From: a virus
Lineage: Duplodnaviria > Caudoviricetes
IMG/VR virus record: IMGVR_UViG_3300021426_000002
Span: 89,203-153,202 of that record
DNA length: 64,000 nucleotides
Direction: 5' to 3' (one strand)
In this document: positions 1-64,000 of the stretch, one piece after another
Layout: every line of letters starts with the position of its first letter
How positions within the stretch are numbered: position 1 is the first letter of the stretch
Made by a program: the position numbers and the translations under genes
The notes under the pieces: generated by a model
The model's database searches: none
What the model was told of the DNA's origin: nothing
Seen by the model: the letters and a program-made list of their open reading frames with translations, nothing else

Positions 1-2
1 AG

Positions 3-350
3 TTCTATGATGGCAGAAAAAGAAAGCACAAAGCACGTAAACTTTTAAGAGACTACGATTATTGCGATATAGTAGACGCTATATCATATGCGAAAGTTCA
101 CGGCAAGCACGTTAATGTATGTGATTATTTACGCACAGCACTTGAAGAAGTTTACTCAAATAAAGATGAATGTTATAAGATTAACCATTTAAAAGTTGAT
201 GGGAATGATGCGATTGCTTGCGGTTTTACTGGTAAAAATTGTGGAGCAATTCTTAATTACTTGCTTGATATGGTTATTACAGAATGGCTTAAAAACAATC
301 GTGATGATCTGCTAGAAGAAATGAGGTGTGTAAAAGAAGATGAAGTATGA
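3..350 (+). CDS. CCA tRNA nucleotidyltransferase, C-terminal fragment (5' end outside window)
   Basis: Frame 3 is open from the window start to TGA at 348-350. It translates ...ECYKINHLKVDGNDAIACGFTGKNCGAILNYLLDMVITEWLKNNRDDLL, the typical C-terminal signature of Firmicute CCA-adding enzymes. Not in the ORF track. Confidence 0.65.
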   Translation, partial: FYDGRKRKHKARKLLRDYDYCDIVDAISYAKVHGKHVNVCDYLRTALEEVYSNKDECYKINHLKVDGNDAIACGFTGKNCGAILNYLLDMVITEWLKNNRDDLLEEMRCVKEDEV

Positions 351-1473
351 CGGAGTTAGATTTGAGTTGACGATTGCGCCGGAGTACGTTGCCAGTTGGG
401 GTTTTAAAGAAGCCATCAGAGAGTTTATCCAGAATGGCATTGATGCTGAAACCGAGAATCCACAACATACATTTGAAATGGATTGGGATTCGGAAACAGA
501 AGAATTAACATTAAAGAATAAAAACACAAGCATTGAAATTAAATCTATGCTGCTTGGCAAAACCACAAAGGCAAATAATAAGAATTTGATCGGTCAGTTT
601 GGAGAAGGTTATAAGATTGCAACTTTGGTTATGAACCGTCTTGGCAAAAAGGTAACAATCCATAATGGCGAAACAGGGCAGTTATGGCAGAGTTCAATCG
701 AACATTCTGAAAGATTTGACAGCGATGTGCTTGTATTTACAATCACTGAATCAAAAGACGTTTCGAGAGATTTGAATATCCACATTTCAAATGTGACGTA
801 TGATGAAACGGACAGCATTGAAGAAGTATGGCTGAATGCGTTTGACGAATATCGTGATAGAGATATAATTGAAACCAGATATGGAGATATTCTGCTGGAT
901 GAAGATTTGGCTGGTTGCATTTATGTAAATGGCCTTTTTGTGCAGAAAGAATCAACGTATAAATATGGTTACAATATTAAGCCACAATACATAGAACTTG
1001 ACAGAGATAGAGGTACAGTGATGTGGTATGATTTGCGCATGACAAGCGCAAGAATGATTACCGAAGCTGCATTCAATGACAAGATAAGCGCTGATGAATT
1101 CATTCAGATCATGAAAGAAAACAATGATATTGAATTTGCGCAGTATGTTACTACCAGCAATGTATCAACATTAAAAGATAAAATTGTTGCTGCATTTGAC
1201 AAAGAGTATCCTAATAGTATTCCTGTCAGATCGCAGAGAGAATTTGAACTTGTTAAGTCTCTTGGTGGCAGACCGGTTATTATTGCTGAAAGACTTGCGG
1301 ATTACGTAGATACTATTATCAATGAGCGAATTGATAAACTTGCGGAAGAGCGCATTGAAGACGGAGAAACAATGTATGATAAATTCAATATGTGGTTTCA
1401 CACATATTGCAATGGTATTAGCGATGAAGGCAAGACGAAGTTTAATAAACTCATTGAGAAATTGGCGGTGTAA
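340..1473 (+). CDS. GHKL (HATPase_c-like) ATPase domain protein
   Basis: N-box EAIREFIQNGIDA and G-box GQFGEGYK; C-terminal half not recognised. Confidence 0.7.
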   Translation: MKYDGVRFELTIAPEYVASWGFKEAIREFIQNGIDAETENPQHTFEMDWDSETEELTLKNKNTSIEIKSMLLGKTTKANNKNLIGQFGEGYKIATLVMNRLGKKVTIHNGETGQLWQSSIEHSERFDSDVLVFTITESKDVSRDLNIHISNVTYDETDSIEEVWLNAFDEYRDRDIIETRYGDILLDEDLAGCIYVNGLFVQKESTYKYGYNIKPQYIELDRDRGTVMWYDLRMTSARMITEAAFNDKISADEFIQIMKENNDIEFAQYVTTSNVSTLKDKIVAAFDKEYPNSIPVRSQREFELVKSLGGRPVIIAERLADYVDTIINERIDKLAEERIEDGETMYDKFNMWFHTYCNGISDEGKTKFNKLIEKLAV

Positions 1474-1475
1474 TA

Positions 1476-1796
1476 ATGGCGTTATATACTTGTCCGGATT
1501 GTGGTTGCGAAGAAGTTATAATTAAACAAGTCAATAAGAGGACTGGTGTTTATTGTAAAGATTGTTACAGATGGCTTGCATGGGTACAAACAAAAGATAT
1601 TAATAAACTCAGAAGAAGAGCGAAGTACAGCGAGACGCAAGCACCACGCAAATTCATAAAGTTTAAAGGTAACACGATTATTAAGTGCGGTAATTGTGGA
1701 ACACAGCTTTATCATTCTGCAATGCCAGAGCCAGAGGGACAGTTCAATTTGATGAATGCTGTTTATTGTCCGAAGTGTGGAAAGGAACTTGTATGA
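1476..1796 (+). CDS. zinc-ribbon hypothetical protein
   Basis: Four CxxC pairs (CPDC, CKDC, CGNC, CPKC). Confidence 0.6.
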   Translation: MALYTCPDCGCEEVIIKQVNKRTGVYCKDCYRWLAWVQTKDINKLRRRAKYSETQAPRKFIKFKGNTIIKCGNCGTQLYHSAMPEPEGQFNLMNAVYCPKCGKELV

Positions 1797-2344
1797 ACGC
1801 AGAAAGAGTAGATGCTTACAAATGCGACATTTGCGGAACGACTTATATAACTAAGTTAATGGCAGAAAAATGTTGCGAGAAAAAGCATTGTAAATATTGC
1901 GGTAAAGAATTACCACATAAGTATTATTTTTTAGCATGTCCGAATTGCAGAGAAAAACATAAATATGATAATTACAGGAGAATGACTTACGAGGAATATA
2001 TCAAAGAATTTCCCGGTTATCCTGTTGGTTATGAAGATAGTGATTATATTGAGTTCGGAATGGAAGACCTTTTAGAATATATTCGTGACGATCTTTCAGA
2101 CGAGGAATGGTACAAGCTGCAATATGTTATCGGATACGATATGTATTATGCGGAGATTGATGCAGAAAGTGTTCTTGAAAATATTGAAGAAGATCAATAT
2201 GAAGATTTTGAATTTGATGAAACCGGAAGAAAAGAGTTTATTGATTTTGTAAATAAATGGAACGAAAAATATCGCAAGCCGGTTTATGTCGAAGCGAAGA
2301 TTCTTATTGAAATTCCGAAAGAATTAAAAGAAGCGTTAAACTAA
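1793..2344 (+). CDS. hypothetical protein with N-terminal Cys-rich zinc finger
   Basis: ATG at 1793 overlaps the upstream stop (ATGA), with AAGGA upstream; CDIC, CKYC and CPNC motifs; acidic C-terminus. Confidence 0.6.
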   Translation: MNAERVDAYKCDICGTTYITKLMAEKCCEKKHCKYCGKELPHKYYFLACPNCREKHKYDNYRRMTYEEYIKEFPGYPVGYEDSDYIEFGMEDLLEYIRDDLSDEEWYKLQYVIGYDMYYAEIDAESVLENIEEDQYEDFEFDETGRKEFIDFVNKWNEKYRKPVYVEAKILIEIPKELKEALN

Positions 2345-2354
2345 TACAGAAAAG
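2337..2354 (+). promoter_or_regulatory. conserved asymmetric motif, copy 1 (tAAAC-TAAT-ACAGAAAAG)
   Basis: One of 7 copies; lies 7 bp upstream of the -35 box. Confidence 0.6.
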
Positions 2355-2361
2355 ATTATTA

Positions 2362-2390
2362 TTGACATTTTGTTCTATATGTGGTATAAT
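2362..2390 (+). promoter_or_regulatory. sigma-A/70 promoter with extended -10
   Basis: TTGACA (2362-2367), 17-bp spacer, TGgTATAAT (-10 at 2385-2390); RBS AAGGAGG follows. Confidence 0.85.
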
Positions 2391-2417
2391 ACTATACATA
2401 GTTAAGGAGGGGTTGAT

Positions 2418-2615
2418 ATGATTTGTAAATATTGTAATTCTTATATGATTCATTCAACAAGATATTCATATTACGGCAGCACACATCTTTATCGCTGTCC
2501 GGTTTGTCATGCGGAAACACATACCGATCCTCTTTATGTATATATTAATACCAATGCAGAAAAAGTACAGAAAGGAGATAGCAATAGTTGTATTGTGCAT
2601 ATATTACATCATTGA
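2418..2615 (+). CDS. small zinc-ribbon protein
   Basis: CKYC and CPVC motifs; strong RBS just downstream of the promoter. Confidence 0.55.
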   Translation: MICKYCNSYMIHSTRYSYYGSTHLYRCPVCHAETHTDPLYVYINTNAEKVQKGDSNSCIVHILHH

Positions 2616-3949
2616 CTGGATTGCACAAGCACAGTAATGCAGACAGATTACAATGTGCCACAGTTTTTGGCAACAACGTAATTGTCGATCTGTCTTATTA
2701 TGAAGGTCAGCGAGTAATTTATTTTCCGGTTGACGGTCAGTTAAGTGAAGAGTTTGCAAACGACAATAATCTTATTAAGAAGTATGTCCCTGTTTCCGAA
2801 CTTAGCGCAGAACAGATTGTCAACAAAAACATTATAACCAAAGACGGAGTTGAAGTAGTTAATGTCGGCGGTTATATGGAAGAAGGGAAAAGAAATATTA
2901 CAGCGTTAAAGCTGCGTGGTGAAAAATCCGAAGGACTTGTTTTACCGATTGAAGTTCTCAGCAAGTATACAGATGTGAGCAAGTTGAAAGACGGAGATCA
3001 AATTACTGTCCTTGATGGTCATGAAATTTGCAAGAAATATATTCCGAGAACAAATCATAGAAGAAACGGCGAGAATGGCGGTAAGTACAAGAAAAACCAC
3101 AAGGAAGAGAAAGAAACTATTTCTTATCCGTTCTTTATTGAACATATTGATACACAACAGTTGGCTTTTAATCAAGGTGCTTTTAAGCCTGGTGATACTT
3201 GCTACATTACCTTAAAGATGCATGGCACAAGCGCAAGAACGGCGAATACTGTTAGAGTTATCAATAAGCGTCCTAATTTCATTCAGCGCATTTTACATAT
3301 AAAACCAAAACAGAAAAAGGATTATACACTTGTCAGCGGTACACGCAGAACCACGCTTAGAAATTATGATGGTGGTTTTTACGGTAGTAATGAATTCAGA
3401 CAGCCATATCATGAATTTTTCGCAAGCAGACTTCCTAAAGGCGTTGAAGTCTATTACGAGATTGTAGGTTATCAAGATGGCAAGCGTCCGATTATGGGTA
3501 GCTGTTCCAATGACAAAGTTCAAGATAAGAACTTCAAGAAGATGTACGGCGATACAACAGTGTTCTCTTACGGCTGCAATGAAGGTGAGAGCGCTGCTTA
3601 TGTTTATCGCATGACAATGATGAACGAAGATGGCTTCATGGTTGAACTTCCGTGGGAGCAAGTACAGATCGAAGCTGAAAAGATGGGTGCTAAGTGTGTT
3701 CCTACATTTGAGAAATTCATCTTTACAACTTGGGATGATCTCATGGAACGTGTTGAAAAATACTATGACGGTGCTGATCCAATCGGTAAAACTCATGTTC
3801 GTGAAGGCGTTGTTGTGAGAATTGATAACCGCCAGAAGTTCACAGCATATAAGCACAAGAATTTCTCATTCAAAGTTTTGTCCGGAATTATCGCTGATTC
3901 AGTTAGCGAAGATTCTGAAATTGATTCTGACATTTTAAGTGAAATGTAA
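2588..3949 (+). CDS. RNA ligase (OB/tRNA-binding N-domain + Rnl-type nucleotidyltransferase; DRB0094-like)
   Basis: N-terminal HSNADRL and KLRGEKSEG OB-fold motifs; ligase motif I KMHGTS, plus YYEIVG, REGVVVR and KHKN. Confidence 0.8.
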   Translation: MYCAYITSLTGLHKHSNADRLQCATVFGNNVIVDLSYYEGQRVIYFPVDGQLSEEFANDNNLIKKYVPVSELSAEQIVNKNIITKDGVEVVNVGGYMEEGKRNITALKLRGEKSEGLVLPIEVLSKYTDVSKLKDGDQITVLDGHEICKKYIPRTNHRRNGENGGKYKKNHKEEKETISYPFFIEHIDTQQLAFNQGAFKPGDTCYITLKMHGTSARTANTVRVINKRPNFIQRILHIKPKQKKDYTLVSGTRRTTLRNYDGGFYGSNEFRQPYHEFFASRLPKGVEVYYEIVGYQDGKRPIMGSCSNDKVQDKNFKKMYGDTTVFSYGCNEGESAAYVYRMTMMNEDGFMVELPWEQVQIEAEKMGAKCVPTFEKFIFTTWDDLMERVEKYYDGADPIGKTHVREGVVVRIDNRQKFTAYKHKNFSFKVLSGIIADSVSEDSEIDSDILSEM

Positions 3950-3959
3950 GGAGTTACAT

Positions 3960-4904
3960 ATGTCAAGTAAAGCTACGTTAATTATGCTTATTGGTTTACC
4001 CGCAAGCGGTAAATCAACGTGGTCTGAGAGGTATATCAGAGATAAGCCGGAAACTGCTCTGCATTCTTCTGATGCAATTCGTGAAGAATTATTTGGAGAT
4101 ATAGAAGACCAGACAAATAATGCAAAAGTTTTTGAGGAATTAAATAAGCGGGTGTTTGCAGATTTACGGCAAGGAAAGACAGTTATTTATGACGCAACAA
4201 ATCTTAGCAAGCGCCGGAGAATAGCTTTCATCAGACAGCTAAACAATATTAACCCGAAAAAGATTGCTGTGTTATTTGCAACTCCATACGAGCAATGTTT
4301 AGCAAGGAATAATAACAGAGAGCGTGTTGTGCCGGAATACGCAATGAAGAAAATGTATTTCAGTTTTGAACCACCGCATTTCAGTGAAGGTTGGGATGAA
4401 ATTGAAATGATTGAGGATGTAGAAGAAGAGTTTGACACATTGTTTGATATTTCATTGCTGTTTACTGGTAAGAATGGTATTGACGGATTCGATCAGAAAA
4501 ATAAACATCATTCAGCGACACTTGGTAAGCATTGCAGACTTGCAGAAGAATATATAAAGAAACATAAACAAGATGATTCAATCCTTGCGATGGCGGGATT
4601 GCTACACGATTTAGGCAAGGTAAAAACTCAGAGCAAGTATAATTCAAAGGGCGTGTTTGACGGTAATTATCACTACTATCAACATCATTGCGTTGGTGCT
4701 TATGATTCGCTGTTTTACGCTGCTGAGTTATATGACAGCCTTGACGATATTTTGCGTTTGTCAAATTTAATTTTCTACCACATGCATCCGTATCTTTCAT
4801 GGAAACAATCTGAAAGAGCAAAAGAGAAAGACAAGCGCATTATAGGCAGTGAAATGTTTGACGATATTTTACTGCTCCATGATGCAGACGTAGCTGCACA
4901 CTAA
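3960..4904 (+). CDS. polynucleotide kinase (AAA_33) fused to HD phosphoesterase
   Basis: P-loop GLPASGKST, DATN and RNNNRER kinase motifs; C-terminal H...LLHDLGK...H...HM...D HD domain; RBS AAGGAG. Confidence 0.8.
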   Translation: MSSKATLIMLIGLPASGKSTWSERYIRDKPETALHSSDAIREELFGDIEDQTNNAKVFEELNKRVFADLRQGKTVIYDATNLSKRRRIAFIRQLNNINPKKIAVLFATPYEQCLARNNNRERVVPEYAMKKMYFSFEPPHFSEGWDEIEMIEDVEEEFDTLFDISLLFTGKNGIDGFDQKNKHHSATLGKHCRLAEEYIKKHKQDDSILAMAGLLHDLGKVKTQSKYNSKGVFDGNYHYYQHHCVGAYDSLFYAAELYDSLDDILRLSNLIFYHMHPYLSWKQSERAKEKDKRIIGSEMFDDILLLHDADVAAH

Positions 4905-4924
4905 AAAAATAGAGCGGAGTAATA

Positions 4925-5951
4925 ATGATAGAAGTAAAAGAGCGGAAATCCGAAATCTTCCAACAGTTATTAGCTGACGCTCCCGATAATTTCATAATAT
5001 CTGATAGCCTGGAACGAGCGCAAATTATTATTTCTAATCCAAAGTATAGAAAAATAATTTGTGCTGTGTCCGGGGAGTGATTCAGATTTAATGGTCGATT
5101 TACTTACAAAAATAGATATTGACCATAAGATAGATTACGTGTGGTTTGATACCGGATTGGAGTATCAAGCAACTAAGACACACATTAAAGATTTAGAAAC
5201 GAAATATGGAATCGAGATTAAGCCATACAAAGCGATTGTTCCGATACCTATATCATGCAAGCGCTTTGGTCAGCCGTTTATTTCTAAACGAGTATCAGAT
5301 TATATAAGCAGACTTCAAAGACATAATTTCCAATTTGAAGATGAATCATTCGATGCTCTTTATAAGAAGTATCCAAAATGTAAAGTTGCTTTGCGTTGGT
5401 GGTGTAATGAATGGCATAACAATAATGGTGGCAAAAGTCAATTCAATATTTCTCACAATAAATGGCTCAAAGAGTTTATGGTTGCTAATCCGCCAACATT
5501 CAAGATTTCAAATGTTTGTTGTCAGAAAGCAAAGAAAGACGTTGCGCACAAATGTATTTCTGATAATAGTTATGATCTTAATATCATTGGTGTTAGAAGA
5601 GCAGAGGGCGGTGTAAGAGCAGTTAGTTATAAATCTTGTTTTAGTAATAAAGAACAATGCGATGAATACAGGCCGTTGTTCTGGTATACAGACAAAGACA
5701 AAGCTGAGTACAAAGACTATTACAAAGTTCAGTACAGTGATTGTTATGAAGTGTATGCGCTAAGAAGAACCGGTTGCGCTGGCTGCCCTTTCGGTAGAAA
5801 TTTTGAATACGAATTAGAAGTCATTGGCAAGTACGAGCCAAAATTGTTAAAAGCTGTCAACAATATATTTGGTGATAGTTATAAATATACAAGAAGATAC
5901 AAGGAATTTGCAAAAGAAATGAATGCAAAAACCAAAACAGAAAAAGTATAA
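4925..5951 (+). pseudogene. PAPS/APS reductase-family protein, frameshifted in the PP-loop
   Basis: ATG 4925 reads to ...IICAVSGE* (TGA 5078-5080). The adjacent frame continues GSDSD...FDTGLEY...CC...GVRRAEG...RTGCAGCP. The break is in the G4 run at 5072-5075. Confidence 0.75.
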
Positions 5952-5963
5952 GGAGAGTAGAGA

Positions 5964-6611
5964 ATGGCAGACGTTAGTATTTTTACTAAGCTGAACGGCA
6001 TTGATGTTTCCAGCAAAGTTAAAACCAAAAACGGCCTTACATATCTTCCGTGGTCTTCTGCGGTTGCAGAGGTCAAGAAGCTGTATCCGGATATGGAAAT
6101 CAAGATTTATCCACAAGTGATGGATCAGTTTGGCAATACAAGATTCTGGCATGACGATGGTAAAACCGGCTGGGTCGAAGTTGGCGTAACCATTAACGGC
6201 AAAGAAGAAAGAGAAGTCCTTGCAATTATGGATTTTAAAAACAAAGCTATTCCGGCTGACAGTATCACATCAACAGATGCAAATAAGGCTATGAAGCGTT
6301 GCATGGTAAAAGCGATTGCGCTTCATGGGTTGGGTCTATACGTTTACTATGGCGATGATCTTCCGGAAGACGTTACAAAAGCTGCTCAGTTGCAAACAGA
6401 AATTCTTGAACTTATGAAGAAGAAAATCGGTGCAGCAAACGACAAAGAAGCGGTAAAGAAGAAGATTGCTGATTATGCAAAATCCGCTGAAAAAGAAGCA
6501 GACCCGACTCTTGATGAAGAACTGATTATTGGCGATCCACGCAATATCAGCGATCCGGATATTCTTACAAAACTTAAAAAGCAGATTCTTGCCATCAGAG
6601 CAAGCAAATAA
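5964..6611 (+). CDS. Sak3/DUF1071 single-strand annealing recombinase
   Basis: LTYLPWS and NKAMKRCMVKAIALHGLGLYVY.GDDLP motifs; adjacent to SSB. Confidence 0.8.
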   Translation: MADVSIFTKLNGIDVSSKVKTKNGLTYLPWSSAVAEVKKLYPDMEIKIYPQVMDQFGNTRFWHDDGKTGWVEVGVTINGKEEREVLAIMDFKNKAIPADSITSTDANKAMKRCMVKAIALHGLGLYVYYGDDLPEDVTKAAQLQTEILELMKKKIGAANDKEAVKKKIADYAKSAEKEADPTLDEELIIGDPRNISDPDILTKLKKQILAIRASK

Positions 6612-6625
6612 TAAGGAGAAATAAT

Positions 6626-7057
6626 ATGGGATTCAGACAGGCAACAGTAAATGAAAAAGGTCAGTATGTCGGCGGTTATGCAAGAGTATGGTCTATCAGT
6701 GAAAAGAATGGCTTTGTAACTGGTAATTTAAGTACGTCCCGCAAGCTGAAAGATCCAGATCGTTATGAGACAGACTTTCAGGATGGTTATGTAAGTTTCT
6801 TCGGCGCTTGCGCTGATAAGATTAAGAGCGTTGATATTCCGGACAGAAAGGGTGTTGGAATTCAGATTCTTTCTTGCGAGGTCAGAAATAAGTATGACGA
6901 AAACGCAAAGCGTACATACGTCAATTATAATATTTATGATTTTAAATTCACAGATCAGAAATCAGAAGCACCGGTAACAAAGAAAACTCCGGAAAAGAAG
7001 AAAGAAGAATTCATGAATATTCCCGATGGAGTAGATGAAGAACTTCCGTTCAATTAA
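6626..7057 (+). CDS. ssb: single-stranded DNA-binding protein
   Basis: OB-fold-sized protein with acidic C-terminal tail EFMNIPDGVDEELPFN. Confidence 0.75.
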   Translation: MGFRQATVNEKGQYVGGYARVWSISEKNGFVTGNLSTSRKLKDPDRYETDFQDGYVSFFGACADKIKSVDIPDRKGVGIQILSCEVRNKYDENAKRTYVNYNIYDFKFTDQKSEAPVTKKTPEKKKEEFMNIPDGVDEELPFN

Positions 7058-7069
7058 TGAGGGTTCGCA

Positions 7070-7687
7070 ATGGTTAATAAGGAGAATGTCGAAATTTTTG
7101 AAAGCCTCCTTAGAATGACGGAGAGAGAAGGTATAGAAGATTTGATTTCTTTTTTAAGGAAGTCAGACTTCTATACTGCTCCGGCAAGCACAAGATTTCA
7201 TTCTTGTCATGAGGGTGGCTTACTTGAACACACATTAAATGTTTGCGAATGTGCGCTTAACAAACTTGATAATCCGGTTTGGAGCGAATCGCTTAAAAAT
7301 GTAACCACAAAGAATGTTCTCATTTCCGCTCTTCTTCATGATGTATGTAAAACCTATTTCTATGGTACAGAGTTAAAGAATAAGAAGATTTATTCTGATA
7401 CCGGCAAGAAGATTGATTCTAACGGAAGGTATGATTGGGAAACCGTACCATGTTATACAGTTGACGATAAGATACCGTATGGACACGGAGAGAAGTCTGT
7501 CATGATGGTTGAAACTTATATCAAGTTAGAACCAGTAGAGAGATATGCTATCCGCTGGCACATGGGTTTTACAGAACCGAAAGAAAATTGGAACTGTTTT
7601 TCCAGCGCAATTAAGCTACATCCATTTGTGCTTGCGCTGCATACATCAGACCTTGAAGCCACATATCTTCTTGAAAAGGAAGAGTAA
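7070..7687 (+). CDS. HD-domain phosphohydrolase
   Basis: FYTAPASTRFH..GGLLEH, ALLHDVCK, GHGEKS and IRWHMG motifs. Confidence 0.8.
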   Translation: MVNKENVEIFESLLRMTEREGIEDLISFLRKSDFYTAPASTRFHSCHEGGLLEHTLNVCECALNKLDNPVWSESLKNVTTKNVLISALLHDVCKTYFYGTELKNKKIYSDTGKKIDSNGRYDWETVPCYTVDDKIPYGHGEKSVMMVETYIKLEPVERYAIRWHMGFTEPKENWNCFSSAIKLHPFVLALHTSDLEATYLLEKEE

Positions 7688-8173
7688 ATGAATAAAGATG
7701 TTAAACGGTGTAGGTGCAAAAATTGTCTACATGATAATAGGGACATACTCATTGCAGAAGATGAATATGTAACTGTTGGTTCGGTTTATTATCATAAAGA
7801 CTGTTATCAAGTCATGGCTGATATTGATTTGATTCTAAATATTTGGCATGACGATATTGACGAAAATGTTTCTTACAGCTATCTAAGAAAAACTTTAAAT
7901 GACTTTATCTATAAGCAGAAACAACCATCTGATTATATTGTTTTCTGCGTTAAGCGTGGTGCTGCCGGAAGGCTTAAACATGTACCCGGTTTAAAATATA
8001 TTGTCAATGATGAAGGAGTTAAAAAAGCGTATCTTGCAAAGCTGGCTAGAAAAGAAAACATAAGACCGTCAGATTTTGTGGTAACAGAAGAGGATCAAAG
8101 AGAACCAAAATTTACTGCACCAAAACCAAAGAAAACAGGTTTCGGCAGCATTTTTGGAGGGAATAAGAATTGA
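7688..8173 (+). CDS. hypothetical protein in replication module (possible helicase loader)
   Basis: Cys/His N-terminus; overlaps the dnaB start; function inferred from position only. Confidence 0.45.
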   Translation: MNKDVKRCRCKNCLHDNRDILIAEDEYVTVGSVYYHKDCYQVMADIDLILNIWHDDIDENVSYSYLRKTLNDFIYKQKQPSDYIVFCVKRGAAGRLKHVPGLKYIVNDEGVKKAYLAKLARKENIRPSDFVVTEEDQREPKFTAPKPKKTGFGSIFGGNKN

Positions 8174-9519
8174 GAGACATTTCCGAGATTTCCGATATTG
8201 GAGCGGAAAGCGGAATTATCGGCACTCTTATTTACCATCCGGATTATGTGCTAGTCACGGATTATCTTAAACCGAAGAACTTTTATGGGACTGAGAACGC
8301 TTGTATTTATTGGGCGATTCAAGAGTTATACAAAGACGGAATAGCGAACATTGATGCGTATAATCTATCTCAAAAACTGCAAAGCAATCCAGCGGTGAAC
8401 AAAACACTTAACAAGTATAATCTTCCGTCAGTGCAAGAGTACATGGAATTATATAAGGAAACCGCAAGACACACAATCGAAGAATATACAATGCTTGCTG
8501 AGACAATCGTTACGTTGGCTTTTAAACGTGACCTTGTTAAAACATTTAATCTGCTTGAAAGTCAATGTTTTGATTTAAAGAAGGATTTGGATACATTAAG
8601 TGGTAATGTGTACGATTCATTAGACAAACTTACTCAATCTTATATCACAAAAGCAGATGCATGTTTGCTTGGTGAAGAGATTGACGATGTATGGGCGGAG
8701 ATTGAAAGCAGAAGAACGGATAACGGATTATACGGTATTCCTTCTAAATACCCATCGTTCGGGGAATACTTCACATATGAGACAGGAGAACTTGTTGTAA
8801 TACAGGCGAAATACAAACAAGGCAAATCTGTTTTTCTTATGAATGAAGTTGTGCATAAATTGAAGAACGGCATACCAACACTTGTAATTGATACGGAAAT
8901 GCAGACAAGGTTATATGTTGAGCGCTTGCTTGCACATTTAACAAAGATTAGCGTACAGCGGATTAAGAGCGGTAATTATACAGAAGAAGAAGGCGAAAAA
9001 ATTCATCAACAAATTCAATGGATTAAAGAGCAACCATTTGTTCATGTATATATGCCGGAAGTTTCAAATTCGCAAATGTACACAATCTGTAAAATGTGGA
9101 AACACAAAATAGGTTTGCAGTTTTTCGTGTTTGATTATTTGAAGAGTAACGAATCAGAGTCAAGCACTAACTATAATGTCTTGGGTGCTAAGTGCGATTT
9201 TTTGAAAAACAAAATCGCTGGCGAACTTGATCTTGCCGTACTTGCAGCTTGTCAGCTTAACCGGCAAGGCGAAGTTGCAGACAGTATCAAGATTAACAGA
9301 TATCTTTCTGTTGGTATCAAGTGGGAATATAAACCAGCATCAATGATTGCTAAAGATGGTAAAGAGTGCGGAAACGCATATGCAAAAATATATGTTAATC
9401 GTCTTGGTCAACAGATGCAAGAAGACGATGAAGAAGACTACATTGATTTTTCGTTTGACGGAGATCATATGAGTATTATTGAAACTGAAATTCAGCACGC
9501 TAGGACTGATAACACGTAA
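8170..9519 (+). CDS. dnaB: replicative DNA helicase, DnaB family
   Basis: N-terminal AESGIIGTLI, Walker A QAKYKQGKS, DTEM, FVFDYL and CQLNR motifs. Confidence 0.85.
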   Translation: MRDISEISDIGAESGIIGTLIYHPDYVLVTDYLKPKNFYGTENACIYWAIQELYKDGIANIDAYNLSQKLQSNPAVNKTLNKYNLPSVQEYMELYKETARHTIEEYTMLAETIVTLAFKRDLVKTFNLLESQCFDLKKDLDTLSGNVYDSLDKLTQSYITKADACLLGEEIDDVWAEIESRRTDNGLYGIPSKYPSFGEYFTYETGELVVIQAKYKQGKSVFLMNEVVHKLKNGIPTLVIDTEMQTRLYVERLLAHLTKISVQRIKSGNYTEEEGEKIHQQIQWIKEQPFVHVYMPEVSNSQMYTICKMWKHKIGLQFFVFDYLKSNESESSTNYNVLGAKCDFLKNKIAGELDLAVLAACQLNRQGEVADSIKINRYLSVGIKWEYKPASMIAKDGKECGNAYAKIYVNRLGQQMQEDDEEDYIDFSFDGDHMSIIETEIQHARTDNT

Positions 9520-9531
9520 CAAAGGTTAATT

Positions 9532-10542
9532 ATGCAAATAAACTATGACGATGATATGCTACAGCAGATCAATGCGGGTGTTGACCTTTTGGAATACGTT
9601 AGCCAAAGCATAGAAATGAAAAGGAGGGGAAATGATTATTTTGGGCGTTGTCCACTACATATTGACAAGACCCCTTCTTTTTCTATTACACCAGAGAAAA
9701 ATTCTTATTACTGTTTTTCGTGTGGCAAATCCGGTCAAATCATCAGCTATTTAATCAATTATGAAAAGCTGAGTTTTGATGAAGCCGTGAATAAAGCTGC
9801 AAGACTGGCTAACGTTGATATGTCATTGATGTGTCGTTCAAAAACAATGACGTATTTAAAGCGAGTCAGAAATGTTATGCATAATAAGAAACCACAGGAA
9901 GAACACGTTATCTTAGACGAAAATGTTTATAAGAAATATCCGAGGAAGATAGTTCCGGAGTGGCTAAACGAAGGAATTAGACAGGACGTATTAGATCGGT
10001 TCGATATACGTGTTGACGATTATAGCAATCGCATTATCTATCCGGTGCGAGATATTGATGGCCGTTTAATCAATATCAAGGGTAGAACACGATTTGAAAA
10101 TTATAAAGCTATGAGACTTGCGAAATACATCAACTTCTATCCTGTTGGTACAGTTGATTATTTTCAAGGCTTAGATATTACTAAGCCACATATAGAATCT
10201 TGCCGAGAAATCATAATTTTTGAATCAATTAAATCTGTTATGAAGGCTTATGGTTGGGGATTCAAGAATTGCGTTTCCGCAGAAAAGCATACATTGACAG
10301 ATGAACAAATTAAGTTACTTGTAAAACTAAGAGTAAACGTTGTCTTTGCGTATGACAGCGATGTTGATTATCGCAAAGGTGCTACCAAAGATGATATAGA
10401 CAAACTGAAAAGAGTAACAAATGTCTACATCATCGCTGATACTGATAATCTGCTTGGTGGTTTTGAAGCGAAAAATGCACCGGTTGATTGCGGTGAAGAC
10501 GTTTGGCGTTTACTGTACGAAAACAAAAGGAAAGTAGTTTGA
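9532..10542 (+). CDS. dnaG: DNA primase (CHC2 zinc finger + TOPRIM)
   Basis: CPLH.DKTPSF...CFSCG zinc finger; IIFES and YDSD TOPRIM motifs. Confidence 0.85.
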   Translation: MQINYDDDMLQQINAGVDLLEYVSQSIEMKRRGNDYFGRCPLHIDKTPSFSITPEKNSYYCFSCGKSGQIISYLINYEKLSFDEAVNKAARLANVDMSLMCRSKTMTYLKRVRNVMHNKKPQEEHVILDENVYKKYPRKIVPEWLNEGIRQDVLDRFDIRVDDYSNRIIYPVRDIDGRLINIKGRTRFENYKAMRLAKYINFYPVGTVDYFQGLDITKPHIESCREIIIFESIKSVMKAYGWGFKNCVSAEKHTLTDEQIKLLVKLRVNVVFAYDSDVDYRKGATKDDIDKLKRVTNVYIIADTDNLLGGFEAKNAPVDCGEDVWRLLYENKRKVV

Positions 10543-11345
10543 GTATTTACGAAGAACAGATTGCTAACATGCGGTGGTCGTATTCCAGGTTGTGCGCATT
10601 TGAGCAATGCAGATATGCGTTTTACCTAAGATACATTATAAATGATCCGGATTTGTATTTAGACGAAGGTAACTTCTATGCCGAGGTCGGTTCATTTTGT
10701 CACAGCATTTTAGAAAAAATATTTAACGGTGAACTATCGCCGGAAGAAGCGTCTGAGTATTACTATCAGCATTTTGATGAAAATGTATTATATACTGTTA
10801 AGCCATCAATCATGGAAAAGACTTACGAGATTTGCGCTAATTACTTTGCAGACTTTAATCTTAACTGGTTGAAAGGCTATAAGGTTATTGGCGCAGAGAA
10901 AAAAGTTGAAACCACGATTAACGGACATGATTTTCTTGGCTTTATTGACTTGCTGATAGAAGATGAAAAAACCGGTGATTTGATTATTGTGGATCATAAG
11001 AGTGCAGCTTATCCATTCAAAAAAGATGGTAAGTCTGTACTGAAAAAATCCGAGAGAACTTTTAATTCATACAAAAAGCAAATGTATTTATATGCATATG
11101 CTGTCTATCAAGAATACGGCAAATATCCTACAGAAATTTGGTGGAATCATTTTAAAGATAACAAGATTGCAAAAATCAAATTTGATATGAATGATTACAA
11201 TGAAGCTATTGCATGGCTTGAAACCACCATTGAAGAAATTAAAAAAGAGGAAGAGTTTGGCGAAACCGCCGATTTCTTCTATTGTTCGAATATTTGCGAA
11301 TACAGGAATTGTTGTGAATACCGTGAATTTGGCGGTGATGAATAA
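10539..11345 (+). CDS. PD-(D/E)XK nuclease (RecB/AddB/Cas4-like)
   Basis: WSYSRL..FEQC, GSFCH, GFIDL, IVDHKS and QMYLY motifs; C-terminal CxxxCxxxxxC; likely TTG start at 10539 behind AAGGA. Confidence 0.8.
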   Translation: MSIYEEQIANMRWSYSRLCAFEQCRYAFYLRYIINDPDLYLDEGNFYAEVGSFCHSILEKIFNGELSPEEASEYYYQHFDENVLYTVKPSIMEKTYEICANYFADFNLNWLKGYKVIGAEKKVETTINGHDFLGFIDLLIEDEKTGDLIIVDHKSAAYPFKKDGKSVLKKSERTFNSYKKQMYLYAYAVYQEYGKYPTEIWWNHFKDNKIAKIKFDMNDYNEAIAWLETTIEEIKKEEEFGETADFFYCSNICEYRNCCEYREFGGDE

Positions 11346-12539
11346 ATGAGTACGCTGTATTTTCCGTATCACATGCACACAATGCTGAGTAGTGGTACTA
11401 CCAATATTGATAGTATCACTCACTATCAGCAGTATGTTGATGCAGCCAAAGCATGTGGAATGGCTGGCTTATGTATTTCAGAACATGGTAATACATTTGC
11501 GTGGGTAAAGAAAAAAGAAGCGATTGAAAAAGCCGGAATGAAATATGTTCACGGTGTTGAAGCGTACATAACGGAGGATAATAACCAAAGCGAAAAGAAA
11601 CATCGTGACAATTACCATTGTGTTCTTATGGCGAGAAATTACGCTGGTGTAAAAGAAATTAATAAACTTGTGTCAAGATCATACACAAGAACAGATAACC
11701 ACTTTTACTACATGCCACGTATTTTCATGGATGAACTTTTTGCAACGTCAGAGAATATTATTGTTACGTCCGCCTGTTTGGGCGGTGTTCTGAATAATGG
11801 AACTGATGAAGCAAGAGAGCGAATGCTTTGTTTCATGGCACAGAATAAAGAGCGGTGTTATCTTGAAATTCAGCATCATGATATTGCAGAACAGATAGAA
11901 TATAACAAGTATTTATACAACGTCAGTAAAGCCACAGGAATTCCGCTGATTGTTGCTACTGATACTCACGCTTTAGACAAATCACAGATGGAAGGTCGAG
12001 CCGTTTTACAGAAAGCGAAAGACGTTCGGTTTGCAAATGAAGACAAAATGGATTTAACTTTCAAGACACCAGAAGAATTGGATGAATGCTGGCGAAAGCA
12101 AGGTTCATTACCTATGTCTGTTGTCGAAGAAGCTAAAGCCAATAGTATGAAACTACTTGATTCTATCGAGGAATTTGAATTAGATCATTCTGCGAAATAT
12201 CCAAAGTTATACGACAATTCGGAGGAAGTCTTTAAGCAGAAAATCAATGCTGGTTATGTTTGGCGCAAAATCGGTCAGAAGCCAAACAAGCAAGAGTACA
12301 TTGATAAGATTCATTACGAATATGAAACGTATAAGCACAACAACGCTATTGATTTCATGCTGCTTGAAGAAGACTATAAATCTGAAATGCGAAGGCGTGG
12401 AGTCCGGTTTGGATATAGCCGTGGTTCAGTAAGTGGCAGTATTATAGCTTACCTTTTAGGAATTACAGAAATAGATAGTATTAAATACAATTTGAACTTT
12501 GAGCGCTTCATGTCAAAGGAGCGGGTCAGTCTAGCAGAT
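11346..12539 (+). CDS. dnaE: DNA polymerase III alpha subunit, exon 1
   Basis: PHP domain (HMHT, SEHG, TDTH), SRGSVSGS, FERF...ERVSLAD; ends in U at the predicted 5' splice site. Confidence 0.9.
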
Positions 12540-13663
12540 TAAGAGAAATTCTATAATGAGGTGAATTTTTATAGAGTATTCCGAAGCATTAGATTATTAC
12601 AAATTATATCAAAATGGAGTAAGTACATTTCAACTTGAAAAATTATTCGGTCACAATCATAGTTATTTTTTAAGTAATTTTAAGAAGTATGGTTTTGAAA
12701 TAAGAAGCAACAAAATAAATTCAAGAAAATATAAAGCAAATTTCTCTTACTTTCAAAATATAGATTCGCATGAAAAATCATACTGGCTTGGATATATTTA
12801 TGCTGATGGTTATGTTATGGAAATGAAAAGTGGAAGAAAAAGATTTGGCATGACACTTTCATCAAAAGATAAATCTCAGCTTGAAAAACTTAAAAAATGT
12901 CTTGAAGCAACTTATCCAATTAAGGATTATGAACAACATCAAGGATATTCTATTGGCAGCACATATTCAAGACTGATAATTGATAGTGAAGAAATGTTCG
13001 ATGATTTAGTTTCACATGGAGTATTGTTAAATAAAACTAATATTATAAAACCACCCAATATTGATAAAGAATTTATATCATCTTTTATATTAGGTTATTT
13101 TGATGGCGATGGAAGTATATTTTTAAATAATTGTAAATCACCATTTTACAGTATTTGCATAGTTGGGACAGATGAACTATTAGCATTTATACACAATTAT
13201 TTTGTGGAATTAAAAATAACAAATCGAGAACTCCATTTAGAAAAGAGAAAAGAAAATCAAAATGTTAGCTATATAAGATATGGCGGTAATAATTTAGTAG
13301 CAAGGATCATGGAAATTCTGTATGAAAATATAGATTCGTCTTTGCCATTAGAGAGAAAAAGACAACTATATTTGAATTGCAAAAATAGAATATTCTAGGT
13401 CGTGCATGTCAGCAATGGTATGTATTATCAGAACGTGAACTATATTGCTTATAGGTGTGCGTGAAAACGTGCTAACGGTGAAGGCTAAATACTTTGGTAC
13501 ATGCTAATACCGTGTCAAGTTGGATTTATCCAAAAGATGTAACGACTATTCCGTTGCGGGAAGTAGGGTTGAGGATAAGCTACAACCCGAAGTGCGTTCT
13601 GCCCCATGTGGGTAAAGAGATAGTCTATTCCCTACAAATATTGCGAAAGCAAGGGTATTAAAG
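12540..13663 (+). mobile_element. group I self-splicing intron in dnaE (1124 nt)
   Basis: Joining gat(12539)|gtt(13664) restores ERVSLAD-VDTDW in frame. The intron ends in G and has core elements ACGGTGAA...ATACCGT, AACGACTA and GAGATAGTCT. Confidence 0.9.
12571..13398 (+). CDS. intron-encoded double-motif LAGLIDADG homing endonuclease
   Basis: Frame is open from 12565. Motifs are YWLGYIYADG (upstream of the ORF-track start) and FILGYFDGDG. Probable ATA start at 12571 behind GAGGTG. Confidence 0.8.
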   Translation: MEYSEALDYYKLYQNGVSTFQLEKLFGHNHSYFLSNFKKYGFEIRSNKINSRKYKANFSYFQNIDSHEKSYWLGYIYADGYVMEMKSGRKRFGMTLSSKDKSQLEKLKKCLEATYPIKDYEQHQGYSIGSTYSRLIIDSEEMFDDLVSHGVLLNKTNIIKPPNIDKEFISSFILGYFDGDGSIFLNNCKSPFYSICIVGTDELLAFIHNYFVELKITNRELHLEKRKENQNVSYIRYGGNNLVARIMEILYENIDSSLPLERKRQLYLNCKNRIF

Positions 13664-15853
13664 GTTGATACAGACTGGCTATCCGAAGACAGAAAAATTG
13701 TTAAAGATTATCTATTCAACAAAGAAGGTTTGTATTGCTGCGACATTGTAACGTTTAACACAATCGCTTTAAAGGGCGCAATCAAAGACGTTTGTCGTGG
13801 TTTAGCGAAAGATAATATCGACAAGCTGCCAAAAGAAATTTTAGACAAGGTTAATGATTGGAACAAAGAGCAAGCAAAGAAAGAAAAGGAATCAGCGCTT
13901 GCCGGATGTATATATAAACCAAAACCATATCCAAAGGAATTACAACGAGAGATCGAAAGACATTCAGTACATAATGTGCCGTTTGACTATCTAAAATTCT
14001 CAGAAGAGATTATTGCTCTTGCAGAATTAGACGTAGACAACGCACGAAAAAAGTACAAAGAAGTTTTTCGCTATGTCGATATGGTAAATGGCGTTGTCGT
14101 TTCAGTTGGCAATCATCCGGCTGGTTGTGTTGTTTCTCCGTATCCGGTTGATGAATGGTTTGGTACGTTTACTACAACAACAGATGAATATCCGATTTCC
14201 GTTCTTAATATGAAGGAAATTGATAGTCTAAATTTTGTAAAGCTGGATATACTTGGTCTGGATAACATCGGTCTAATTTACAAAACTTGTGACGCTGCCG
14301 GAATTCCATTTGCTACACCAGATAACATACCAGCAGACGATGAAGCTGTATGGCAAAGTATTAAAGATGATACAACAATGATTTTCCAGTGGGAATCTCA
14401 ATCAGCGACAGCATACTTAAAGCAGTTGTTTAGTGATGAAACCATAGCGAAGATTAAAGCGGTTAATAGTGATTTTTCCTATATGAACTTGCTGTCAATC
14501 GGAAATGGTGCAATCCGTCCAGCGGGTGAATCATACCGTGACAAATTGGCGAACGGCGAATATAAGCTGTATGGTAATGCAGCGCTTGACGAATTCATGA
14601 AACCAACATTGGGATACATGGTTTATCAAGAGCAGATTATTGAATTCTTAAATAAGTTTTGCGGATTTACGATGGGTGAAGCGGACGTTGTAAGGCGACA
14701 CTTCTCAAAAAAAACAGGAACGGAAACAGATATTCCAATTATTAAAGATGGTGGTTATCTAAACGAAGGACACTATATCAAAGGTTTCATACAAACCATG
14801 CAAGATGAATACGGTATCTGCCGAGAAGAAGCCGAAAATTTGATTGGTGATTTCTTGCAAGTTATCATTGACGCATCGGATTACCTGTTTTCAAAAAACC
14901 ACGCTGATCCTTATTCATGGATTGGTTACATTTGTGGTTATCTCAGATATTATTATCCGCTAGAATTCATAACTTCCGCACTAAACATCTTTGAAGATAA
15001 AGAAGAAAAAAGTCTTGCAATCATTGATTATGCCAAAAGAAGAGGGATAACAATTTCTCCGATTAAGTTCCGGCATTCTGTTGCGCAATACAATTTCGAT
15101 AAAGAGACAAATCAAATCTTCAAAGGTCTTGCGTCAATTAAGTATTTGAATTCTATAATCGCAGATGAAATCTATGCGCTAAAAGATAACCAATATGACA
15201 CATTCATTGATTTGCTCATGGACTTAAAAACAAAAACGTCACTTGACTCACGGCAAACAGAGATTCTTATTGACTTGGATTTCTTCTCTGAATTTGGCGA
15301 AACCAATAGTTTGATTTTCCAGTATAAGATTTTGAATATCTTTTTCGATAAAACCAAACGACAATTCAAGAAGCAATTCTCAAAAGATAAGTTAGAAGCG
15401 ATGAACGTTCCATTGGATTACATACGGCCATTTGCCGGAAAAGAAACTCAGAAGATGTTCACGCAAGTTGATGCTTTACAATTTTTGCGGTTCTTGTCAA
15501 CAAAAGTAAAGGTTAAACCACGTACATTGGCAGAAAAAGTAAATGCGCAGCAAAAGCGGTTAGGCTACATAGATGTAAAAGATGATCGTTATAAAAACCA
15601 TTTTGTGATTTTGGAAGTTGATACAAAGTATTCTCCAAAGATTAAAGCGTATTCCTTGCGGTCTGGCGAAGTGCTGACTTACAAAATCAATAAGCGTATT
15701 TATAGTAGAAACAAGCTGACGGAAGGAACGATTGTTTTAGTTAATAAGAAAGAAACCAGAAACAGAGTGCGCAAAACCGAAAATGGATTTGAAGATGTTC
15801 CAGGCGTTTTTGATGTTTGGTGGACAAGTTATCAAGAGGTAGACAATCTGTAA
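13664..15853 (+). CDS. dnaE: DNA polymerase III alpha subunit, exon 2
   Basis: VDTDW, HPAGCVVS, KLDILGL, IFQWES, YQEQII and YLFSKNHA motifs; in frame with ORF 13730-15853. Confidence 0.9.
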   Translation, partial: VDTDWLSEDRKIVKDYLFNKEGLYCCDIVTFNTIALKGAIKDVCRGLAKDNIDKLPKEILDKVNDWNKEQAKKEKESALAGCIYKPKPYPKELQREIERHSVHNVPFDYLKFSEEIIALAELDVDNARKKYKEVFRYVDMVNGVVVSVGNHPAGCVVSPYPVDEWFGTFTTTTDEYPISVLNMKEIDSLNFVKLDILGLDNIGLIYKTCDAAGIPFATPDNIPADDEAVWQSIKDDTTMIFQWESQSATAYLKQLFSDETIAKIKAVNSDFSYMNLLSIGNGAIRPAGESYRDKLANGEYKLYGNAALDEFMKPTLGYMVYQEQIIEFLNKFCGFTMGEADVVRRHFSKKTGTETDIPIIKDGGYLNEGHYIKGFIQTMQDEYGICREEAENLIGDFLQVIIDASDYLFSKNHADPYSWIGYICGYLRYYYPLEFITSALNIFEDKEEKSLAIIDYAKRRGITISPIKFRHSVAQYNFDKETNQIFKGLASIKYLNSIIADEIYALKDNQYDTFIDLLMDLKTKTSLDSRQTEILIDLDFFSEFGETNSLIFQYKILNIFFDKTKRQFKKQFSKDKLEAMNVPLDYIRPFAGKETQKMFTQVDALQFLRFLSTKVKVKPRTLAEKVNAQQKRLGYIDVKDDRYKNHFVILEVDTKYSPKIKAYSLRSGEVLTYKINKRIYSRNKLTEGTIVLVNKKETRNRVRKTENGFEDVPGVFDVWWTSYQEVDNL

Positions 15854-16386
15854 TGCTAGAGAATTATATGTATACTGAATCAGAACAGCGAAAGTTGTTA
15901 TCTTCAATCGTTGTTCTGATTGATACTAGAGAACAAAGAAACCAACATATAACAGATTATTTCGATCAGCATAATATCCCATACAAATCAAAGGCACTTG
16001 ATTATGGCGATTATAGCTTTATGCTGCCGAAGAATGAAGAATTAGGCATTTTAAAAAATATTTCTTTTGAAAAAGAAATTGTGATTGAGCGCAAGAATAG
16101 CGCCGAGGAATTGGCGTTGTGCTTAACCAAAACAAGGCAGAGATTTGAAGATGAATTCATTCGTGGCGCAAAAGCAAAAAAGTATCTTGTTGTTGAGAAC
16201 TGTGATTATAAAGATATTATAACCGGCAATTATAACAGCGAATACAAAAGCAAAAGCTATTTAGGAAGTCTGCACAGCTTTGACCATAAGTTTGATTTGC
16301 GAATTATGTTTCTTCCGGATAAAGGCTGTACGCCGGTATTTATCATTGCTACTTTCAATTACTATTTGCGTGGATTAATAAAGTAA
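15853..16386 (+). CDS. ERCC4-domain nuclease
   Basis: IDTREQ...GDY...IERK...E signature. Confidence 0.8.
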   Translation: MLENYMYTESEQRKLLSSIVVLIDTREQRNQHITDYFDQHNIPYKSKALDYGDYSFMLPKNEELGILKNISFEKEIVIERKNSAEELALCLTKTRQRFEDEFIRGAKAKKYLVVENCDYKDIITGNYNSEYKSKSYLGSLHSFDHKFDLRIMFLPDKGCTPVFIIATFNYYLRGLIK

Positions 16387-16400
16387 GGTGGTGAAATATC

Positions 16401-16694
16401 ATAAGAATAGCTGTAATTGGCAAAACGCAATCATGGTGTGTGAATTGGTTTGAAAATTTTTTGGCTAAAACTCCGCATGATTGTATTGAGAGAGTTACTA
16501 AAAGCAGAAGCGAACCATATAAGATATTATTGAAAAGCGGAATTATGCTTCAATCTGTTGTTTTAAACGACAAGTTAATAGGAATGAGATTCGACAAAAT
16601 TTATGTCGATCCAACAATAGATGATTTAATCGTGAAAACAGTTATATATCCAATGATATATAATCCACGAAATGTAATCATTGAAGATAATTAA
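16401..16694 (+). CDS. hypothetical protein
   Basis: Frame open from 16395; candidate ATA start at 16401 behind AAGGTGGTG, or GTG at 16440. Confidence 0.45.
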   Translation: MRIAVIGKTQSWCVNWFENFLAKTPHDCIERVTKSRSEPYKILLKSGIMLQSVVLNDKLIGMRFDKIYVDPTIDDLIVKTVIYPMIYNPRNVIIEDN

Positions 16695-16709
16695 ACAAAG
16701 GAGAGAAAA

Positions 16710-17153
16710 ATGGTTTTAAGAGAAGTTACTGGCGATTTGTTTACTGCACCGCAAGGATATTATCTTGCACATTGCATCAGTGGTAATTACACTTTAGGCG
16801 CTGGTATCGCTAAAAAGTTTGATGAAGTGTACGACATGAGATTTAAGCTGCACAGAGATTATCCCATCCCGAATGGCGAGAAGTTTGATAAGGGGTTAAT
16901 CGGCAAGGCGCTACTTGTTGACAATGTATTTAATCTTGTAACAAAGGATGTTCATTGGCATAAACCGTCATATGACAGTTTGCGTGAGTGCCTTTGCGAT
17001 ATGAGAGATTGGACAGAGGAATTGCGCATTAAGAAGTTGGCAATGCCGAGAATCGGTTGCGGTCTTGATAAACTCGATTGGAACATTGTCGAAGAAATTA
17101 TCGAAGAAGTCTTTGAAGGCGCAGACGTTGAGATTGTGATTTATAAACTGTAA
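16710..17153 (+). CDS. macrodomain ADP-ribose glycohydrolase, TARG1/OARD1-DarG class
   Basis: GDLF, LAHCIS...GAGIA, FNLVTK (catalytic Lys position) and MPRIGCGLD.L.W motifs. Confidence 0.85.
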   Translation: MVLREVTGDLFTAPQGYYLAHCISGNYTLGAGIAKKFDEVYDMRFKLHRDYPIPNGEKFDKGLIGKALLVDNVFNLVTKDVHWHKPSYDSLRECLCDMRDWTEELRIKKLAMPRIGCGLDKLDWNIVEEIIEEVFEGADVEIVIYKL

Positions 17154-18373
17154 TGGATAATGAATATAGACCACGTTACTTAGTTATGGTTACAGCCGGA
17201 AACAACAACAAGTATTATCGTCAAATTCCAAATGGCGATGGTACTTGGCTTGCTGAATACGGCAGAGTTGGCGCTACACCGCAAAAGCGCACTTACTCAA
17301 TGAGTAACTATGATAAGAAATATAAAGAGAAGATTAACAAGGGATATGTGGATCAGACAGAACTTGTTGAAGATTTAATTATCAAAAAGAAGGACAACCA
17401 AAAGAAGGAATATAAAGACATTGAGAATTCTGCTATTGCCGAGATTGTTGAGAAATTACAGCGTATGGCAAAACAAGCAATTCAAAGTAATTACAATATT
17501 TCTTCTGATAAAGTTACTCATGCGATGGTTGACGAAGCACAGGTAATAATCAATGGTTTGCTTGCCATTGACATTGTTGAAATTTTCAATAATGAATTGC
17601 TGAAATTATTTACCGTCATTCCACGAAAAATGTCTGACGTTAGTTATTGCTTGGCAAGTTCAAAAGAAGAATTCACGAAAATCATCCAGCGGGAACAGGA
17701 TTTGCTTGACGTTATGAAAGGTCAAGTAGTAGAAAAACAAACCATCGAAGAGGATACGGATACTACAACAGAACACGATTGCACAATCCTTGAAGCGCTT
17801 GGACTTGAATTTGAAGAATGTGATAGAGAAGATATTGCTAGGATCAAAGCTGCTCTTGGAGATTGCTCACACAAATTCAGTAGAGCGTGGAGAGTAAAGA
17901 ATAATAAGACGCAAAAACTCTTTGATGATTTTGTCCGAGACAACAAGATTAATGATATTAGGTTGTTGTTCCACGGCAGCCGAAATGAAAATTGGTGGTC
18001 GATCATTAACACTGGCTTAGTGCTTAGACCAACCAATGCAGTAATTACCGGAAAGATGTTTGGTTACGGTATTTATTATGCGCCGAAAGCTAGGAAATCA
18101 TTAGGCTATACATCGCTATCTGGATCGTATTGGGCGAACGGTAATTCTAATATTGGTTACATGGCTTTAATGGATGTAGCTTACGGCAAACCGTATAACG
18201 TACATACTTTTGATAGCAAGTATTATAATTTTGATTATGAAAAGTTACAAAGGAATTGTCCTGGCGCTAATTGCTTACATGCACACGCTGGTCAAATGTT
18301 GCGGAATGATGAAATTGTTATTTACAAGAAAGAGCAAAGTACAATCCGCTATTTTGTAGAAATCAAAAACTAA
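17153..18373 (+). CDS. poly(ADP-ribose) polymerase-like protein (WGR + helical regulatory + ART catalytic domain)
   Basis: WGR domain NNNKYY...YGRVG...KYKEK; helical domain LFTVIP; catalytic LLFHGSR...TGKMFGYGIYYA...KS..Y...NDEIVIY (H-Y-E triad). Confidence 0.9.
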   Translation: MDNEYRPRYLVMVTAGNNNKYYRQIPNGDGTWLAEYGRVGATPQKRTYSMSNYDKKYKEKINKGYVDQTELVEDLIIKKKDNQKKEYKDIENSAIAEIVEKLQRMAKQAIQSNYNISSDKVTHAMVDEAQVIINGLLAIDIVEIFNNELLKLFTVIPRKMSDVSYCLASSKEEFTKIIQREQDLLDVMKGQVVEKQTIEEDTDTTTEHDCTILEALGLEFEECDREDIARIKAALGDCSHKFSRAWRVKNNKTQKLFDDFVRDNKINDIRLLFHGSRNENWWSIINTGLVLRPTNAVITGKMFGYGIYYAPKARKSLGYTSLSGSYWANGNSNIGYMALMDVAYGKPYNVHTFDSKYYNFDYEKLQRNCPGANCLHAHAGQMLRNDEIVIYKKEQSTIRYFVEIKN

Positions 18374-18420
18374 TACAGAAAAGTAATATACTTGACAAAA
18401 ATAAGAAAATATGGTATAAT
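18366..18420 (+). promoter_or_regulatory. sigma-A promoter preceded by the conserved motif
   Basis: AAAACTAATACAGAAAAG (18366-18383), TTGACA (18392-18397), 17-bp spacer, TGgTATAAT (-10 at 18415-18420). Confidence 0.85.
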
Positions 18421-18436
18421 AGGAGATGTTTAATAC

Positions 18437-19111
18437 ATGAATATTGTCAAACCGTCATATGTAATTTTGACAGAGTTTTCCGAAGGTGGAGAAGAAGAGT
18501 TAAAGTTTATTGAGCAGATTGCACGTAAATGCTATAAATCCGAGAACTATATTTCAGAAGACGCATCCAGCGCAAGAAAGATGATTCAAAATCTGATTAA
18601 GTCTGGACATACTGCGATGATTGAACACAGTATCCTTTCGGTATGCTTCACAGTTGATCGTGGCATTTCCCATGAAATCGTAAGACACCGGTTAGCGTCT
18701 TTCGCACAGGAGTCTACAAGATACTGCAATTATTCAAAGGGCAAGTTTAATAACGAAATCAATGTTATTGATATTGAAGGCGGAATTAGACTTGATGCTA
18801 AGATGAAAGATTTGCCGGAAGAAACGATTCAGAAAATTATTGCTGAATGGGTTTCCGCCATGAATGACGCAGAAAACCACTACATGAACTTGATTGAATT
18901 GGGAGCGACACCGCAGATTTCAAGAGGGGTTTTGCCTAATTCGCTTAAAACTGAAATCGTGGTAACTGCGAACTTCCGTGAATGGAGAAACATTCTGACA
19001 TTAAGGACTGAACATTTTGCACATCCTCAAATCAGAGAGGTTATGATCCCGCTGCTCAATGAACTGAAACAGCGTATGCCGATTATATTTGACGATATCG
19101 AAATTAAGTAA
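18437..19111 (+). CDS. thyX: FAD-dependent thymidylate synthase
   Basis: GHTAMIEH, RHRLASFAQESTRY and NFREW motifs. Confidence 0.95.
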   Translation: MNIVKPSYVILTEFSEGGEEELKFIEQIARKCYKSENYISEDASSARKMIQNLIKSGHTAMIEHSILSVCFTVDRGISHEIVRHRLASFAQESTRYCNYSKGKFNNEINVIDIEGGIRLDAKMKDLPEETIQKIIAEWVSAMNDAENHYMNLIELGATPQISRGVLPNSLKTEIVVTANFREWRNILTLRTEHFAHPQIREVMIPLLNELKQRMPIIFDDIEIK

Positions 19112-19135
19112 AAACCAAAACAGAAAAGGATTATA

Positions 19136-19672
19136 ATGTTAGTTTTAGTTGGTGAAAGTGCAAGCGGTAAATCTACTTTGCAGAATTTAATCACAAAAGA
19201 ATTTAATCACGTTAAGATTGTCACTTACACTACAAGGCCAATTCGTGCGGGAGAAATAGACGGATTCTCTTATCATTATATTTCAGACGAAGAATTCTTG
19301 CGGTTAGACTCCGAAGGATTCTTTGTCGAAACCGCAGAATACAACGGTTGGCATTATGGTACTCCGTTTAATGAGTGTAGTGATTCTAACGATGTAAATG
19401 CTGTATTAACTCCGGCTGGATTAAGAGCATTAAAACGCAAAGGCATTAAGACAGTTTCAATCTATTTAAAGGTTGATCGGAGGTCACGGCTAATTAAGAT
19501 TTTGGAGCGTGGCGATAACATAGAAGAATCTTATCGCCGGAATTTGTCTGATGTAGGTCAATTCGATTCTATAGAAAAAGAAGTTGATTATGTGATTGAT
19601 AATTCTGGTTATAAGAAAGATGTTTATGAATTGCTGCGAGAAGTAGAAAGAATACTGGACGAAAATGAGTAA
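19136..19672 (+). CDS. gmk: guanylate kinase
   Basis: GESASGKST, TTRPIRAGE.DG..YHY and YGT motifs. Confidence 0.85.
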   Translation: MLVLVGESASGKSTLQNLITKEFNHVKIVTYTTRPIRAGEIDGFSYHYISDEEFLRLDSEGFFVETAEYNGWHYGTPFNECSDSNDVNAVLTPAGLRALKRKGIKTVSIYLKVDRRSRLIKILERGDNIEESYRRNLSDVGQFDSIEKEVDYVIDNSGYKKDVYELLREVERILDENE

Positions 19673-20126
19673 AGAAATAAAGATTTATACTTGCGGAAAA
19701 ATGAAAGGCTTGACATATGAAGAACAAATGTCTTGGCGCAATAACATTCAACGGTTGATCGAAAACCGGTTTAGATACTCAAATGATGGAAGTACAAAGC
19801 TGATTTTCGTTCATCCTCCGCAGTATTACAGATATGACAAAGACTATCAGAAATCAGAGCGAGAAATTATGGAATGGGAATTAAACCAAATCCGTGATAC
19901 CGACATTCTCATTATTAATGCCGAAGGCATTGGTGAAAGTATCGGTTCGCATTTTGAAATGGGTGTAGCGTGGTCTATGAACCATTTCGGCAATAAACAT
20001 ATTTCGGTAATTGGTATCAACGAAAATGAAGAATGTTTGCATCCGTGGATTCAAGAATCTTTTTTGCGTGTTGAAGATTCTATGAGCGATGCTGCTGATT
20101 TCATCGTTGAATACTTAATTATATAA
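19665..20126 (+). CDS. nucleoside 2-deoxyribosyltransferase-like protein
   Basis: IYTCG.M.G...WR, D+L+ and SIGSHFEMG pattern. Confidence 0.65.
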   Translation: MSKEIKIYTCGKMKGLTYEEQMSWRNNIQRLIENRFRYSNDGSTKLIFVHPPQYYRYDKDYQKSEREIMEWELNQIRDTDILIINAEGIGESIGSHFEMGVAWSMNHFGNKHISVIGINENEECLHPWIQESFLRVEDSMSDAADFIVEYLII

Positions 20127-20146
20127 AAACTAATTGGAGGTACTTA

Positions 20147-20353
20147 TTGGAGCAAATAATTTTATACAAAACGCCTACATGCCCGAAGTGTAAGGTTTTG
20201 AAAAAGAAGTTAGAAGACAAAGGTGTTGAGTTTACGGAGAACGAAGATATTGATGAAATGCTGTCTATGGGTATCATGAACGCTCCAACGCTCAGTGTCA
20301 ATGGTGAATTACTTGATTTCATGAGTGCCTTAGATTGGGTAAAAAATTACTAA
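20147..20353 (+). CDS. glutaredoxin-like (NrdH-type) redoxin
   Basis: CPKC active site; APTL.VNG; directly upstream of nrdD. Confidence 0.8.
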   Translation: MEQIILYKTPTCPKCKVLKKKLEDKGVEFTENEDIDEMLSMGIMNAPTLSVNGELLDFMSALDWVKNY

Positions 20354-20368
20354 TCGAAAGGCTAAAAC

Positions 20369-22318
20369 ATGAAAATTAATATTCGGCTTGTAAAGAATTT
20401 TGTTCTGCAATACAACAAATTGCAGACAGAATTCGGAACTGAAATTGCAAAGATCAATGGTTTTGATGATGGCCAATTAAGTTATACAGATTTTATAGAT
20501 AACTTTATTGACGAAGATACCGTAGCAGATTCTAGCATTGATGGGAATTCAAATGTCAGCCACAAAGATATTGTTACCCTTGAAAGAGAAATGCCAAAGC
20601 CACATTCGAAATTGCTTGCATTTAACAAAATCTATTATGAGATTCATAAGAGATTTGGTTTTAAAGCAGCTAATGATTGGCTTAGAGCAGAATGGATTGG
20701 TGCATTATATATGCACGATGCTCCGTCAAGTACATTCAGATCATATTGTTTTGCGTATGATTTAAAAGATTTAGCAGAAAAAGGGTTATACTTTATCGAA
20801 GGGCAAAATCCAAAACCAGCAAAACATTTAACAACGTTTGTAGATTTTGTAAAAGAATTTGTAAGTTTCGCATGTAACCGCACTTCCGGCGCTTGCGGAC
20901 TTCCTAATATCATTCCTTATATGTACTATTTTTGGAAGAAAGATGTTGATAATGATTACTTGGGAATTAGGTCTAGCGGTAATGCAAGGTATTACGCAAG
21001 ACAAAATTTCCAGCGATTCATACATGCTGTCAATCAGCCATACGTGAGAGATGGCTCGCAGTCTGCCTTTACGAATACTTCTGTATTCGATCATCCGTAC
21101 TTTGAAGCCTTGTTTGGTGGTTCAGAATTTCCGGACGGAACTTTCATGATTGACTATGAAGAAGAGATTATTGAATTCCAGAAATGGTACATGGAGGTTA
21201 TGGCTGAAATTAGGAGCGAAAACATGTTCACTTTCCCGGTGAGTACAATTTCACTTCTTAGACAAAACGGCAAATTCGTTGACCATGATTTTGCTGTATG
21301 GGCGATATCGCACAATTTGAAATGGGCGGATTCCAACCTGTTTGTTGATAGTAGCGTAAATTCTTTAAGCAACTGCTGTCGCTTAAAGAGCAACATTAAA
21401 GACTTGGGATATTTTAATTCTATTGGTGGTACTGCTCTGAAAGTTGGATCGGTAAAGGTAAACACAATTAATCTTGCTAGAATTGCACTTGATACAAATA
21501 GCGAAGAAGAATATTTAAAAGAATTAAAAAAGCGTACACGTATCTGTTTGGTCGCTCTTGACGCAGTAAGACACATTATCAGACGCAATGTTGAAAAGGG
21601 GATTCTTCCTAATTTCACATACGGTTTAATTGATTTTGAACATCTTTACAACACAATAGGCTTTATCGGCGTATATGAAACAATGAAGCGTTTCGGTTAT
21701 ATTAAAAATGATGAATTTGATAATACATTCTATACAGATGAAGCGTTTGCATTTGGTGAAAAGATTTTCAAAACAATGAGAAAAGTTGCTGATAATTTCA
21801 TTAAAGATAATAACTGCGATTATCAGATTAACACAGAGCAGATTCCAGGCGAAAGTGCTGCCGACAAACTTATGAAGAAAGATAAATTCTTCTATCCAAT
21901 GGCAGACATTTATGATCTTCCGCTTTACGGAAATCAGTTTATTCCGCTTGGTATCAAAACCACTTTGCAAGAACGTATTCATATAGCTTCTAAGTTTGAC
22001 AGCTATTGTAATGGCGGATCAATCTTGCATGTAAACATTGATGCTCCATTTGATAGTTTTGATAAAGCGTGGAAGATGGTTGAATACATTGCAGAACAAG
22101 GTGTAACGTACTTTGCTTTTAATACTAAAATTCAAGCGTGTGAGAACAATCATGCGTTCTACGGCAAAACGTGTCCTGTTTGTGGTAAACCGGTTTACAC
22201 AGAATATTCGAGAATAGTCGGATTTTACACTAAGATCAAGTCATGGTCAAAACCGAGAACTGATGAATATAAACTGCGTGAATGGGAAAACATAAACGTA
22301 ACATCAGATAAGATATAA
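20369..22318 (+). CDS. nrdD: anaerobic (class III) ribonucleoside-triphosphate reductase
   Basis: YMHD, SNCCRL, EQIPGE, C-terminal C..H...CPVCG and RIVGF glycyl-radical motif; no ATP-cone. Confidence 0.9.
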   Translation: MKINIRLVKNFVLQYNKLQTEFGTEIAKINGFDDGQLSYTDFIDNFIDEDTVADSSIDGNSNVSHKDIVTLEREMPKPHSKLLAFNKIYYEIHKRFGFKAANDWLRAEWIGALYMHDAPSSTFRSYCFAYDLKDLAEKGLYFIEGQNPKPAKHLTTFVDFVKEFVSFACNRTSGACGLPNIIPYMYYFWKKDVDNDYLGIRSSGNARYYARQNFQRFIHAVNQPYVRDGSQSAFTNTSVFDHPYFEALFGGSEFPDGTFMIDYEEEIIEFQKWYMEVMAEIRSENMFTFPVSTISLLRQNGKFVDHDFAVWAISHNLKWADSNLFVDSSVNSLSNCCRLKSNIKDLGYFNSIGGTALKVGSVKVNTINLARIALDTNSEEEYLKELKKRTRICLVALDAVRHIIRRNVEKGILPNFTYGLIDFEHLYNTIGFIGVYETMKRFGYIKNDEFDNTFYTDEAFAFGEKIFKTMRKVADNFIKDNNCDYQINTEQIPGESAADKLMKKDKFFYPMADIYDLPLYGNQFIPLGIKTTLQERIHIASKFDSYCNGGSILHVNIDAPFDSFDKAWKMVEYIAEQGVTYFAFNTKIQACENNHAFYGKTCPVCGKPVYTEYSRIVGFYTKIKSWSKPRTDEYKLREWENINVTSDKI

Positions 22319-22331
22319 TTCAAAAACAAAT

Positions 22332-22811
22332 ATGACAATCAAGGGTCTTGTGGAAGAGGATTTTGTAAATTACAAAGTCCCTTCCATGTTTATTATTACA
22401 AGCTATTGCACATTTAAATGTGATAAAGAAAGCGGAACTAAATGCTGCCAAAATAGTTCTCTTGTATTCCAGAAAAATATCCACATAAGAAATGAAAAAA
22501 TTGTAGAACGATATATCAATAATCCAATATCAGAAGCGATTGTATTCGGCGGTTTAGAGCCAATAGATCAATTCGCTGACGTTATCGACATTATTAAACA
22601 ATTACGAATCAATCATCATTGTAACGATGATGTAGTAATTTATACCGGATACTATGAAAAAGAATGTGCTGACGAAATCAAAGCGCTGAAAGAATTTCCG
22701 AACGTGGTTATTAAGTTTGGCAGATTTATTCCAAATCACGAAAAACATTATGATAAAGTATTGGGAGTTTATCTTTCATCGGATAACCAGTACGCAAAAA
22801 GAATAAGTTAG
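22332..22811 (+). CDS. nrdG: anaerobic RNR activating protein
   Basis: C.FKC...CCQN cysteine cluster, GGLEP, YTGY and SSDNQ; follows nrdD. Confidence 0.85.
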   Translation: MTIKGLVEEDFVNYKVPSMFIITSYCTFKCDKESGTKCCQNSSLVFQKNIHIRNEKIVERYINNPISEAIVFGGLEPIDQFADVIDIIKQLRINHHCNDDVVIYTGYYEKECADEIKALKEFPNVVIKFGRFIPNHEKHYDKVLGVYLSSDNQYAKRIS

Positions 22812-22820
22812 GAGAAAGAA

Positions 22821-23330
22821 TTGGTAAGAGTAGGCGAATTTGAAAAAGTAAGCTATGAAGAATTTCATCAGAGCATGAAAGATATAAACGGCGATTATCC
22901 GGATTATTGGATTAAAGAAATCTATGACAACGTTAAACTGCCAAAAAGAGCAACGTCCGGATCGGCTGGTTATGACTTCTATGCACCGCACGCTATTACA
23001 CTTGCGCCAGGAGAAACAATAAAGATTGCCACAGGCATAAGAGTAAAAATTGAAGAAGGATGGGTATTGCTTGTGTTCCCACGTAGCGGGTTGGGATTCA
23101 AGTATCGTATGCAGCTTAACAATACTGTTGGTGTTATAGACTCCGATTATTATTACTCTGATAACGAAGGCCATATTTTTGCGAAGATCACAAATGACAG
23201 CAACGAAGATAAGACAATTGATATTCAAGCTGGTCATGGCATAATGCAAGGTATATTCATGCCGTTTGGATTAACTTATTCAGACAATGCCGATGGTGTA
23301 AGAAATGGCGGGTTAGGAAGTACGACATGA
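22821..23330 (+). CDS. dut: trimeric dUTPase
   Basis: SAGYD, PRSG, GVIDSDY, Q and RNGGLGST motifs. Confidence 0.95.
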   Translation: MVRVGEFEKVSYEEFHQSMKDINGDYPDYWIKEIYDNVKLPKRATSGSAGYDFYAPHAITLAPGETIKIATGIRVKIEEGWVLLVFPRSGLGFKYRMQLNNTVGVIDSDYYYSDNEGHIFAKITNDSNEDKTIDIQAGHGIMQGIFMPFGLTYSDNADGVRNGGLGSTT

Positions 23331-23728
23331 GATTTTGCGAAGAGATGGAAAAGTTAATCAAGGAAACCGGCGTTAAACTTATTAGATTAGACGAAGATGA
23401 AATTGAAGAAAGAAACCATCTCAAATATCTGTTGGAAGGTTATAAAACCGCACTAAAGATATTCGAAGAAAATCTGAGAGACAGCTTGATAGTTGGTGAA
23501 ATTTATTATGTGGTTAATTACAAAGATGGCTTAACCACAATGCCAATTATCGAGAAAATGAAGTTGTACAAAATTGCGAAACGGCAATACTGCTTTACAT
23601 ACGATCTCAAAAAGAATGGTTGGATTCTTAAAGAAAATCAAAATCTGCGTCTTGGTGCTAAAGAAGTAACAAAGCGAGTTTTCGCAAATGAAGCAATGGC
23701 GAGAAAAGCAATAGGATTAAAGGATTAA
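23327..23728 (+). CDS. hypothetical protein
   Basis: ORF with ATGA overlap; no recognised motif. Confidence 0.5.
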   Translation: MRFCEEMEKLIKETGVKLIRLDEDEIEERNHLKYLLEGYKTALKIFEENLRDSLIVGEIYYVVNYKDGLTTMPIIEKMKLYKIAKRQYCFTYDLKKNGWILKENQNLRLGAKEVTKRVFANEAMARKAIGLKD

Positions 23729-23730
23729 AA

Positions 23731-23913
23731 ATGTTATACTATACTGTGAAAGATTTACAAGAGATGATGGGAATAAGTAGAAATACTGCGTATAAGATGG
23801 CAGATGTTGATGGCGTGGCTTGCATGAGATTAGGCGGTAAGCTGCTATTTGACAAAGAAGCATTTGACAAATGGCGCAGACAGCATATCAACAAAGTAGT
23901 GGATATCAAATAA
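23731..23913 (+). CDS. excisionase-like HTH_17 DNA-binding protein
   Basis: YTVKDLQEMMGISRNTAY...RLGGK; adjacent to attP and the integrase. Confidence 0.75.
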   Translation: MLYYTVKDLQEMMGISRNTAYKMADVDGVACMRLGGKLLFDKEAFDKWRRQHINKVVDIK

Positions 23914-24017
23914 CAAAGTGATACACGAAAACCAAAGTGAAACAAAAAGTGAAACAATCACATAACTGAATTGAATATTTGTTGAATATAAGGGAAAAAT
24001 CGCAAGTGCATTGATTA

Positions 24018-24059
24018 TCTCCAAAACCGTCAATGCGGGTTCGATTCCTGCTTCCCCTG
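24018..24059 (+). other. attP core: 3' half of tRNA-Trp(CCA)
   Basis: TCTCCAAAACCG-TCAAT-GCGGG-TTCGATT-CCTGC-TTCCCCTG gives the anticodon loop, T-arm and 3' acceptor strand of a Firmicute tRNA-Trp. No 5' half upstream; lies between xis and int. Confidence 0.85.
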
Positions 24060-24072
24060 TTACTTTCACACC

Positions 24073-24129
24073 AAAAGGCGAGTGTTGAAAAACGTTGTAT
24101 TTACGGCATTTTTCGGCACTTGCTTTTTT
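24073..24129 (+). terminator. stem-loop terminator downstream of the tRNA fragment
   Basis: AAAGGCGAGTGTTGAAAAA...TTTTTCGGCACTTGCTTTTTT inverted repeat with T-run. Confidence 0.65.
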
Positions 24130-24252
24130 ATTTGTCTTGGTTTATAATTGAGTTACACACAAACAAACATTCTGTTTTGTACCAAAATTACATAATTTGT
24201 ACCACCAAGTTTGAAACAAAAGTGAAACAAATAGGTCAAAGGAGGATGTGTC

Positions 24253-25548
24253 ATGAGTAGCAAATTACCTAAGAAATTGCCAAAGCTGCCATACGGTCAA
24301 GGAAGTTTTACGTGGGCGAACAAAGAACATACGAATATCAAATTTCAAAAGTTATACACTAATAAATTCGACAAGTCGGATAAGCCCCGAAAAAAGAGAC
24401 TTATCGTGTACGGCAGATCAATTTCTGAGTGTTATGAGCGCATGTCTGAAAAGGAGCGTCTTGAAAACTCCCAAAACAAGGCAGTTTATAAGACTTCAAT
24501 TTTCAATAAAAACGTAATTTTATCAAACGCAATGTATGACTGGCTAAAGAAGTCAAAATACCAGAAGACTAAGGCTAATTCGTATGATCGGAACGAATGC
24601 ACAATTAAAAACCAGATTGAATACTATGACATTGGTTTAAAGCCTGTAATTGAAATTGAAACAAAAGATATAGCGGAACACATACACTATTTGCAGTATG
24701 AGCATAACGGCGGGAAAGGATATTCATATTCAACCGTCAAAAAGACATATGAAATTTTAGATCAGTTTTTCGCTTACTACCACCAGAAGAATCCAACAGA
24801 TAATCCTATGCTTGGCGTGGTTCGTCCGGTTCAGCGAAAAGAAGTAGGAGAGATAACGCTAGAAGACGCAAACACTTCCGCTGAAATCAAAGACTTAGTT
24901 TTGTCTGACGAAGAGATTAAAACATTTAAAGCTGCATGTTACGAACAACCGCAAAACGGCAGAATCGGCGGTACAAAATACGGTGTTGCTTTATACTTTA
25001 TCCTTGTCACATTCTTACGAATAGGAGAAGCAACGGCATTAACCTGGTCGGACATTGATTTTGAAAACAAAATATTAAGAGTGACAAAAGCTGTATCACG
25101 TGTCCGCAACAGAGATAATGGCGCAAAAGCAAAAACAAAAGTCATTCTGACAAAACCCAAAACAGTTAAGTCAATGCGAGAAGTGGCTTTAACAGACGAA
25201 GCAATAGAAGCGCTGAACCACATAAAGGATCACAGCAATTTTACAGCGCCAACAGATTATGTGCTTGCCACCCAAAAAGGAACAAAGGTATTAGAACAAA
25301 ATCTGTTAAGAGTTTTAAAAGGCAAATTGAAATCGTGTGGTTTGAATAAGAACGGTGAAAGAGATAAATTCACATTACACTTTTTACGGCATACCGGCAT
25401 AAGCTATTACTTACGTCACGGAGTATCACTTGACGTTATATCTCAAATGGCTGGTCACGCTTCAACGGCAATTACTATTCAAACCTACTATCATGTAATC
25501 AAATCGCAAAAAGAAGAAGCACTAAAACAAATGAATTCCATTGGCTAA
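24253..25548 (+). CDS. int: tyrosine integrase
   Basis: LRIGEATAL.W.DIDF, KPKT, HFLRHT, AGH and terminal Y; next to attP. Confidence 0.9.
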   Translation: MSSKLPKKLPKLPYGQGSFTWANKEHTNIKFQKLYTNKFDKSDKPRKKRLIVYGRSISECYERMSEKERLENSQNKAVYKTSIFNKNVILSNAMYDWLKKSKYQKTKANSYDRNECTIKNQIEYYDIGLKPVIEIETKDIAEHIHYLQYEHNGGKGYSYSTVKKTYEILDQFFAYYHQKNPTDNPMLGVVRPVQRKEVGEITLEDANTSAEIKDLVLSDEEIKTFKAACYEQPQNGRIGGTKYGVALYFILVTFLRIGEATALTWSDIDFENKILRVTKAVSRVRNRDNGAKAKTKVILTKPKTVKSMREVALTDEAIEALNHIKDHSNFTAPTDYVLATQKGTKVLEQNLLRVLKGKLKSCGLNKNGERDKFTLHFLRHTGISYYLRHGVSLDVISQMAGHASTAITIQTYYHVIKSQKEEALKQMNSIG

Positions 25549-25592
25549 AAAAAATAAGGGGACTACAGAAATAATATCTGTAATCCCCTTTA
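25549..25592. terminator. rho-independent terminator where the two arms converge
   Basis: AAGGGGACTACAGA-loop-TCTGTAATCCCCTT flanked by A/T runs. Confidence 0.8.
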
Positions 25593-25747
25593 TGATTCTA
25601 TATACAGCCATAGTTAGCAACTGTTTTCAATATCCAATTCTATATGTAATATACTTCAATGAGTGTTTGTTCGAATAAATAATTCTAATTGAAATTAACC
25701 TTGAAAAACCGTATTTAACTATAGTGTCATACAGCACGTTAATACGT

Positions 25748-26758
25748 TTAATGGAATGCCATATAGTCGTTCTTGATCTTTGCTTCTGATAAGTGCGCAT
25801 ATCTCAATGTTGTACTTGTCAGAGAATGACCTAATATTTTTCCGATTGTCTCAATAGGCATACCACGATTTACCATACTTGTTGCCATCGTGTGTCTGAA
25901 TCTATGTGGTATAATATTATTAACATGACTTTCATCTTGTAAACCATGTAGCAATTTTCTCACACCCCCGGACGTAAGGCGGTCATAAGGACTTCTCATA
26001 GAGACGAATAGCGCTTCATTGTTATCTTTGCGTTCATCCAAATATGATTTAAGCGAAACGATTGTACGTCCGTCAATATACGCTTTTCTCCATTTACCGC
26101 CTTTACCATAAACAAGAATTTCACGATTGATGAAATCTACATCATTTCGATTCATACCGACACATTCTGAAATCCGGATTCCGGAAGAAGTTAGCAAATC
26201 AATAATTGCTCGATCTCTTTTAGTCTTGCACGATTCTCTGATTTTCTCAATATCCGTATCTGAATATTCCGTTCGTGGTTTTGAATGATCTCTTGCTGTC
26301 TTAATTCTTACAGCCGGATTCTTTTCAATATATTCTTCTTCATACAACCATGTGAAAAAGCTGCGTATGATACTTTTGCGCTGATTCATTGTGCTATCTG
26401 AAATCGGTTTACCGGTCTTTGCACTCTTGCTAATCTTTTGTAAATATAATCTCAGATGATTTGTCGTAATGCTGCTTAATGGCATCGCCAAGAAGTATAA
26501 CATATCTTCCAAACACATTTTGTACTGCTGTTTAGACATTACTGACAATTTACCATCTTGCTCTTTTGAAGCCATAAATATAAAATACGCTTGCGGTAAT
26601 TGATATTGCGCCAAAGACAATTCTGTTGTGACTGGTTTAATGTCATAATTCAGAGTATACACATTCAAAGCATCTCTGATAAATCTTAGTTGCTCTGTGC
26701 TAAACGAATTGTCAAACTTTAGCATGAAGCCATCAACAAAAGAAGAATAGTCTGACAT
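25748..26758 (-). CDS. XerD-like tyrosine recombinase
   Basis: SGIRISE, GKGGK.R, HRFRHT, LGH and TT.RY motifs. Confidence 0.9.
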   Translation of the reverse strand: MSDYSSFVDGFMLKFDNSFSTEQLRFIRDALNVYTLNYDIKPVTTELSLAQYQLPQAYFIFMASKEQDGKLSVMSKQQYKMCLEDMLYFLAMPLSSITTNHLRLYLQKISKSAKTGKPISDSTMNQRKSIIRSFFTWLYEEEYIEKNPAVRIKTARDHSKPRTEYSDTDIEKIRESCKTKRDRAIIDLLTSSGIRISECVGMNRNDVDFINREILVYGKGGKWRKAYIDGRTIVSLKSYLDERKDNNEALFVSMRSPYDRLTSGGVRKLLHGLQDESHVNNIIPHRFRHTMATSMVNRGMPIETIGKILGHSLTSTTLRYAHLSEAKIKNDYMAFH

Positions 26759-26802
26759 TGCTATTTCCTTTCTGTGCTACGATCTTACTTTAAGTTATAC
26801 TA

Positions 26803-26851
26803 ATTATATCACAAAGAGAACAGAAAATCAATACTTTTCTGTAATAGTTTT
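26803..26851 (-). promoter_or_regulatory. sigma-A promoter of the XerD-like gene, preceded by the conserved motif
   Basis: Minus strand: AAAACTATTACAGAAAAG (26851-26834), TTGATT (26831-26826), 17-bp spacer, TGaTATAAT (-10 at 26808-26803). Confidence 0.75.
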
Positions 26852-26888
26852 GTCAGACTGTTCTACTGAAAATGGGCGTTTAGTTGAC

Positions 26889-28601
26889 TTATGTTTGCGA
26901 TATAAGCTCCTGCGTCGAGTAGTTGTAACACAGTGTATTCTTCGGGCGCATATATGCATCAAAGGTGTCTCCGCATCGTATGAGTTTAACCAGCTTATTA
27001 ACTCGGTCTACAACTACAAGCGTGCCAGAATAATCAGCCGCCCTTGTCTCTGTGGGCTTTCCTCCAGATCTGTTCATAATAAGTGCAAACTGATTTGGGT
27101 ATGCGGTCATGTGACCAATTTTATCTCTGTGCGTATGCCCCGTCAGCCAACAGATAAACTCGCCGCCTGCTGTTATAAAGTCAGCAACAGCACTCGCCGC
27201 CGTTCCGTCAAATCGCAAGTTAGAATGGTAGCCGACCTCATCTGGGTCTTCATACCATGTCCAATTACAATCTGTATCTCCAGTGAAGCCACCGTCCGTG
27301 CCATGTGCAACACAAATTACGCTCTTTGCACCAACCCTTGCAGATTCAAGAACGTTCACAAGCCATGCTCTTTGCGTTGCATCCCAGAACATTGCATCAA
27401 GGTAAATTACTCTGATAAGGCTGTAATCTTTATAGTAATAGTTGAGACCAAGTTCCGCCGCATTGGCAGGTTGTACCACTCCCCACCCGGATATATACGG
27501 TGCAAGATATCTGTCGTATACTTCTTTTTGTGTCTTTGCCCACCATGTGATTTTGTTATTTTCATCATAGGCTGCAGAATCGTGGTTTCCTATTACGGCA
27601 AGTGCTTTTTGTGCAAGTTCAGAATTAAAATAGTTTGAGTTTGCAGTTGATGCATACTCATAACGAGCAGTGTCTCCACCATTTACGATTTCATCTATTT
27701 GCTCAGCATGTTCTGAAGCATAGTGCGAAAGTCTGACAATTGCTCCGAGATTAGCATGTATATCCGTTATAAAAAACAGCTTCAGCTTTGCGGCAGAAGA
27801 ATCCATGATGGCGTGTTTTTCCGGAATATATTTGTCATTAAAGGTTACGTCTACGATTACAAGTTCGAACACTGCATTATTATATGTGCCCTTACCGAGT
27901 GTGAAGCATATCATTTCAGGAATTTTGGTACACGTCCATTCACTGTTTTTAGATTGATACAGCACCTCATTGCTGTTGTCCTGTATGCGCACATCAAAGA
28001 AATTATCAAGGGCACTCGTTCCCGTCCACTCATATGTGCCTGATATAAGGCGTACCCCGAAGTAGTACCTGTGACCAAGCACGAACGCATTAACGGGACT
28101 ATACCATGCAGGTCTGTTTGCGTATGTCGGTGCAGTTGAGGAAACCACAGTCGAACCATCGTTGAATACGGCAAATCTAAGCAGGTTTCCAGTAGTTTGC
28201 GCTCCATCAAAAATATAGTAGTTTTTTAACCGCTTTATTTTTGTTAAGCCACCATACGTCCTCACGTCCCCACTTTTATACGGAAATATATCATTTCCGC
28301 CCTCAAAATCGTTAACTTCAATATCTCCCAAGTCCCCTAAATCAGCCTTTAGTCCATCAATATCTGTTCCAATAGCTGCTTTGTCTGCATCAAGTCTAGC
28401 CTTTAAAGTGGGATAAGTTGTCGAACCGGACACCCTTGCATCTGAAACTTCTGTCAGAGAAGGATCGCCTTCCGGCGCAACAATATTGTCAATTCTTGTA
28501 GATAGAGCCTGGTCTGCTTCTTCTCTAGCATCCTGTTCAGTGGAGTAAGCAACACCTAAAGACTCTAACGTTACAAGTTTGTCTTTTACATTAATTGCCA
28601 T
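26889..28601 (-). CDS. tail-associated protein with C-terminal calcineurin-like metallophosphoesterase
   Basis: N-terminal RIDNI...EVSDARV...YPTLKARLD (tail-appendage-type anchor); C-terminal TDIH, NGGD, GNHD and GHTH motifs. Confidence 0.7.
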   Translation of the reverse strand: MAINVKDKLVTLESLGVAYSTEQDAREEADQALSTRIDNIVAPEGDPSLTEVSDARVSGSTTYPTLKARLDADKAAIGTDIDGLKADLGDLGDIEVNDFEGGNDIFPYKSGDVRTYGGLTKIKRLKNYYIFDGAQTTGNLLRFAVFNDGSTVVSSTAPTYANRPAWYSPVNAFVLGHRYYFGVRLISGTYEWTGTSALDNFFDVRIQDNSNEVLYQSKNSEWTCTKIPEMICFTLGKGTYNNAVFELVIVDVTFNDKYIPEKHAIMDSSAAKLKLFFITDIHANLGAIVRLSHYASEHAEQIDEIVNGGDTARYEYASTANSNYFNSELAQKALAVIGNHDSAAYDENNKITWWAKTQKEVYDRYLAPYISGWGVVQPANAAELGLNYYYKDYSLIRVIYLDAMFWDATQRAWLVNVLESARVGAKSVICVAHGTDGGFTGDTDCNWTWYEDPDEVGYHSNLRFDGTAASAVADFITAGGEFICWLTGHTHRDKIGHMTAYPNQFALIMNRSGGKPTETRAADYSGTLVVVDRVNKLVKLIRCGDTFDAYMRPKNTLCYNYSTQELISQT

Positions 28602-28610
28602 AGCTTCTCC

Positions 28611-28892
28611 TTAAATATTTAAAAAGTTTTTAGTTTCATCTACAGATGCAATATTGTCTTCGCTAATACCGCTACCGCCAGAACCACCGCTAGAAGTGAT
28701 CTCTTTCCATGTGCCGGTATTGTCTAAAATATAAGTTTTCTGCGTATCCATTAAAAATGCCTTAGACGCAACGGAACAACCGCCACTACCCAAAGCCGGA
28801 AGATTCTGCAAATCACTAGAACTATCGCACATAAATTCCATGTAGTTAAACGGCCTTCCGTCACCGCCTTGTTTGATTGTTGTAATCATCAA
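28611..28892 (-). CDS. hypothetical tail-module protein
   Basis: ORF with RBS; Gly/Ser linker. Confidence 0.5.
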   Translation of the reverse strand: MMITTIKQGGDGRPFNYMEFMCDSSSDLQNLPALGSGGCSVASKAFLMDTQKTYILDNTGTWKEITSSGGSGGSGISEDNIASVDETKNFLNI

Positions 28893-28903
28893 TCAACCCT
28901 CCA

Positions 28904-29323
28904 TTATGTAATACCTAAATACGCTTTCATTTCTTCAACAGTGGCAACATAGCCATCTGCATCTTCGTCTTCATCTTCTCCACCCTCGCCAGGATCATAG
29001 CGCTGCCCGATAATGTTAAACTCAATCGCATTTGATGTAGCTTTAACCGTACCGCCAGCACCGCCGACACCATACAATTCAAGCATACACACACCTTCTT
29101 CAAGTCCGGATGGCACATAGCAAGAGTTTTCATTGTCAAGAGTTTTGATATGTTTAACCTCTTCACCATCAACCATTTGCGTGAAGACAGCTTTGATTAA
29201 CATATCATCCCAATCAGATGTTAAAGTGAAGATCATTTTAATAAAGTTTGCGCTACCAGTTACAATCTTGAAATTGGAAGGCAACCTTAAATTCTGACCG
29301 TTTACTTTTACATAAATGTTCAT
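28904..29323 (-). CDS. hypothetical protein (BppU N-terminal-like baseplate protein)
   Basis: GSANFIKMIF...W...KAVF pattern; position in the tail module. Confidence 0.45.
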   Translation of the reverse strand: MNIYVKVNGQNLRLPSNFKIVTGSANFIKMIFTLTSDWDDMLIKAVFTQMVDGEEVKHIKTLDNENSCYVPSGLEEGVCMLELYGVGGAGGTVKATSNAIEFNIIGQRYDPGEGGEDEDEDADGYVATVEEMKAYLGIT

Positions 29324-29335
29324 ATTGCTAACCCT

Positions 29336-29836
29336 TTACATGTCGGCATTTTCGCCAATCATGTTTTGCCATAATACTTTTACCTTTTTAACCGAATCCG
29401 CAACGTAGCCATTACTGTGAAAAACGTTTGTGTATTCGTCAAACAGTTCGTTAAGAAGTTGAAATTTTCTTTCGGATATCTTTTCACTAATAATGGCTTC
29501 ATCGCAAATAGTTATAATGTCGTTTCGAATCTGTTTGAGATTTACTTCTTCTTGTACGTGCAGTTTATCTTGTATATCGTCAAGTCTATGATTAAGATTA
29601 TTCACGCTGTCTGCCAAATCAGAAATTGCCTTAGAAAACTTGTCATTCTGTTCATCCAACTTAGCAACAATATCTTTCTTCTCTTCTTGTGTATCATGGT
29701 ACTTGTCGATCAATTTAATAAACTTCTTTATAAAGTTGCCGACAACTCCGAAAATGCTAGAAGCTACAATAAGCCATGCTATTATAGTCCCTATCTGCAT
29801 TTCAGAAAGAAGTTCCCAAACATCATTTGTATTCAT
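29336..29836 (-). CDS. membrane-anchored coiled-coil protein (lysis-module accessory or holin-like)
   Basis: One N-terminal TM helix followed by a coiled coil; directly downstream of the endolysin. Confidence 0.5.
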   Translation of the reverse strand: MNTNDVWELLSEMQIGTIIAWLIVASSIFGVVGNFIKKFIKLIDKYHDTQEEKKDIVAKLDEQNDKFSKAISDLADSVNNLNHRLDDIQDKLHVQEEVNLKQIRNDIITICDEAIISEKISERKFQLLNELFDEYTNVFHSNGYVADSVKKVKVLWQNMIGENADM

Positions 29837-29867
29837 AGCGTTTGCGTCCTTTGCCCTTTCCCGCTTA

Positions 29868-31442
29868 TTAAAAAGCGATTAAATCCTTCCACATCTTTTG
29901 ATCGCAAACACCGTTACTCTTTCCGTTAGAGCCTAATTCAAAACCTTGTTTTCTACGATCATTCTGATATGCGTTAATAGCATGTACTGTATTTGCACCC
30001 GCTTCTCTATCAAGCGCCAACTCTGAGCCATTGATACCTGTATATCCACGTGCTTTCAAAATCTCTTGTAATAACAGAACGCTTGTTCCTTTTGAGCCAT
30101 TTGAAACGTCTTGCGGAGTAAAACCGTATTTGACCTTCTCGCCCTCTGTAGGCTTCTCTGTTGGCTTTTCTTCTTTGGACTTAAACGGCAAGCGGTAAGC
30201 ATAAATAAATCCCTCTATGTTCTCTCTAAACGGCTGAGAATCATAACCGGAGTAAGCGCCAGTCAAACGAATTCTATCTTGGCTACCAGCGTCATAACGC
30301 TCATAAACACCGTCAGAAACTTTGTTACCCAAAATGAAAACATGACCATTGAAGAAAATCACATCGCCAGCTTGAACATCATTCTTGTTCACAATCTTCT
30401 TAGCACCTTTAGATTCAAGATAAACACCAACTTGTGTTACTGCACGATTACCAACGTCTTTTAACCCACATGCGAAAAGAACCTGGTCAACAAAGCGGTC
30501 ACAAGAAACTTTCTTATCGTCTGAATTTACAGCCGGAAGACAAGCAGCATTGCCGTAAACAAAATTATTCTTTCTGTTCTGTTGTGCGATTTCCTTTGCT
30601 GTCAACAAGAATGTATCAACTGTACAATCAAGTTTTGAATTCTTGGCTGCCTTAACATATTCAGCAAGCGCCTTTTGTGTGTCTGCGCCGTATTCACCGT
30701 CAATGTCGATTCCGGCAGAACTTTGAAGCAACTTCACATACTTCTCTGTTGTAGCGCCAAAACTGCCATCGCAAAAACCGTTATTGCCGTAATAACCGCA
30801 ATCACAGAATCCGGCAAGTTGAAGGTCTTTCTGCAACTGCTTTACCTTATCGCCAGTATCGCCCTTTTTGAGTGTGTATCCCTCTGATGCAAATCTCGGT
30901 CTGCCGAATCCGGCAACACGATTAGGCGCACCAACATTGGCATAAGAATATTCATGGATTGCGACACAACCACCGTTAGTTGTAAAGCCATCGTTATTGG
31001 TATTGCCCTCAACAGTCTTAAAAGTTTTGTTCTTTGTGTTTACTGAAATAACTGCGCCAGTATGACAAATGCGCCCCATTGAAGTAGAATAGAAGTAGAC
31101 CACATCGCCGTACTGCGGAACAGTATGCCATCTTCCAGCTTTCTTAAAGAAACTTGATCCTTCCGGTGTATAACCAGTCATGTACTTGTTTCCTGTTGTA
31201 TCACACATAACATACTGCGCATCTTTAATATTTCCGCATACTTCAACGCATACGCCATTTACGCTATATTGACACCACTGATCGCCATTACCCGCATTGC
31301 AAAGCGGTTGAAACTTCTGAAAGTTACCACTGCCAGCATCAGCGGTAAAACTCTCCATGTTAGCACTTGCATGATTTTTCTCACGATAACCAACATAACT
31401 AACAAATTTGTCTATGTACTGTTTAGCTGTACAAATTGACAT
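29868..31442 (-). CDS. endolysin: CHAP domain, PG-binding domain, second Cys/His peptidase-like domain, C-terminal PG-binding domain
   Basis: QWCQ...HTG...TVEGNT (CHAP); LKKGDTGDKVKQLQ..L...DG.FG; SCDRFV...GDVIF..GHV. Start ATG 31442 behind GGAGG. Confidence 0.85.
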   Translation of the reverse strand: MSICTAKQYIDKFVSYVGYREKNHASANMESFTADAGSGNFQKFQPLCNAGNGDQWCQYSVNGVCVEVCGNIKDAQYVMCDTTGNKYMTGYTPEGSSFFKKAGRWHTVPQYGDVVYFYSTSMGRICHTGAVISVNTKNKTFKTVEGNTNNDGFTTNGGCVAIHEYSYANVGAPNRVAGFGRPRFASEGYTLKKGDTGDKVKQLQKDLQLAGFCDCGYYGNNGFCDGSFGATTEKYVKLLQSSAGIDIDGEYGADTQKALAEYVKAAKNSKLDCTVDTFLLTAKEIAQQNRKNNFVYGNAACLPAVNSDDKKVSCDRFVDQVLFACGLKDVGNRAVTQVGVYLESKGAKKIVNKNDVQAGDVIFFNGHVFILGNKVSDGVYERYDAGSQDRIRLTGAYSGYDSQPFRENIEGFIYAYRLPFKSKEEKPTEKPTEGEKVKYGFTPQDVSNGSKGTSVLLLQEILKARGYTGINGSELALDREAGANTVHAINAYQNDRRKQGFELGSNGKSNGVCDQKMWKDLIAF

Positions 31443-31483
31443 AATCAATAAACCTCCCAATATATACCTTTTCGATTTTAGTA

Positions 31484-32479
31484 TTAAATCGAAATTAAAT
31501 CTTTCCACATCTTCTGTCCGCACGTTCCGTCATTCTTTCCGTCAGAACCAAGTTCAACACCCTGTCTTCTCCGTTCGCTTTGATAAGAATTAATTGCGTA
31601 AATTGTATTCGCACCCGCTTCTCTATCTAATTCAAGCGGTTTCCCATTTGCGCCTTTGAATCCACGTGCTTTCAAAATTTCCTGTAAAAGCAGAACGACA
31701 TTACCAGTAGAACCAAGTGCAACATCTTCTGTTGTATACTTGTATGTTTTCTCTGTGGTTTCTTTCTTTTCTTCAACTTTTTGCTCTGCCGATTTTACGG
31801 TTTCTTCAACATTCTTTCCGTCCGATTTTGCGGTTTCTTCAACATTTTCGCCATCTTCGGTAATGTACTTGCGCACAAAATCAAGACAGTAAGTGTGTCT
31901 ATCTTTGTAGTAAATTCGATCACCAACTTGATTACTTGATGATGTATCCGCTTGATCCATTTTCAATGCTCTGTCAACTTCATCTACTGTCTCAGCTTTA
32001 ATCCGGTTAAAGATTCTCTTTGTCGGATTAAGACCACCCAAATGCTGAATCTCTACCCAAAGCGCTTGGCACTTCTGCGTCTTCAATCCAAACTCTTCCG
32101 CACGTTTCAGATATGCGGGTAATTCAATATCGCAAAAATATTTCTTCTGAGTTGCGATACCTTCCGGAGTTGAAATCAAAGCAATGATCTGTTTCTTCTG
32201 TGCGGCTGTCGGATTAAAATATGTGCTGTACCAATCTTTCGAAAGAGTGGCAGCAATACCGCAAGTGTCATATTTCTTGAATACTTCCGGATAATCCTCT
32301 TTAATAAGTTTCAGTAAATCTCTAGCTTCGTTTGAGCCACCGCCAAACTGATAAGCGCCGATTGTAATTGTATGTTCTTTCGCTGAAATTGTTTGCGGGT
32401 CTGAATACGCATTCCATCTGGAATTAGACTCAACACGTGCAATCATCTCAGCGACCAACTCTCTATTCTTACTATTCAT
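31484..32479 (-). CDS. lysozyme-like muramidase with C-terminal PG-binding domain
   Basis: VES...ITIGAYQF lysozyme-like motif; C-terminal domain is paralogous to that of the neighbouring endolysin. Confidence 0.7.
   Translation of the reverse strand: MNSKNRELVAEMIARVESNSRWNAYSDPQTISAKEHTITIGAYQFGGGSNEARDLLKLIKEDYPEVFKKYDTCGIAATLSKDWYSTYFNPTAAQKKQIIALISTPEGIATQKKYFCDIELPAYLKRAEEFGLKTQKCQALWVEIQHLGGLNPTKRIFNRIKAETVDEVDRALKMDQADTSSSNQVGDRIYYKDRHTYCLDFVRKYITEDGENVEETAKSDGKNVEETVKSAEQKVEEKKETTEKTYKYTTEDVALGSTGNVVLLLQEILKARGFKGANGKPLELDREAGANTIYAINSYQSERRRQGVELGSDGKNDGTCGQKMWKDLISI
31789..31854. repeat. 33-bp tandem repeat (2 copies) in the lysin linker
   Basis: CCGATTTTRCGGTTTCTTCAACATT at 31789 and 31822, encoding DG(E/K)NVEET(A/V)KS. 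Confidence 0.8.
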
Positions 32480-32500
32480 TTAATTTTCTCCATATAAATA

Positions 32501-32525
32501 GGAGTGTGCCGGTTTGACACACTCC
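32501..32525 (-). terminator. hairpin between holin and lysin genes
   Basis: GGAGTGTG...CACACTCC stem. Confidence 0.5.
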
Positions 32526-32543
32526 GTTTTCGGAATCACTTTA

Positions 32544-32948
32544 TTATGATAACTTCTCTTGTCTTACATAAGATTCAATTGCATCTTCAAGGTACTTGTC
32601 GAAATCGCCGTATGCCATTTCAATAAACTGCTTTGAATCTGCCGTGATTAAATCTTTCGCTTTTTGAATTGCCATCTTCTTCGCAACAGAAGCGGACTCT
32701 TCATCAAATGTGCCAGCAAATTTAAGCGAATCAACGTAAGTCTGATTTACCGATGTAACCGCAATGCTGATCGCATCAACAATTACATCAATATATCTTT
32801 TCGCTTTTTCGTTCTCGATATTTGCCGTAAGTTCATCAATTTTTGCATTAAACAGTTTAATGATATACGGAACAATAATCGGAAGAATACCTGTAATAAT
32901 GATATAAATAATGCTCTTTAAAATATCATTCAAGTTAGACATAATCAT
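32544..32948 (-). CDS. phage holin (LL-H-like)
   Basis: One N-terminal TM helix, AV..VNQTYVD.LK and IES.V motifs; upstream of the lysins. Confidence 0.7.
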   Translation of the reverse strand: MIMSNLNDILKSIIYIIITGILPIIVPYIIKLFNAKIDELTANIENEKAKRYIDVIVDAISIAVTSVNQTYVDSLKFAGTFDEESASVAKKMAIQKAKDLITADSKQFIEMAYGDFDKYLEDAIESYVRQEKLS

Positions 32949-33163
32949 TCTCCTTTGTCTTCGTTGTCTTGTAATGATTTGTTATAAGCTGCAAGTTCTC
33001 TTTGATACTGTCTTTCTGTCTCAATGGCCATTCGCTCATATGCATCTTTCAAAATTGATTCAATCATATAAGGTTCAAGACCGCTCTCATTAATTAATGT
33101 GTTCAGTTTTAAAATAAAGTTTTTCCGCAAAACTGAAAGCGGTATCATAACTCTCTTTTCCAT
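32945..33163 (-). CDS. hypothetical protein
   Basis: Small helical ORF with RBS after the tail fibre gene. Confidence 0.5.
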   Translation of the reverse strand: MEKRVMIPLSVLRKNFILKLNTLINESGLEPYMIESILKDAYERMAIETERQYQRELAAYNKSLQDNEDKGE

Positions 33164-33175
33164 CTTTCCTCTTTT

Positions 33176-35278
33176 TTAAGTGTATTCAACTGCCGTATTA
33201 TCATATACAAAAAATGTAGCATTAAACGGAAACCATACTGTGTTAGCAGCAATCGCTTCAAAATCTGTTTTCCCATAACGTGACAATTTCATTTGACCAT
33301 TAGTGTTAATATGCAAAACCCATGAATACATATTTGAAGCCTTACACGTAATAAACACTTCATTTGTTGGTCTGTATCCTGTTGGCAATGTAAAGAACGT
33401 TTTTCCGTTTTTAGCATCATTTAATGATATTGCCGTAGTGACATTAATATTACCCATAACATGAACAATATTACCAACTCTGCCAAAACGCATAGGTATA
33501 TTATTATCATTTAATGCAAAACCGCTTGCGAGTTTTGAACTACCAACGTAATACGATCCATAGTTAATCATATCCGCAATCGGATGTTCTGTATTATTAA
33601 TAACACGTACCAGTGATTCATCAAATTTTGTTTGCCCTTTGAAACTCGTTTGGTCATTAAACGTAACTTGATCTGAAAATTCCGCAGTATCAAAGAACTT
33701 AGATGGAAGAGCAATTTCTACCGAATCAGTCTCAACCATCTTGCCAATACCTAAACCAGTACCGCCAGCCTTGAAGTCAATTAATACATCTACAACACTA
33801 ATATATGTTTGTGCCGTTACTACATTTTCAGCGCTATCATACACATATGCTTGTATTTCATATGAGTGGTTTTCTAAAAATACATCACCATCAACCGGTT
33901 CAATGCTAAATTCTTCAACAAGTAATCTAGTCGCTACCGGATGTGCGTCTGTGCTGTGTATATATCCAGCAGATTTCCAAACATCGCTGCCAACTTCCCT
34001 ATAATTAACGATTCCATGAATAGAATTATTATGATGAACCGAACTGCAATAAGCTAATAACCATATATCAACTACATTTGCATTTGTGCCATTTCTACTT
34101 GCTTTAAAGGATTGAATTATCGGCGGTGAATACGCCCATAACGATTCCGCATACATATAAGGTATTTGTGTTAATCTTCCTCTGCTATCTTTTACATTGA
34201 CACTAAATAATACATCTGAATCATTAACTTCTCTTGTAAGACCGAATTTGTAAAATCCTGTGCTTACGGTGCAAGAATAAGTACCATCTCCATTATCTGT
34301 AATACTTGTAGTTGAAAATTCCTTATCGCCTTGTTTAGTTGTGCCACCTTCATAAAACCCATAACTAACATGCGCTGATTGAATAGTTGAACCATGAATC
34401 CCGCTTGCTGTAATAGAGAATGTATAATTAACATATCCATCTGCCGGAACATGATTTACTACAGAACTAACATTACACGAATCAATAGTCGGATAAAGGT
34501 TTGCTGGTATTGTTATAGTGAAATCTGCTAAATCTGCAAAACCAATTTGCTTTGTATATCCACTGTCGGAAAAGGTGTATAAATAAACAAGCATTTTGGC
34601 AGACTCAGCATTAATTATTTCGTCAATTAATTCTGTTGGGACAGTAAAACCACTATAAGTAAAAGATGCGCTTACACCGGAACTTGGAGCGGTATTAGGA
34701 AAAATAGGGTTACTAGAAGTTCCAACTATATAAGTATGTTGACCGAAAACAAATTTTAATCTGTAATAGAATGACTTTGAATACGGTGTCCATGTTACAC
34801 TTACATTATTTCCAATAACCGTATTAGTTACACTGCTTATTGTTGACGCTCTTTTAATAGTTGGTAATGTTAGTGTTTTGCTTACATTTAACGAATAATA
34901 ATAAATTGACGTTCCACCAAAACCACCAGTTACTTTAATCGTTATGGATTTAGTTCCGTCTGCATTATGTGGAATTGTAAATGTATGCCTTGCTACACAT
35001 TTTTCCGTATTATTTGGCAGTAAAGTCATGCTCTGATTATAGTATTGATCTATCTGCGAATCAGATACAGTCTTACCGCCACATTGAATTGTAAACTTGC
35101 AATCATTAGAAGTCGTTGCAAGATTTTGAATATTTGGGTCTTTTTTGAGCCAATAACTAACAATTACTGTGCTATAATTTAATGTCGAACCTTCGGTTGT
35201 AACAGCCCAATTTAATCTCTGCTTTATAGCAGCATTAGGAGTTTGTTTCCAACCGCTATTTCCTACTAAATCAGCCAT
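33176..35278 (-). CDS. tail fibre / receptor-binding protein (DUF859-like)
   Basis: IPHNADGTKSI...LPTI.RAS N-terminus, DFKAGG.G.GIGK, and C-terminal GNIV...FTLPTGYRP head domain. Confidence 0.75.
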   Translation of the reverse strand: MADLVGNSGWKQTPNAAIKQRLNWAVTTEGSTLNYSTVIVSYWLKKDPNIQNLATTSNDCKFTIQCGGKTVSDSQIDQYYNQSMTLLPNNTEKCVARHTFTIPHNADGTKSITIKVTGGFGGTSIYYYSLNVSKTLTLPTIKRASTISSVTNTVIGNNVSVTWTPYSKSFYYRLKFVFGQHTYIVGTSSNPIFPNTAPSSGVSASFTYSGFTVPTELIDEIINAESAKMLVYLYTFSDSGYTKQIGFADLADFTITIPANLYPTIDSCNVSSVVNHVPADGYVNYTFSITASGIHGSTIQSAHVSYGFYEGGTTKQGDKEFSTTSITDNGDGTYSCTVSTGFYKFGLTREVNDSDVLFSVNVKDSRGRLTQIPYMYAESLWAYSPPIIQSFKASRNGTNANVVDIWLLAYCSSVHHNNSIHGIVNYREVGSDVWKSAGYIHSTDAHPVATRLLVEEFSIEPVDGDVFLENHSYEIQAYVYDSAENVVTAQTYISVVDVLIDFKAGGTGLGIGKMVETDSVEIALPSKFFDTAEFSDQVTFNDQTSFKGQTKFDESLVRVINNTEHPIADMINYGSYYVGSSKLASGFALNDNNIPMRFGRVGNIVHVMGNINVTTAISLNDAKNGKTFFTLPTGYRPTNEVFITCKASNMYSWVLHINTNGQMKLSRYGKTDFEAIAANTVWFPFNATFFVYDNTAVEYT

Positions 35279-35291
35279 TATTAACTTCCTC

Positions 35292-38200
35292 TCATGTTCT
35301 CATTTCCTCTGTTGCATCAGCAATCGCAATCATTTCTTCTAACGTTAAATCACCAGAAAATTCATTATCTGATGATGTGCTTACACTTGATCCGCTTGTT
35401 GCCAAACTTATAGTGTAATCGTCTGCCCATATAATCGAGATACTATCATCCGGCTTCGGGTAAATAAAGAATTTACCAATACGCAATGTTGTTTCGATTG
35501 TAGCGTTCTGAATATATAATTGATGATTTCCAACATAAGCAGCAGCAACGTTACCATCCATAAACTTGACAGATTCATTATCAATTATTGTTCTGAATGG
35601 ACTAACTGAATCGTCTTCCGGATTGTAACCAGCAACAACTAAACCTTTGTCTGATGTGTAAATATATTGCTTTAGATAATCCTTGTAATCCTTTAAGGCT
35701 GCTTCTAGTTCTTTTTTCAATTCATTAGCATGTGCAATCGCTCTACCACTAATATCTTCTGCGCTATCAGAAATTTTCTGATTAACATATGAATATATAG
35801 CTTCGTTATCAAACAGATTATTAATTGTTTCTATATCATCGTCAGAATTATAAATGCGAATATTGCCATTTAAAACAAGTTCTCCATCAGAATTGATATA
35901 CATAATCTGTTCAAGAACTTCTTCCGGTTCACCGTCTTCATCTTCACCCATATATGTACGGCTAATTGAAAACGACAACGGCAATGAACCTTCTTCGGTC
36001 ATATCGCTATTAATTGAAATACCTTCATCATCAATAACAATATTTCCTGTTTGGTTATAAATTCCTACCTCTTGTGAAAGAATCAAATTGCCGACAAGCG
36101 TTTCAGCAATGACTCCGTATGCTTCTTCTTCCTGTCCTGTCTTCGGATTGTAAAACGTAAAGTTGCCAACTCCGGCTTTTGACGTTCTCCAATTATCGTC
36201 TGTTACATACAGACCTTTGTTTATGATCTTAATTTGTTTTTCGCTGTAGGCATCTGAAACAGGTAAATACTCACGACACAAAATACCATGCGAATCCCAT
36301 GTGATATTTTGATTGTCGGCAGCACTCACAATTTTCATATTTGTAAGCGCCAATCCGTCAGTTACCCAATCATTCAGACGATCATTACTTTTCTTACCCT
36401 TATTGGCTTGTCTTGTAACAGCGCCATAAGATGAAGCCATAGACTTAGCCTGTGACATGATGCTTTCGCTGTCTGAAACTCCGTCACGATATTTCTTTAC
36501 ATCAGAAAAAGTAATTCGCAAATTATCAAGATTGTTAAAATCAATCTCATAAGACAGTAATCGCAATCGGTAAATCTCTCCGTCAACTTTAATACGTATC
36601 CAATTACCAACTTTGAAATTATCTAACAATGGTGCAAACTCTTCCATTGTCAGAAGATTGTTCAATGTTGCAGAAATTGAATGTTGTAATGTGGCAGACT
36701 TATAGATTTCCTTGTTAGCTTCTGCCAAAAACTCATTTGCCATTTCGAACAATTCATCATTACTTAAACCGTCAGAAATATAATTCTCATTTCTGTATGT
36801 ATCTTCTCGCCGGAATGAAGCAAACTCTGTCCATAATTCTTCACCGATATAGTCTTTGAAATTCAGCGCATTATGAATTAACTCTCGCTCTTTATCAAGT
36901 AGAGTTTGTATACCATCTACAACAAGACTTCCGTCAACTCCCCACGTACCAGCGATAAGCGCTATTTCAGACTCACGGAGCGTTATCTCTGCTTGAATCG
37001 CATTTAGCTTTTCATAATACGGAGCATAAATTTCATCATACAAATTAGGAGTTTTCTGCGACCAAATAGAATCATCAGCAATGTTTTGTTCAATCAGCAA
37101 ATCAATGCAAGCCTGACATGCGGAATAAAAAGCATTAAGTCTAGCTAAACTCCACTTCGGCAATTCAGTTTCTAACTGTGCCTGTGTAGATTCCAGCAAA
37201 CTTAAAATGTCTGTGCCATCGGTATCTGAACTAGCCTTTAATGATTTATCAATTTTCTGTTTAATGAAAGTTTCGTAATCATCGCTAATAGTTATTGAAG
37301 TAGTATTACTTATAGAAGTATCTTCTTCATCAGACAAATTTGTAACTTTAAAATTACCTGTCCAAACGCCATTTCCGTATGACGCAGAATTGACCTTTAC
37401 TTGATACCTGTTATCAACTATGACTTTTGCCATTGCCAACACAGAATTATTTACAGTGCTTGCAGACGCAGTAGTAAGATTCTGAACGGCAACAGGAGAT
37501 AAGTTTGTTGCGGTCAGCAAAGCTGCCTGTTCCGCAGCCGTTGTATCTGCATGTGTAATGTCTGGCATGAGAGAACTACTGAGAAGCAAATACAAATCAA
37601 TCGTGTCATAATAAACACTAATCAGACTTTCGTAACCTACTAATTCACTAGGAATTGTATTTAAAGAAGAATCGTATGTCTGATATTTCTGAACCAATGT
37701 ATTGTAAGCGGTTATCATGTCACTGGGAATATTCAACACATATTCACTATTATAATATTCATATTGCGCATCATAGCTATCAAGCCTTGCCACAAGTTCA
37801 CTTGACATATCCGCACGCATTTCATCTGTTAAAAACCAGATATAAGCACTTCCGTTAGGATTTGCGCTAATGACTGTAGCGGTCATTAAATCATCGCCAG
37901 CTTCAAGTTTGAAACAATTCTTTACAGAATCAACATCTGTTTCATATTCAATTTCTTCTGCCAAATTGTTTACTGATACAAAAATGCTTGTATCATCACC
38001 GTAACCGTGACGAACATTTGAACTTCCGCATTTCGGGCAAGTAAGTGTAAATGTGCCACGATTGCCACATTCATAACAATACGCTTCTAAATCATAAACA
38101 TTGATTTCTCGCTTTGGTTTTCCGGTTTCATCTGAACCAGAATCAAAGACGAAAATACAATCACATTCTTGGCTGATTTCTTGAAACGCATCATAGATAG

Positions 38201-38726
38201 AAGTGTTATCAAAATCGAATACTCTGAACATTCCGGCAATTCGGCTGTCTACATAACCAATAGAGTAATGCGGTGCTTTATCCAAAAGACGATCTAACAT
38301 TGATCCAGACGGATTATTTTCATCATAAATAACTGTCGTTTCATAATCCGTTCTTGAAATATCATCTTCTGTATTTATCTGAACGTCATACAACATAATC
38401 TGAGACAATTCACTTTCGCATAAACTCCGGCAAAGCAGATTCTTTTCCAGCGCATTTGTCTCTGATACTGTAATCTTTGCTTCTAGCCATTCATCCCATG
38501 TGGGAACATATATACAACGAAAGTCTTTTAGTTCGTCCCAATATTTATATTCAACGTCATTATCGTATTTACTAACAGAACACGTTAATTCTGTATAAGC
38601 GTTAAATTCATCAGAGACAGCGATATTCGTTGCCGGAATAGCACCGATCTTTGTTCCGTTTCTTTTACTCAACACCAGTGTTGGCGGGATAACATTATGC
38701 GATGAATCAAATTGTAGTTTTATCAC
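35292..38726 (-). CDS. large baseplate hub / tail spike (Tal-like) protein
   Basis: Follows Dit; FKVGNWIRI..D...RL..YEIDF OB-like motif; internal CxxC...CxxC. Confidence 0.7.
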   Translation of the reverse strand: MIKLQFDSSHNVIPPTLVLSKRNGTKIGAIPATNIAVSDEFNAYTELTCSVSKYDNDVEYKYWDELKDFRCIYVPTWDEWLEAKITVSETNALEKNLLCRSLCESELSQIMLYDVQINTEDDISRTDYETTVIYDENNPSGSMLDRLLDKAPHYSIGYVDSRIAGMFRVFDFDNTSIYDAFQEISQECDCIFVFDSGSDETGKPKREINVYDLEAYCYECGNRGTFTLTCPKCGSSNVRHGYGDDTSIFVSVNNLAEEIEYETDVDSVKNCFKLEAGDDLMTATVISANPNGSAYIWFLTDEMRADMSSELVARLDSYDAQYEYYNSEYVLNIPSDMITAYNTLVQKYQTYDSSLNTIPSELVGYESLISVYYDTIDLYLLLSSSLMPDITHADTTAAEQAALLTATNLSPVAVQNLTTASASTVNNSVLAMAKVIVDNRYQVKVNSASYGNGVWTGNFKVTNLSDEEDTSISNTTSITISDDYETFIKQKIDKSLKASSDTDGTDILSLLESTQAQLETELPKWSLARLNAFYSACQACIDLLIEQNIADDSIWSQKTPNLYDEIYAPYYEKLNAIQAEITLRESEIALIAGTWGVDGSLVVDGIQTLLDKERELIHNALNFKDYIGEELWTEFASFRREDTYRNENYISDGLSNDELFEMANEFLAEANKEIYKSATLQHSISATLNNLLTMEEFAPLLDNFKVGNWIRIKVDGEIYRLRLLSYEIDFNNLDNLRITFSDVKKYRDGVSDSESIMSQAKSMASSYGAVTRQANKGKKSNDRLNDWVTDGLALTNMKIVSAADNQNITWDSHGILCREYLPVSDAYSEKQIKIINKGLYVTDDNWRTSKAGVGNFTFYNPKTGQEEEAYGVIAETLVGNLILSQEVGIYNQTGNIVIDDEGISINSDMTEEGSLPLSFSISRTYMGEDEDGEPEEVLEQIMYINSDGELVLNGNIRIYNSDDDIETINNLFDNEAIYSYVNQKISDSAEDISGRAIAHANELKKELEAALKDYKDYLKQYIYTSDKGLVVAGYNPEDDSVSPFRTIIDNESVKFMDGNVAAAYVGNHQLYIQNATIETTLRIGKFFIYPKPDDSISIIWADDYTISLATSGSSVSTSSDNEFSGDLTLEEMIAIADATEEMRT

Positions 38727-38740
38727 AAGACATTACCTCC

Positions 38741-39556
38741 TTACCACGGCGCATTTTTAACAATCGGTGCATATGATATTTCCAGTGTGCATTGTTTCGT
38801 CACCGTGATTTTATTTGTCCGATTGTCATACGTATTTCCAATCTTCATGAATATATAATTAAAATCGTTTGCTATATCGTGGCTATTCAAATTGCTCTCA
38901 ATGATTTGAGATGATCCGTGAATTGTAATCTCTTCACCTTCCGTACAATTCCTAATAAACGTTGTACTACCTGTCAAATCATTATGAATACTTAAATCTC
39001 CATCTTCACCAGCAACAATCTTTACATCCGGATAAAGTTCACCGATTTCATCTGATAAGTCATACACTATATAACTTTTCGTTGTATCAGTTATTGTCCA
39101 TTTGTTTGTGATTGTTTCTCCATAGCCAAACGGTTTGTTCGTTTCCATAGTTAAATGCAAACCACAAAGTTTCTCTGCTACCTTAATTTTCTCAACATTA
39201 AAACTTGCGTCAAAATAACAAGTGTCTGATTCAGTTTCCTTGTCGTTGATTGGATGAAACTTTAGAAATTTGCGCCTGTTCAGCCAGCGCATCAAATCTA
39301 AGAATTCACCATTCGTTATTTCAAGATCGTCATAAATATCCGGATTTTTGCAAATATCAAATTCGGCGGTAATACATGAATCATAACTTGTAGCTGTCAA
39401 TCCGTAGTGTTTCCCGCTATTACGTGACACTGTATTAAATGTTAATGTCGAACCGGCATCTTCTGTGACTGAACCACCACTATAATCAAATGAGCAAACA
39501 ATAAATCCATAGTCGGATAGATACTGTCCGTCATACTCAAAATCTATTGAATACAT
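38741..39556 (-). CDS. distal tail protein (Dit-like)
   Basis: DFEYDG..LSDYG N-terminus and T..PFGY motif; lies between TMP and Tal. Confidence 0.7.
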   Translation of the reverse strand: MYSIDFEYDGQYLSDYGFIVCSFDYSGGSVTEDAGSTLTFNTVSRNSGKHYGLTATSYDSCITAEFDICKNPDIYDDLEITNGEFLDLMRWLNRRKFLKFHPINDKETESDTCYFDASFNVEKIKVAEKLCGLHLTMETNKPFGYGETITNKWTITDTTKSYIVYDLSDEIGELYPDVKIVAGEDGDLSIHNDLTGSTTFIRNCTEGEEITIHGSSQIIESNLNSHDIANDFNYIFMKIGNTYDNRTNKITVTKQCTLEISYAPIVKNAPW

Positions 39557-39569
39557 GTGATTACCTCGT

Positions 39570-39836
39570 TCATGTCAATGCTTCTTTTGCGTCTTTCAAA
39601 AGGGAATTCATTTCCTGCTGATATTCTGCTTTTATATCTAGCATAGATAATCTAGCCTTTTCAAATGCAGCTTTTGATTCCCTCATTTCTTTATTCAGTT
39701 TTTCATATTCATCTGCAAGCTGAGAATAGAAAGCGATAACTTCAATCATTTCATTTTCTTTCGCTTTGTAAGCTGCATTTTCACGCTCTAGCTTTTCTGT
39801 GTATTCTCTCAACCTGTCGTAATCGCTTTTCCCCAT
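39570..39836 (-). CDS. coiled-coil hypothetical protein
   Basis: Helical heptad ORF downstream of a hairpin at 39856-39883. Confidence 0.45.
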   Translation of the reverse strand: MGKSDYDRLREYTEKLERENAAYKAKENEMIEVIAFYSQLADEYEKLNKEMRESKAAFEKARLSMLDIKAEYQQEMNSLLKDAKEALT

Positions 39837-39886
39837 CTTTTCTTCACCATCAAACAGAGGGACAGTCGAAACCATCCCTCTGCGTA

Positions 39887-42800
39887 TTACCATTTAATAT
39901 TTCGTTTTGCAAGAGCAGAACCGCCAACCAAACGATCAACTGTAATGCTCTGAATGAACTTCTCAAACTTCTTATCGGCCTTAATCTGATTAACAAGATC
40001 ATTATAATCTTCAACATGCTCAATCGGGATATTGACAGAAATACCGCCAACATCCACACCGGCACGACCAGACACAGTAGACAAGCCACCGAGAAGAGAA
40101 GCGGAGTCAAGGAGTCTGCCTGTCAATCCGAGTTTTGCTAAGAACGCTTGCGGATTATTGCCAAAGCTGAAAATATTATCCGTAGCCTTTGCACTAAGAA
40201 CAGCATCGCCACTATTCAGCTTAGTCAACATCGCATTTTGTGTAGGACTGAGAATTGCTTCACTGCCGTATTCCTGTGTCCATGCGAAACCATCAGTAGC
40301 ACGCCTTACGCCACGTGCATACGCTTTGACATACTGTTTAGAAACCCAACCCCAATAGTCTTCCTTGCTATTGTGTACTCTGATATGCAGCCAGCCGTTA
40401 GATTCTTTCCAGTCTGTTTCAACTATATTTCCCTTTGCAAGCTGTCGAATAACCGTTCCGCTTGCGTTCGGCGCATTGCGCACATTAAGTCTGTCAGAAC
40501 CATTCGTGAAGATAGGAGTAACAATGCCGTTTCCGGTTTTTGTATTCCCGCTCTTCTTGCTAGTTTTGCTCTTTGAAGTAGACTTCTTCGGCTTTGTCAC
40601 ACTAGTTGATTTCGTTGTAGAATTAACCGTTGACTTTGCTTCTTTTTCGCTTTGACCAATCATACTAGCCACTCTAGCATCAATCTGCGAAAGCACATAA
40701 TTGACTGTAGTAAGCTGAGAATTAAATGTATCGCCGTACTGTGTGATAATGCTTGTCGCATCAGACATGCTCTTATCCCAAGTAGCGCTCATTTCGTCTG
40801 TCAAAGTATAGCCAACATCATTAGCTGCACTATGTAGAGTATCACTTATCGCAACGGCATTATTATTGATTGTGCCTATCATTTCAGTGATAGAATAATC
40901 AACTTCGTCCATGCGCTGATTGATATTTTCCTCATACTCTGAATACATGTCATTAAGCATCTTTTTCTGATCTTTAACATATTTATCGTATTCAGTTTCG
41001 GCTAAATCTGCTTGCGCTTCTTCCAAATCAGCTTGTAACTTTTGGATTCTTGCACGATTCTCTTCTGATGTATCACCGCCATAAGCTGATAACTGCTTTT
41101 GGATTTTAGCTATTGTCTCTGTCTGTTTTCTTACCTTTTTCTGGTAATCATACAAATCTTTCGTCCTGTCAAGAGTGTCCGTATATTCATCAATTACTTT
41201 CTTCATAGAACTTAATTGAGCATCGTAACCGTCTTTGACTAAATCCATAATCGCATCTTTTTCGTCTTCGGCAGCAAGAATCATCTTGCGCTGTAATTCA
41301 TACATCTTTTCACGCCGTTCGATCAGATTTGTGTTATATGGATCAGAACTAAGTTCCTTATTGAGTTTCCGTATTTGTTCAGCGTAATCATCGGCTTGTG
41401 ACATGTAGACATTGTACCGCTGACCGTGAAGACCCATTGTAGCTAATCCGGCATCAGTTAATAAACCGTCTTCGTCTTTAAGTTCTCTATGACTTAACAA
41501 AGAAATCATGAATTCAGCTTCGTCATTGATTGTTCCAATGCGATCTTCCAGATAATCGAAATTATCCCATTTAAGTTCCTTGATTTGTTGTGCTAATTTT
41601 GCAAGTTCAATATTAGACTCTTGAAGTTCTTCCTTCGTCTTATTGATTTCTTCATTGAATTCATACCATTGCTGTGAACCTTGCTCAATATAACCGGAAT
41701 TCATTGCCTGGTTATATCTTGTTATGAGCGAGTTAAGTTCTTTTTGCAGTATGGAATTATGCTGACGCTCTGCACTTTCCATCGCTTTGTAGTATGTTGA
41801 ACCAACTAAACGCCCTCTTGCTTCAAGAAGATCAACGCCATTCTTATACGTTTCTGTTAAGTGGTCAATTAACTTAATCTGATGGTCATAATTCTTTTGC
41901 GCATTCTCAAAAGCAGTAGTATAAAGTTCAGCCATTTTCTCTTTAAGTTCATCTACTGCGTCTTTTGCACTAAGCGCCTTTTCATAGAAATCTTTAAACT
42001 TGCTAATCTTATCGTTTAAGTCATTGTCTGTAATGTGTTCAATGAGTGAAGCATTTCCGCTCTTAACTTTGCTCTGCCAAGAAGCATCAAGACCAACCGC
42101 ATTGGCTTGTCCTAAATACGCTTGATATGCTTTTTGCTGTGCAGTAATTTGATCTTTGACTTTCGAAATTTCCTTCGTTAAGTTTTGACTTCTATTACTC
42201 CAAGTCTTGTAAACATTATCAACGGCTTTTTCAAGTTTCTTTATACCACGCTCTAAGCGGTCAATGAATATTTCAACCCAATCAAGGACTTTATCAGAAT
42301 CACTTCCGGACGCAAATGCAGTACCACTAGCGAATGCATTACCACTAGCATAAGCGTGTCCACGTGAATTGATATGACCGTTTTTGAGAATTTGTTCTGT
42401 CTGTACATGATTGAAAACAATTGCTCCGGCGGGGATGTTGACGAATTCTGCGCCGTTTTCTCCGACCGTATACCAACGTCCAGATTTCGGGTCAACTATC
42501 ATTTCCTTCGCCAGCTCACCTACCAAAGCAGTACCGCCTTGATTAGTTCCCCATTTACCGCTTGCAAATGCGTTACCCATGAATTTGCCAGGGCCACTAG
42601 CATTTACCCAATTAACAGTTCCGGTTGCCGTAAAGCTAGTTTGTACACCGCTTGTATCATTACCCCATACAACGACACCGTTTGCGGTTTTCGTTGAAGC
42701 TGCATAACTGTCTACTTGACCAGTGCTATTAGACCATGTAACAACGCCTGTGCCTTGTTTCTCTTCGCCAGCGTAACTGTCAACTTCGCCGTGTTCTGCC

Positions 42801-45800
42801 GTGAATTTAACAATCGCTTCTGCGTTCAGAGAATTAAGTTCAGCCGTGATAGCAGCACCAGCACCGCCTTCAAGTTTTGCGCCAACCTCAACTTGTGAAC
42901 CAGACGCAAGAGACTGAATCTGAGAAGATAAGTCTGAACCTTCTTCAAGTCCGACCTGTGCTTTGATTTCCGGATCAAGTCCTTCAATCTCGCTTGCCAA
43001 ACTTTGAATGTTTGCTTCTGCTTCGCTTGTATCAATGCCAGCCATCTTAGCAGCTTCATACTCATTGAGTGCAGTTTGTAATTCTTGCAATTTGCTTATG
43101 GCATTACTTACACCTTCGTCAAAACCGGAAGTGTCAACGTCAATGCTCATAATACCGCTTGACTGTTCAAGTTCCTGTTTCTTCGCTAAAAGATCAGTAA
43201 CTTTTTGCTGTGCTTCTTCCGCACCCTCGGCATTGATATTGATAGAGCCATCTTCATTTCTGAATTGCTCTAATTGTTGCTGTGCGGTTTCAAGTTCGGA
43301 ATTAACTTGTGATAATGTAGCAGTAGAAGAAGCCCATGTATTATTGACAGTATATCCGGCTTCTTCGGCAGCACGAATCATAGTTTCCACTAACGAAACG
43401 TCAACACCTAAAGCCTGTGCGTATTCATCTGCTTTTGAAGCATCAAGAATATTTCCTTCACCAACTTGACCTAATTCACTAAGCGCACTAACGAAATTCT
43501 TAATACCGCCAGTCGTTTCATCAACTTTAGCATTTCCTTCTTCGTCCATAGTCATAAAGAAGTCTTTAACGCTGTATGAAGTTCCTTCAATGGTTTGACC
43601 AAGTTCTTCATATCTGTTCTTAACTTCTTCGGCTGAGAATGACGCTTGCTCTCCATAAGTCATTAAGTCAATATAGGCTTGTACTGAATCATCGTTAATC
43701 CAGCCTTGTTCAATTAAACTGCCTGTAGCTTCATAACCACTACCAGCGTTTTGATACATGTCACGCTCGTTAGCGCTAGACTGAGCAGCAACCCACTCAT
43801 TGTAAGCAGACGTTAAAGCATTGTACTGAGAAATAAGTTGTTCTGTTTGTGCGATTTGACCGCTGAACAGGTCAACCTTTGCCTGTGCGTCTGCGTAACC
43901 CTCGTCAGTCTCTTTGAGTTTGGTAAGTTCCGCATTTGCTTTGGCAAGATTCTCACTTTGTTCTCTTAACTGTTCATTCAGTTCTGCCTTTTTAAGATTT
44001 ACATATTGTTTCTGTAATTCTTTTAAAGCTGCGCTATTCGCACGAACGCCGTTTGCCGTATTGTAGAAAATCTTCGATTCATCGAATCCGTCTAAACTTC
44101 CAAATGTTTCACGAATATTAGTTAGCATCTCATTGGAAACGCCAGTATTCCCACGTGATTCAGAAAGCGCATTTCGCAATGTATCAATTTTTGCAGCTTC
44201 GCCCTCAATATTAAATTCAATTTCGATTGTCTCGCCCTGTAATGATTCAATCGCTCCTTGCCAATCCTCAATAGACCAATCAGAAGTATCATTCGTTTTC
44301 ATGATTCTGTAATATATCTTTAATTCTTCATCGCTTGCAGTTGCAAACAAATCATCGAGATATTTCTTAACTTCTTTATTCTTTACAGAATCCTTCATGT
44401 CGTTTAACTGCTTTGTTACTTCTTTCATATTGGTGCTGCCTGTCATGGCATTAATGGTCTGTGCAAGATCATCTATGTCAATTCCTGCATCTTGCGCAGC
44501 TTGCGCCATTTCGGAGAAATTTTCTTTAATGTCTTTTCCAGTAATTCCAGCTTCACCTTGCGCTTTCGCAAATTCAACCATATCATCTGCCATCTTTTTG
44601 TAGTTGGTATCTGACAAAAGATCATTGATTTTTGATTGCTTATAAGCTGCCTTTTCTGAATCCGTCATTAAGTCATAGGTAAGTTTATCAATTCTTTCTA
44701 CGTCTTTAGCATAACCTTCAATAGCTTCACCAGTAGAAGCATCTACAAGACCTTCTCTTAAATCATAGATATCTGATAAGTTATTTGAAATCTGTTTATT
44801 AAGATCGTTTTCGTCTCGCTTTGCTTGATCTATTTGCTTGCCAATTTTCTCATACTCTTTTGAACCATAATCATACTTGCTTTGTTCTTCTGTAAGTTCA
44901 GCAATCTTCTCTTGTTTTGCAATCATCTTATCTTGCAAATTAAGAGTTTCATCTATAATGTCAACACTCTCAGTCGTATATACAGGTTTCTCTTTTGTAC
45001 CTGTATTATTCGTAACCATACGTGTATTTTCATTAAGCGCTAAACTTGCATCAGACGCAGCTTGTGATTGCTGTGTATTAGCAACTTTTTGTTTCAACGC
45101 TGCTTGCTTTTTGAGTTGTTCATTAGTTGCAGTAAGCATATTTAACTGTGCTTCTTCAACCAGAGTAAGAGTGCCTTTTGATTTTAATTCATCAATCGTA
45201 GCTGAGTTTTCTTTAATCTTTGCATTAAGTCCGTCAAGTTCTCCTTGTGTAGCTTGATACTCACTGTAAGAATTATCAGCGGACTCTTTTAAATCATCAA
45301 ATGTTTTAGTTGCGTTTGCCACGGCAGCCATAGCAATACCAGTAGCAGCAACAACCATCATCGCCCAACCAACAGGATTGGTTGTTAAGAATGCAATCAT
45401 ACCAGTAGCAGCTTGTTTCAATGCGCCAGCCAAACCAAGTGTTGCTCCGGTTGCGCCAGTAGCAGACGCAGCAAATTCTGTATTGGCTACAACCGCTGCT
45501 GTCATTTGTGCAGAATAGCCAGCACTAACCATAGCTTCTTCCGCTTGTGCTGCTGTAAATCCGGCAACAGCCATCATCTTAGCTGCTTCGCTTGTGGTAA
45601 GACCATTTGCAATAGCAATCTGCGCTGTCTGTGCTGCACTATATCCAATCATTGCCGTTGTTGCGCCAATAGTCTCAGCACTCATTCCGGCAAGGGCAGC
45701 TTTAACCGCATTATAATGGGCACTTATTGACGGAGCACTACCAAATAATTGTGAAAAAGCAGTAGCAACTTTACCCATATTTTGTAAATTGCCAAGATTT

Positions 45801-46516
45801 TTCATGAATGCAAATATACCACCGGCAGCACCTAACGTTCCAAACAAACCTAATTTATCGGTCAATGCATCAACTACACTAAGCAATGCTGTAAGTCCGT
45901 CAACAACCATGCCAATATCTTTTCTTGCAAAAAGATTTTGTGCAATACCTGTTCCGGTTTCTTTCAGCGCATTAAGTTTGTATGAAATTGATTGAGTGAT
46001 AACACCCATTTCCTTTTCAGCATTACCCGCCGAATTCTGCATCTTCTCCAATGCAGCTTCAACAGTGGCAAAGTTTTTGATAAGAGCAGAACCAGCCTGT
46101 GCGCCACGCTTACCAAACAAATCATTCAAAAGCGCTGTCTGATTTTTGGCGCTCATTTCATCCCATACTTCGGAAAGTTCACGGAAGTAATCAACGAAAT
46201 CTTTGTATTGAGTTTGTGTAGCGTCTGTGAAGATTGATACACCTTGCGCATGTTCAGCCGTTTTTGTTAAGTCAATAATATCACCATTGATATTTACAAG
46301 GTCTTCACTGACTTCTTCTGTCTCTTCATCAAAGCCACGCATACGGAGTGACATACTTCTAAGCGCTGTACCTGTACTTGCGGGGTCTTGCAAAACTTCT
46401 TCTGCTGCTGTGAAAAGGGCGATAGTAGAATCAAGGTCTTGCCCCATCGCTGACATAGCAGCCGATGAACGTTTAAGACCTTCCAAAATGTCTGTGTTAC
46501 TAACGGCAAAATTATT
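39887..46516 (-). CDS. tape measure protein, exon 4 (with C-terminal SH3b domain)
   Basis: NNFAVS...GTALRSMSLRMRG TMP motif, long coiled coils, ALVGELAKE, and LNVRNAP...GWVS..YV SH3b. Confidence 0.9.
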   Translation of the reverse strand, partial: NNFAVSNTDILEGLKRSSAAMSAMGQDLDSTIALFTAAEEVLQDPASTGTALRSMSLRMRGFDEETEEVSEDLVNINGDIIDLTKTAEHAQGVSIFTDATQTQYKDFVDYFRELSEVWDEMSAKNQTALLNDLFGKRGAQAGSALIKNFATVEAALEKMQNSAGNAEKEMGVITQSISYKLNALKETGTGIAQNLFARKDIGMVVDGLTALLSVVDALTDKLGLFGTLGAAGGIFAFMKNLGNLQNMGKVATAFSQLFGSAPSISAHYNAVKAALAGMSAETIGATTAMIGYSAAQTAQIAIANGLTTSEAAKMMAVAGFTAAQAEEAMVSAGYSAQMTAAVVANTEFAASATGATGATLGLAGALKQAATGMIAFLTTNPVGWAMMVVAATGIAMAAVANATKTFDDLKESADNSYSEYQATQGELDGLNAKIKENSATIDELKSKGTLTLVEEAQLNMLTATNEQLKKQAALKQKVANTQQSQAASDASLALNENTRMVTNNTGTKEKPVYTTESVDIIDETLNLQDKMIAKQEKIAELTEEQSKYDYGSKEYEKIGKQIDQAKRDENDLNKQISNNLSDIYDLREGLVDASTGEAIEGYAKDVERIDKLTYDLMTDSEKAAYKQSKINDLLSDTNYKKMADDMVEFAKAQGEAGITGKDIKENFSEMAQAAQDAGIDIDDLAQTINAMTGSTNMKEVTKQLNDMKDSVKNKEVKKYLDDLFATASDEELKIYYRIMKTNDTSDWSIEDWQGAIESLQGETIEIEFNIEGEAAKIDTLRNALSESRGNTGVSNEMLTNIRETFGSLDGFDESKIFYNTANGVRANSAALKELQKQYVNLKKAELNEQLREQSENLAKANAELTKLKETDEGYADAQAKVDLFSGQIAQTEQLISQYNALTSAYNEWVAAQSSANERDMYQNAGSGYEATGSLIEQGWINDDSVQAYIDLMTYGEQASFSAEEVKNRYEELGQTIEGTSYSVKDFFMTMDEEGNAKVDETTGGIKNFVSALSELGQVGEGNILDASKADEYAQALGVDVSLVETMIRAAEEAGYTVNNTWASSTATLSQVNSELETAQQQLEQFRNEDGSININAEGAEEAQQKVTDLLAKKQELEQSSGIMSIDVDTSGFDEGVSNAISKLQELQTALNEYEAAKMAGIDTSEAEANIQSLASEIEGLDPEIKAQVGLEEGSDLSSQIQSLASGSQVEVGAKLEGGAGAAITAELNSLNAEAIVKFTAEHGEVDSYAGEEKQGTGVVTWSNSTGQVDSYAASTKTANGVVVWGNDTSGVQTSFTATGTVNWVNASGPGKFMGNAFASGKWGTNQGGTALVGELAKEMIVDPKSGRWYTVGENGAEFVNIPAGAIVFNHVQTEQILKNGHINSRGHAYASGNAFASGTAFASGSDSDKVLDWVEIFIDRLERGIKKLEKAVDNVYKTWSNRSQNLTKEISKVKDQITAQQKAYQAYLGQANAVGLDASWQSKVKSGNASLIEHITDNDLNDKISKFKDFYEKALSAKDAVDELKEKMAELYTTAFENAQKNYDHQIKLIDHLTETYKNGVDLLEARGRLVGSTYYKAMESAERQHNSILQKELNSLITRYNQAMNSGYIEQGSQQWYEFNEEINKTKEELQESNIELAKLAQQIKELKWDNFDYLEDRIGTINDEAEFMISLLSHRELKDEDGLLTDAGLATMGLHGQRYNVYMSQADDYAEQIRKLNKELSSDPYNTNLIERREKMYELQRKMILAAEDEKDAIMDLVKDGYDAQLSSMKKVIDEYTDTLDRTKDLYDYQKKVRKQTETIAKIQKQLSAYGGDTSEENRARIQKLQADLEEAQADLAETEYDKYVKDQKKMLNDMYSEYEENINQRMDEVDYSITEMIGTINNNAVAISDTLHSAANDVGYTLTDEMSATWDKSMSDATSIITQYGDTFNSQLTTVNYVLSQIDARVASMIGQSEKEAKSTVNSTTKSTSVTKPKKSTSKSKTSKKSGNTKTGNGIVTPIFTNGSDRLNVRNAPNASGTVIRQLAKGNIVETDWKESNGWLHIRVHNSKEDYWGWVSKQYVKAYARGVRRATDGFAWTQEYGSEAILSPTQNAMLTKLNSGDAVLSAKATDNIFSFGNNPQAFLAKLGLTGRLLDSASLLGGLSTVSGRAGVDVGGISVNIPIEHVEDYNDLVNQIKADKKFEKFIQSITVDRLVGGSALAKRNIKW

Positions 46517-46812
46517 CATTCTGTTGCTTTTATGACCATAACAGAGTTATGGCGATAAGGACGTTAATCCTTATTCTCACGTTTCATTGCCTATGAGTTA
46601 TAGCGTGAGTCCAGACTATATATTACATCCCTCTATAAAGAGTAGGATGGATAACTTCAATGCGTATATTACTATGCGCATCCTGTAGTCGTTAGGGATA
46701 AATTATATTTTTAAAAATATAAAGTCTTTCCTCGGTCTTGAATACTCCTATCCTTTAACCGATATAGTTATCTGCTTGACCATGCATTACTGTATGATCT
46801 CGGCAATATTTT
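46517..46812 (-). mobile_element. group I intron 3 of the tape measure gene (296 nt, no ORF)
   Basis: P1 TCGGT|AAAATATT-GCCGA with a U.G pair; AACGACTA / TATAGTCT P7; ends in G. Splicing gives KINIVG|NNFAVS. Confidence 0.85.
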
Positions 46813-46873
46813 ACCGACAATATTAATTTTTGATGCAACTCCGTCTAAAGCGTCATCCGCTTCAATGTTAAAT
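46813..46873 (-). CDS. tape measure protein, exon 3 (61 nt)
   Basis: Encodes (A)FNIEADDALDGVASKINIVG, in frame with both neighbouring exons. Confidence 0.85.
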
Positions 46874-47337
46874 CATTTGTATTAATTGTGACCGCAAATC
46901 ACAATAAACATATTATATGTTTCTTATTCTTTCGAATAAGGCTAGACTATTTCTTATTCCTAATATTTAGGATCACACCTTTTCGATTTAATGGATTTTC
47001 ACCAACGCCGTTTACGATTGCGCCCTACTCCTAATATTGTGAATATTCGGGATTTCCACCCTTATTCATAAATCCACAACCCTATATGGGGGATAGTCGT
47101 TGAACCTTTTCCCTCGGCTAACACTGTTTGTTCAACAGAATACGTTAGGGAACTTGGCTGCATGAACTACGATTATTAAAGCACTTAGGCTTTTAGCCAT
47201 ATGCCATCCTTGCGTTGTTTCTACTTTCGTACCTTCATATAGTGCTTTCGCCTATATTGTGGTGCAAGGCTTTACGTTTTACCTGCAATTAAATGTGTTC
47301 TAGTTGCACATTGCTATACAACAAGGCATTTATGTTT
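46874..47337 (-). mobile_element. group I intron 2 of the tape measure gene (464 nt, no ORF)
   Basis: P1 AAGGC|AAACATAAAT-GCCTT; TTGCAGG...CATGCAG; TTCAACGACTA / AAATAGTCT P7; ends in G. Splicing gives IMKA|FNIE. Confidence 0.8.
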
Positions 47338-47449
47338 GCCTTCATTATTGAAACCAGACCTGTTGTTGCATCGTCTATAGTAGCGCCAGGAGAAATAGAT
47401 TTAAAAAGAGATGAAACTTGCGCCATAGTTTTTGAGTCATTCAGATTAT
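47338..47449 (-). CDS. tape measure protein, exon 2 (112 nt)
   Basis: Encodes (Y)NLNDSKTMAQVSSLFKSISPGATIDDATTGLVSIMK(A). Confidence 0.85.
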
Positions 47450-48625
47450 CCTAATTGTTACTTTTTTGTTTATACAAACAAAAAGGGTAGGTCATTTCTG
47501 CCTACCTCTGCAATTTCATTATTTAATTGGATTATATTTGCAGAGCAGATCATACCATCAACTCAGTGAGTTGGTCAGCATACGTCACATGATTACTCAT
47601 GCAACTGTGATCGTTACGGGATTTAAGTTATTATTTAATATTCTCCTTACTTCATCATTTGATAATGTATAGGGTAAACATATCAAAGTTATATTATTAT
47701 TTTCACAAAATTGTTTTTTAATATTATCATTTAGGACTAGAGTTTTGAATCGCTCTTTTCCTCCAAAATGGTCAACAGGTATATAGTGTTGTTGACCTTG
47801 ACACTCGATGCAAAATTTCTTTTCACCAAGTTCTATATAGAAATCAAAAGGAAGAGGGAAATGATTTCGGCACTCGCTAAATCTGTATTCTCTTTCGTAC
47901 TTTATATTTAATTCATCTAAGATAGATTCAACAAGTTCTTCGTATTTGCTTATTTTGTTGCAACCACATGAACGTGTTTTGCCACGTAAAAGATTTCCGG
48001 AACGGATTATCTTTCTTTTTCCGCAATCACATTCACATAGCCAACCGACACCACCGTTTGAGTATCGTTTGTCTGTTTTCTCAATTACTGTCAAATGTCC
48101 AAACGTCATGCCGGTTAAATCTTTTTCGTGGTTTTGCCGATTGTATTTTGAATCTCGTTCTAGGCAGCCACACGATTTTGTAGCACCACATATTAAATTT
48201 GCTGCTGATGCTATACTACGTTCACCGCACTCACAAATACATCTTACATGGCCTAACGGTAACATTTCAATAATTTCTAATTTACCGTATTTCTCTCCAA
48301 CCCTGTTTACTTTTGGTTTTGGATGTCTATCATTACAACCGCATGATTGTACTATATCTTTTAGCAATATTGACTTGCTATAATAACAATACTCTCCGCA
48401 ATCGCATAGACATTTGTATTTTGGTCTTCCTGTTTGTTGATAATTGTCTATCTTCTCAACAACAATTAAATCACCAAATCTTTTTCCTATTAGTTCGTCT
48501 ATATCCAAATATTACATTTTGAAAATAATAACTTAATCTTACCCTCGGTGTTGTCCATCCCTGGGTTTTCACCGATTTGAGCTGACTTTGCATTCGAAAG
48601 TTGCCTTCCGATGGGACTTTTCAAG
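47450..48625 (-). mobile_element. group I intron 1 of the tape measure gene (1176 nt, contains endonuclease ORF)
   Basis: P1 GGAT|CTTGAAAA-GTCC with a U.G pair; ATCGGTGAA...ACACCGAG; covaried P7 GATCA/TGATC; ends in G. Splicing gives WSRLG-Y-NL. Confidence 0.85.
47597..48508 (-). CDS. intron-encoded homing endonuclease (3 Cys-rich repeats + Vsr/DUF559-like nuclease domain)
   Basis: Three G..FG.L.V...C.C(D/E)CG...SCGC repeats; C-terminal LPFDFY...IECQG.QHY...D..K..FC. Confidence 0.75.
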   Translation of the reverse strand: MDIDELIGKRFGDLIVVEKIDNYQQTGRPKYKCLCDCGEYCYYSKSILLKDIVQSCGCNDRHPKPKVNRVGEKYGKLEIIEMLPLGHVRCICECGERSIASAANLICGATKSCGCLERDSKYNRQNHEKDLTGMTFGHLTVIEKTDKRYSNGGVGWLCECDCGKRKIIRSGNLLRGKTRSCGCNKISKYEELVESILDELNIKYEREYRFSECRNHFPLPFDFYIELGEKKFCIECQGQQHYIPVDHFGGKERFKTLVLNDNIKKQFCENNNITLICLPYTLSNDEVRRILNNNLNPVTITVA

Positions 48626-49694
48626 ATCCGAGCCGGGACCAGTCGGCGGTTGACTGAATAACTTCCCTTGTAGTCGTTCCATACTCTTTTGCAATGTCAT
48701 TCGCTTGATAATAGAAACTGTTCAATTCCTTTGAACTTGCCGTTGTGGTTTTCTGCAAATCGACAAGAGCATCATCAAGTTCAATGACAGAATTAACCAT
48801 TTGTTTTGTCGCTCTAATAGTTGTATATATAACAGTCGCAGCCGAAACATAACGTGACAGCTTATCGAATGATCCTTTTAATCTGTCACCAAAAGTTTGA
48901 CCAACTGCGCCAGCAGATTCAGCAGCCGTTTTAAGATTATTAATCTGCTGTGTAAGTCCCATCAATTCACCTTGCGTTACCGTATCACCGGACGCAAGTC
49001 TTGATTGAAACTCGTTTATCTTTCCTCTGATAAGATCAATATCATCACCAAAAACTCTGGTAGCTTTTGAATTCTTTTCAAGCCAAGAAGAAAAGCCATT
49101 ATCAATCTTAGACACATCAAACGATGTAGCCATGACTTTACTTTCCGCATTAACAAGATTAAGTTCGTTTCTGAATTCAGTTAAACCTAACCTAAAACGC
49201 TCATACGCTTGAATCTGGTCTTCCGGAGTTTTAGCAGTAGAAAGATTATTCTCTAATACTTGTAACTGCTGAAATTCTGTTTCTAATCGTTTTAGCGCTT
49301 CTGCGCCAGTATTACCAAACTGCTCTAGTTTAGTTCCGCTAAGATTAACGCTACCAATCTTTGTCAAGAAACCATACGTCTTCTGAAACTGCGCATTAAG
49401 TCTCTCAACAGAAGCGTCAACACTGCCGTTTGCTAATTCATTATTTATTCTATTGGTTAAACTATTCTTAGCATCACCAGAACCATTACCATTTCCAATG
49501 CCGTTGATTGGAATGTTGATCTTTACTTTGCTAAGTGCGGATTGAATTTGGGAAACAATTTTAGAAGCATCGACAGTAACGCTATCAATTTTGACGTTAC
49601 TTAGCTTAATGGGATTTTTGCCAATCTTATTTATAGAGGACTGAACTTTCGATGTATCAAGTTCAGCTATAATTTTGGCTTTAAATTCTGCCAT
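48626..49694 (-). CDS. tape measure protein, exon 1
   Basis: V.ELDDAL.DL.KTT...A.EYG.T..EVI.STADWSRLG, the start of the TP901-type TMP core; ends in U. Confidence 0.85.
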
Positions 49695-49718
49695 TGTTAC
49701 CCTCCAACTTAATCATCA

Positions 49719-50780
49719 TTACAATTCTTTTAATGATGTTTTTCGTTTGCTCTTTATACCGTCAGAACCAAACCATTCTTCAAATTGTGCATCTTTTTCT
49801 CTATCATCGTAATTGTGTACCATGTCTGATGTTTCCCATCCGATAAATAGCTGCACAACACTTTCCGGCAGATTGCTTTCAAGTAGGGTAGTAGTAATAT
49901 AATGTCTCATTGAGTGCCAGTAGAATTTCTTCCCACTGATTTTGGTAAACAGTTTGCCCCAAGAATCAAGAGTAGAAACCGGCGCTGGTTCATTCAGATA
50001 TTTGCCATTCTTAAATCTAGGGAATAACCATTGACTACGAATGCCAAGTCTTTTACGTTCTTCCATCCATAAATTCAAATACGGATTAAACGGTTTTGCC
50101 AGTGTGTAAAGCACTAACAATTTACCCATACTTCCTCTGCCCTTTGTGGTTACTTCTTCCGGAGTGCGATATACCGCACCTTCGCAAATTAGATTTTCCG
50201 GTTTAAAATACTCAACTTTATATCTGACTAATTCAGCTTTTCTTCGACCACTATTCATGGCAAGTGATAAAGCACACGCTTTTTCGTACTCGCCATCCTC
50301 AACCAACTTATCAAGAATCTTTTGTAATTCTCTGGTTTTGTATACAGTCTTCTTTCTTACTGCAACATCCGGAGGGGATTCAATCTTATTAACGATTGGT
50401 TTATATCCCTCATATTCATCATCCAAAATATTCTCAATAAAGTTCGAAAGAGAAGAGATCGTTGCTTTAACTGTTCTTAATCGTTTAGAAGACCATCCCC
50501 ATTCAGACATTGCATGAGTTTGAAAGCGTGCAATTTCTCTTTTGGTTAATTTCGGGAATGGTTTATTTTTGTTATATTCAAGATTCCAACAGAAGAATAC
50601 ATTCAGATTCGCATTGTACTGATAGATCGTTCCCTTTGATCTATCAATAGACACTAGGTAATCAAGAAAGTCTTTTTGCAATTCAAGATTTTCCGGATTA
50701 ACCTGTGCTAATTTTTCTTCTGATGTAATATAGTTATAGACAGTGCTTCGTCCGTCATTCTTTTTGCATCCTCTTTCCAA
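49719..50780 (-). CDS. tyrosine recombinase family protein embedded in the tail module
   Basis: SGRRKAEL, TKGRG, WHSMRH, IGW and HNY motifs. Confidence 0.8.
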   Translation of the reverse strand: MERGCKKNDGRSTVYNYITSEEKLAQVNPENLELQKDFLDYLVSIDRSKGTIYQYNANLNVFFCWNLEYNKNKPFPKLTKREIARFQTHAMSEWGWSSKRLRTVKATISSLSNFIENILDDEYEGYKPIVNKIESPPDVAVRKKTVYKTRELQKILDKLVEDGEYEKACALSLAMNSGRRKAELVRYKVEYFKPENLICEGAVYRTPEEVTTKGRGSMGKLLVLYTLAKPFNPYLNLWMEERKRLGIRSQWLFPRFKNGKYLNEPAPVSTLDSWGKLFTKISGKKFYWHSMRHYITTTLLESNLPESVVQLFIGWETSDMVHNYDDREKDAQFEEWFGSDGIKSKRKTSLKEL

Positions 50781-50795
50781 ATTATCACTTCCTTT

Positions 50796-51209
50796 TTAAC
50801 TAAAGAATGATCCCATTGTTGAATCTAATTCCTTTTGCATCTTTTGTTCAGACCTCGCCCAAAATCCAGGTTTACCCTTGATTCCGGCAGCGCCAGCTTC
50901 GGCAGCCGTAAATACTTCCTCAGTTGAGAAATGGCTTGCTCTGAACAGCGGATTAGGTACAGCATACCCAACAGACATATCAAGGTATGCATCGAAACTT
51001 ACCGTTTTACCGCCAGATGAAAAATTTGTTGTCTTTGGAGAACTGCCGAGATTTCCTGTTCTCTGATAGACCGTAGGAGTGCCACCACCATAGAAAGCGC
51101 CAGTCTCTTCAAACATATCCGCTAATACTTTAGCGTCTACAACTCGCATGGCTTTTTCCATGTGTTGACGCAACATACGCTCTAGTTCGGCCATGCTAGT
51201 TGCTGTCAT
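50796..51209 (-). CDS. putative neck/tail completion protein (HK97 gp10-like)
   Basis: YQRTGNL and KPGFW motifs; position. Confidence 0.5.
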   Translation of the reverse strand: MTATSMAELERMLRQHMEKAMRVVDAKVLADMFEETGAFYGGGTPTVYQRTGNLGSSPKTTNFSSGGKTVSFDAYLDMSVGYAVPNPLFRASHFSTEEVFTAAEAGAAGIKGKPGFWARSEQKMQKELDSTMGSFFS

Positions 51210-51766
51210 TATGCTTTGCCCTCAATCACATCTTCGAACCGCTTTGTATTACTGTATGCATCTGCTACAGCTTGCGCCGAAATGCGCCCTTCCTTTATAT
51301 CTGATGAAATCTGCATAACCTTATTAAGCGTATCTTCGCTCATTGCCGGAGAAATGCGATTTGCAATATCTTCAACCACATAAGAAAGATAGTTAATAAT
51401 TCGGTCAGCAGACGTTTTCTTTGTTTCAATCATTTCTCTTGCGCTATTGTAAGCATTTGCGAAATTCAGCATTATGCACTCAGCGCCATAACAAATTGCA
51501 TCATTATATGCGTTAATGAAATCTTCGTCTGCAAAAAGTTCCTCAAATTTTGAAAGATCGTCTTCCTCATGGAGTAACGTACCCTCATACGGACTGTCTT
51601 TCACGCAAACCGCATAGAAGATTCGCATTGCATTTAAATCACCGATATACGGCTGAAAGTTACATTTATCATCAAAATAAGCAGACGCTATATCACGAAC
51701 AGTCACGATATACTCTGCAATATTTAATTTCGTATCTATTACAAATTTACTTTTCTTACGTACCAT
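51209..51766 (-). CDS. hypothetical tail-module protein
   Basis: ORF with RBS; position only. Confidence 0.45.
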   Translation of the reverse strand: MVRKKSKFVIDTKLNIAEYIVTVRDIASAYFDDKCNFQPYIGDLNAMRIFYAVCVKDSPYEGTLLHEEDDLSKFEELFADEDFINAYNDAICYGAECIMLNFANAYNSAREMIETKKTSADRIINYLSYVVEDIANRISPAMSEDTLNKVMQISSDIKEGRISAQAVADAYSNTKRFEDVIEGKA

Positions 51767-51805
51767 CTTTATTCCTCACTCAAAGCGTTATATAAAAAGT
51801 CGGTT

Positions 51806-52315
51806 TTATTTGTCGAGCGTAAAAAGAATTTCAAGATCATATTTATACTTTGTCCTTAGTCTCTCTTGTGGTATGACGGTGTATGGCACACCGCTTTTTT
51901 CTAAGTCACTCAAATTGAAACTCTTTTTGTCGATTTGCTTAATTAAACTATCAAAAGATTCTATATCAAGAAAAAACGTTAGTTCTTTGTCACGAAACTC
52001 AATAATGAAACCACTGGTAATCCCATCGTATTCATTCCATTTTTTAAGTCCTTCAATTTGGTGGTAATGGATTTCTCCGGATTCACCCTTGCTGCGTTCA
52101 AATGAAATCGAATGTCCGGAAACCGTTTTTAATTCAATCGCATACAACCGATGATTTCGTGAGTCCCAAAATATATAGTCAAATGGATTCTTACGGCTGA
52201 ACCTTGTTAGCTTTGAACCGCCGAAAGATTGCGCTGCATCCGGAATTCTATAAACTAAAACATAGTCCGGCGCTGACCGCTGAATACAACTCTCAAAAAT
52301 TTTTCCTGTATTCAT
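51806..52315 (-). CDS. recU: RecU-like Holliday junction resolvase
   Basis: NTGKIFE, PFDY, AIELKT, HQIEGL and GFIIEF motifs. Confidence 0.75.
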   Translation of the reverse strand: MNTGKIFESCIQRSAPDYVLVYRIPDAAQSFGGSKLTRFSRKNPFDYIFWDSRNHRLYAIELKTVSGHSISFERSKGESGEIHYHQIEGLKKWNEYDGITSGFIIEFRDKELTFFLDIESFDSLIKQIDKKSFNLSDLEKSGVPYTVIPQERLRTKYKYDLEILFTLDK

Positions 52316-52539
52316 TGTGGTTTATTGTTCTGCCATTTCTTATAAATGTCTTTTGTCTTTTCTTTTAAGAACCAACATGTAATTCTGTTTGGTTTTACTC
52401 CGTTCTCGCATACATACTCCGGCTGATAGCCATTTGCCGTGTAGAAAATGATCTGCCGGAGATTATCTATTGCGATTAGGTTTGACCTTCCATAATGTTC
52501 AAACACTTCATTTAATGAAGAAAATTGCGCTTTTCCCAT
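52312..52539 (-). CDS. small hypothetical protein
   Basis: ORF overlapping the recU start. Confidence 0.45.
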   Translation of the reverse strand: MGKAQFSSLNEVFEHYGRSNLIAIDNLRQIIFYTANGYQPEYVCENGVKPNRITCWFLKEKTKDIYKKWQNNKPQ

Positions 52540-52563
52540 ATTTCCCTCTTTTGCGAAAAAAGA

Positions 52564-52609
52564 AAGGGGATAACTTCTAAAGCTGTATTTGCTTATGAGT
52601 TATCCCCCT
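52564..52609 (-). terminator. rho-independent terminator
   Basis: GGGGATAACT...AGTTATCCCC stem followed by a T-run on the minus strand. Confidence 0.7.
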
Positions 52610-52649
52610 CATTATCTATTAAATTAAAAATACAATACAACCTTAGTCA

Positions 52650-52904
52650 TTACATATCTTCATTGATAGTTACTTCTTCAACAGTTGTTTTCTTAGTGCG
52701 TTTCTTTTTCTTAGGAACGTCTTCGATTTTTTCTTCATCGGCTGTATTGTCGATTCCATCAACGATAGTATAAGTATCGTTTTCAACTCTAACAAAAACT
52801 GTATTTGCTTCACGGTGAATAGATGGAAATTGTACTTTTATTCCGTCAACAATGGCCACTGTAACACAATCATTGTTTAGGATCACTTTGCATTCTTTTA
52901 CCAT
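52650..52904 (-). CDS. hypothetical protein
   Basis: ORF with RBS after the major tail gene; basic/acidic tail. Confidence 0.5.
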   Translation of the reverse strand: MVKECKVILNNDCVTVAIVDGIKVQFPSIHREANTVFVRVENDTYTIVDGIDNTADEEKIEDVPKKKKRTKKTTVEEVTINEDM

Positions 52905-52963
52905 ACGTATTCCCTCTTAAAGAGTGACAGCAAAAAAGCTGCCACTCCGCTAATCAACACTTA

Positions 52964-53734
52964 TTACTCTGCGTCACCTGTCAACTCGACAAAAGACATA
53001 ACGTTACCATCTTTGTTCTCAAGAGTGTCGAACGTAAGAGTAACAGAAGCCGGATCACCCTCAGAAGAGAATGAAAGTTCAAAGTTTCTCTGGATCGTAG
53101 CTTTGTAAACAGTGATAAGGAACGGAGTCAGAACACCATCTTCATCCTTGTCAAGAGTTTTCATTGTGATATAGAAATCCTTCGGAAGTCTCTTGTTGTT
53201 GAATGTGATAGACTTAACCGCATTACCCTCAGAAGAAGTACGTGTTACAACGTAACCAACAACATACTCTTCGCCAACTTTAATATTACCGGCAGTTGTA
53301 GCCGTGAACTTGCCAGAAGCAAATGTACCAGCGATTACAGAACCTTCATCGCCAAACTCGCCAACCGGATAAGCAAACACTGTGCCAGCTTCGATTGTGC
53401 CGTTTGTCGGAACAGTCAGAGAAAGTTCGCCAGCGGTTGCGCATTTAATCGTCTGAGAGTCAGCATAGATAGCTTCATCATCAATAACGCCATCAGAAAG
53501 CATAGCAAAGAACTTGAACGGATAAACCTGTGCTTCGATTGTCATTGTGCCTTCAAGCGGATTCTGGAAAGCGATACGTCTCGTACCTTTTGCCATAGCA
53601 TAAACAGAATCAGAAGAAATGGACACGCCGGTTGTGTTTGCTGTATCAAACTTCAAGAACGGAGCCATTGTCTTCAACACACGAATATCAACATCGCATA
53701 CCTGTCTGTTTGCAAAATTATTTCCAATACTCAT
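52964..53734 (-). CDS. major tail tube protein
   Basis: Beta-rich; C-terminal FELSFSSEGDPASVTLTFD typical of tail tube proteins; strong RBS. Confidence 0.7.
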   Translation of the reverse strand: MSIGNNFANRQVCDVDIRVLKTMAPFLKFDTANTTGVSISSDSVYAMAKGTRRIAFQNPLEGTMTIEAQVYPFKFFAMLSDGVIDDEAIYADSQTIKCATAGELSLTVPTNGTIEAGTVFAYPVGEFGDEGSVIAGTFASGKFTATTAGNIKVGEEYVVGYVVTRTSSEGNAVKSITFNNKRLPKDFYITMKTLDKDEDGVLTPFLITVYKATIQRNFELSFSSEGDPASVTLTFDTLENKDGNVMSFVELTGDAE

Positions 53735-53792
53735 GTTTAGTTTTCCTCCTTAAAATTGGACATAAAAATAGACCGCCTTTTTAGCGATCTGT

Positions 53793-54593
53793 TTATTTGA
53801 AATGATTCTTGTACCAAAGAGAAGCGTTAAAAGTTTTCTTTTCATCGCCCCAAACAGATACACGTGTAGAATCTATTTCGTATATTGCATTTGCCATCAA
53901 ACGGTTGAATGAATCTAACAGTTGATATATTGTCAAATCATGTACGTTCAATGGATTTATTGAAGGATGCCGATTAGATACGGCAGAAATAATATTCTCT
54001 AACTGCAAATCTGGATTCGCAGCTTTGCTTTTCTTATTCTTCCGCTCGGCTTCTCGCATTTTCAGATACATCTCTTTAGCCATCTTATTTTTAAACTTCA
54101 TTTCTTCAATGGGAGTTTCCATATCATCATTGATTGCGCAAACCTGTTGAAGTATAAATAAGACGCTATCAAACGTATCTTTAAAAATTATTCCACTTAT
54201 ATTTTCAGCAACTTCTTTATTCTCTGAGTTCGTAAGGTCTATATCTTTTTTAAGTAAGAAGAATACATTGTCAACAAACTTTACACATTCTATTTCAAAG
54301 AAAAATGTAAACAGTTCACAATAGATTGCTTGCAATTTGGGATTTCGGCAAATTGCATCATACATCGTGCATTCTTCTTTTTCTTTTTCTGATAAATGAT
54401 TCCAAAAGACTTCTGCACCTTCTTGATCTAAGTCTGTGTAAAAGTCGTTTGGTGTCATTTTTAAAAACGATTCATATAAGTAAAAAGATTCAAAGCCAAC
54501 ATCCTCAATATCTGAGATAGTTGGTTTCCTTACTTTTCCGATTGACAGCGACAACGGCTTGCGAGATAGAAGTGTCCCATAGCTAAGAATCAT
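53793..54593 (-). CDS. conserved tail-module protein
   Basis: IG.V..PTI.DI and DLTIYQL.D.F.R motifs; position. Confidence 0.5.
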   Translation of the reverse strand: MILSYGTLLSRKPLSLSIGKVRKPTISDIEDVGFESFYLYESFLKMTPNDFYTDLDQEGAEVFWNHLSEKEKEECTMYDAICRNPKLQAIYCELFTFFFEIECVKFVDNVFFLLKKDIDLTNSENKEVAENISGIIFKDTFDSVLFILQQVCAINDDMETPIEEMKFKNKMAKEMYLKMREAERKNKKSKAANPDLQLENIISAVSNRHPSINPLNVHDLTIYQLLDSFNRLMANAIYEIDSTRVSVWGDEKKTFNASLWYKNHFK

Positions 54594-55072
54594 CTAAAGT
54601 TCGGTACGCTGAACGTCAATATGCGACCGTAAAACCTTGTGGCATTATAAATGATTACGCTGTCTAAATTCATTTCTCCAATGCCAAACTTATTCCTAAC
54701 TTCCGGATCAAGCAACGTTTCCTCAATCATACGTGAAAGAATGTCTGTGCGGTTGCCGTGATAACCCTCGACATAGCATCCATCGACCACATCTCTGTGA
54801 CAAATGGCATAAAGCGTTACTTTGCATTCTTTCGTGTTCGTATGAATAATTGGAATTGTTACATCATAGTAAATATAAGTCCCTGTATCCATAACCGTTT
54901 CATCCACAAATAAATGTGAATTAACGTGTTTGTTAAATTTTTTTGTTAATTGTGCGCTATTCATTTCTGACATATCACCAAGAATTAAATTCTTAATATT
55001 GTCATTTTGGAATAACGCTTTGTGTATCTTTTCCTTGAATAAACCAAGATCATTGATATTCTTATTCAACAT
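54590..55072 (-). CDS. putative tail terminator / neck protein
   Basis: Position between head and tail genes; ICH...NRTD.L motif. Confidence 0.45.
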   Translation of the reverse strand: MLNKNINDLGLFKEKIHKALFQNDNIKNLILGDMSEMNSAQLTKKFNKHVNSHLFVDETVMDTGTYIYYDVTIPIIHTNTKECKVTLYAICHRDVVDGCYVEGYHGNRTDILSRMIEETLLDPEVRNKFGIGEMNLDSVIIYNATRFYGRILTFSVPNFR

Positions 55073-55086
55073 AGCTTTACTCCAAA

Positions 55087-56124
55087 TTAAATGAATGGCC
55101 GTATTGTAACTGTGATTGTTGACGGTTTATAACCATCGCCAGTTAAAGTCAATTCAAAAGACTTGTTGTTAAGTTTAGGATTATTAACAGATATGCTAAT
55201 TGATGTATCAGTTTCATAAGTTTCAAGTTCTTCTGAAAAATCACAATCAATCGTCCAATGAGCAGTAACGCTTTCACCACCAAAATTGGCTGTAAATATT
55301 CCATCGTCAATGCCATTGTAGATAATATCTGAATCATACTCGATTGTGCATTCATCTAATTCCGGTATAACATTATCTTCCGGAACGTCACATAACCAAT
55401 GACCAGTGCCATTGATACGGTAAAAACCATCATTCTTATGTTGTTCATCCTGTGTGGCAATAAAGCAAACAACACCTTCGCCTTGATAATCGTATAGAAT
55501 CGTGTCGCTTCTTGTCAGCATATACGTTGACAACAAATTATTTGTATCAACTTTAACATCATCGCCAAACGATTTTTCATACAATCTACATCTTTTGTCA
55601 ATTACGAAACGTTCTCTGTCTTTAATATTGATACACTTATCATCGTCCGGAATTGTAACGTATAACTGGTCACTTCTAACGAAATAGAACTTCATGCCTG
55701 TTTCACCATTGTTGTACTGCGATGCAGATGTAATGGCTGCCCATCGTTCCACAAGATCACCGTATTCATCTATCCATTCAAGTTTCCAATTACAGATAGT
55801 CGCAACAGCTTTCTCATATATCGTATTGTTGTCAACATTAGAAACAATAATCCAATAACGATTTTCATATTTGAAATACATTCCTGGTTTGCATGTCCCA
55901 ATAGGAACAAGAAACTGACGATTAAGAGACTGTAATTGAGTATCTTGTACACGATTCTGCACAATGGCTTTTAACTGTGTGCATTCTGATAAATCATAAT
56001 TGTACAACTCAACATCAATTCCAGCTTCTTCAAGTGTTTCAAGAAACGGTTCAGTAAAGTCCTCCACTTCAAAACCGCTGACAGACGAATGAGGGGGAGA
56101 GAACAAGTACCATTCTTTAGCCAT
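55087..56124 (-). CDS. putative head-closure / neck protein
   Basis: Position; G.Y...W.I...CNW.L.W motif seen in SPbeta-like neck proteins. Confidence 0.5.
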   Translation of the reverse strand: MAKEWYLFSPPHSSVSGFEVEDFTEPFLETLEEAGIDVELYNYDLSECTQLKAIVQNRVQDTQLQSLNRQFLVPIGTCKPGMYFKYENRYWIIVSNVDNNTIYEKAVATICNWKLEWIDEYGDLVERWAAITSASQYNNGETGMKFYFVRSDQLYVTIPDDDKCINIKDRERFVIDKRCRLYEKSFGDDVKVDTNNLLSTYMLTRSDTILYDYQGEGVVCFIATQDEQHKNDGFYRINGTGHWLCDVPEDNVIPELDECTIEYDSDIIYNGIDDGIFTANFGGESVTAHWTIDCDFSEELETYETDTSISISVNNPKLNNKSFELTLTGDGYKPSTITVTIRPFI

Positions 56125-56135
56125 ATTCCACCACC

Positions 56136-56528
56136 TTAAACGTATGCTGTCGGCAGAACATTGTTAATCATTTCAATTGACTTTGATGTATCGTAATCAA
56201 GTTCGCTTCGTGCTGCTGTCTTCTGACCATTAGAACCGTCAATGCTAAGATCACGACCAACAATTGATACACGCTTATTTACCCTTGATACTTCTCGCTC
56301 TTGATATGACTGTTTCATAAATGCGCCCAAAGTATCAATCACATATCTATCTAATTTACGGTCAAACTCCAATGTGCTTTCATCGAATGTTAATTCATCC
56401 AACTCCACTGAATATCTGCCGATTGCTTTCAATAACCAAACAAATTCCAAATCATCTGATATGACTTGTTTATCCCTAAACGATGATTCAAAACTGTCAT
56501 AAACATCTTGCGCTGTGGTATTAGCCAT
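56136..56528 (-). CDS. putative head-tail adaptor
   Basis: T...VYDSF N-terminus; position after the capsid genes. Confidence 0.5.
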   Translation of the reverse strand: MANTTAQDVYDSFESSFRDKQVISDDLEFVWLLKAIGRYSVELDELTFDESTLEFDRKLDRYVIDTLGAFMKQSYQEREVSRVNKRVSIVGRDLSIDGSNGQKTAARSELDYDTSKSIEMINNVLPTAYV

Positions 56529-56549
56529 ACTTAACACCACCTTTCCTCG

Positions 56550-57026
56550 TTAAGAAAGTTTATAGCCAGTATAATCTTCGACAAAACGGATTTTGTCATA
56601 ATCATTCAGTTTTAATCTTTGGATTGCTGTAATTGCTGCATACTTTTCCGCTCTGGTATAAATAGCTTCTTGAAAATTTTTCTTAAAAGCATTAAGCGTT
56701 TTAAGAGCGAATAATGACTTCATCTTTTCATCAGAGAATACAAGCTGCTTCTTTGATCCGTCTTCTGATTCAAAATCCAACTCAACCCTTGTAGGCGTAT
56801 CTTCAATAATCAAAGTCGGGTGTGAACCAAAGCCATCTATGCCTGTGAACAGACGATTGCCGTTCTGAACCTGTGCAATAATCTCACTTCTTGACAAACG
56901 TGTTGTTCCGAACGGAGCGATTGTCAAATCGCCAAAACCTTCAATGCGTGCAAATCCAACATTCCAACCAGCGATACTTCTTACAGTAACCTTCTGGTCT
57001 AATTTCAGTTCTTCTTTATTATCCAT
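56550..57026 (-). CDS. hypothetical head-module protein
   Basis: ORF with RBS following the capsid gene. Confidence 0.5.
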   Translation of the reverse strand: MDNKEELKLDQKVTVRSIAGWNVGFARIEGFGDLTIAPFGTTRLSRSEIIAQVQNGNRLFTGIDGFGSHPTLIIEDTPTRVELDFESEDGSKKQLVFSDEKMKSLFALKTLNAFKKNFQEAIYTRAEKYAAITAIQRLKLNDYDKIRFVEDYTGYKLS

Positions 57027-57073
57027 AATTCCTCATTTCAACTAATGCCGACAAAGCCAGCATAAATACGCTA

Positions 57074-57262
57074 TCAACTAAACTTGTGTTTCATTTCTCC
57101 ATAAACCGCAATCAGTTTATCAAGTCTTTCCGATTTACTAAAAATCCAATATCTATGACCGCTATTCGAATTCACTTTTGATGTGTGGCACTTTTCGCCA
57201 AACGCCGTAAGGAAATGATATAAGCGCATAGAGTAGCAGTAAAAATTATTCTTGTTTTCCAT
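57074..57262 (-). CDS. small hypothetical protein (DUF5659-like)
   Basis: FYCYS.RL..FL...G...YWIF.KSE.L...Y pattern. Confidence 0.45.
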   Translation of the reverse strand: MENKNNFYCYSMRLYHFLTAFGEKCHTSKVNSNSGHRYWIFSKSERLDKLIAVYGEMKHKFS

Positions 57263-57372
57263 TTTGAATCCAAAACAAGGAGAGCCGTAATCGACCCTCC
57301 TTGTCAAAGTTCTTATTAAATTACCCAATAGGTAATTTTCGTTACCTATGGTTTAGTGACACCAATCAGCTA

Positions 57373-58503
57373 TTACTGTGACAGACCGCCAATTGTATTA
57401 TCATAGATTGTGCCAATCTTCCATTCCTGTGTCTTAGCAACGTCAACAGCAACTTCAAGATCGAAGCGTGTTTCAATCTTGCCGTTCTTAACGTTGTTAC
57501 CTGTGAAGGAAGTAAGACCGCCACGTGTCCATGTAGCAATCGGAGAATTCACGCCCTGCGGAATAACGAAACCAAGACCAGCCGGAAGAAGTGTCTGGAA
57601 GTTCTTTTCGTTAGCGCTATCCGTTACAAGCGGAGCGTACAGATCATACGGATTCGGCATCTCGGAAAGAAGTGCGCCATTATACATTGACAGAGCGCCA
57701 TTAGCAGCCAGTTCATTCATCTGTGCTTCGGAAATACCAGTGATAGTTGTGTTGTTCACAGAACCAACATAACCCGCCCACGGTGTAAACTGAGAAATAA
57801 GAGCATAGTCAGCAATAACAGTCGGTCTGCCGTTACGTCTTACATTCTGCAAAACCTTGTCAACACCAGCCTTTGTCAAGCCAGAGCCTTCAAACTGGTA
57901 CTTAACACCAGTAGCATCCTTGATTGCATTGTAGACTTTCTTAACAACGGCAAGCAGAGCCTTGTTTCTGATGGTTGTCTGTACCTGTGCCATGCCTTCG
58001 TTTTCCTTAGACATATCGCCAAGAGCAACCCTTCTGTAATCTACAGCGTAACCACCGGAGATTGTGAATGTCGGAACGGTGTATCTTTCCTCTGCGATTG
58101 CCGGAAATACAACGTCACCGCCAGCAGCCTGTTCTCTAGCCTTTTCGCCAGCATAAACAGTGATCTCACGCTCGATTGTTTCATCATAGCCAAGTGCCTG
58201 ATAATTACCGAAAATACCAAGCAGTTTGATCTCCTGCATAATCGGAGATTCGATTGTCCAACGTCTCAGCGTATTAAGTTCAGCGACAGCATTGTAATCG
58301 CCATTGCCAGCACGAACACCAAGTTCCTTGATGTAATTAACTGCGCCATTAACCTTCTCTGTATTCAGTGCGAGAGAGTCAAGATTCTTTCCGCTAACCA
58401 TTGCTGCGAAAACTTCTGAAACCGGAGATTTCTTGTTCAGCTTCGGATTAATTGCGAAATCTGAATCTCTCTGAATGTTATTAAGTTCATAACTTGTAAT
58501 CAT
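57373..58503 (-). CDS. major capsid protein
   Basis: About 376 aa; follows the scaffold and decoration genes; strong RBS AGGAGG and a downstream terminator hairpin. Confidence 0.75.
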   Translation of the reverse strand: MITSYELNNIQRDSDFAINPKLNKKSPVSEVFAAMVSGKNLDSLALNTEKVNGAVNYIKELGVRAGNGDYNAVAELNTLRRWTIESPIMQEIKLLGIFGNYQALGYDETIEREITVYAGEKAREQAAGGDVVFPAIAEERYTVPTFTISGGYAVDYRRVALGDMSKENEGMAQVQTTIRNKALLAVVKKVYNAIKDATGVKYQFEGSGLTKAGVDKVLQNVRRNGRPTVIADYALISQFTPWAGYVGSVNNTTITGISEAQMNELAANGALSMYNGALLSEMPNPYDLYAPLVTDSANEKNFQTLLPAGLGFVIPQGVNSPIATWTRGGLTSFTGNNVKNGKIETRFDLEVAVDVAKTQEWKIGTIYDNTIGGLSQ

Positions 58504-58529
58504 ATTATTAATCCTCCTAATCAAGCGAA

Positions 58530-58958
58530 TTATGCGCTCAATACTCTAACTTTAACTGCGTTCTCTGTCAGAGTTGTCTTTTCAGTTACCTTGAAATAGA
58601 TGCCAGCTTGCGGCGCTGATGCAGCGATTTGAAGAGTGCCATCTGCCTTAATTGTAAGCAGAGTTGTGCCAGCCGTAATAGAAGCGAATGATTGACCAGT
58701 ACCATAAGAGATATGCTTCTCGTCAACAACCAGCTTCTTGCCAATCCATGCATCAACCTGGTATCCATTCAAGAAATCGCCAGCCGGAATAACTGCATCA
58801 TGCATGTAAGCATTGTCACCAGCGAATTCATTCATTACAAGATAAGTAATACCATCACCATCTGTAATAAAGCTGTAGTTAGCAACATCATTCTGAGATG
58901 TAAGTGTCGGCTCGATCTTTGCAATATCGTACATCCCTAAACTTTCAACTTTAATCAT
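58530..58958 (-). CDS. putative head decoration protein
   Basis: Beta-rich 142 aa between scaffold and MCP. Confidence 0.55.
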   Translation of the reverse strand: MIKVESLGMYDIAKIEPTLTSQNDVANYSFITDGDGITYLVMNEFAGDNAYMHDAVIPAGDFLNGYQVDAWIGKKLVVDEKHISYGTGQSFASITAGTTLLTIKADGTLQIAASAPQAGIYFKVTEKTTLTENAVKVRVLSA

Positions 58959-58976
58959 TTTTGATTCCTCCTTAAT

Positions 58977-60176
58977 TTAGAAAATACTGTTGTCTTCTTC
59001 TTCCTTCTTTACAGTCTCAACCGCTGCAAAGATATCCTCAACAGTATCAGTCTTTGAATTCTGTTCAGCAGCTACCTTCGCAGCTTCTTCAACAGATTTA
59101 ATTCCAATTCCCTCATAAATCTTATTAACAACAGAGTTAATTTCAGATGTAAGCGGAGAAGCATTAAAAGCGTCAATCTCAGCCTGTGCATAAGCCTTCT
59201 GCTCGTCAGTGAAAGAAGCGATTGCAGAATTAAGTTCCTCAACCTTCTTTGCTGTCTCAATAGCAGAAATCTTTTCATTCAGTGAATTAACTTCTGATGT
59301 AAGAGATTCGTTCTTAGATGCAAGGTCAGCGTTTTCAGTCTTAGCGCTTTCCAGTTCAGAAGTAAGTGCATCTACCTTACTATTCAGTTCAGAGATTTCA
59401 GCATCTTTAGCTGTAACTGCTTCATTAGCTTCTGCAACTGCTTTGTCACACTCAGCCTTATAAGCATTCATTTCAGCATTAACGCCTGTAACCTCTTCGA
59501 CAATTGCCTTAATTTCAGCCTTGTCCATTATCGTTTCCTCCTTGAAATTTTGAGATTCGTTCAACTCTAATATAGTTGCTGTTTGGTCAGCGGGGAGAAC
59601 TCCCAACAATGCATATCCAGAGTAATCAAAAACCATCGGAATACGGCCTTCATCTTTATAACCGTACTTATAAACGATTGCATCATTATCTGTAGTACGC
59701 AGAATTTCAACACTGCCTTTCGGCGCATTGCCTTCCATCAAATCGTGGTCAAGACGTTCGCAGAAATTGTGATAGCAAAGGCTGTCAATTTCACCTTCGC
59801 CAATCATAAATTTCTTTTTGACCACTTCGCCAAATTCATCTGTGGTTTCGATTTCCTCAACATATGCTTTATCAAAAAATCCGATCATAGTTGCATTTTC
59901 GAAAATTGGTACACCGTCAATAATATCGGTTGCACCATGTCCCAAAATTTCTGTACGATCCTCATTGATAAATTCACATCTGATACTTTTTCCTACGATG
60001 GAGTCAGCGGCTTTTTTGCAGTATTCTTCAATCCATGTGATACCATTTGCATTAAAGATTGTTCCAACCTCATTGACCGCATCGACACACGAATCCGGAT
60101 AAATTTCGTGCAAAATTACTTTGAATTTTCTTTGACCATTCGAAGAAACTTTTTCTGAAAGTTCAAATCGTTTCAA
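58977..60176 (-). CDS. prohead protease / scaffold protein
   Basis: N-terminal protease-like domain (N.NG...SVEI...LLG) and C-terminal acidic coiled coil with an internal RBS/ATG (MDKAEI). Confidence 0.7.
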   Translation of the reverse strand: MKRFELSEKVSSNGQRKFKVILHEIYPDSCVDAVNEVGTIFNANGITWIEEYCKKAADSIVGKSIRCEFINEDRTEILGHGATDIIDGVPIFENATMIGFFDKAYVEEIETTDEFGEVVKKKFMIGEGEIDSLCYHNFCERLDHDLMEGNAPKGSVEILRTTDNDAIVYKYGYKDEGRIPMVFDYSGYALLGVLPADQTATILELNESQNFKEETIMDKAEIKAIVEEVTGVNAEMNAYKAECDKAVAEANEAVTAKDAEISELNSKVDALTSELESAKTENADLASKNESLTSEVNSLNEKISAIETAKKVEELNSAIASFTDEQKAYAQAEIDAFNASPLTSEINSVVNKIYEGIGIKSVEEAAKVAAEQNSKTDTVEDIFAAVETVKKEEEDNSIF

Positions 60177-60255
60177 ATGTTTACACCATCCTTTCGTGTT
60201 TAATATATAAAAAGAAAGCAGTGTAAAACCGCCCTCTGCTTATATCTTATTCGAT

Positions 60256-61914
60256 TTAGTCTGTACTAGGTTTAGGAGCATCATTACTCCCATTGGCTCT
60301 AGTGGCAATCGTGGTTTCAACCATTGAGTCTTTGTCAACAGGTCTGCCACCTTTATCATCACCATTATTGCCATTATATGTAAAAGAAGTCATATGAACA
60401 GGATATTTATTTTCAATATCGTCTTCAAGTTCTTGATCCAGAAGCGCAAAGAAAACATCCGGCTTAATGCCGACAGCAGCAGCCCAAAGAGAAAGACTAC
60501 CTTTGCCCTGTAAATACAACTCTTTAGCGTAAGCGACCATATCTGTTTTGTTTACATGAGTAATTCGCAGATAACTTACACTAACCTTATTGCTACTATC
60601 TTTAACAATATTCTTATTGATAACCTTGTTTAATTCATACTCGATTGATTCAAGATACTGAAAAATCTGAGCGGAAACAAGTTCAAGATTTTCATGCTGT
60701 GCGGAATAGCTACCAGAACCAACGCCATTGAGCAATCCACCAGCAAGACCAATATCAAGTGAAATCTTGTCATTGAGATTTGATTCGTACTTATCGTCAA
60801 AGATATCTGTGTTTGCAGCCTGGATAGCATCAATCTTTGTACCCGCTGCAACAGAGAAGAAAGAAGTACCGCCTAAATTGTTCTTGTTTAACACGGCAGA
60901 CTTTACAGCGTCATGCTGTCTTTGCTGCTGTGTCTTTGTAAGAGCGGAAGTACCCTTATCTTTTCCCTCCGGAAATGTCTGGTATATAATACGATTGTTG
61001 ATTTCATCTAAGACATTACGCTTTGTCTGAGTAAAATAATCACCATATAAAATATCAGCGATGGCTGCTATTACAAGCGGTCTGCCCCACGGTTCATCTT
61101 GTTTGCTCTTGATCTTACAAACAATCGTTTTGTTTGAATCAAGAACCACCCAATTACCTTTTCTGTTTTGGTTTTTACTCTTTGCATTATAAGCGTCTCT
61201 AATTTCCTTTGGGTATTTGCGCAACTTATTTTCAACTGATTCACCAGTAGCAAAATTGAAATAATCTAAGTTAAATGCAATTACATAATTTGAATTTTTC
61301 TTACCTACAATTTTTGTGTAATCTGCCGGAAGAGAAATAACACTTGCATTAATACCTAAATCATTGATCTCATAAATTGTTTCCACTTCATAATCAGATA
61401 AGAATTTCTGATTGTTAAGCGGTCTGGTATTAGTTTCAAAATAATAGAACGCAGTTCCCTCAACCATCATTCTAAACAAAGCGTCTCTTACAAACTCTTT
61501 GTCTTTGATTGTTTCAAGCGTGGATTCCATCAGCATACGATTCTTTTTCTTCTTCTTTTCGCTGCGTCCATACGGAACAACCACACGATCAAGGGTCGGC
61601 ATCGCAACCATATAATCAACTGAATTACTAAAAGTACCATTCGTGCCGTACAGAACTAATGATAGTTTCCTAAGAAATTCATTATTAGCCATTGGGTCTT
61701 TTACCAATTCTTTCAACTGCTCCGGCGAACAATAGTCAAAGATGTTTAGTCCAAAGTAATAATTGGACAGCGCAACTCTGCCATGATATGACTCATACTC
61801 ATAGGATTCAGTATTGCCTTTATTGGATTGAACAGTATTTGTCTCACTTGCTTTCTTTTTGGGAGGACGCCCCCTCTTATTCGGAACAGGCGAGACGTTA
61901 TCTTTTTCAGCCAT
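60256..61914 (-). CDS. portal protein
   Basis: 552 aa after the terminase; WGRP motif and C-terminal GGRP. Confidence 0.75.
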   Translation of the reverse strand: MAEKDNVSPVPNKRGRPPKKKASETNTVQSNKGNTESYEYESYHGRVALSNYYFGLNIFDYCSPEQLKELVKDPMANNEFLRKLSLVLYGTNGTFSNSVDYMVAMPTLDRVVVPYGRSEKKKKKNRMLMESTLETIKDKEFVRDALFRMMVEGTAFYYFETNTRPLNNQKFLSDYEVETIYEINDLGINASVISLPADYTKIVGKKNSNYVIAFNLDYFNFATGESVENKLRKYPKEIRDAYNAKSKNQNRKGNWVVLDSNKTIVCKIKSKQDEPWGRPLVIAAIADILYGDYFTQTKRNVLDEINNRIIYQTFPEGKDKGTSALTKTQQQRQHDAVKSAVLNKNNLGGTSFFSVAAGTKIDAIQAANTDIFDDKYESNLNDKISLDIGLAGGLLNGVGSGSYSAQHENLELVSAQIFQYLESIEYELNKVINKNIVKDSSNKVSVSYLRITHVNKTDMVAYAKELYLQGKGSLSLWAAAVGIKPDVFFALLDQELEDDIENKYPVHMTSFTYNGNNGDDKGGRPVDKDSMVETTIATRANGSNDAPKPSTD

Positions 61915-61923
61915 ATATCCTCC

Positions 61924-63750
61924 TTAGTTTATCAAGACTTCAAATTCATAATCTTCAACATTAGAAAGTAAGTCCTGTTCAAGATAATCACAAAACAGAG
62001 AACCATAAGAAACAGAAGTGTATCTGTCCTTTCGATTGTTTCCTCTTTCGTGAATTGTAATTATACCTGTTTGTACGTTCTTCTCATAAACAAGTCCTGT
62101 GGTTTCACTAATCAAGGCTTGTGTCTGCAAGAACGGATTTTCGAAAAATATCTGTGTATCTGCGTCTTGTGCATCTACATATTCTTTGTTGTTCGGAAGT
62201 ATCTCTTCGCTTGCAACATCGAAACCAACTAGCAAATCTATCCTCTCTTCATCTAATACACGTTTAAAGTTTTGTGCAATTTCGCTGTTGAGTTTCGGAG
62301 TAGCAATTACAGCAAAGATACATGGTGTAGCGCCTTCCGCTTTCACACGATTTGCGGTCTTTTCATCATTCATACAAGACAATGGAGCATATTCGCAATC
62401 TCGTTCTTCATCGTACATAACTCTAGCTAAGTTGTCATACACAGAAATTCCGGCATTCCGTAAGTCAAGTACGATATAATCAGCTTCAAAGTCTTCATAA
62501 AGTTGTCTGATTCTTATAGATTGTTTTACAGTGTCTCCACCTTGAATGGCCTCCATGTATGGAACGATACGTCTATAACCGCTATTAACATTTATCGTAT
62601 CATCATTGTGCCTATTGTATGTTTGATACTCCGGCAAGAACCGCATACAAGAGAAAATAGAATTGTCGTTTTTCTTATCTTCGACAAAAGCCATATCGCA
62701 GCTTATGATCCTTACTTCTCCTGGTTGCCGTTGTATAGCATACGGATTCTTCTTGTTTAATCTTGCTTCTATATTTCTTCGTGGGTAAAAAGCCTTTTTG
62801 CATCTCTGGTTTTTCCTCAATAAGCTATATGGGAAATATGCGCTTGTGTTTTCTTTTACCCTCGCATTTAAGAATTCAATCGCCCACGTTAGCGGGTCTT
62901 GCTTCTTCTTCTCGTTCCGCATATATGTGAATGATTTAATTTTGTGCCGCAATGTTATACTTTCATCAAAAGCCAACAAATACATAGCTTCATTGTTAAT
63001 CATTCCGTCATACGCTTGGTCTGCGATTGTCCACATCCAATGTCCATCATCAAACCACGATGAAGAAATATAAACGTCAACACTTTCTTCCTCTAACTCT
63101 GGTATGTTCTCATAGAACGCCGGATTCATTTTGTACGGCGGTCTTCGTATGATTTGGAACGGAGCAAGAACGGAGTCTTCAACTTTCTTATCAATCTGCC
63201 GAAACTCTTCACGGATAATGCATGTCGAACGATAACCACGCCCATTGTCACTTGCGGGAACAACGGTTATTGTGCTGCTATTCCTAAAGAAAACAACAAC
63301 TTCATTCTGATTATCCTTGATCTTCTCAATTTCTTTAGCAAGCATTTTTGACTTGCTCATAAGTTCCTTTTGAATCTTTTCGGAAACGATAAGTTTACTT
63401 TGCCCTTTGGTTGCAGAACAAAGAACAATCTTTGAACCAGGACAAACGATACATTTACAACAAGCGAATATAGCAATAATAAATGACTTGGCTGCTGCTC
63501 GGCTTGCGATGATACAAACAAATCTGCTTATACCCATTAAATACAAAATGACTATCTGGTATGGGTATAAACTCAAACCTAGATAGTCAATCGCTACACG
63601 GTGCAGATTTCTTCGAAAGAATGTATTCCACAAAATAAAGTGGTCTAAATTTGTTTCGTCATATAAAAAATGCGTTTGGGGAAATTTCTCATTTACAACC
63701 TTTTGGTATTCGTCAGCGTTACGGCTCTTATATTTATTCTTCGTCACCAT
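61924..63750 (-). CDS. terminase large subunit
   Basis: LYPYQ, ASRAAAKS Walker A, GRGYR...IREEF Walker B, SCDMA nuclease motif and KDRY. Confidence 0.9.
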   Translation of the reverse strand: MVTKNKYKSRNADEYQKVVNEKFPQTHFLYDETNLDHFILWNTFFRRNLHRVAIDYLGLSLYPYQIVILYLMGISRFVCIIASRAAAKSFIIAIFACCKCIVCPGSKIVLCSATKGQSKLIVSEKIQKELMSKSKMLAKEIEKIKDNQNEVVVFFRNSSTITVVPASDNGRGYRSTCIIREEFRQIDKKVEDSVLAPFQIIRRPPYKMNPAFYENIPELEEESVDVYISSSWFDDGHWMWTIADQAYDGMINNEAMYLLAFDESITLRHKIKSFTYMRNEKKKQDPLTWAIEFLNARVKENTSAYFPYSLLRKNQRCKKAFYPRRNIEARLNKKNPYAIQRQPGEVRIISCDMAFVEDKKNDNSIFSCMRFLPEYQTYNRHNDDTINVNSGYRRIVPYMEAIQGGDTVKQSIRIRQLYEDFEADYIVLDLRNAGISVYDNLARVMYDEERDCEYAPLSCMNDEKTANRVKAEGATPCIFAVIATPKLNSEIAQNFKRVLDEERIDLLVGFDVASEEILPNNKEYVDAQDADTQIFFENPFLQTQALISETTGLVYEKNVQTGIITIHERGNNRKDRYTSVSYGSLFCDYLEQDLLSNVEDYEFEVLIN

Positions 63751-64000
63751 CTTCGGTATCTTCTACACTGAATTCATAATCTCGGTCACTTGTACCATGC
63801 ATAAGATTTCGTAACGGACGTAATACAAATCGTTCAAAATATTCACCAACATTATCAAAATCGTTAAATAGTGATTTGTTCTTGTAATACTCCGCTGGTG
63901 TATATTCCTCTATTCGTCTTACCCATTCTCCCCAACAATCGTTACTGTCACTTTCAATTTCTCTGACAGCTTTTAAACCAGCTTGTGTAAATGTCTTTCT
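63734..64000 (-). CDS. partial conserved protein upstream of terminase (possible small subunit)
   Basis: Open frame RKTFTQAGL...GEWVRRIEEYTPAEYY...RPLRNL; overlaps the terL start. Confidence 0.5.
   Translation of the reverse strand, partial: RKTFTQAGLKAVREIESDSNDCWGEWVRRIEEYTPAEYYKNKSLFNDFDNVGEYFERFVLRPLRNLMHGTSDRDYEFSVEDTEDGDEE

Follow-up and report, generated by a model that had tools for sequence, protein, structure and literature searches.

Enzymes of the PARP1-3 type are usually regarded as sensors of DNA damage in eukaryotes, with few examples in bacteria, and TARG1 enzymes are known to cleave off MAR linked to Glu/Asp, entire PAR chains, and DNA-linked ADP-ribose. Reviews list 28 to 72 bacterial PARP sequences and about thirty bacterial TARG1 sequences. 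Two of the bacterial PARPs, HaPARP from Herpetosiphon aurantiacus and CdPARP from Clostridioides difficile CD160, synthesize PAR in vitro, HaPARP in a DNA-dependent manner (PMC5966428). A 2014 paper described both phage PARPs and viral TARG1-like proteins (PMC4245714), and PARPs are annotated in Cellulophaga phage phi4:1, Xanthomonas phages Xoo-sp13 and XacN1 (jumbo), and Aeromonas phage Aeh1 (PMC4245714, PMC7824862, PMC9503650). Our search of the literature found no biochemical data on any phage PARP. On the eraser side, human TARG1 releases PAR chains en bloc, and the human and bacterial enzymes remove both MAR and PAR (PMC6397177). At unligated Okazaki fragments, human PARP1 adds ADP-ribose to DNA and TARG1 takes it off again (PMC11102865). 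Each component thus has precedents, namely PARPs in phages, active PARPs in bacteria, and TARG1-like macrodomains in viruses; an operon that joins them is under-described. The described bacterial PARPs are chromosomal and functionally paired with a PARG encoded elsewhere. In contrast, the PARP examined here is phage-borne and coupled to a TARG1-type macrodomain.

The pair comes from a large phage of the siphovirus type, with Clostridia of the gut or rumen as hosts and a 153-kb genome, of which the window, the whole stretch of DNA that we analyzed, covers 64,000 nucleotides. Both ORFs are found on the + strand where the original prediction placed them, following dnaE and an ERCC4 nuclease gene, an arrangement that Pfam confirms. 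The features of the locus are as follows.

11346-12542, + strand: dnaE part 1 (Pfam), upstream of the pair in the same strand block
12817-13398, + strand: LAGLIDADG ORF (Pfam), which splits dnaE
13730-15853, + strand: dnaE part 2 (Pfam), upstream of the pair
15817-16386, + strand: ERCC4 nuclease gene (Pfam), upstream of the pair
16440-16694, + strand: orf84, an 84-aa ORF directly upstream of the macrodomain gene
16697-16705, + strand: Shine-Dalgarno-like AAAGGAGAG, 4 nt 5' of the macrodomain start codon, read from the sequence
16710-17153, + strand: macrodomain gene (protein P0001), 147 aa, a predicted TARG1-type ADP-ribosyl hydrolase (the eraser) with catalytic K79 and D120
17151-17155, + strand: TAATG stop/start overlap, the A at 17153 being common to both genes, read from the sequence
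17153-18373, + strand: PARP gene (protein P0002), 406 aa with WGR, helical, and ART domains, the predicted writer, with the triad H274, Y308, E387
18392-18420, + strand: putative sigma-A-type promoter (TTGACA, 17 nt, TG, TATAAT) directly 3' of the PARP stop codon, a consensus match alone

The TAATG overlap implies translational coupling of eraser and writer. Downstream of the PARP gene lie thyX, gmk, an Ndt-like gene, and nrdD/nrdG. The putative promoter at 18392-18420 matches the consensus at 12 of 12 positions, and it is the sole such match within 11000-23500. It presumably starts the thyX unit, and it would thereby define the 3' end of the dnaE-to-PARP unit. Neither a strong promoter nor a terminator was found in the region from dnaE to the macrodomain gene, and a promoter scan of the pair revealed no internal promoter. 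A nucleotide search of the phage collection returned no close cultured relative of the locus, and neither orf84 nor the ERCC4 gene matches a defence-system model or named family in PADLOC or NCBIfam.

P0002 possesses the domains of a PARP1/2/3-type (clade 1) transferase in the following order.

17174-17338, + strand: WGR domain (about aa 8-62), in which YGR (Y36, G37, R38) replaces WGR, with an NNNKYY motif
17357-17797, + strand: helical (regulatory-type) domain (about aa 69-215), all-helical in the model
17804-18367, + strand: ART catalytic domain (about aa 218-405), from Pfam, the model, and Foldseek

The protein belongs to PHROG 23333 (1.8e-56), and Pfam PARP covers residues 244-405 at 1.2e-19, above the curated cut-off. 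Its motifs are LLFHGSR (271-277), TGKMFGYGIYYA (299-310), KS..Y (315-319), and NDEIVIY (385-391). The ART fold carries the intact H-Y-E triad, and the catalytic residues are under purifying conservation: H274, G275, Y308, E387, K315, and Y319 are invariant across 48 diverse homologues that share 37-55% identity. Over essentially its full length (positions 12-400 of 401), the family profile aligns with human PARP2 WGR-HD-ART (3.7e-35), and it likewise matches human PARP1 (7.9e-34), with PARP3 following at 2.5e-20. The protein is thus nearer to PARP2 and PARP1 than to PARP3, which corrects the PARP1/3-like label originally applied to it.

Structure prediction, which had been proposed as a check, agrees. 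The AF2 model (pLDDT 90.8, pTM 0.86) has as its top Foldseek matches DNA-break-bound PARP2 and PARP1 WGR-CAT chains, with TMq up to 0.72 and alignments that span 474-488 columns, and it matches the catalytic domains of PARP1/2/3/4 at E 1e-16 to 1e-20. Against human PARP2/PARP1 (PDB 6x0l, 6usj, 4dqy), the order of the three domains is the same, H-Y-E, HGS, G.MFG.GIY, and KS..Y are shared, and Foldseek gives E 1e-20 to 3e-19 with 16-19% identity in the structural alignments. Unlike the human enzymes, P0002 lacks zinc fingers, BRCT, and the N-terminal region, and it has YGR for WGR. In its minimal WGR-helical-ART build it resembles HaPARP and CdPARP as these are described (PMC5966428).

The two N-terminal domains differ in how readily they are recognized. 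The WGR region is modelled as strands (8-49) followed by a helix (50-62). Pfam WGR scores 8.9e-5 in P0002 (23 bits against a cut-off of 22), and it is detected in 42 of the 48 family members, at best with 1.2e-10. Conservation across the family is 83% for Y36, 97% for G37, 97% for R38, and 100% for N19, and Tyr is usual at the first WGR position in bacterial PARPs (PMC5966428). The helical domain between WGR and ART is evident from the model, from Foldseek, and from a continuous profile alignment with the PARP1/2 HD, in which F..L..LF..IPR stands against FYTRIPH of PARP2. Pfam PARP_reg recognizes it in just 1 of the 48 members. Thus, in the HMM check that had been suggested, Macro, PARP, and WGR exceed their cut-offs and PARP_reg does not follow. 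The helical domain is therefore divergent, and its regulation may differ. The WGR-PARP_cat proteins of the "Clostridiales clade 1.2" likewise have a helical domain with no Pfam PARP_reg match (PMC5966428). Separately, the possibility that the acidic loop at residues 190-213 is a conserved site of Glu/Asp automodification was ruled out: its sequence is variable among the 48 homologues, and its Asp/Glu fraction is 0.127 versus 0.121 for the whole protein.

P0002 may make a polymer or add single ADP-ribose units. The original prediction called it a polymerase. The triad, including the catalytic Glu (E387), is indeed kept; however, relative to human PARP1/2, about 18 residues are absent before the catalytic Glu throughout the family, and N385 occupies the position of PARP1 Y986, at which variants alter chain length and branching (PMC7544232). 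Because of these two differences, polymer formation by P0002 is uncertain, and H-Y-E by itself is no proof of polymer synthesis.

The neighbouring protein, P0001, is a macrodomain (Pfam Macro 3.7e-5, above the curated cut-off; PHROG 335, 1.9e-30) with the motifs LAHCIS (19-24), LVTK (76-79), and PRIGCGLD (113-120). In a PDB search its closest solved relative is human TARG1/OARD1 (6.9e-23), and the family profile matches TARG1 at 3.1e-35. The PDB-search match to TARG1 and the profile match of P0002 to PARP2 are far beyond chance. The AF2 model (pLDDT 93.5) superimposes on TARG1 (4j5s, 4j5q) with TM 0.86-0.88, rmsd 1.8-1.9 A, and 35-38% identity. Like human TARG1 (152 aa; PDB 4j5r, 4j5s, 4j5q), P0001 adopts a compact macrodomain fold free of MacroD-type extensions. 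Both TARG1 catalytic residues are in place. Specifically, K79 of LVTK aligns with ITK of TARG1 (human K84) and is invariant across 25 macrodomain homologues, and D120 aligns within the GCGLD shared with TARG1 (human D125). The Asp125 equivalent is kept in about half of the paired or related macrodomains; the others have CCGRGG-type loops. The bacterial FmTARG1 of Fusobacterium mortiferum sits in a polymorphic-toxin-type operon, in a genome that lacks a PARP (PMC6397177), whereas P0001 is phage-encoded and PARP-coupled.

A lack of co-occurrence of the two genes in related phages had been named beforehand as one observation that would refute the writer/eraser proposal, and the proposal clearly passes. 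Of 80 related viral loci, 76 have the macrodomain gene beside the PARP gene (found by tblastn in 72, by Pfam in a further 3, and lying one gene downstream in 1), as do 23 of 28 evaluable PARP clusters defined at 80% identity and 10 of 12 evaluable loci from bacterial genomes or MAGs. In the reverse test, a PARP gene is present at 61 of 69 macrodomain-seeded loci. The gap between the two genes in relatives is mostly -16 to +13 bp, and both ORFs are intact across about 80 relatives. GIY-YIG homing endonucleases are inserted between the macrodomain and PARP genes and do not separate them further. The flanking genes are far less constant, with ERCC4 at 31 and thyX at 7 of the 80 loci. Together, the TAATG overlap and this conserved adjacency bear out the proposed coupling. 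Some of this synteny reflects the common ancestry of the related phages and not independent selection.

The pairing has boundaries. Distant phage PARPs, at or below 40% identity, have no adjoining macrodomain. The WGR-PARP of Cellulophaga phi4:1 is a full-length homologue from the same PHROG (30% identity over 99% of the query, E 4e-41), and a search of the whole phi4:1 record detected no macrodomain. Its gene lies between those for a tRNA nucleotidyltransferase and a DNA ligase. In three loci that lack an adjoining macrodomain, phi4:1 and the loci L097 and L080, the PARP gene adjoins a DNA ligase gene or is one gene apart from it. ORFs that might have been hidden macrodomains, namely those directly upstream of PARP in loci L053, L081, L101, and L102 and the ORF 3' of PARP in phi4:1, were rejected by profile comparison (probability below 1%).

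We consider it probable that the pair forms a self-contained, DNA-break-responsive writer/eraser module that is expressed with the phage replication genes and serves replication or repair rather than host takeover. In favour of a place in DNA metabolism, the pair follows dnaE and ERCC4 without a promoter of its own inside it, and the PARP gene neighbours a DNA ligase gene in the three loci named above. The notion is that the macrodomain and PARP genes would be transcribed together with the replication genes, and that both proteins would be made from one transcript by termination-reinitiation. P0002 would act as an NAD+-dependent ADP-ribosyltransferase of the PARP1/2 type. By binding DNA nicks or ends, its WGR domain should relieve inhibition by the helical domain; we infer this activation by DNA breaks from the occurrence of a WGR domain and from the need of HaPARP for DNA (PMC5966428). 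The ART domain could then modify P0002 itself, nearby replication or repair proteins, or DNA. P0001 would remove the marks, whether whole chains, single Glu/Asp units, or DNA-linked ADP-ribose, and the signal would thus be transient.

A different reading, doubtful in our judgment, is that the two genes act largely independently in phage–host conflict: the macrodomain would be an orphan antitoxin mimic deployed as counter-defence, which takes off ADP-ribose that host systems such as DarT attach to phage DNA or proteins, and the PARP would modify host proteins for takeover of the cell in the manner of T4 Alt/ModA/ModB. P0001 shares with DarG its macrodomain subclass and catalytic Lys, and it matches DarG in PADLOC (1.5e-16, model positions 25-144 of 329), in NCBIfam (1e-12, with 48 bits against a cut-off of 250), and in Foldseek (TM 0.82). 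DarG-like or NADAR orphan antitoxins that counter DarTG are known from phages (PMC11481870, PMC11825919, PMC13309987), several cultured phages (Fusobacterium Fnu1, Lactobacillus LP65, Bacillus phage G, and Lysinibacillus LC76P1) encode TARG1-like macrodomains with no PARP, and comparative reviews propose that phage PARPs modify host proteins (PMC7824862, PMC9503650). P0001 is much nearer to TARG1 than to DarG in the PDB search (6.9e-23 versus 1.5e-8), its partner is a PARP rather than DarT, and its neighbours orf84 and PARP match no DarT model in PADLOC or NCBIfam. Against this reading, independence sits poorly with genes that are nearly always adjoining and translationally coupled across PARP clusters while their flanks change, and with the presence of another macrodomain type in the same slot in some lineages (loci L069 and L070). 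The PARP also keeps its WGR module for sensing DNA breaks, and its gene belongs to the replication block rather than to a set of early takeover genes. The conflict and module readings are compatible, as the eraser could serve both roles.

We regard as distinctly improbable a toxin-antitoxin-like or exclusion module, in which a triggered PARP would drain NAD+ or modify cell components heavily, the macrodomain would restrain it, and the outcome would be abortive infection or exclusion of competing phages from a lysogen. The eraser-first overlapping order does resemble antitoxin-toxin operons, ART-macrodomain and sirtuin-macrodomain toxin-antitoxin pairs are known in bacteria and phages (PMC9503650), and the relatives found in isolates and cellular contigs fit prophage carriage or a carrier state. 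Against these points, the pair lies not in a variable island but in a conserved replication/nucleotide-metabolism block, PADLOC has no defence-system model and NCBIfam no named family that matches the PARP, and P0001, at 147 aa, corresponds to the macrodomain part of DarG alone and lacks the C-terminal DarT-binding domain of that protein of about 330 aa. In addition, NAD+ depletion would cripple the NAD-dependent ligase that the phage itself encodes, and a search of the phage genome for NAD+ salvage genes (NAPRTase/NAMPT family, AAA_28/NadR-kinase type) that might offset the drain found none. The NAD-draining toxin put forward in the original prediction therefore fits this locus poorly. It is very improbable that either protein, or both, acts as a non-catalytic binder (reader) or comes from a decaying gene: the absence of the Asp125 equivalent from roughly half of relatives' paired macrodomains and the single-sequence Pfam scores for Macro and WGR, barely above threshold, would suit this idea, but this phage retains the two TARG1 catalytic residues and the complete H-Y-E triad, which are invariant or nearly so across diverse homologues, both models are confident, and both ORFs persist intact in the relatives.

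Returning to the writer/eraser module, we speculate, at rather long odds, that the pair constitutes the phage's replisome-linked signalling of DNA nicks and ends, a viral equivalent of what PARP1 and TARG1 do in humans at unligated Okazaki fragments. If so, ADP-ribose would be written on phage DNA, or on replisome or ligase proteins, at nicks and ends, and its erasure would allow ligation and packaging. Large phages of gut Clostridia would then represent a major overlooked reservoir of PARP1-3-type and TARG1-type enzymes and a possible evolutionary source of them. The pair could reveal what the modification does for a replicating phage, an idea that is not itself new, and, being small, soluble-looking, and well modelled, it would offer a tractable minimal system.

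The locus belongs to a very large family, in which, where context is readable, writer and TARG1-type eraser are coupled. The PARP family contains 2813 clusters (50% identity) that match at E up to 1e-3, 664 of which match at E <1e-30, and >2000 macrodomain clusters (90% identity) match P0001. Closely related copies are found in cultured isolates and on long cellular-genome contigs, those of Lacrimispora amygdalina, Ruminococcus sp. YE282, and Clostridium sp. AM45-5. Again where context can be read, the family genes sit on large phage contigs or on genome contigs assigned to Clostridia.

The window forms the final 64 kb of a 153,202-bp virus record that carries direct terminal repeats and a completeness rating of 100%. 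The phage genome harbors a single macrodomain gene and a single PARP gene:

16710-17153, + strand: macrodomain ORF, 147 aa
17153-18373, + strand: PARP ORF, 406 aa

The macrodomain stop codon and the PARP start codon overlap (TAATG). A Shine-Dalgarno-like element, AAAGGAGAG, lies 4 nt 5' of the macrodomain start codon, and no such element precedes the PARP start codon. Thus, PARP translation is likely coupled to the macrodomain gene by termination-reinitiation. GC content in the pair region is the same as in the remainder of the window. The best-supported reading is that the pair comprises a DNA-break-responsive ADP-ribosyl transferase and a co-translated TARG1-type hydrolase that function in phage DNA replication or repair. 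In hand are homology, structure models, intact conserved catalytic residues, coupling, and co-occurrence; the enzyme activity, DNA dependence, product type, targets, and physiological role of the pair are what we infer.

Co-occurrence was assessed in 80 IMG/VR loci encoding a PARP 53-96% identical to that of the window. By tblastn, a TARG1-like macrodomain gene lies directly upstream of PARP, or is separated from it only by an inserted gene, in 72 of the 80. Three further loci (L054, L069, and L070) encode, upstream, a Pfam Macro protein that has diverged too far to be found by tblastn, and in locus L066 the macrodomain is one gene downstream. Among the four remaining loci, two (L067 and L080) are short contigs ending close upstream of the PARP gene, one (L053) carries its macrodomain 19.5 kb from PARP, and in L081 no macrodomain was detected. 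Nearly all loci have a gap of -16 to +13 bp between the two genes. When PARPs are counted as clusters at 80% identity, the macrodomain is adjacent in 23 of the 28 that could be evaluated. Conversely, of 69 loci seeded with the macrodomain, 61 encode a PARP. The pairing proposed in the original prediction therefore extends to related phages. The flanking genes vary far more (dnaE, 49/80; ERCC4, 31; ndt, 17; gmk, 14; thyX, 7). The paired macrodomains span 98% down to 24% identity: one group is TARG1-like, with K plus D, and a second keeps the Lys and has a CCGRGG loop. Upstream of PARP in L069 (3540-3998) and L070 (3543-3998) is a different macrodomain type, with GGGIAKQ and GCGLAGG motifs and no LVTK lysine, which looks like a non-orthologous replacement of the eraser. 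Moreover, several relatives carry a free-standing GIY-YIG/NUMOD homing endonuclease gene as an insertion precisely between macrodomain and PARP (locus coordinates):

L029, 3120-3644
L043, 448-1281
L045, 3127-4011
L064, 3211-3891
L065, 3091-3984

Near-constant adjacency, variable flanks, diverse macrodomain types, and these insertions together argue that the two genes are linked in function and not only through synteny by descent. The PARP gene has no macrodomain neighbor where identity is 40% or less (Cellulophaga phi4:1, one contig of 279 kb, and one other contig), and phages of Fusobacterium, Lactobacillus, Bacillus, and Lysinibacillus carry TARG1-like macrodomains without a PARP.

The notion is that the phage PARP would transfer ADP-ribose in response to DNA breaks, the co-translated hydrolase would keep the product transient, and both would act during phage DNA replication or repair. 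Bacterial WGR-PARPs make poly-ADP-ribose (PAR) in vitro, and one, HaPARP, requires DNA (PMC5966428). TARG1 enzymes strip mono-ADP-ribose and entire PAR chains (PMC6397177), and in humans PARP1 attaches ADP-ribose to DNA at unligated Okazaki fragments and TARG1 removes it (PMC11102865). It is also plausible that the two proteins play independent roles in conflict, the macrodomain in anti-DarT-type counter-defense and the PARP in host takeover. Such roles are partly compatible with action in replication or repair, but they leave the tight gene coupling unexplained.

Upstream of the pair, the same strand carries dnaE (split by a LAGLIDADG element), a gene for an ERCC4-family nuclease, and an 84-aa ORF. 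Downstream are thyX, a guanylate kinase gene, a gene for an Ndt-like protein, and nrdD/nrdG. Between the PARP stop codon and thyX is the only perfect sigma-A-type promoter within 11000-23500:

18392-18420: predicted sigma-A-type promoter, consensus match, TTGACA-17-(TG)-TATAAT

Thus, the pair appears to close the dnaE transcription unit. The alternative of a toxin-antitoxin or NAD+-depletion module fits poorly with this genomic location; moreover, the PARP matches no defense model, and the phage encodes an NAD-dependent DNA ligase of its own (genome position ~70.2 kb). By DnaE, the nearest cultured phages are large siphoviruses that infect Clostridioides, Bacillus, and Lysinibacillus. Gut-derived Clostridia MAGs encode close relatives of the PARP, as do two isolates, Lacrimispora amygdalina and Ruminococcus sp. 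YE282. The phage therefore probably infects a member of the Clostridia that lives in the gut or rumen.

Both profile search and structure prediction place human TARG1 closest to the macrodomain protein, in line with its original label as TARG1-type. Specifically, the protein matches Pfam Macro (3.7e-5) and PHROG 335 (1.9e-30), and its closest solved structure is human TARG1/OARD1 (6.9e-23 over the full length), with DarG far behind (1.5e-8). A profile built from 25 phage homologs strengthens the TARG1 match to 3.1e-35, with DarG at 2.3e-7. The AlphaFold model (pLDDT 93.5) superposes on TARG1 with TM 0.86-0.88, rmsd 1.8-1.9 Å, and 35-38% identity; DarG is next (TM 0.82). K79 and D120 align with the TARG1 catalytic K84 and D125. 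We rejected identity as a DarG antitoxin: the protein is a macrodomain alone (147 versus ~330 aa), falls well short of the NCBIfam cut-off (48 bits, with 250 required), and has no neighboring gene for DarT.

The PARP protein matches Pfam PARP (1.2e-19), WGR (8.9e-5), and PHROG 23333 (1.8e-56). Among 1.84 billion cluster representatives, searched exhaustively, there are 2813 relatives at E ≤1e-3 and 664 at E ≤1e-30, most of them ~400 aa. The family profile aligns continuously (positions 12-400 of 401) with human PARP2 WGR-HD-ART (3.7e-35) and with PARP1 (7.9e-34); matches to PARP3 (2.5e-20), PARP4 (8.8e-18), and the tankyrases (~5e-13) are weaker. The model (pLDDT 90.8, pTM 0.86) predicts three domains:

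PARP residues 8-62: WGR sheet and helix
PARP residues 69-215: all-helical domain
PARP residues 218-405: ART domain

Its top structural matches are PARP2 and PARP1 WGR-CAT chains on DNA double-strand breaks (TMq ≤0.72, ~480 columns). Thus, the predicted architecture is that of PARP2/3 without the N-terminal tail. The earlier label "PARP1/3-like" holds for the WGR, helical, and ART domains and the H-Y-E triad, whereas by sequence the protein is nearest to PARP2 and PARP1. All motifs quoted for both proteins were found at the expected positions. Pfam PARP_reg recognizes the helical domain in only 1 of 48 family members; the same lack of recognition is on record for bacterial PARPs of the 'Clostridiales' clade (PMC5966428). 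Across these 48 homologs (cluster-representative relatives 37-55% identical to the query), H274, G275, Y308, K315, Y319, and E387 are invariant, and in the WGR part conservation is at least 97% for N19, K20, G37, and R38 and 83% for Y36. Residue conservation contradicts the rival idea of non-catalytic proteins. The family lacks ~18 residues ahead of the catalytic Glu and has Asn385 at the position of PARP1 Y986, which governs chain length and branching (PMC7544232). The H-Y-E triad thus fits polymer synthesis without proving it.

Phage PARP genes (Aeromonas Aeh1 and Cellulophaga phi4:1) and viral TARG1-like genes were reported in 2014 (PMC4245714), and comparative surveys count PARPs among the viral ARTs met most often and suggest that they modify host proteins (PMC7824862, PMC9503650). 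The papers we searched contained no biochemical study of a phage PARP and no explicit account of a conserved TARG1-PARP operon. Both components being already known, what we add is the documented, conserved operon, in a family far larger than reviews suggest.

We note several further features. In dnaE (11346-15853), a LAGLIDADG ORF (12817-13398) separates an N-terminal part, with PHP and the beginning of the polymerase core, from a C-terminal part, an arrangement that would fit an intron or intein-type mobile element. The 84-aa ORF (16440-16694), between the ERCC4 and macrodomain genes, matches no family in Pfam, PADLOC, or NCBIfam, and L004, a 96%-identical relative, is the only locus in which it is conserved. 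The Ndt-like 153-aa protein (19665-20126), between gmk and nrdD, is conserved in 17 of the 80 loci and gives sub-threshold nucleoside 2-deoxyribosyltransferase matches (23.7 and 22.4 bits). A copy of an 18-bp repeated motif, at 18366, sits just upstream of the promoter's -35 box. In locus L078, an ORF (248-1141) outside the domain scan matches the GIY-YIG insertions in size and position.

In loci L017 (2983-3984) and L018 (2980-3984), one 333-334-aa ORF directly upstream of PARP fuses an AAA_28 P-loop domain to a TARG1-like macrodomain. AAA_28 is the Pfam family that includes NadR-type nicotinamide riboside kinases, and the fusion is a possible link to NAD+ salvage. No NAMPT-type or NadR-kinase-type salvage genes were found in the phage genome. 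The 279-kb contig (L101, 1700-7322) places a distant PARP (39% identity) amid RNA-repair-type genes (AAA_28, PNK3P phosphatase, and RtcB ligase), not replication genes. In three lineages without an adjacent macrodomain, a DNA ligase gene adjoins PARP or lies one gene away, an anecdotal pointer to nick or break metabolism:

L080, 193-1131: NAD-dependent LigA
L097, 5728-6972: ATP-dependent ligase
L001 (Cellulophaga phi4:1), 6641-8053: ATP-dependent ligase

Finally, one PARP subclade encodes, directly downstream of PARP, a conserved small protein that is absent from the window by tblastn; its members share a ~90-aa domain with no convincing Pfam match:

L066, 5202-5675
L096, 5207-5677
L067, 1989-2297
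L069/L070, 5249-5551
L080, 2498-3079

Follow-up and report, generated by a model that had tools for sequence, protein, structure and literature searches.

How is the tape-measure protein of this phage encoded? Gene callers report two tape-measure ORFs at the locus, of 357 aa and 2210 aa. An earlier note on the DNA had proposed that both belong to one gene, split by three group I introns with two very short exons between them, and that splicing might control the timing or stoichiometry of tail assembly. The window, i.e. the whole 64,000-nt stretch that we analysed (positions 89,203 to 153,202 of IMG/VR record IMGVR_UViG_3300021426_000002), comes from a complete 153-kb SPbeta-like phage genome in which terminal repeats are present. 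It is very likely that a single tape-measure gene is split here by three self-splicing group I (IA-type) introns, and that these are selfish mobile elements and not regulators.

Exon structure of the tape-measure gene

The gene consists of four minus-strand exons (Table 1), 1069 + 112 + 61 + 6630 = 7872 nt in all, which on joining translate into 2623 aa and a terminal stop without any internal stop codon; the exon limits and open frame put forward in the earlier note were thus confirmed. At the three junctions the joined protein reads ...WSRLG-Y-NLND..., ...IMKA-FNIE... and ...KINIVG-NNFAVS..., and its junction peptides are LGYNLNDSK, AFNIEADDALDGVASK and INIVGNNFAVSNTDILEGLK. The coiled N-terminal part is encoded by exon 1, which is colinear with YomI, L001, L003 and L010, as are ~25 residues at the start of the PhageMin_Tail domain. 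Exon 4 supplies what is left of that domain, together with the long body of the tape measure and, at the C-terminus, an SH3 domain (Pfam matches of the exon-4 protein: PF10145 at residues 2-136, equivalent to profile positions 87-201, and SH3_3 at 2009-2065). Minor tail proteins are encoded downstream of the gene.

Table 1. Features of the split tape-measure gene, in window coordinates
Feature	Position	Strand	Basis or location
GGAGG ribosome-binding site preceding the tape-measure ATG (49694)	49701..49705	-	Read from sequence
Exon 1, 1069 nt (356 codons + 1 nt)	48626..49694	-	PHROG 4211 tape measure, E 4e-19
Intron 1, 1176 nt, phase 1, group IA-like	47450..48625	-	Manual helix model, covariation
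Intron 1 helices, P2 to P5	P2 48611-48594, P3 48586-81/47579-74, P4 48574-70/48550-46, P5 48564-55		
Intron 1 helices, P6 to P9.2	P6/P6a 48544-24/47635-18, P7 47612-08/47552-48, P7.1 47602-587, P8 47573-59, P9-P9.2 47545-47463		
Homing-endonuclease-like ORF, 303 aa, TTG start	47597..48508	-	P6a loop of intron 1
Exon 2, 112-nt micro-exon (Y NLND...SIMK A)	47338..47449	-	Peptide match to L010
Intron 2, 464 nt, phase 2, group IA2-like, no ORF	46874..47337	-	RF00028, family covariation
Intron 2 R and S elements	R 47105-47094; S 46955-46945		
Exon 3, 61-nt micro-exon (A FNIEADDALDGVASKINIVG)	46813..46873	-	Peptide match to L010
Intron 3, 296 nt, phase 0, no ORF, group IA-like	46517..46812	-	Weak RF00028 match, covariation
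Intron 3 helices, P3 to P7	P3 46772-67/46655-50, P4 46762-58/46736-32, P7 46690-86/46618-14		
Intron 3 helices, P7.1 to P9.2	P7.1 46679-62, P8 46649-26, P9-P9.2 46609-46536		
Exon 4, 6630 nt including stop	39887..46516	-	PF10145 and SH3_3 matches

All three introns interrupt the conserved PhageMin_Tail domain, within ~60 codons (~180 coding nt). Since the micro-exon lengths are 1 mod 3 each and 2 mod 3 together, skipping one or both of them shifts the frame; with introns in phases 1, 2 and 0, this length arithmetic bore out the earlier claim that both micro-exons must be included. Likewise, the 5' ORF of unspliced RNA does terminate 5 nt inside intron 1, giving the 357-aa product that had been foreseen.

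Alignment to intron-less homologues had been suggested as a check on this reconstruction. Dozens of relatives are intron-less at these sites, and the joined protein aligned with them ungapped and colinear at all three junctions; about 45 of the 83 related tape-measure loci are continuous across all three sites. With L010, the closest of these, a 103-aa segment across all three junctions showed 59% identity and 0 gaps (E 1.4e-38), and SKINIVGNNFA, which spans junction 3, was identical. Even when taken alone, the peptides of exon 2 (E 8.5e-5) and exon 3 (E 1e-6, 65% identity) matched colinear positions in L010. Alignments with SPbeta YomI, TR-TP1 gp27 and MT835469 were also ungapped at every junction. 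In L010 the PF10145 match (profile positions 2-123) begins ~25 residues ahead of junction 1, and the region maps onto the end of exon 1 plus exons 2 and 3. The three-intron layout recurs in two independent metagenome contigs, with micro-exon lengths of 112 and 61 nt kept, and exon 2 is identical in length in L007 and L008. As the same layout is found in two independent contigs and the genome is complete with terminal repeats, an assembly artefact is excluded.

Group I intron cores

Each intron has a P1 hairpin, a P7 pair and a terminal G (47450, 46874 and 46517 for introns 1, 2 and 3) at the places that had been given for them, and in all three we found a core with P3-P8, the P3/P7 pseudoknot, a P4-P6 domain and an R/S-like P7. 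The P1 of introns 1 and 3, with its U·G, coincides exactly with the junctions predicted from the protein. Related introns have a common 3' tail, AGUAACA-N3-5-G. No additional copies of the three introns were found by nhmmer across the genome.

The covariance-model search called for in the earlier note gave a divided answer. The gathering score of the Rfam model RF00028 is 50 bits, and a scan of the whole window at this threshold returned no matches. In narrower E-value scans introns 2 and 3 gave only sub-threshold matches and intron 1 gave none; no Rfam match was found for its ORF-less allele either. Intron 2 scored 44 bits (E 2.5e-9) in an alignment that covered the full-length model and included the P, Q, R and S elements. 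The match of intron 3 was weak (15.3 bits; E 0.13 when 331 nt were searched, up to 1) and aligned its R and S elements. Two further introns in this genome scored 89 and 45 bits.

Covariation was examined in alignments from which the ORFs had been deleted, with helix-by-helix checks in Python; MAFFT alignments that kept the ORFs were discarded because they misplaced the 5' halves of ORF-less copies. For the family of introns 1 and 3 (8 members), a pseudoknot-aware count covering P3/P7 gave 87% paired cells, as against at most 38% with slid partners, and double changes in 31 of 45 pairs; the observed values were reached by 0 of 500 shuffles. Taken singly, introns 1 and 3 each owe their covariation essentially to one diverged homologue. 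The intron 2 family (15 members) showed double changes in 36 of 53 pairs, P7 included.

Intron 1 and its endonuclease ORF

P1 of intron 1 is GGAU^..GUCC (the caret marks the splice site), with U·G at the splice site, and omega-G is 47450; no convincing P10 was found. The manual model, when compared with the homologue at the same site in L009, showed 16 double compensatory changes, 2 single changes and 1 broken pair. Moving the junction by one base, which would give G-D-N in place of G-Y-N, was rejected, since homologues have Y or F here and L009 has a single unambiguous omega-G.

Intron 1 appears to be the mobile form, with a putative homing-endonuclease gene looped out of P6. The last codons of this ORF run through P6' and P7 into the start of P7.1. 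It matched PHROG 374 (4e-41), 559 and 9084, annotated 'homing endonuclease', and 7140, 'intron encoded nuclease', and it has Cys-rich repeats followed by the C-terminal nuclease domain of PHROGs 374/559/9084. Neither Pfam nor a sequence search of PDB gave a match, so that its fold was named by neither. The TTG start is weak and has no obvious ribosome-binding site. In L007 and L008, from phages 95-99% identical to this one, the introns are 97% identical except that 880 nt (48522-47643) are missing. At the same site L009 has an intron of 79% identity, which brings an endonuclease of its own and lies in a tape-measure gene whose protein is just ~35% identical. An exact-pattern scan of viral contigs for intron 1 returned none beyond the three contigs already found.

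Introns 2 and 3

Intron 3, which has no ORF, is related to an endonuclease-carrying intron from another phage. Its P1 is UCGGU^..GCCGA with U·G, its P10 has 4 bp and its omega-G is 46517. The same site is also occupied in L018 and L090-95; comparison with the L018 intron showed 8 double compensatory changes, and in L090 P1 changes together with the exon.

The lineage of intron 2 is a separate and widespread one, with the lysK intron of Staphylococcus phage K as a relative; the 3' part of intron 2 (46923-47033) is 76-79% identical to that intron. The P1 of intron 2, AAGGC^A..UGCCUU, places a C47338-G47327 pair where U·G is canonical, and its P10 is AUUUA/UAAAU (5 bp). A C-G in place of the near-invariant U·G weakens the first splicing step in model ribozymes. 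The reading frame, together with the conserved MKA residues, omega-G at 46874 and the 5-bp P10, nevertheless settles where the junction lies. A 5' site after U47344, which would restore a U·G pair, was rejected because it loses the conserved in-frame MKA codons, makes the protein 2 residues shorter than all homologues and leaves no P10. The C-G pair also occurs in two intron-2 relatives at other tape-measure sites, and other family members have U·G or U-A. In relatives at other sites P10 covaries with the 3' exon. Recurring as it does in this lineage, the C-G pair departs from the U·G rule in a minor way that can be tested.

Distribution and mobility

About half of the 83 related tape-measure loci have no intron in the region and others have introns at different sites; across these loci introns have inserted at 6 or more sites in the PhageMin_Tail region, with a maximum of about four in one gene. 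The marks of mobile introns were found together: an endonuclease ORF in a peripheral loop, alleles without the intron or without the ORF, and occupation of the same site in diverged host genes. Presence and absence among relatives fit selfish mobile homing elements, a pattern indicated by the intron-less loci, the varied sites and the presence or absence of the endonuclease between near-identical phages.

Proposed splicing pathway and alternative explanations

In the pathway that we propose, the gene would be transcribed as a single pre-mRNA and each ribozyme would fold, with its internal guide sequence pairing with the upstream exon end (P1). Guanosine-initiated two-step transesterification would remove each intron, finishing at the terminal G. 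The four exons would thereby be joined to encode the 2623-aa protein, a product whose frame would be lost with either micro-exon. Exon ligation is what we infer from the restored, colinear reading frame; splicing itself, autocatalysis and an efficiency adequate for tail assembly may be presumed.

A different role for the introns would follow if splicing, most of all that of intron 2, needed a host or phage factor, or were deliberately slow, and so limited the amount of full-length tape-measure protein. The C at -1 of intron 2 would suit this, as would the recurrence of C-G in two relatives, which implies that the pair is tolerated or selected. Moreover, three obligatory events with frame-shifting micro-exons would multiply any inefficiency, and exon skipping is documented in Twort orf142 and a Bastillevirinae polymerase (PMC10136302, PMC11878797). 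However, with about half of the related genes intron-less and endonuclease content variable, no conserved dependence on introns is visible, and insertion sites vary among relatives as expected of opportunistic homing. The U·G or U-A found elsewhere in the intron-2 family suggests that this position simply drifts as a base pair, and promoter or terminator signals inside the introns were not above chance. We therefore hold such factor-dependent or slow splicing to be improbable. It would be bolder still to suppose that the phage makes use of its dense introns and weakened C-G site, so that slow or exon-skipping splicing sets the ratio of full-length to truncated N-terminal product and couples tail assembly to RNA folding late in infection; this strikes us as highly improbable. 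The suggestion of timing or stoichiometry control in the earlier note found no support, since intron-less relatives, differing sites and a variable endonuclease fit selfish elements.

The two ORFs found by gene callers could instead be taken at face value, the gene being truly fragmented into 357-aa and 2210-aa proteins that are made separately and assemble, with the micro-exons as relics and no splicing at all. In the GenBank record of Thomasclavelia phage TR-TP1 an HNH gene separates two tape-measure CDS, and in the present gene an ATG at 46519 lies just ahead of exon 4. That ATG, however, has no Shine-Dalgarno sequence and overlaps the terminal G of intron 3, the micro-exons hold 57 conserved colinear PF10145 residues yet have no start codon or ribosome-binding site, and the gaps fold as covarying group I cores with guide sequences matching the exon ends. 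Fragmentation has scarcely any probability on these grounds. Decay offers another way to dispense with splicing, in which the phage is defective, at least one insert is a decayed intron that no longer splices and the tape-measure gene is a pseudogene. Rfam scores that are sub-threshold or absent, the non-canonical splice-site pair of intron 2 and the poor initiation signals of the endonuclease ORF would agree with this. Against it, the genome is complete with terminal repeats, all exons are intact across 7.9 kb, the arrangement and its 112- and 61-nt micro-exons are kept in two other contigs, and compensatory change maintains the helices; a defective phage is thus extremely unlikely. Splicing of three selfish group I introns remains the reading that we adopt.

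Relation to known systems

The earlier note had implied that introns in tape-measure genes are rare, which was an overstatement. In prophages of the Bacillus cereus group, Tourasse and Kolsto (2008) described tape-measure genes with introns at three sites, TMP-IVS1, IVS2 and IVS3 (PMC2504315). Judged by their published description, those introns are likewise of IA1/IA2 self-splicing type and occupy several alternative sites in the tape-measure gene of Firmicutes siphophages and prophages. In both cases related introns lie at different sites with adapted P1/P10, different introns occur at one site, endonuclease-bearing and ORF-less forms exist, and intron-less alleles are available for comparison. 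In Bacillus at most two introns per gene were described, whereas here three lie in ~180 coding nt and leave exons of 112 and 61 nt. The present gene also differs in belonging to an SPbeta-like metagenomic lineage and in the C-G splice site of intron 2.

In published accounts of Twort orf142 (Landthaler and Shub 1999; PMC10136302, PMC11878797), a tail tube gene carries three group I introns and a 23-nt exon. It shares with the present gene three group I introns in one tail structural gene, very short internal exons and IA2-type ribozymes. According to the same accounts, splicing and exon skipping were demonstrated experimentally in Twort, whereas our gene is known from its sequence, and the host gene differs (tail tube as against tape measure). 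Introns 2 and 3 of orf142 are given there as near-duplicates; in our gene intron 2 differs in lineage from its neighbours 1 and 3, and skipping via a joint ribozyme should therefore be disfavoured. Tape-measure introns have been known since 2008 and three-intron tail genes since 1999, and the present gene is a further example.

The lysK (endolysin) intron of Staphylococcus phage K is, like intron 2, of group IA2 type, and the likeness lies in the 3' core; blastn detected no similarity between the 5' halves. It has its own endonuclease, ORF31, and lies in another host gene, whereas intron 2 has no ORF. Intron 1 in turn resembles the td intron of phage T4, which carries I-TevI: both are group IA introns of protein-coding phage genes, with the endonuclease ORF looped from the P6 region and bracketed by a stem, and intron-plus and intron-minus relatives are known in both cases. 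Unlike T4 td, the host gene here is structural and the ORF end overlaps P7 and P7.1, and I-TevI is of GIY-YIG type whereas the intron 1 endonuclease is of the PHROGs 374/559/9084 type.

These findings do not alter what is established about phage group I introns, namely that they are selfish homing elements residing in conserved genes. In SPbeta-like phages and gut Firmicutes phages, the PhageMin_Tail region is a hot spot for introns. Annotation is affected: two 'tape measure' ORFs and a stray endonuclease are called, as GenBank also has them for TR-TP1, and the real product of the gene here would be one 2623-aa protein. Tail length prediction from the tape-measure protein, and protein clustering, will be wrong unless the introns are removed. 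The Rfam group I model misses most of the introns at the 83 related loci, and the loci collected here, with roughly 60 tape-measure introns, could therefore be used to build a better one.

Layout of the tape-measure gene

The viral record (153,202 bp, with direct terminal repeats) was judged 100% complete, and the window covers its bases 89203-153202. Among named relatives, the tape-measure protein comes closest to SPbeta YomI, to two Thomasclavelia phages and to an unannotated 176-kb gut phage. Affiliation with SPbeta-like phages is also indicated by a YonO-like RNA polymerase encoded elsewhere in the genome. In the tail module, which lies on the minus strand, the tape-measure gene starts 8 nt downstream of a GGAGG ribosome binding site and appears as two ORFs, separated by a 2.1-kb stretch that also contains a 303-aa ORF. 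The PF10145 match of the downstream ORF covers the profile from position 87 onward only. Translation of the four exons claimed in the earlier note gave 7872 nt and 2623 aa with no internal stop. Given the exon lengths, the introns fall in phases 1, 2 and 0, and omission of either micro-exon (exons 2 and 3), or of both, breaks the frame, as had been proposed. Unspliced RNA would give the separate 357-aa product predicted, with translation stopping 5 nt into intron 1.

Features of the split tape-measure gene and its surroundings (window coordinates)
Feature	Position	Strand	Length	Remark
Tyrosine-recombinase-like gene	49719-50780	-	353 aa	Phage_integrase, E 3e-12
Upstream ORF	49694-48621	-	357 aa	tape-measure PHROG 4211 match
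Exon 1	49694-48626	-	1069 nt	
Intron 1	48625-47450	-		
Intron-1 ORF		-	303 aa	loop of 13-bp P6a stem, intron 1 (helix mapping)
Segment missing in L007 and L008	48522-47643	-	880 nt	corresponds to the ORF
End of intron-1 ORF	47597-47612	-		final codons cover P6', P7 and first P7.1 strand; TGA stop within P7.1
Exon 2	47449-47338	-	112 nt	
Intron 2	47337-46874	-		
Exon 3	46873-46813	-	61 nt	
Intron 3	46812-46517	-		
Exon 4	46516-39887	-	6630 nt	
Downstream ORF	46519-39887	-	2210 aa	Pfam PF10145 (PhageMin_Tail) at residues 2-136

Alignment across the exon junctions

The joined protein, which the earlier note had expected to be colinear with its homologues, aligned with YomI, TR-TP1 gp27 and MT835469 without gaps at any of the three junctions. 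WSRLG|YNLND at junction 1 was matched by WSRLGYKLDD, and IMKA|FNIE at junction 2 by VMKAYNLQ. With L010, the closest intron-less relative, 103 residues spanning all three junctions aligned at 59% identity and no gaps (E 1.4e-38), and SKINIVGNNFA was unchanged across junction 3. The micro-exon peptides searched alone matched colinear positions (E 8.5e-5 and 1e-6). In L010 the PF10145 match begins some 25 residues ahead of junction 1, at profile position 2; the three introns therefore split a single domain into four pieces. Among 83 related loci (80 from an IMG/VR scan plus L001, L003 and L009 from earlier searches), about 45 were uninterrupted across all three sites.

Ribozyme models of the introns

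Covariance-model searching, proposed in the earlier note, bore out the group I assignment in part, with sub-threshold matches to RF00028 for introns 2 and 3 and none for intron 1; scanning the whole window with Rfam at the gathering threshold gave no hit. Intron 2 aligned over its full length (44 bits, E 2.5e-9; gathering score 50), and its P, Q, R and S elements could be recognised; intron 3 aligned weakly (15.3 bits, E 0.13 in a 331-nt search), with P1, R and S placed correctly. Intron 1 gave no match in the Rfam search, the natural ORF-less allele included.

The structures of introns 1 and 3 were mapped by hand. In these models the P1 U·G wobble sits exactly at the protein-predicted junction. 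Both introns contain helices P3, P4, P6, P7 and P8, together with hairpins at P2 (GNRA loop), P5 (short), P7.1 (GUAA loop) and P9 (three of them), and both end in G. The P5 loop is a GNRA (GGGA) in intron 1 and GGAG in intron 3; as R- and S-like elements intron 1 has GUAACGAUCA/GUAUGAUC and intron 3 CUAACGACUA/AUAUAGUC. The diverged homologue L009, whose exon 1 protein is only about 35% identical, carries at the same site an intron 79% identical to intron 1; between the two, 16 pairs show double compensatory changes, 2 show a single change and 1 pair is broken. An intron-3 homologue at junction 3 of L018 showed 8 double changes, and in L090 P1 covaries with the exon (UGAGU/GCUCA vs UCGGU/GCCGA in intron 3). 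A formal count, in which the structure included the P3/P7 pseudoknot, covered 8 family members lacking an ORF, intron 3 and the ORF-less form of intron 1 among them. It found 87% of cells paired, compared with 30-38% in controls whose partners were slid by 1-3 columns, and double changes in 31 of 45 pairs against 7-12; none of 500 shuffles matched the observed values, the rows being related sequences and the structure derived from one of them.

The lysK intron of Staphylococcus phage K, like its relatives, matches the 3' core of intron 2 at 76-79% identity, and about 50 copies homologous to intron 2 were recovered by nhmmer from related tape-measure genes. RNAalifold on 15 homologues showed pairing kept by two-sided changes in 36 of 53 predicted pairs, including P7. 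The one real oddity, as read from the sequence, is the predicted splice-site pair of intron 2, in which C47338, the last base of exon 2, pairs with G47327, a C-G in place of the U·G wobble. Only a junction after C47338 keeps both the frame and the conserved MKA residues and leaves a terminal G, and a 5-bp P10 (AUUUA/UAAAU) backs it. MT835469 has two intron-2 relatives at two other tape-measure sites, also with C-G and with 6-bp P10 helices each fitting its own 3' exon; U·G or U-A occurs at this pair in other members of the family.

Homing and the proposed role of splicing

The 303-aa ORF matched PHROGs whose annotations name HNH, homing or intron-encoded nucleases (best match 4e-41), and no naming match was obtained in Pfam or PDB sequence searches. 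Its end lies inside the ribozyme core, so translation and ribozyme folding should interfere with each other. L007 and L008, two independent contigs with tape-measure proteins 95-99% identical to that of the window, carry the three introns at identical positions, with the same micro-exon lengths, and lack the ORF from intron 1. L009 and L018 have endonuclease genes of their own in the same loop.

In all likelihood, judging from the sequence comparisons, the arrangement reflects ordinary group I self-splicing, in which three selfish introns would excise themselves to give a functional tape-measure protein. A truly fragmented gene, as the two separated ORFs might suggest, is unlikely, since the micro-exons encode conserved residues colinear with uninterrupted homologues. 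A dead gene is likewise unlikely, all exons being intact. Of the earlier interpretation the structural reading stands, but the further proposal that splicing controls timing or stoichiometry is not supported. Such a regulatory role is unlikely: the presence and absence of introns and ORF among relatives shows the pattern of a homing cycle rather than that of a conserved device for regulation. Promoter or terminator signals inside the introns did not exceed chance.

A 2008 paper (PMC2504315) reported class IA1 and IA2 group I introns at three sites of the tape-measure gene in B. cereus-group prophages, with no more than two described for any one gene; adapted guide sequences, the use of one site by different introns and the loss of ORFs are themes it shares with the present case. 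In Twort, the tail tube gene orf142 is interrupted by three group I introns and has a skippable 23-nt exon (PMC10136302, PMC11878797), and as many as three introns occur in polymerase and terminase genes of Bastillevirinae (PMC11878797). In view of these cases, the present introns belong to an already known type. What is notable is the presence of three within about 60 codons of a single tape-measure gene, the escape of two of them from the Rfam model, and the C-G splice-site pair.

Related loci and neighbouring features

Introns cluster in the PhageMin_Tail region of related tape-measure genes, a hot spot where some genes have 2 to about 4 of them (about 4 in L009). Insertions in L016-L095, L003 and L009 lie near residues 357, 394, 414, 452-455, 463-466, 472 and 536-557 (window numbering), the last four being sites other than those occupied in the window, and most of these introns were absent from Rfam matches at E<=1. 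Far downstream, at about residue 1740, L007 has a fourth group I intron (L007:12008-12311; 79.5 bits, above the Rfam cut-off), where exon 4 of the window is uninterrupted. For Thomasclavelia phage TR-TP1 (L001; PQ571309.1, 23364-28534), the GenBank record has an 'HNH endonuclease' flanked by two CDS, each named 'tail length tape measure protein', which look like parts of a single gene split by an intron at a site other than those of the window.

Outside the window, at G000:C1:7938-8688 (L004/L005), two minus-strand group I introns (RF00028, 89 and 45 bits) sit between ORFs, one with Pfam PF05183 (RdRP), which suggests a YonO-like single-subunit RNA polymerase gene interrupted by two introns. 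The tyrosine-recombinase-like gene adjoins the tape-measure gene upstream, an odd location for an integrase within the tail module, and is kept at the same place in L007 and L008 (99%), L018 (61%) and, more distantly, L009-L011. A few kb upstream of its tape-measure gene, the related 124-kb phage contig L009 carries a ROOL RNA (L009:3824-4423; RF03087, 290 bits) and a tRNA gene cluster.
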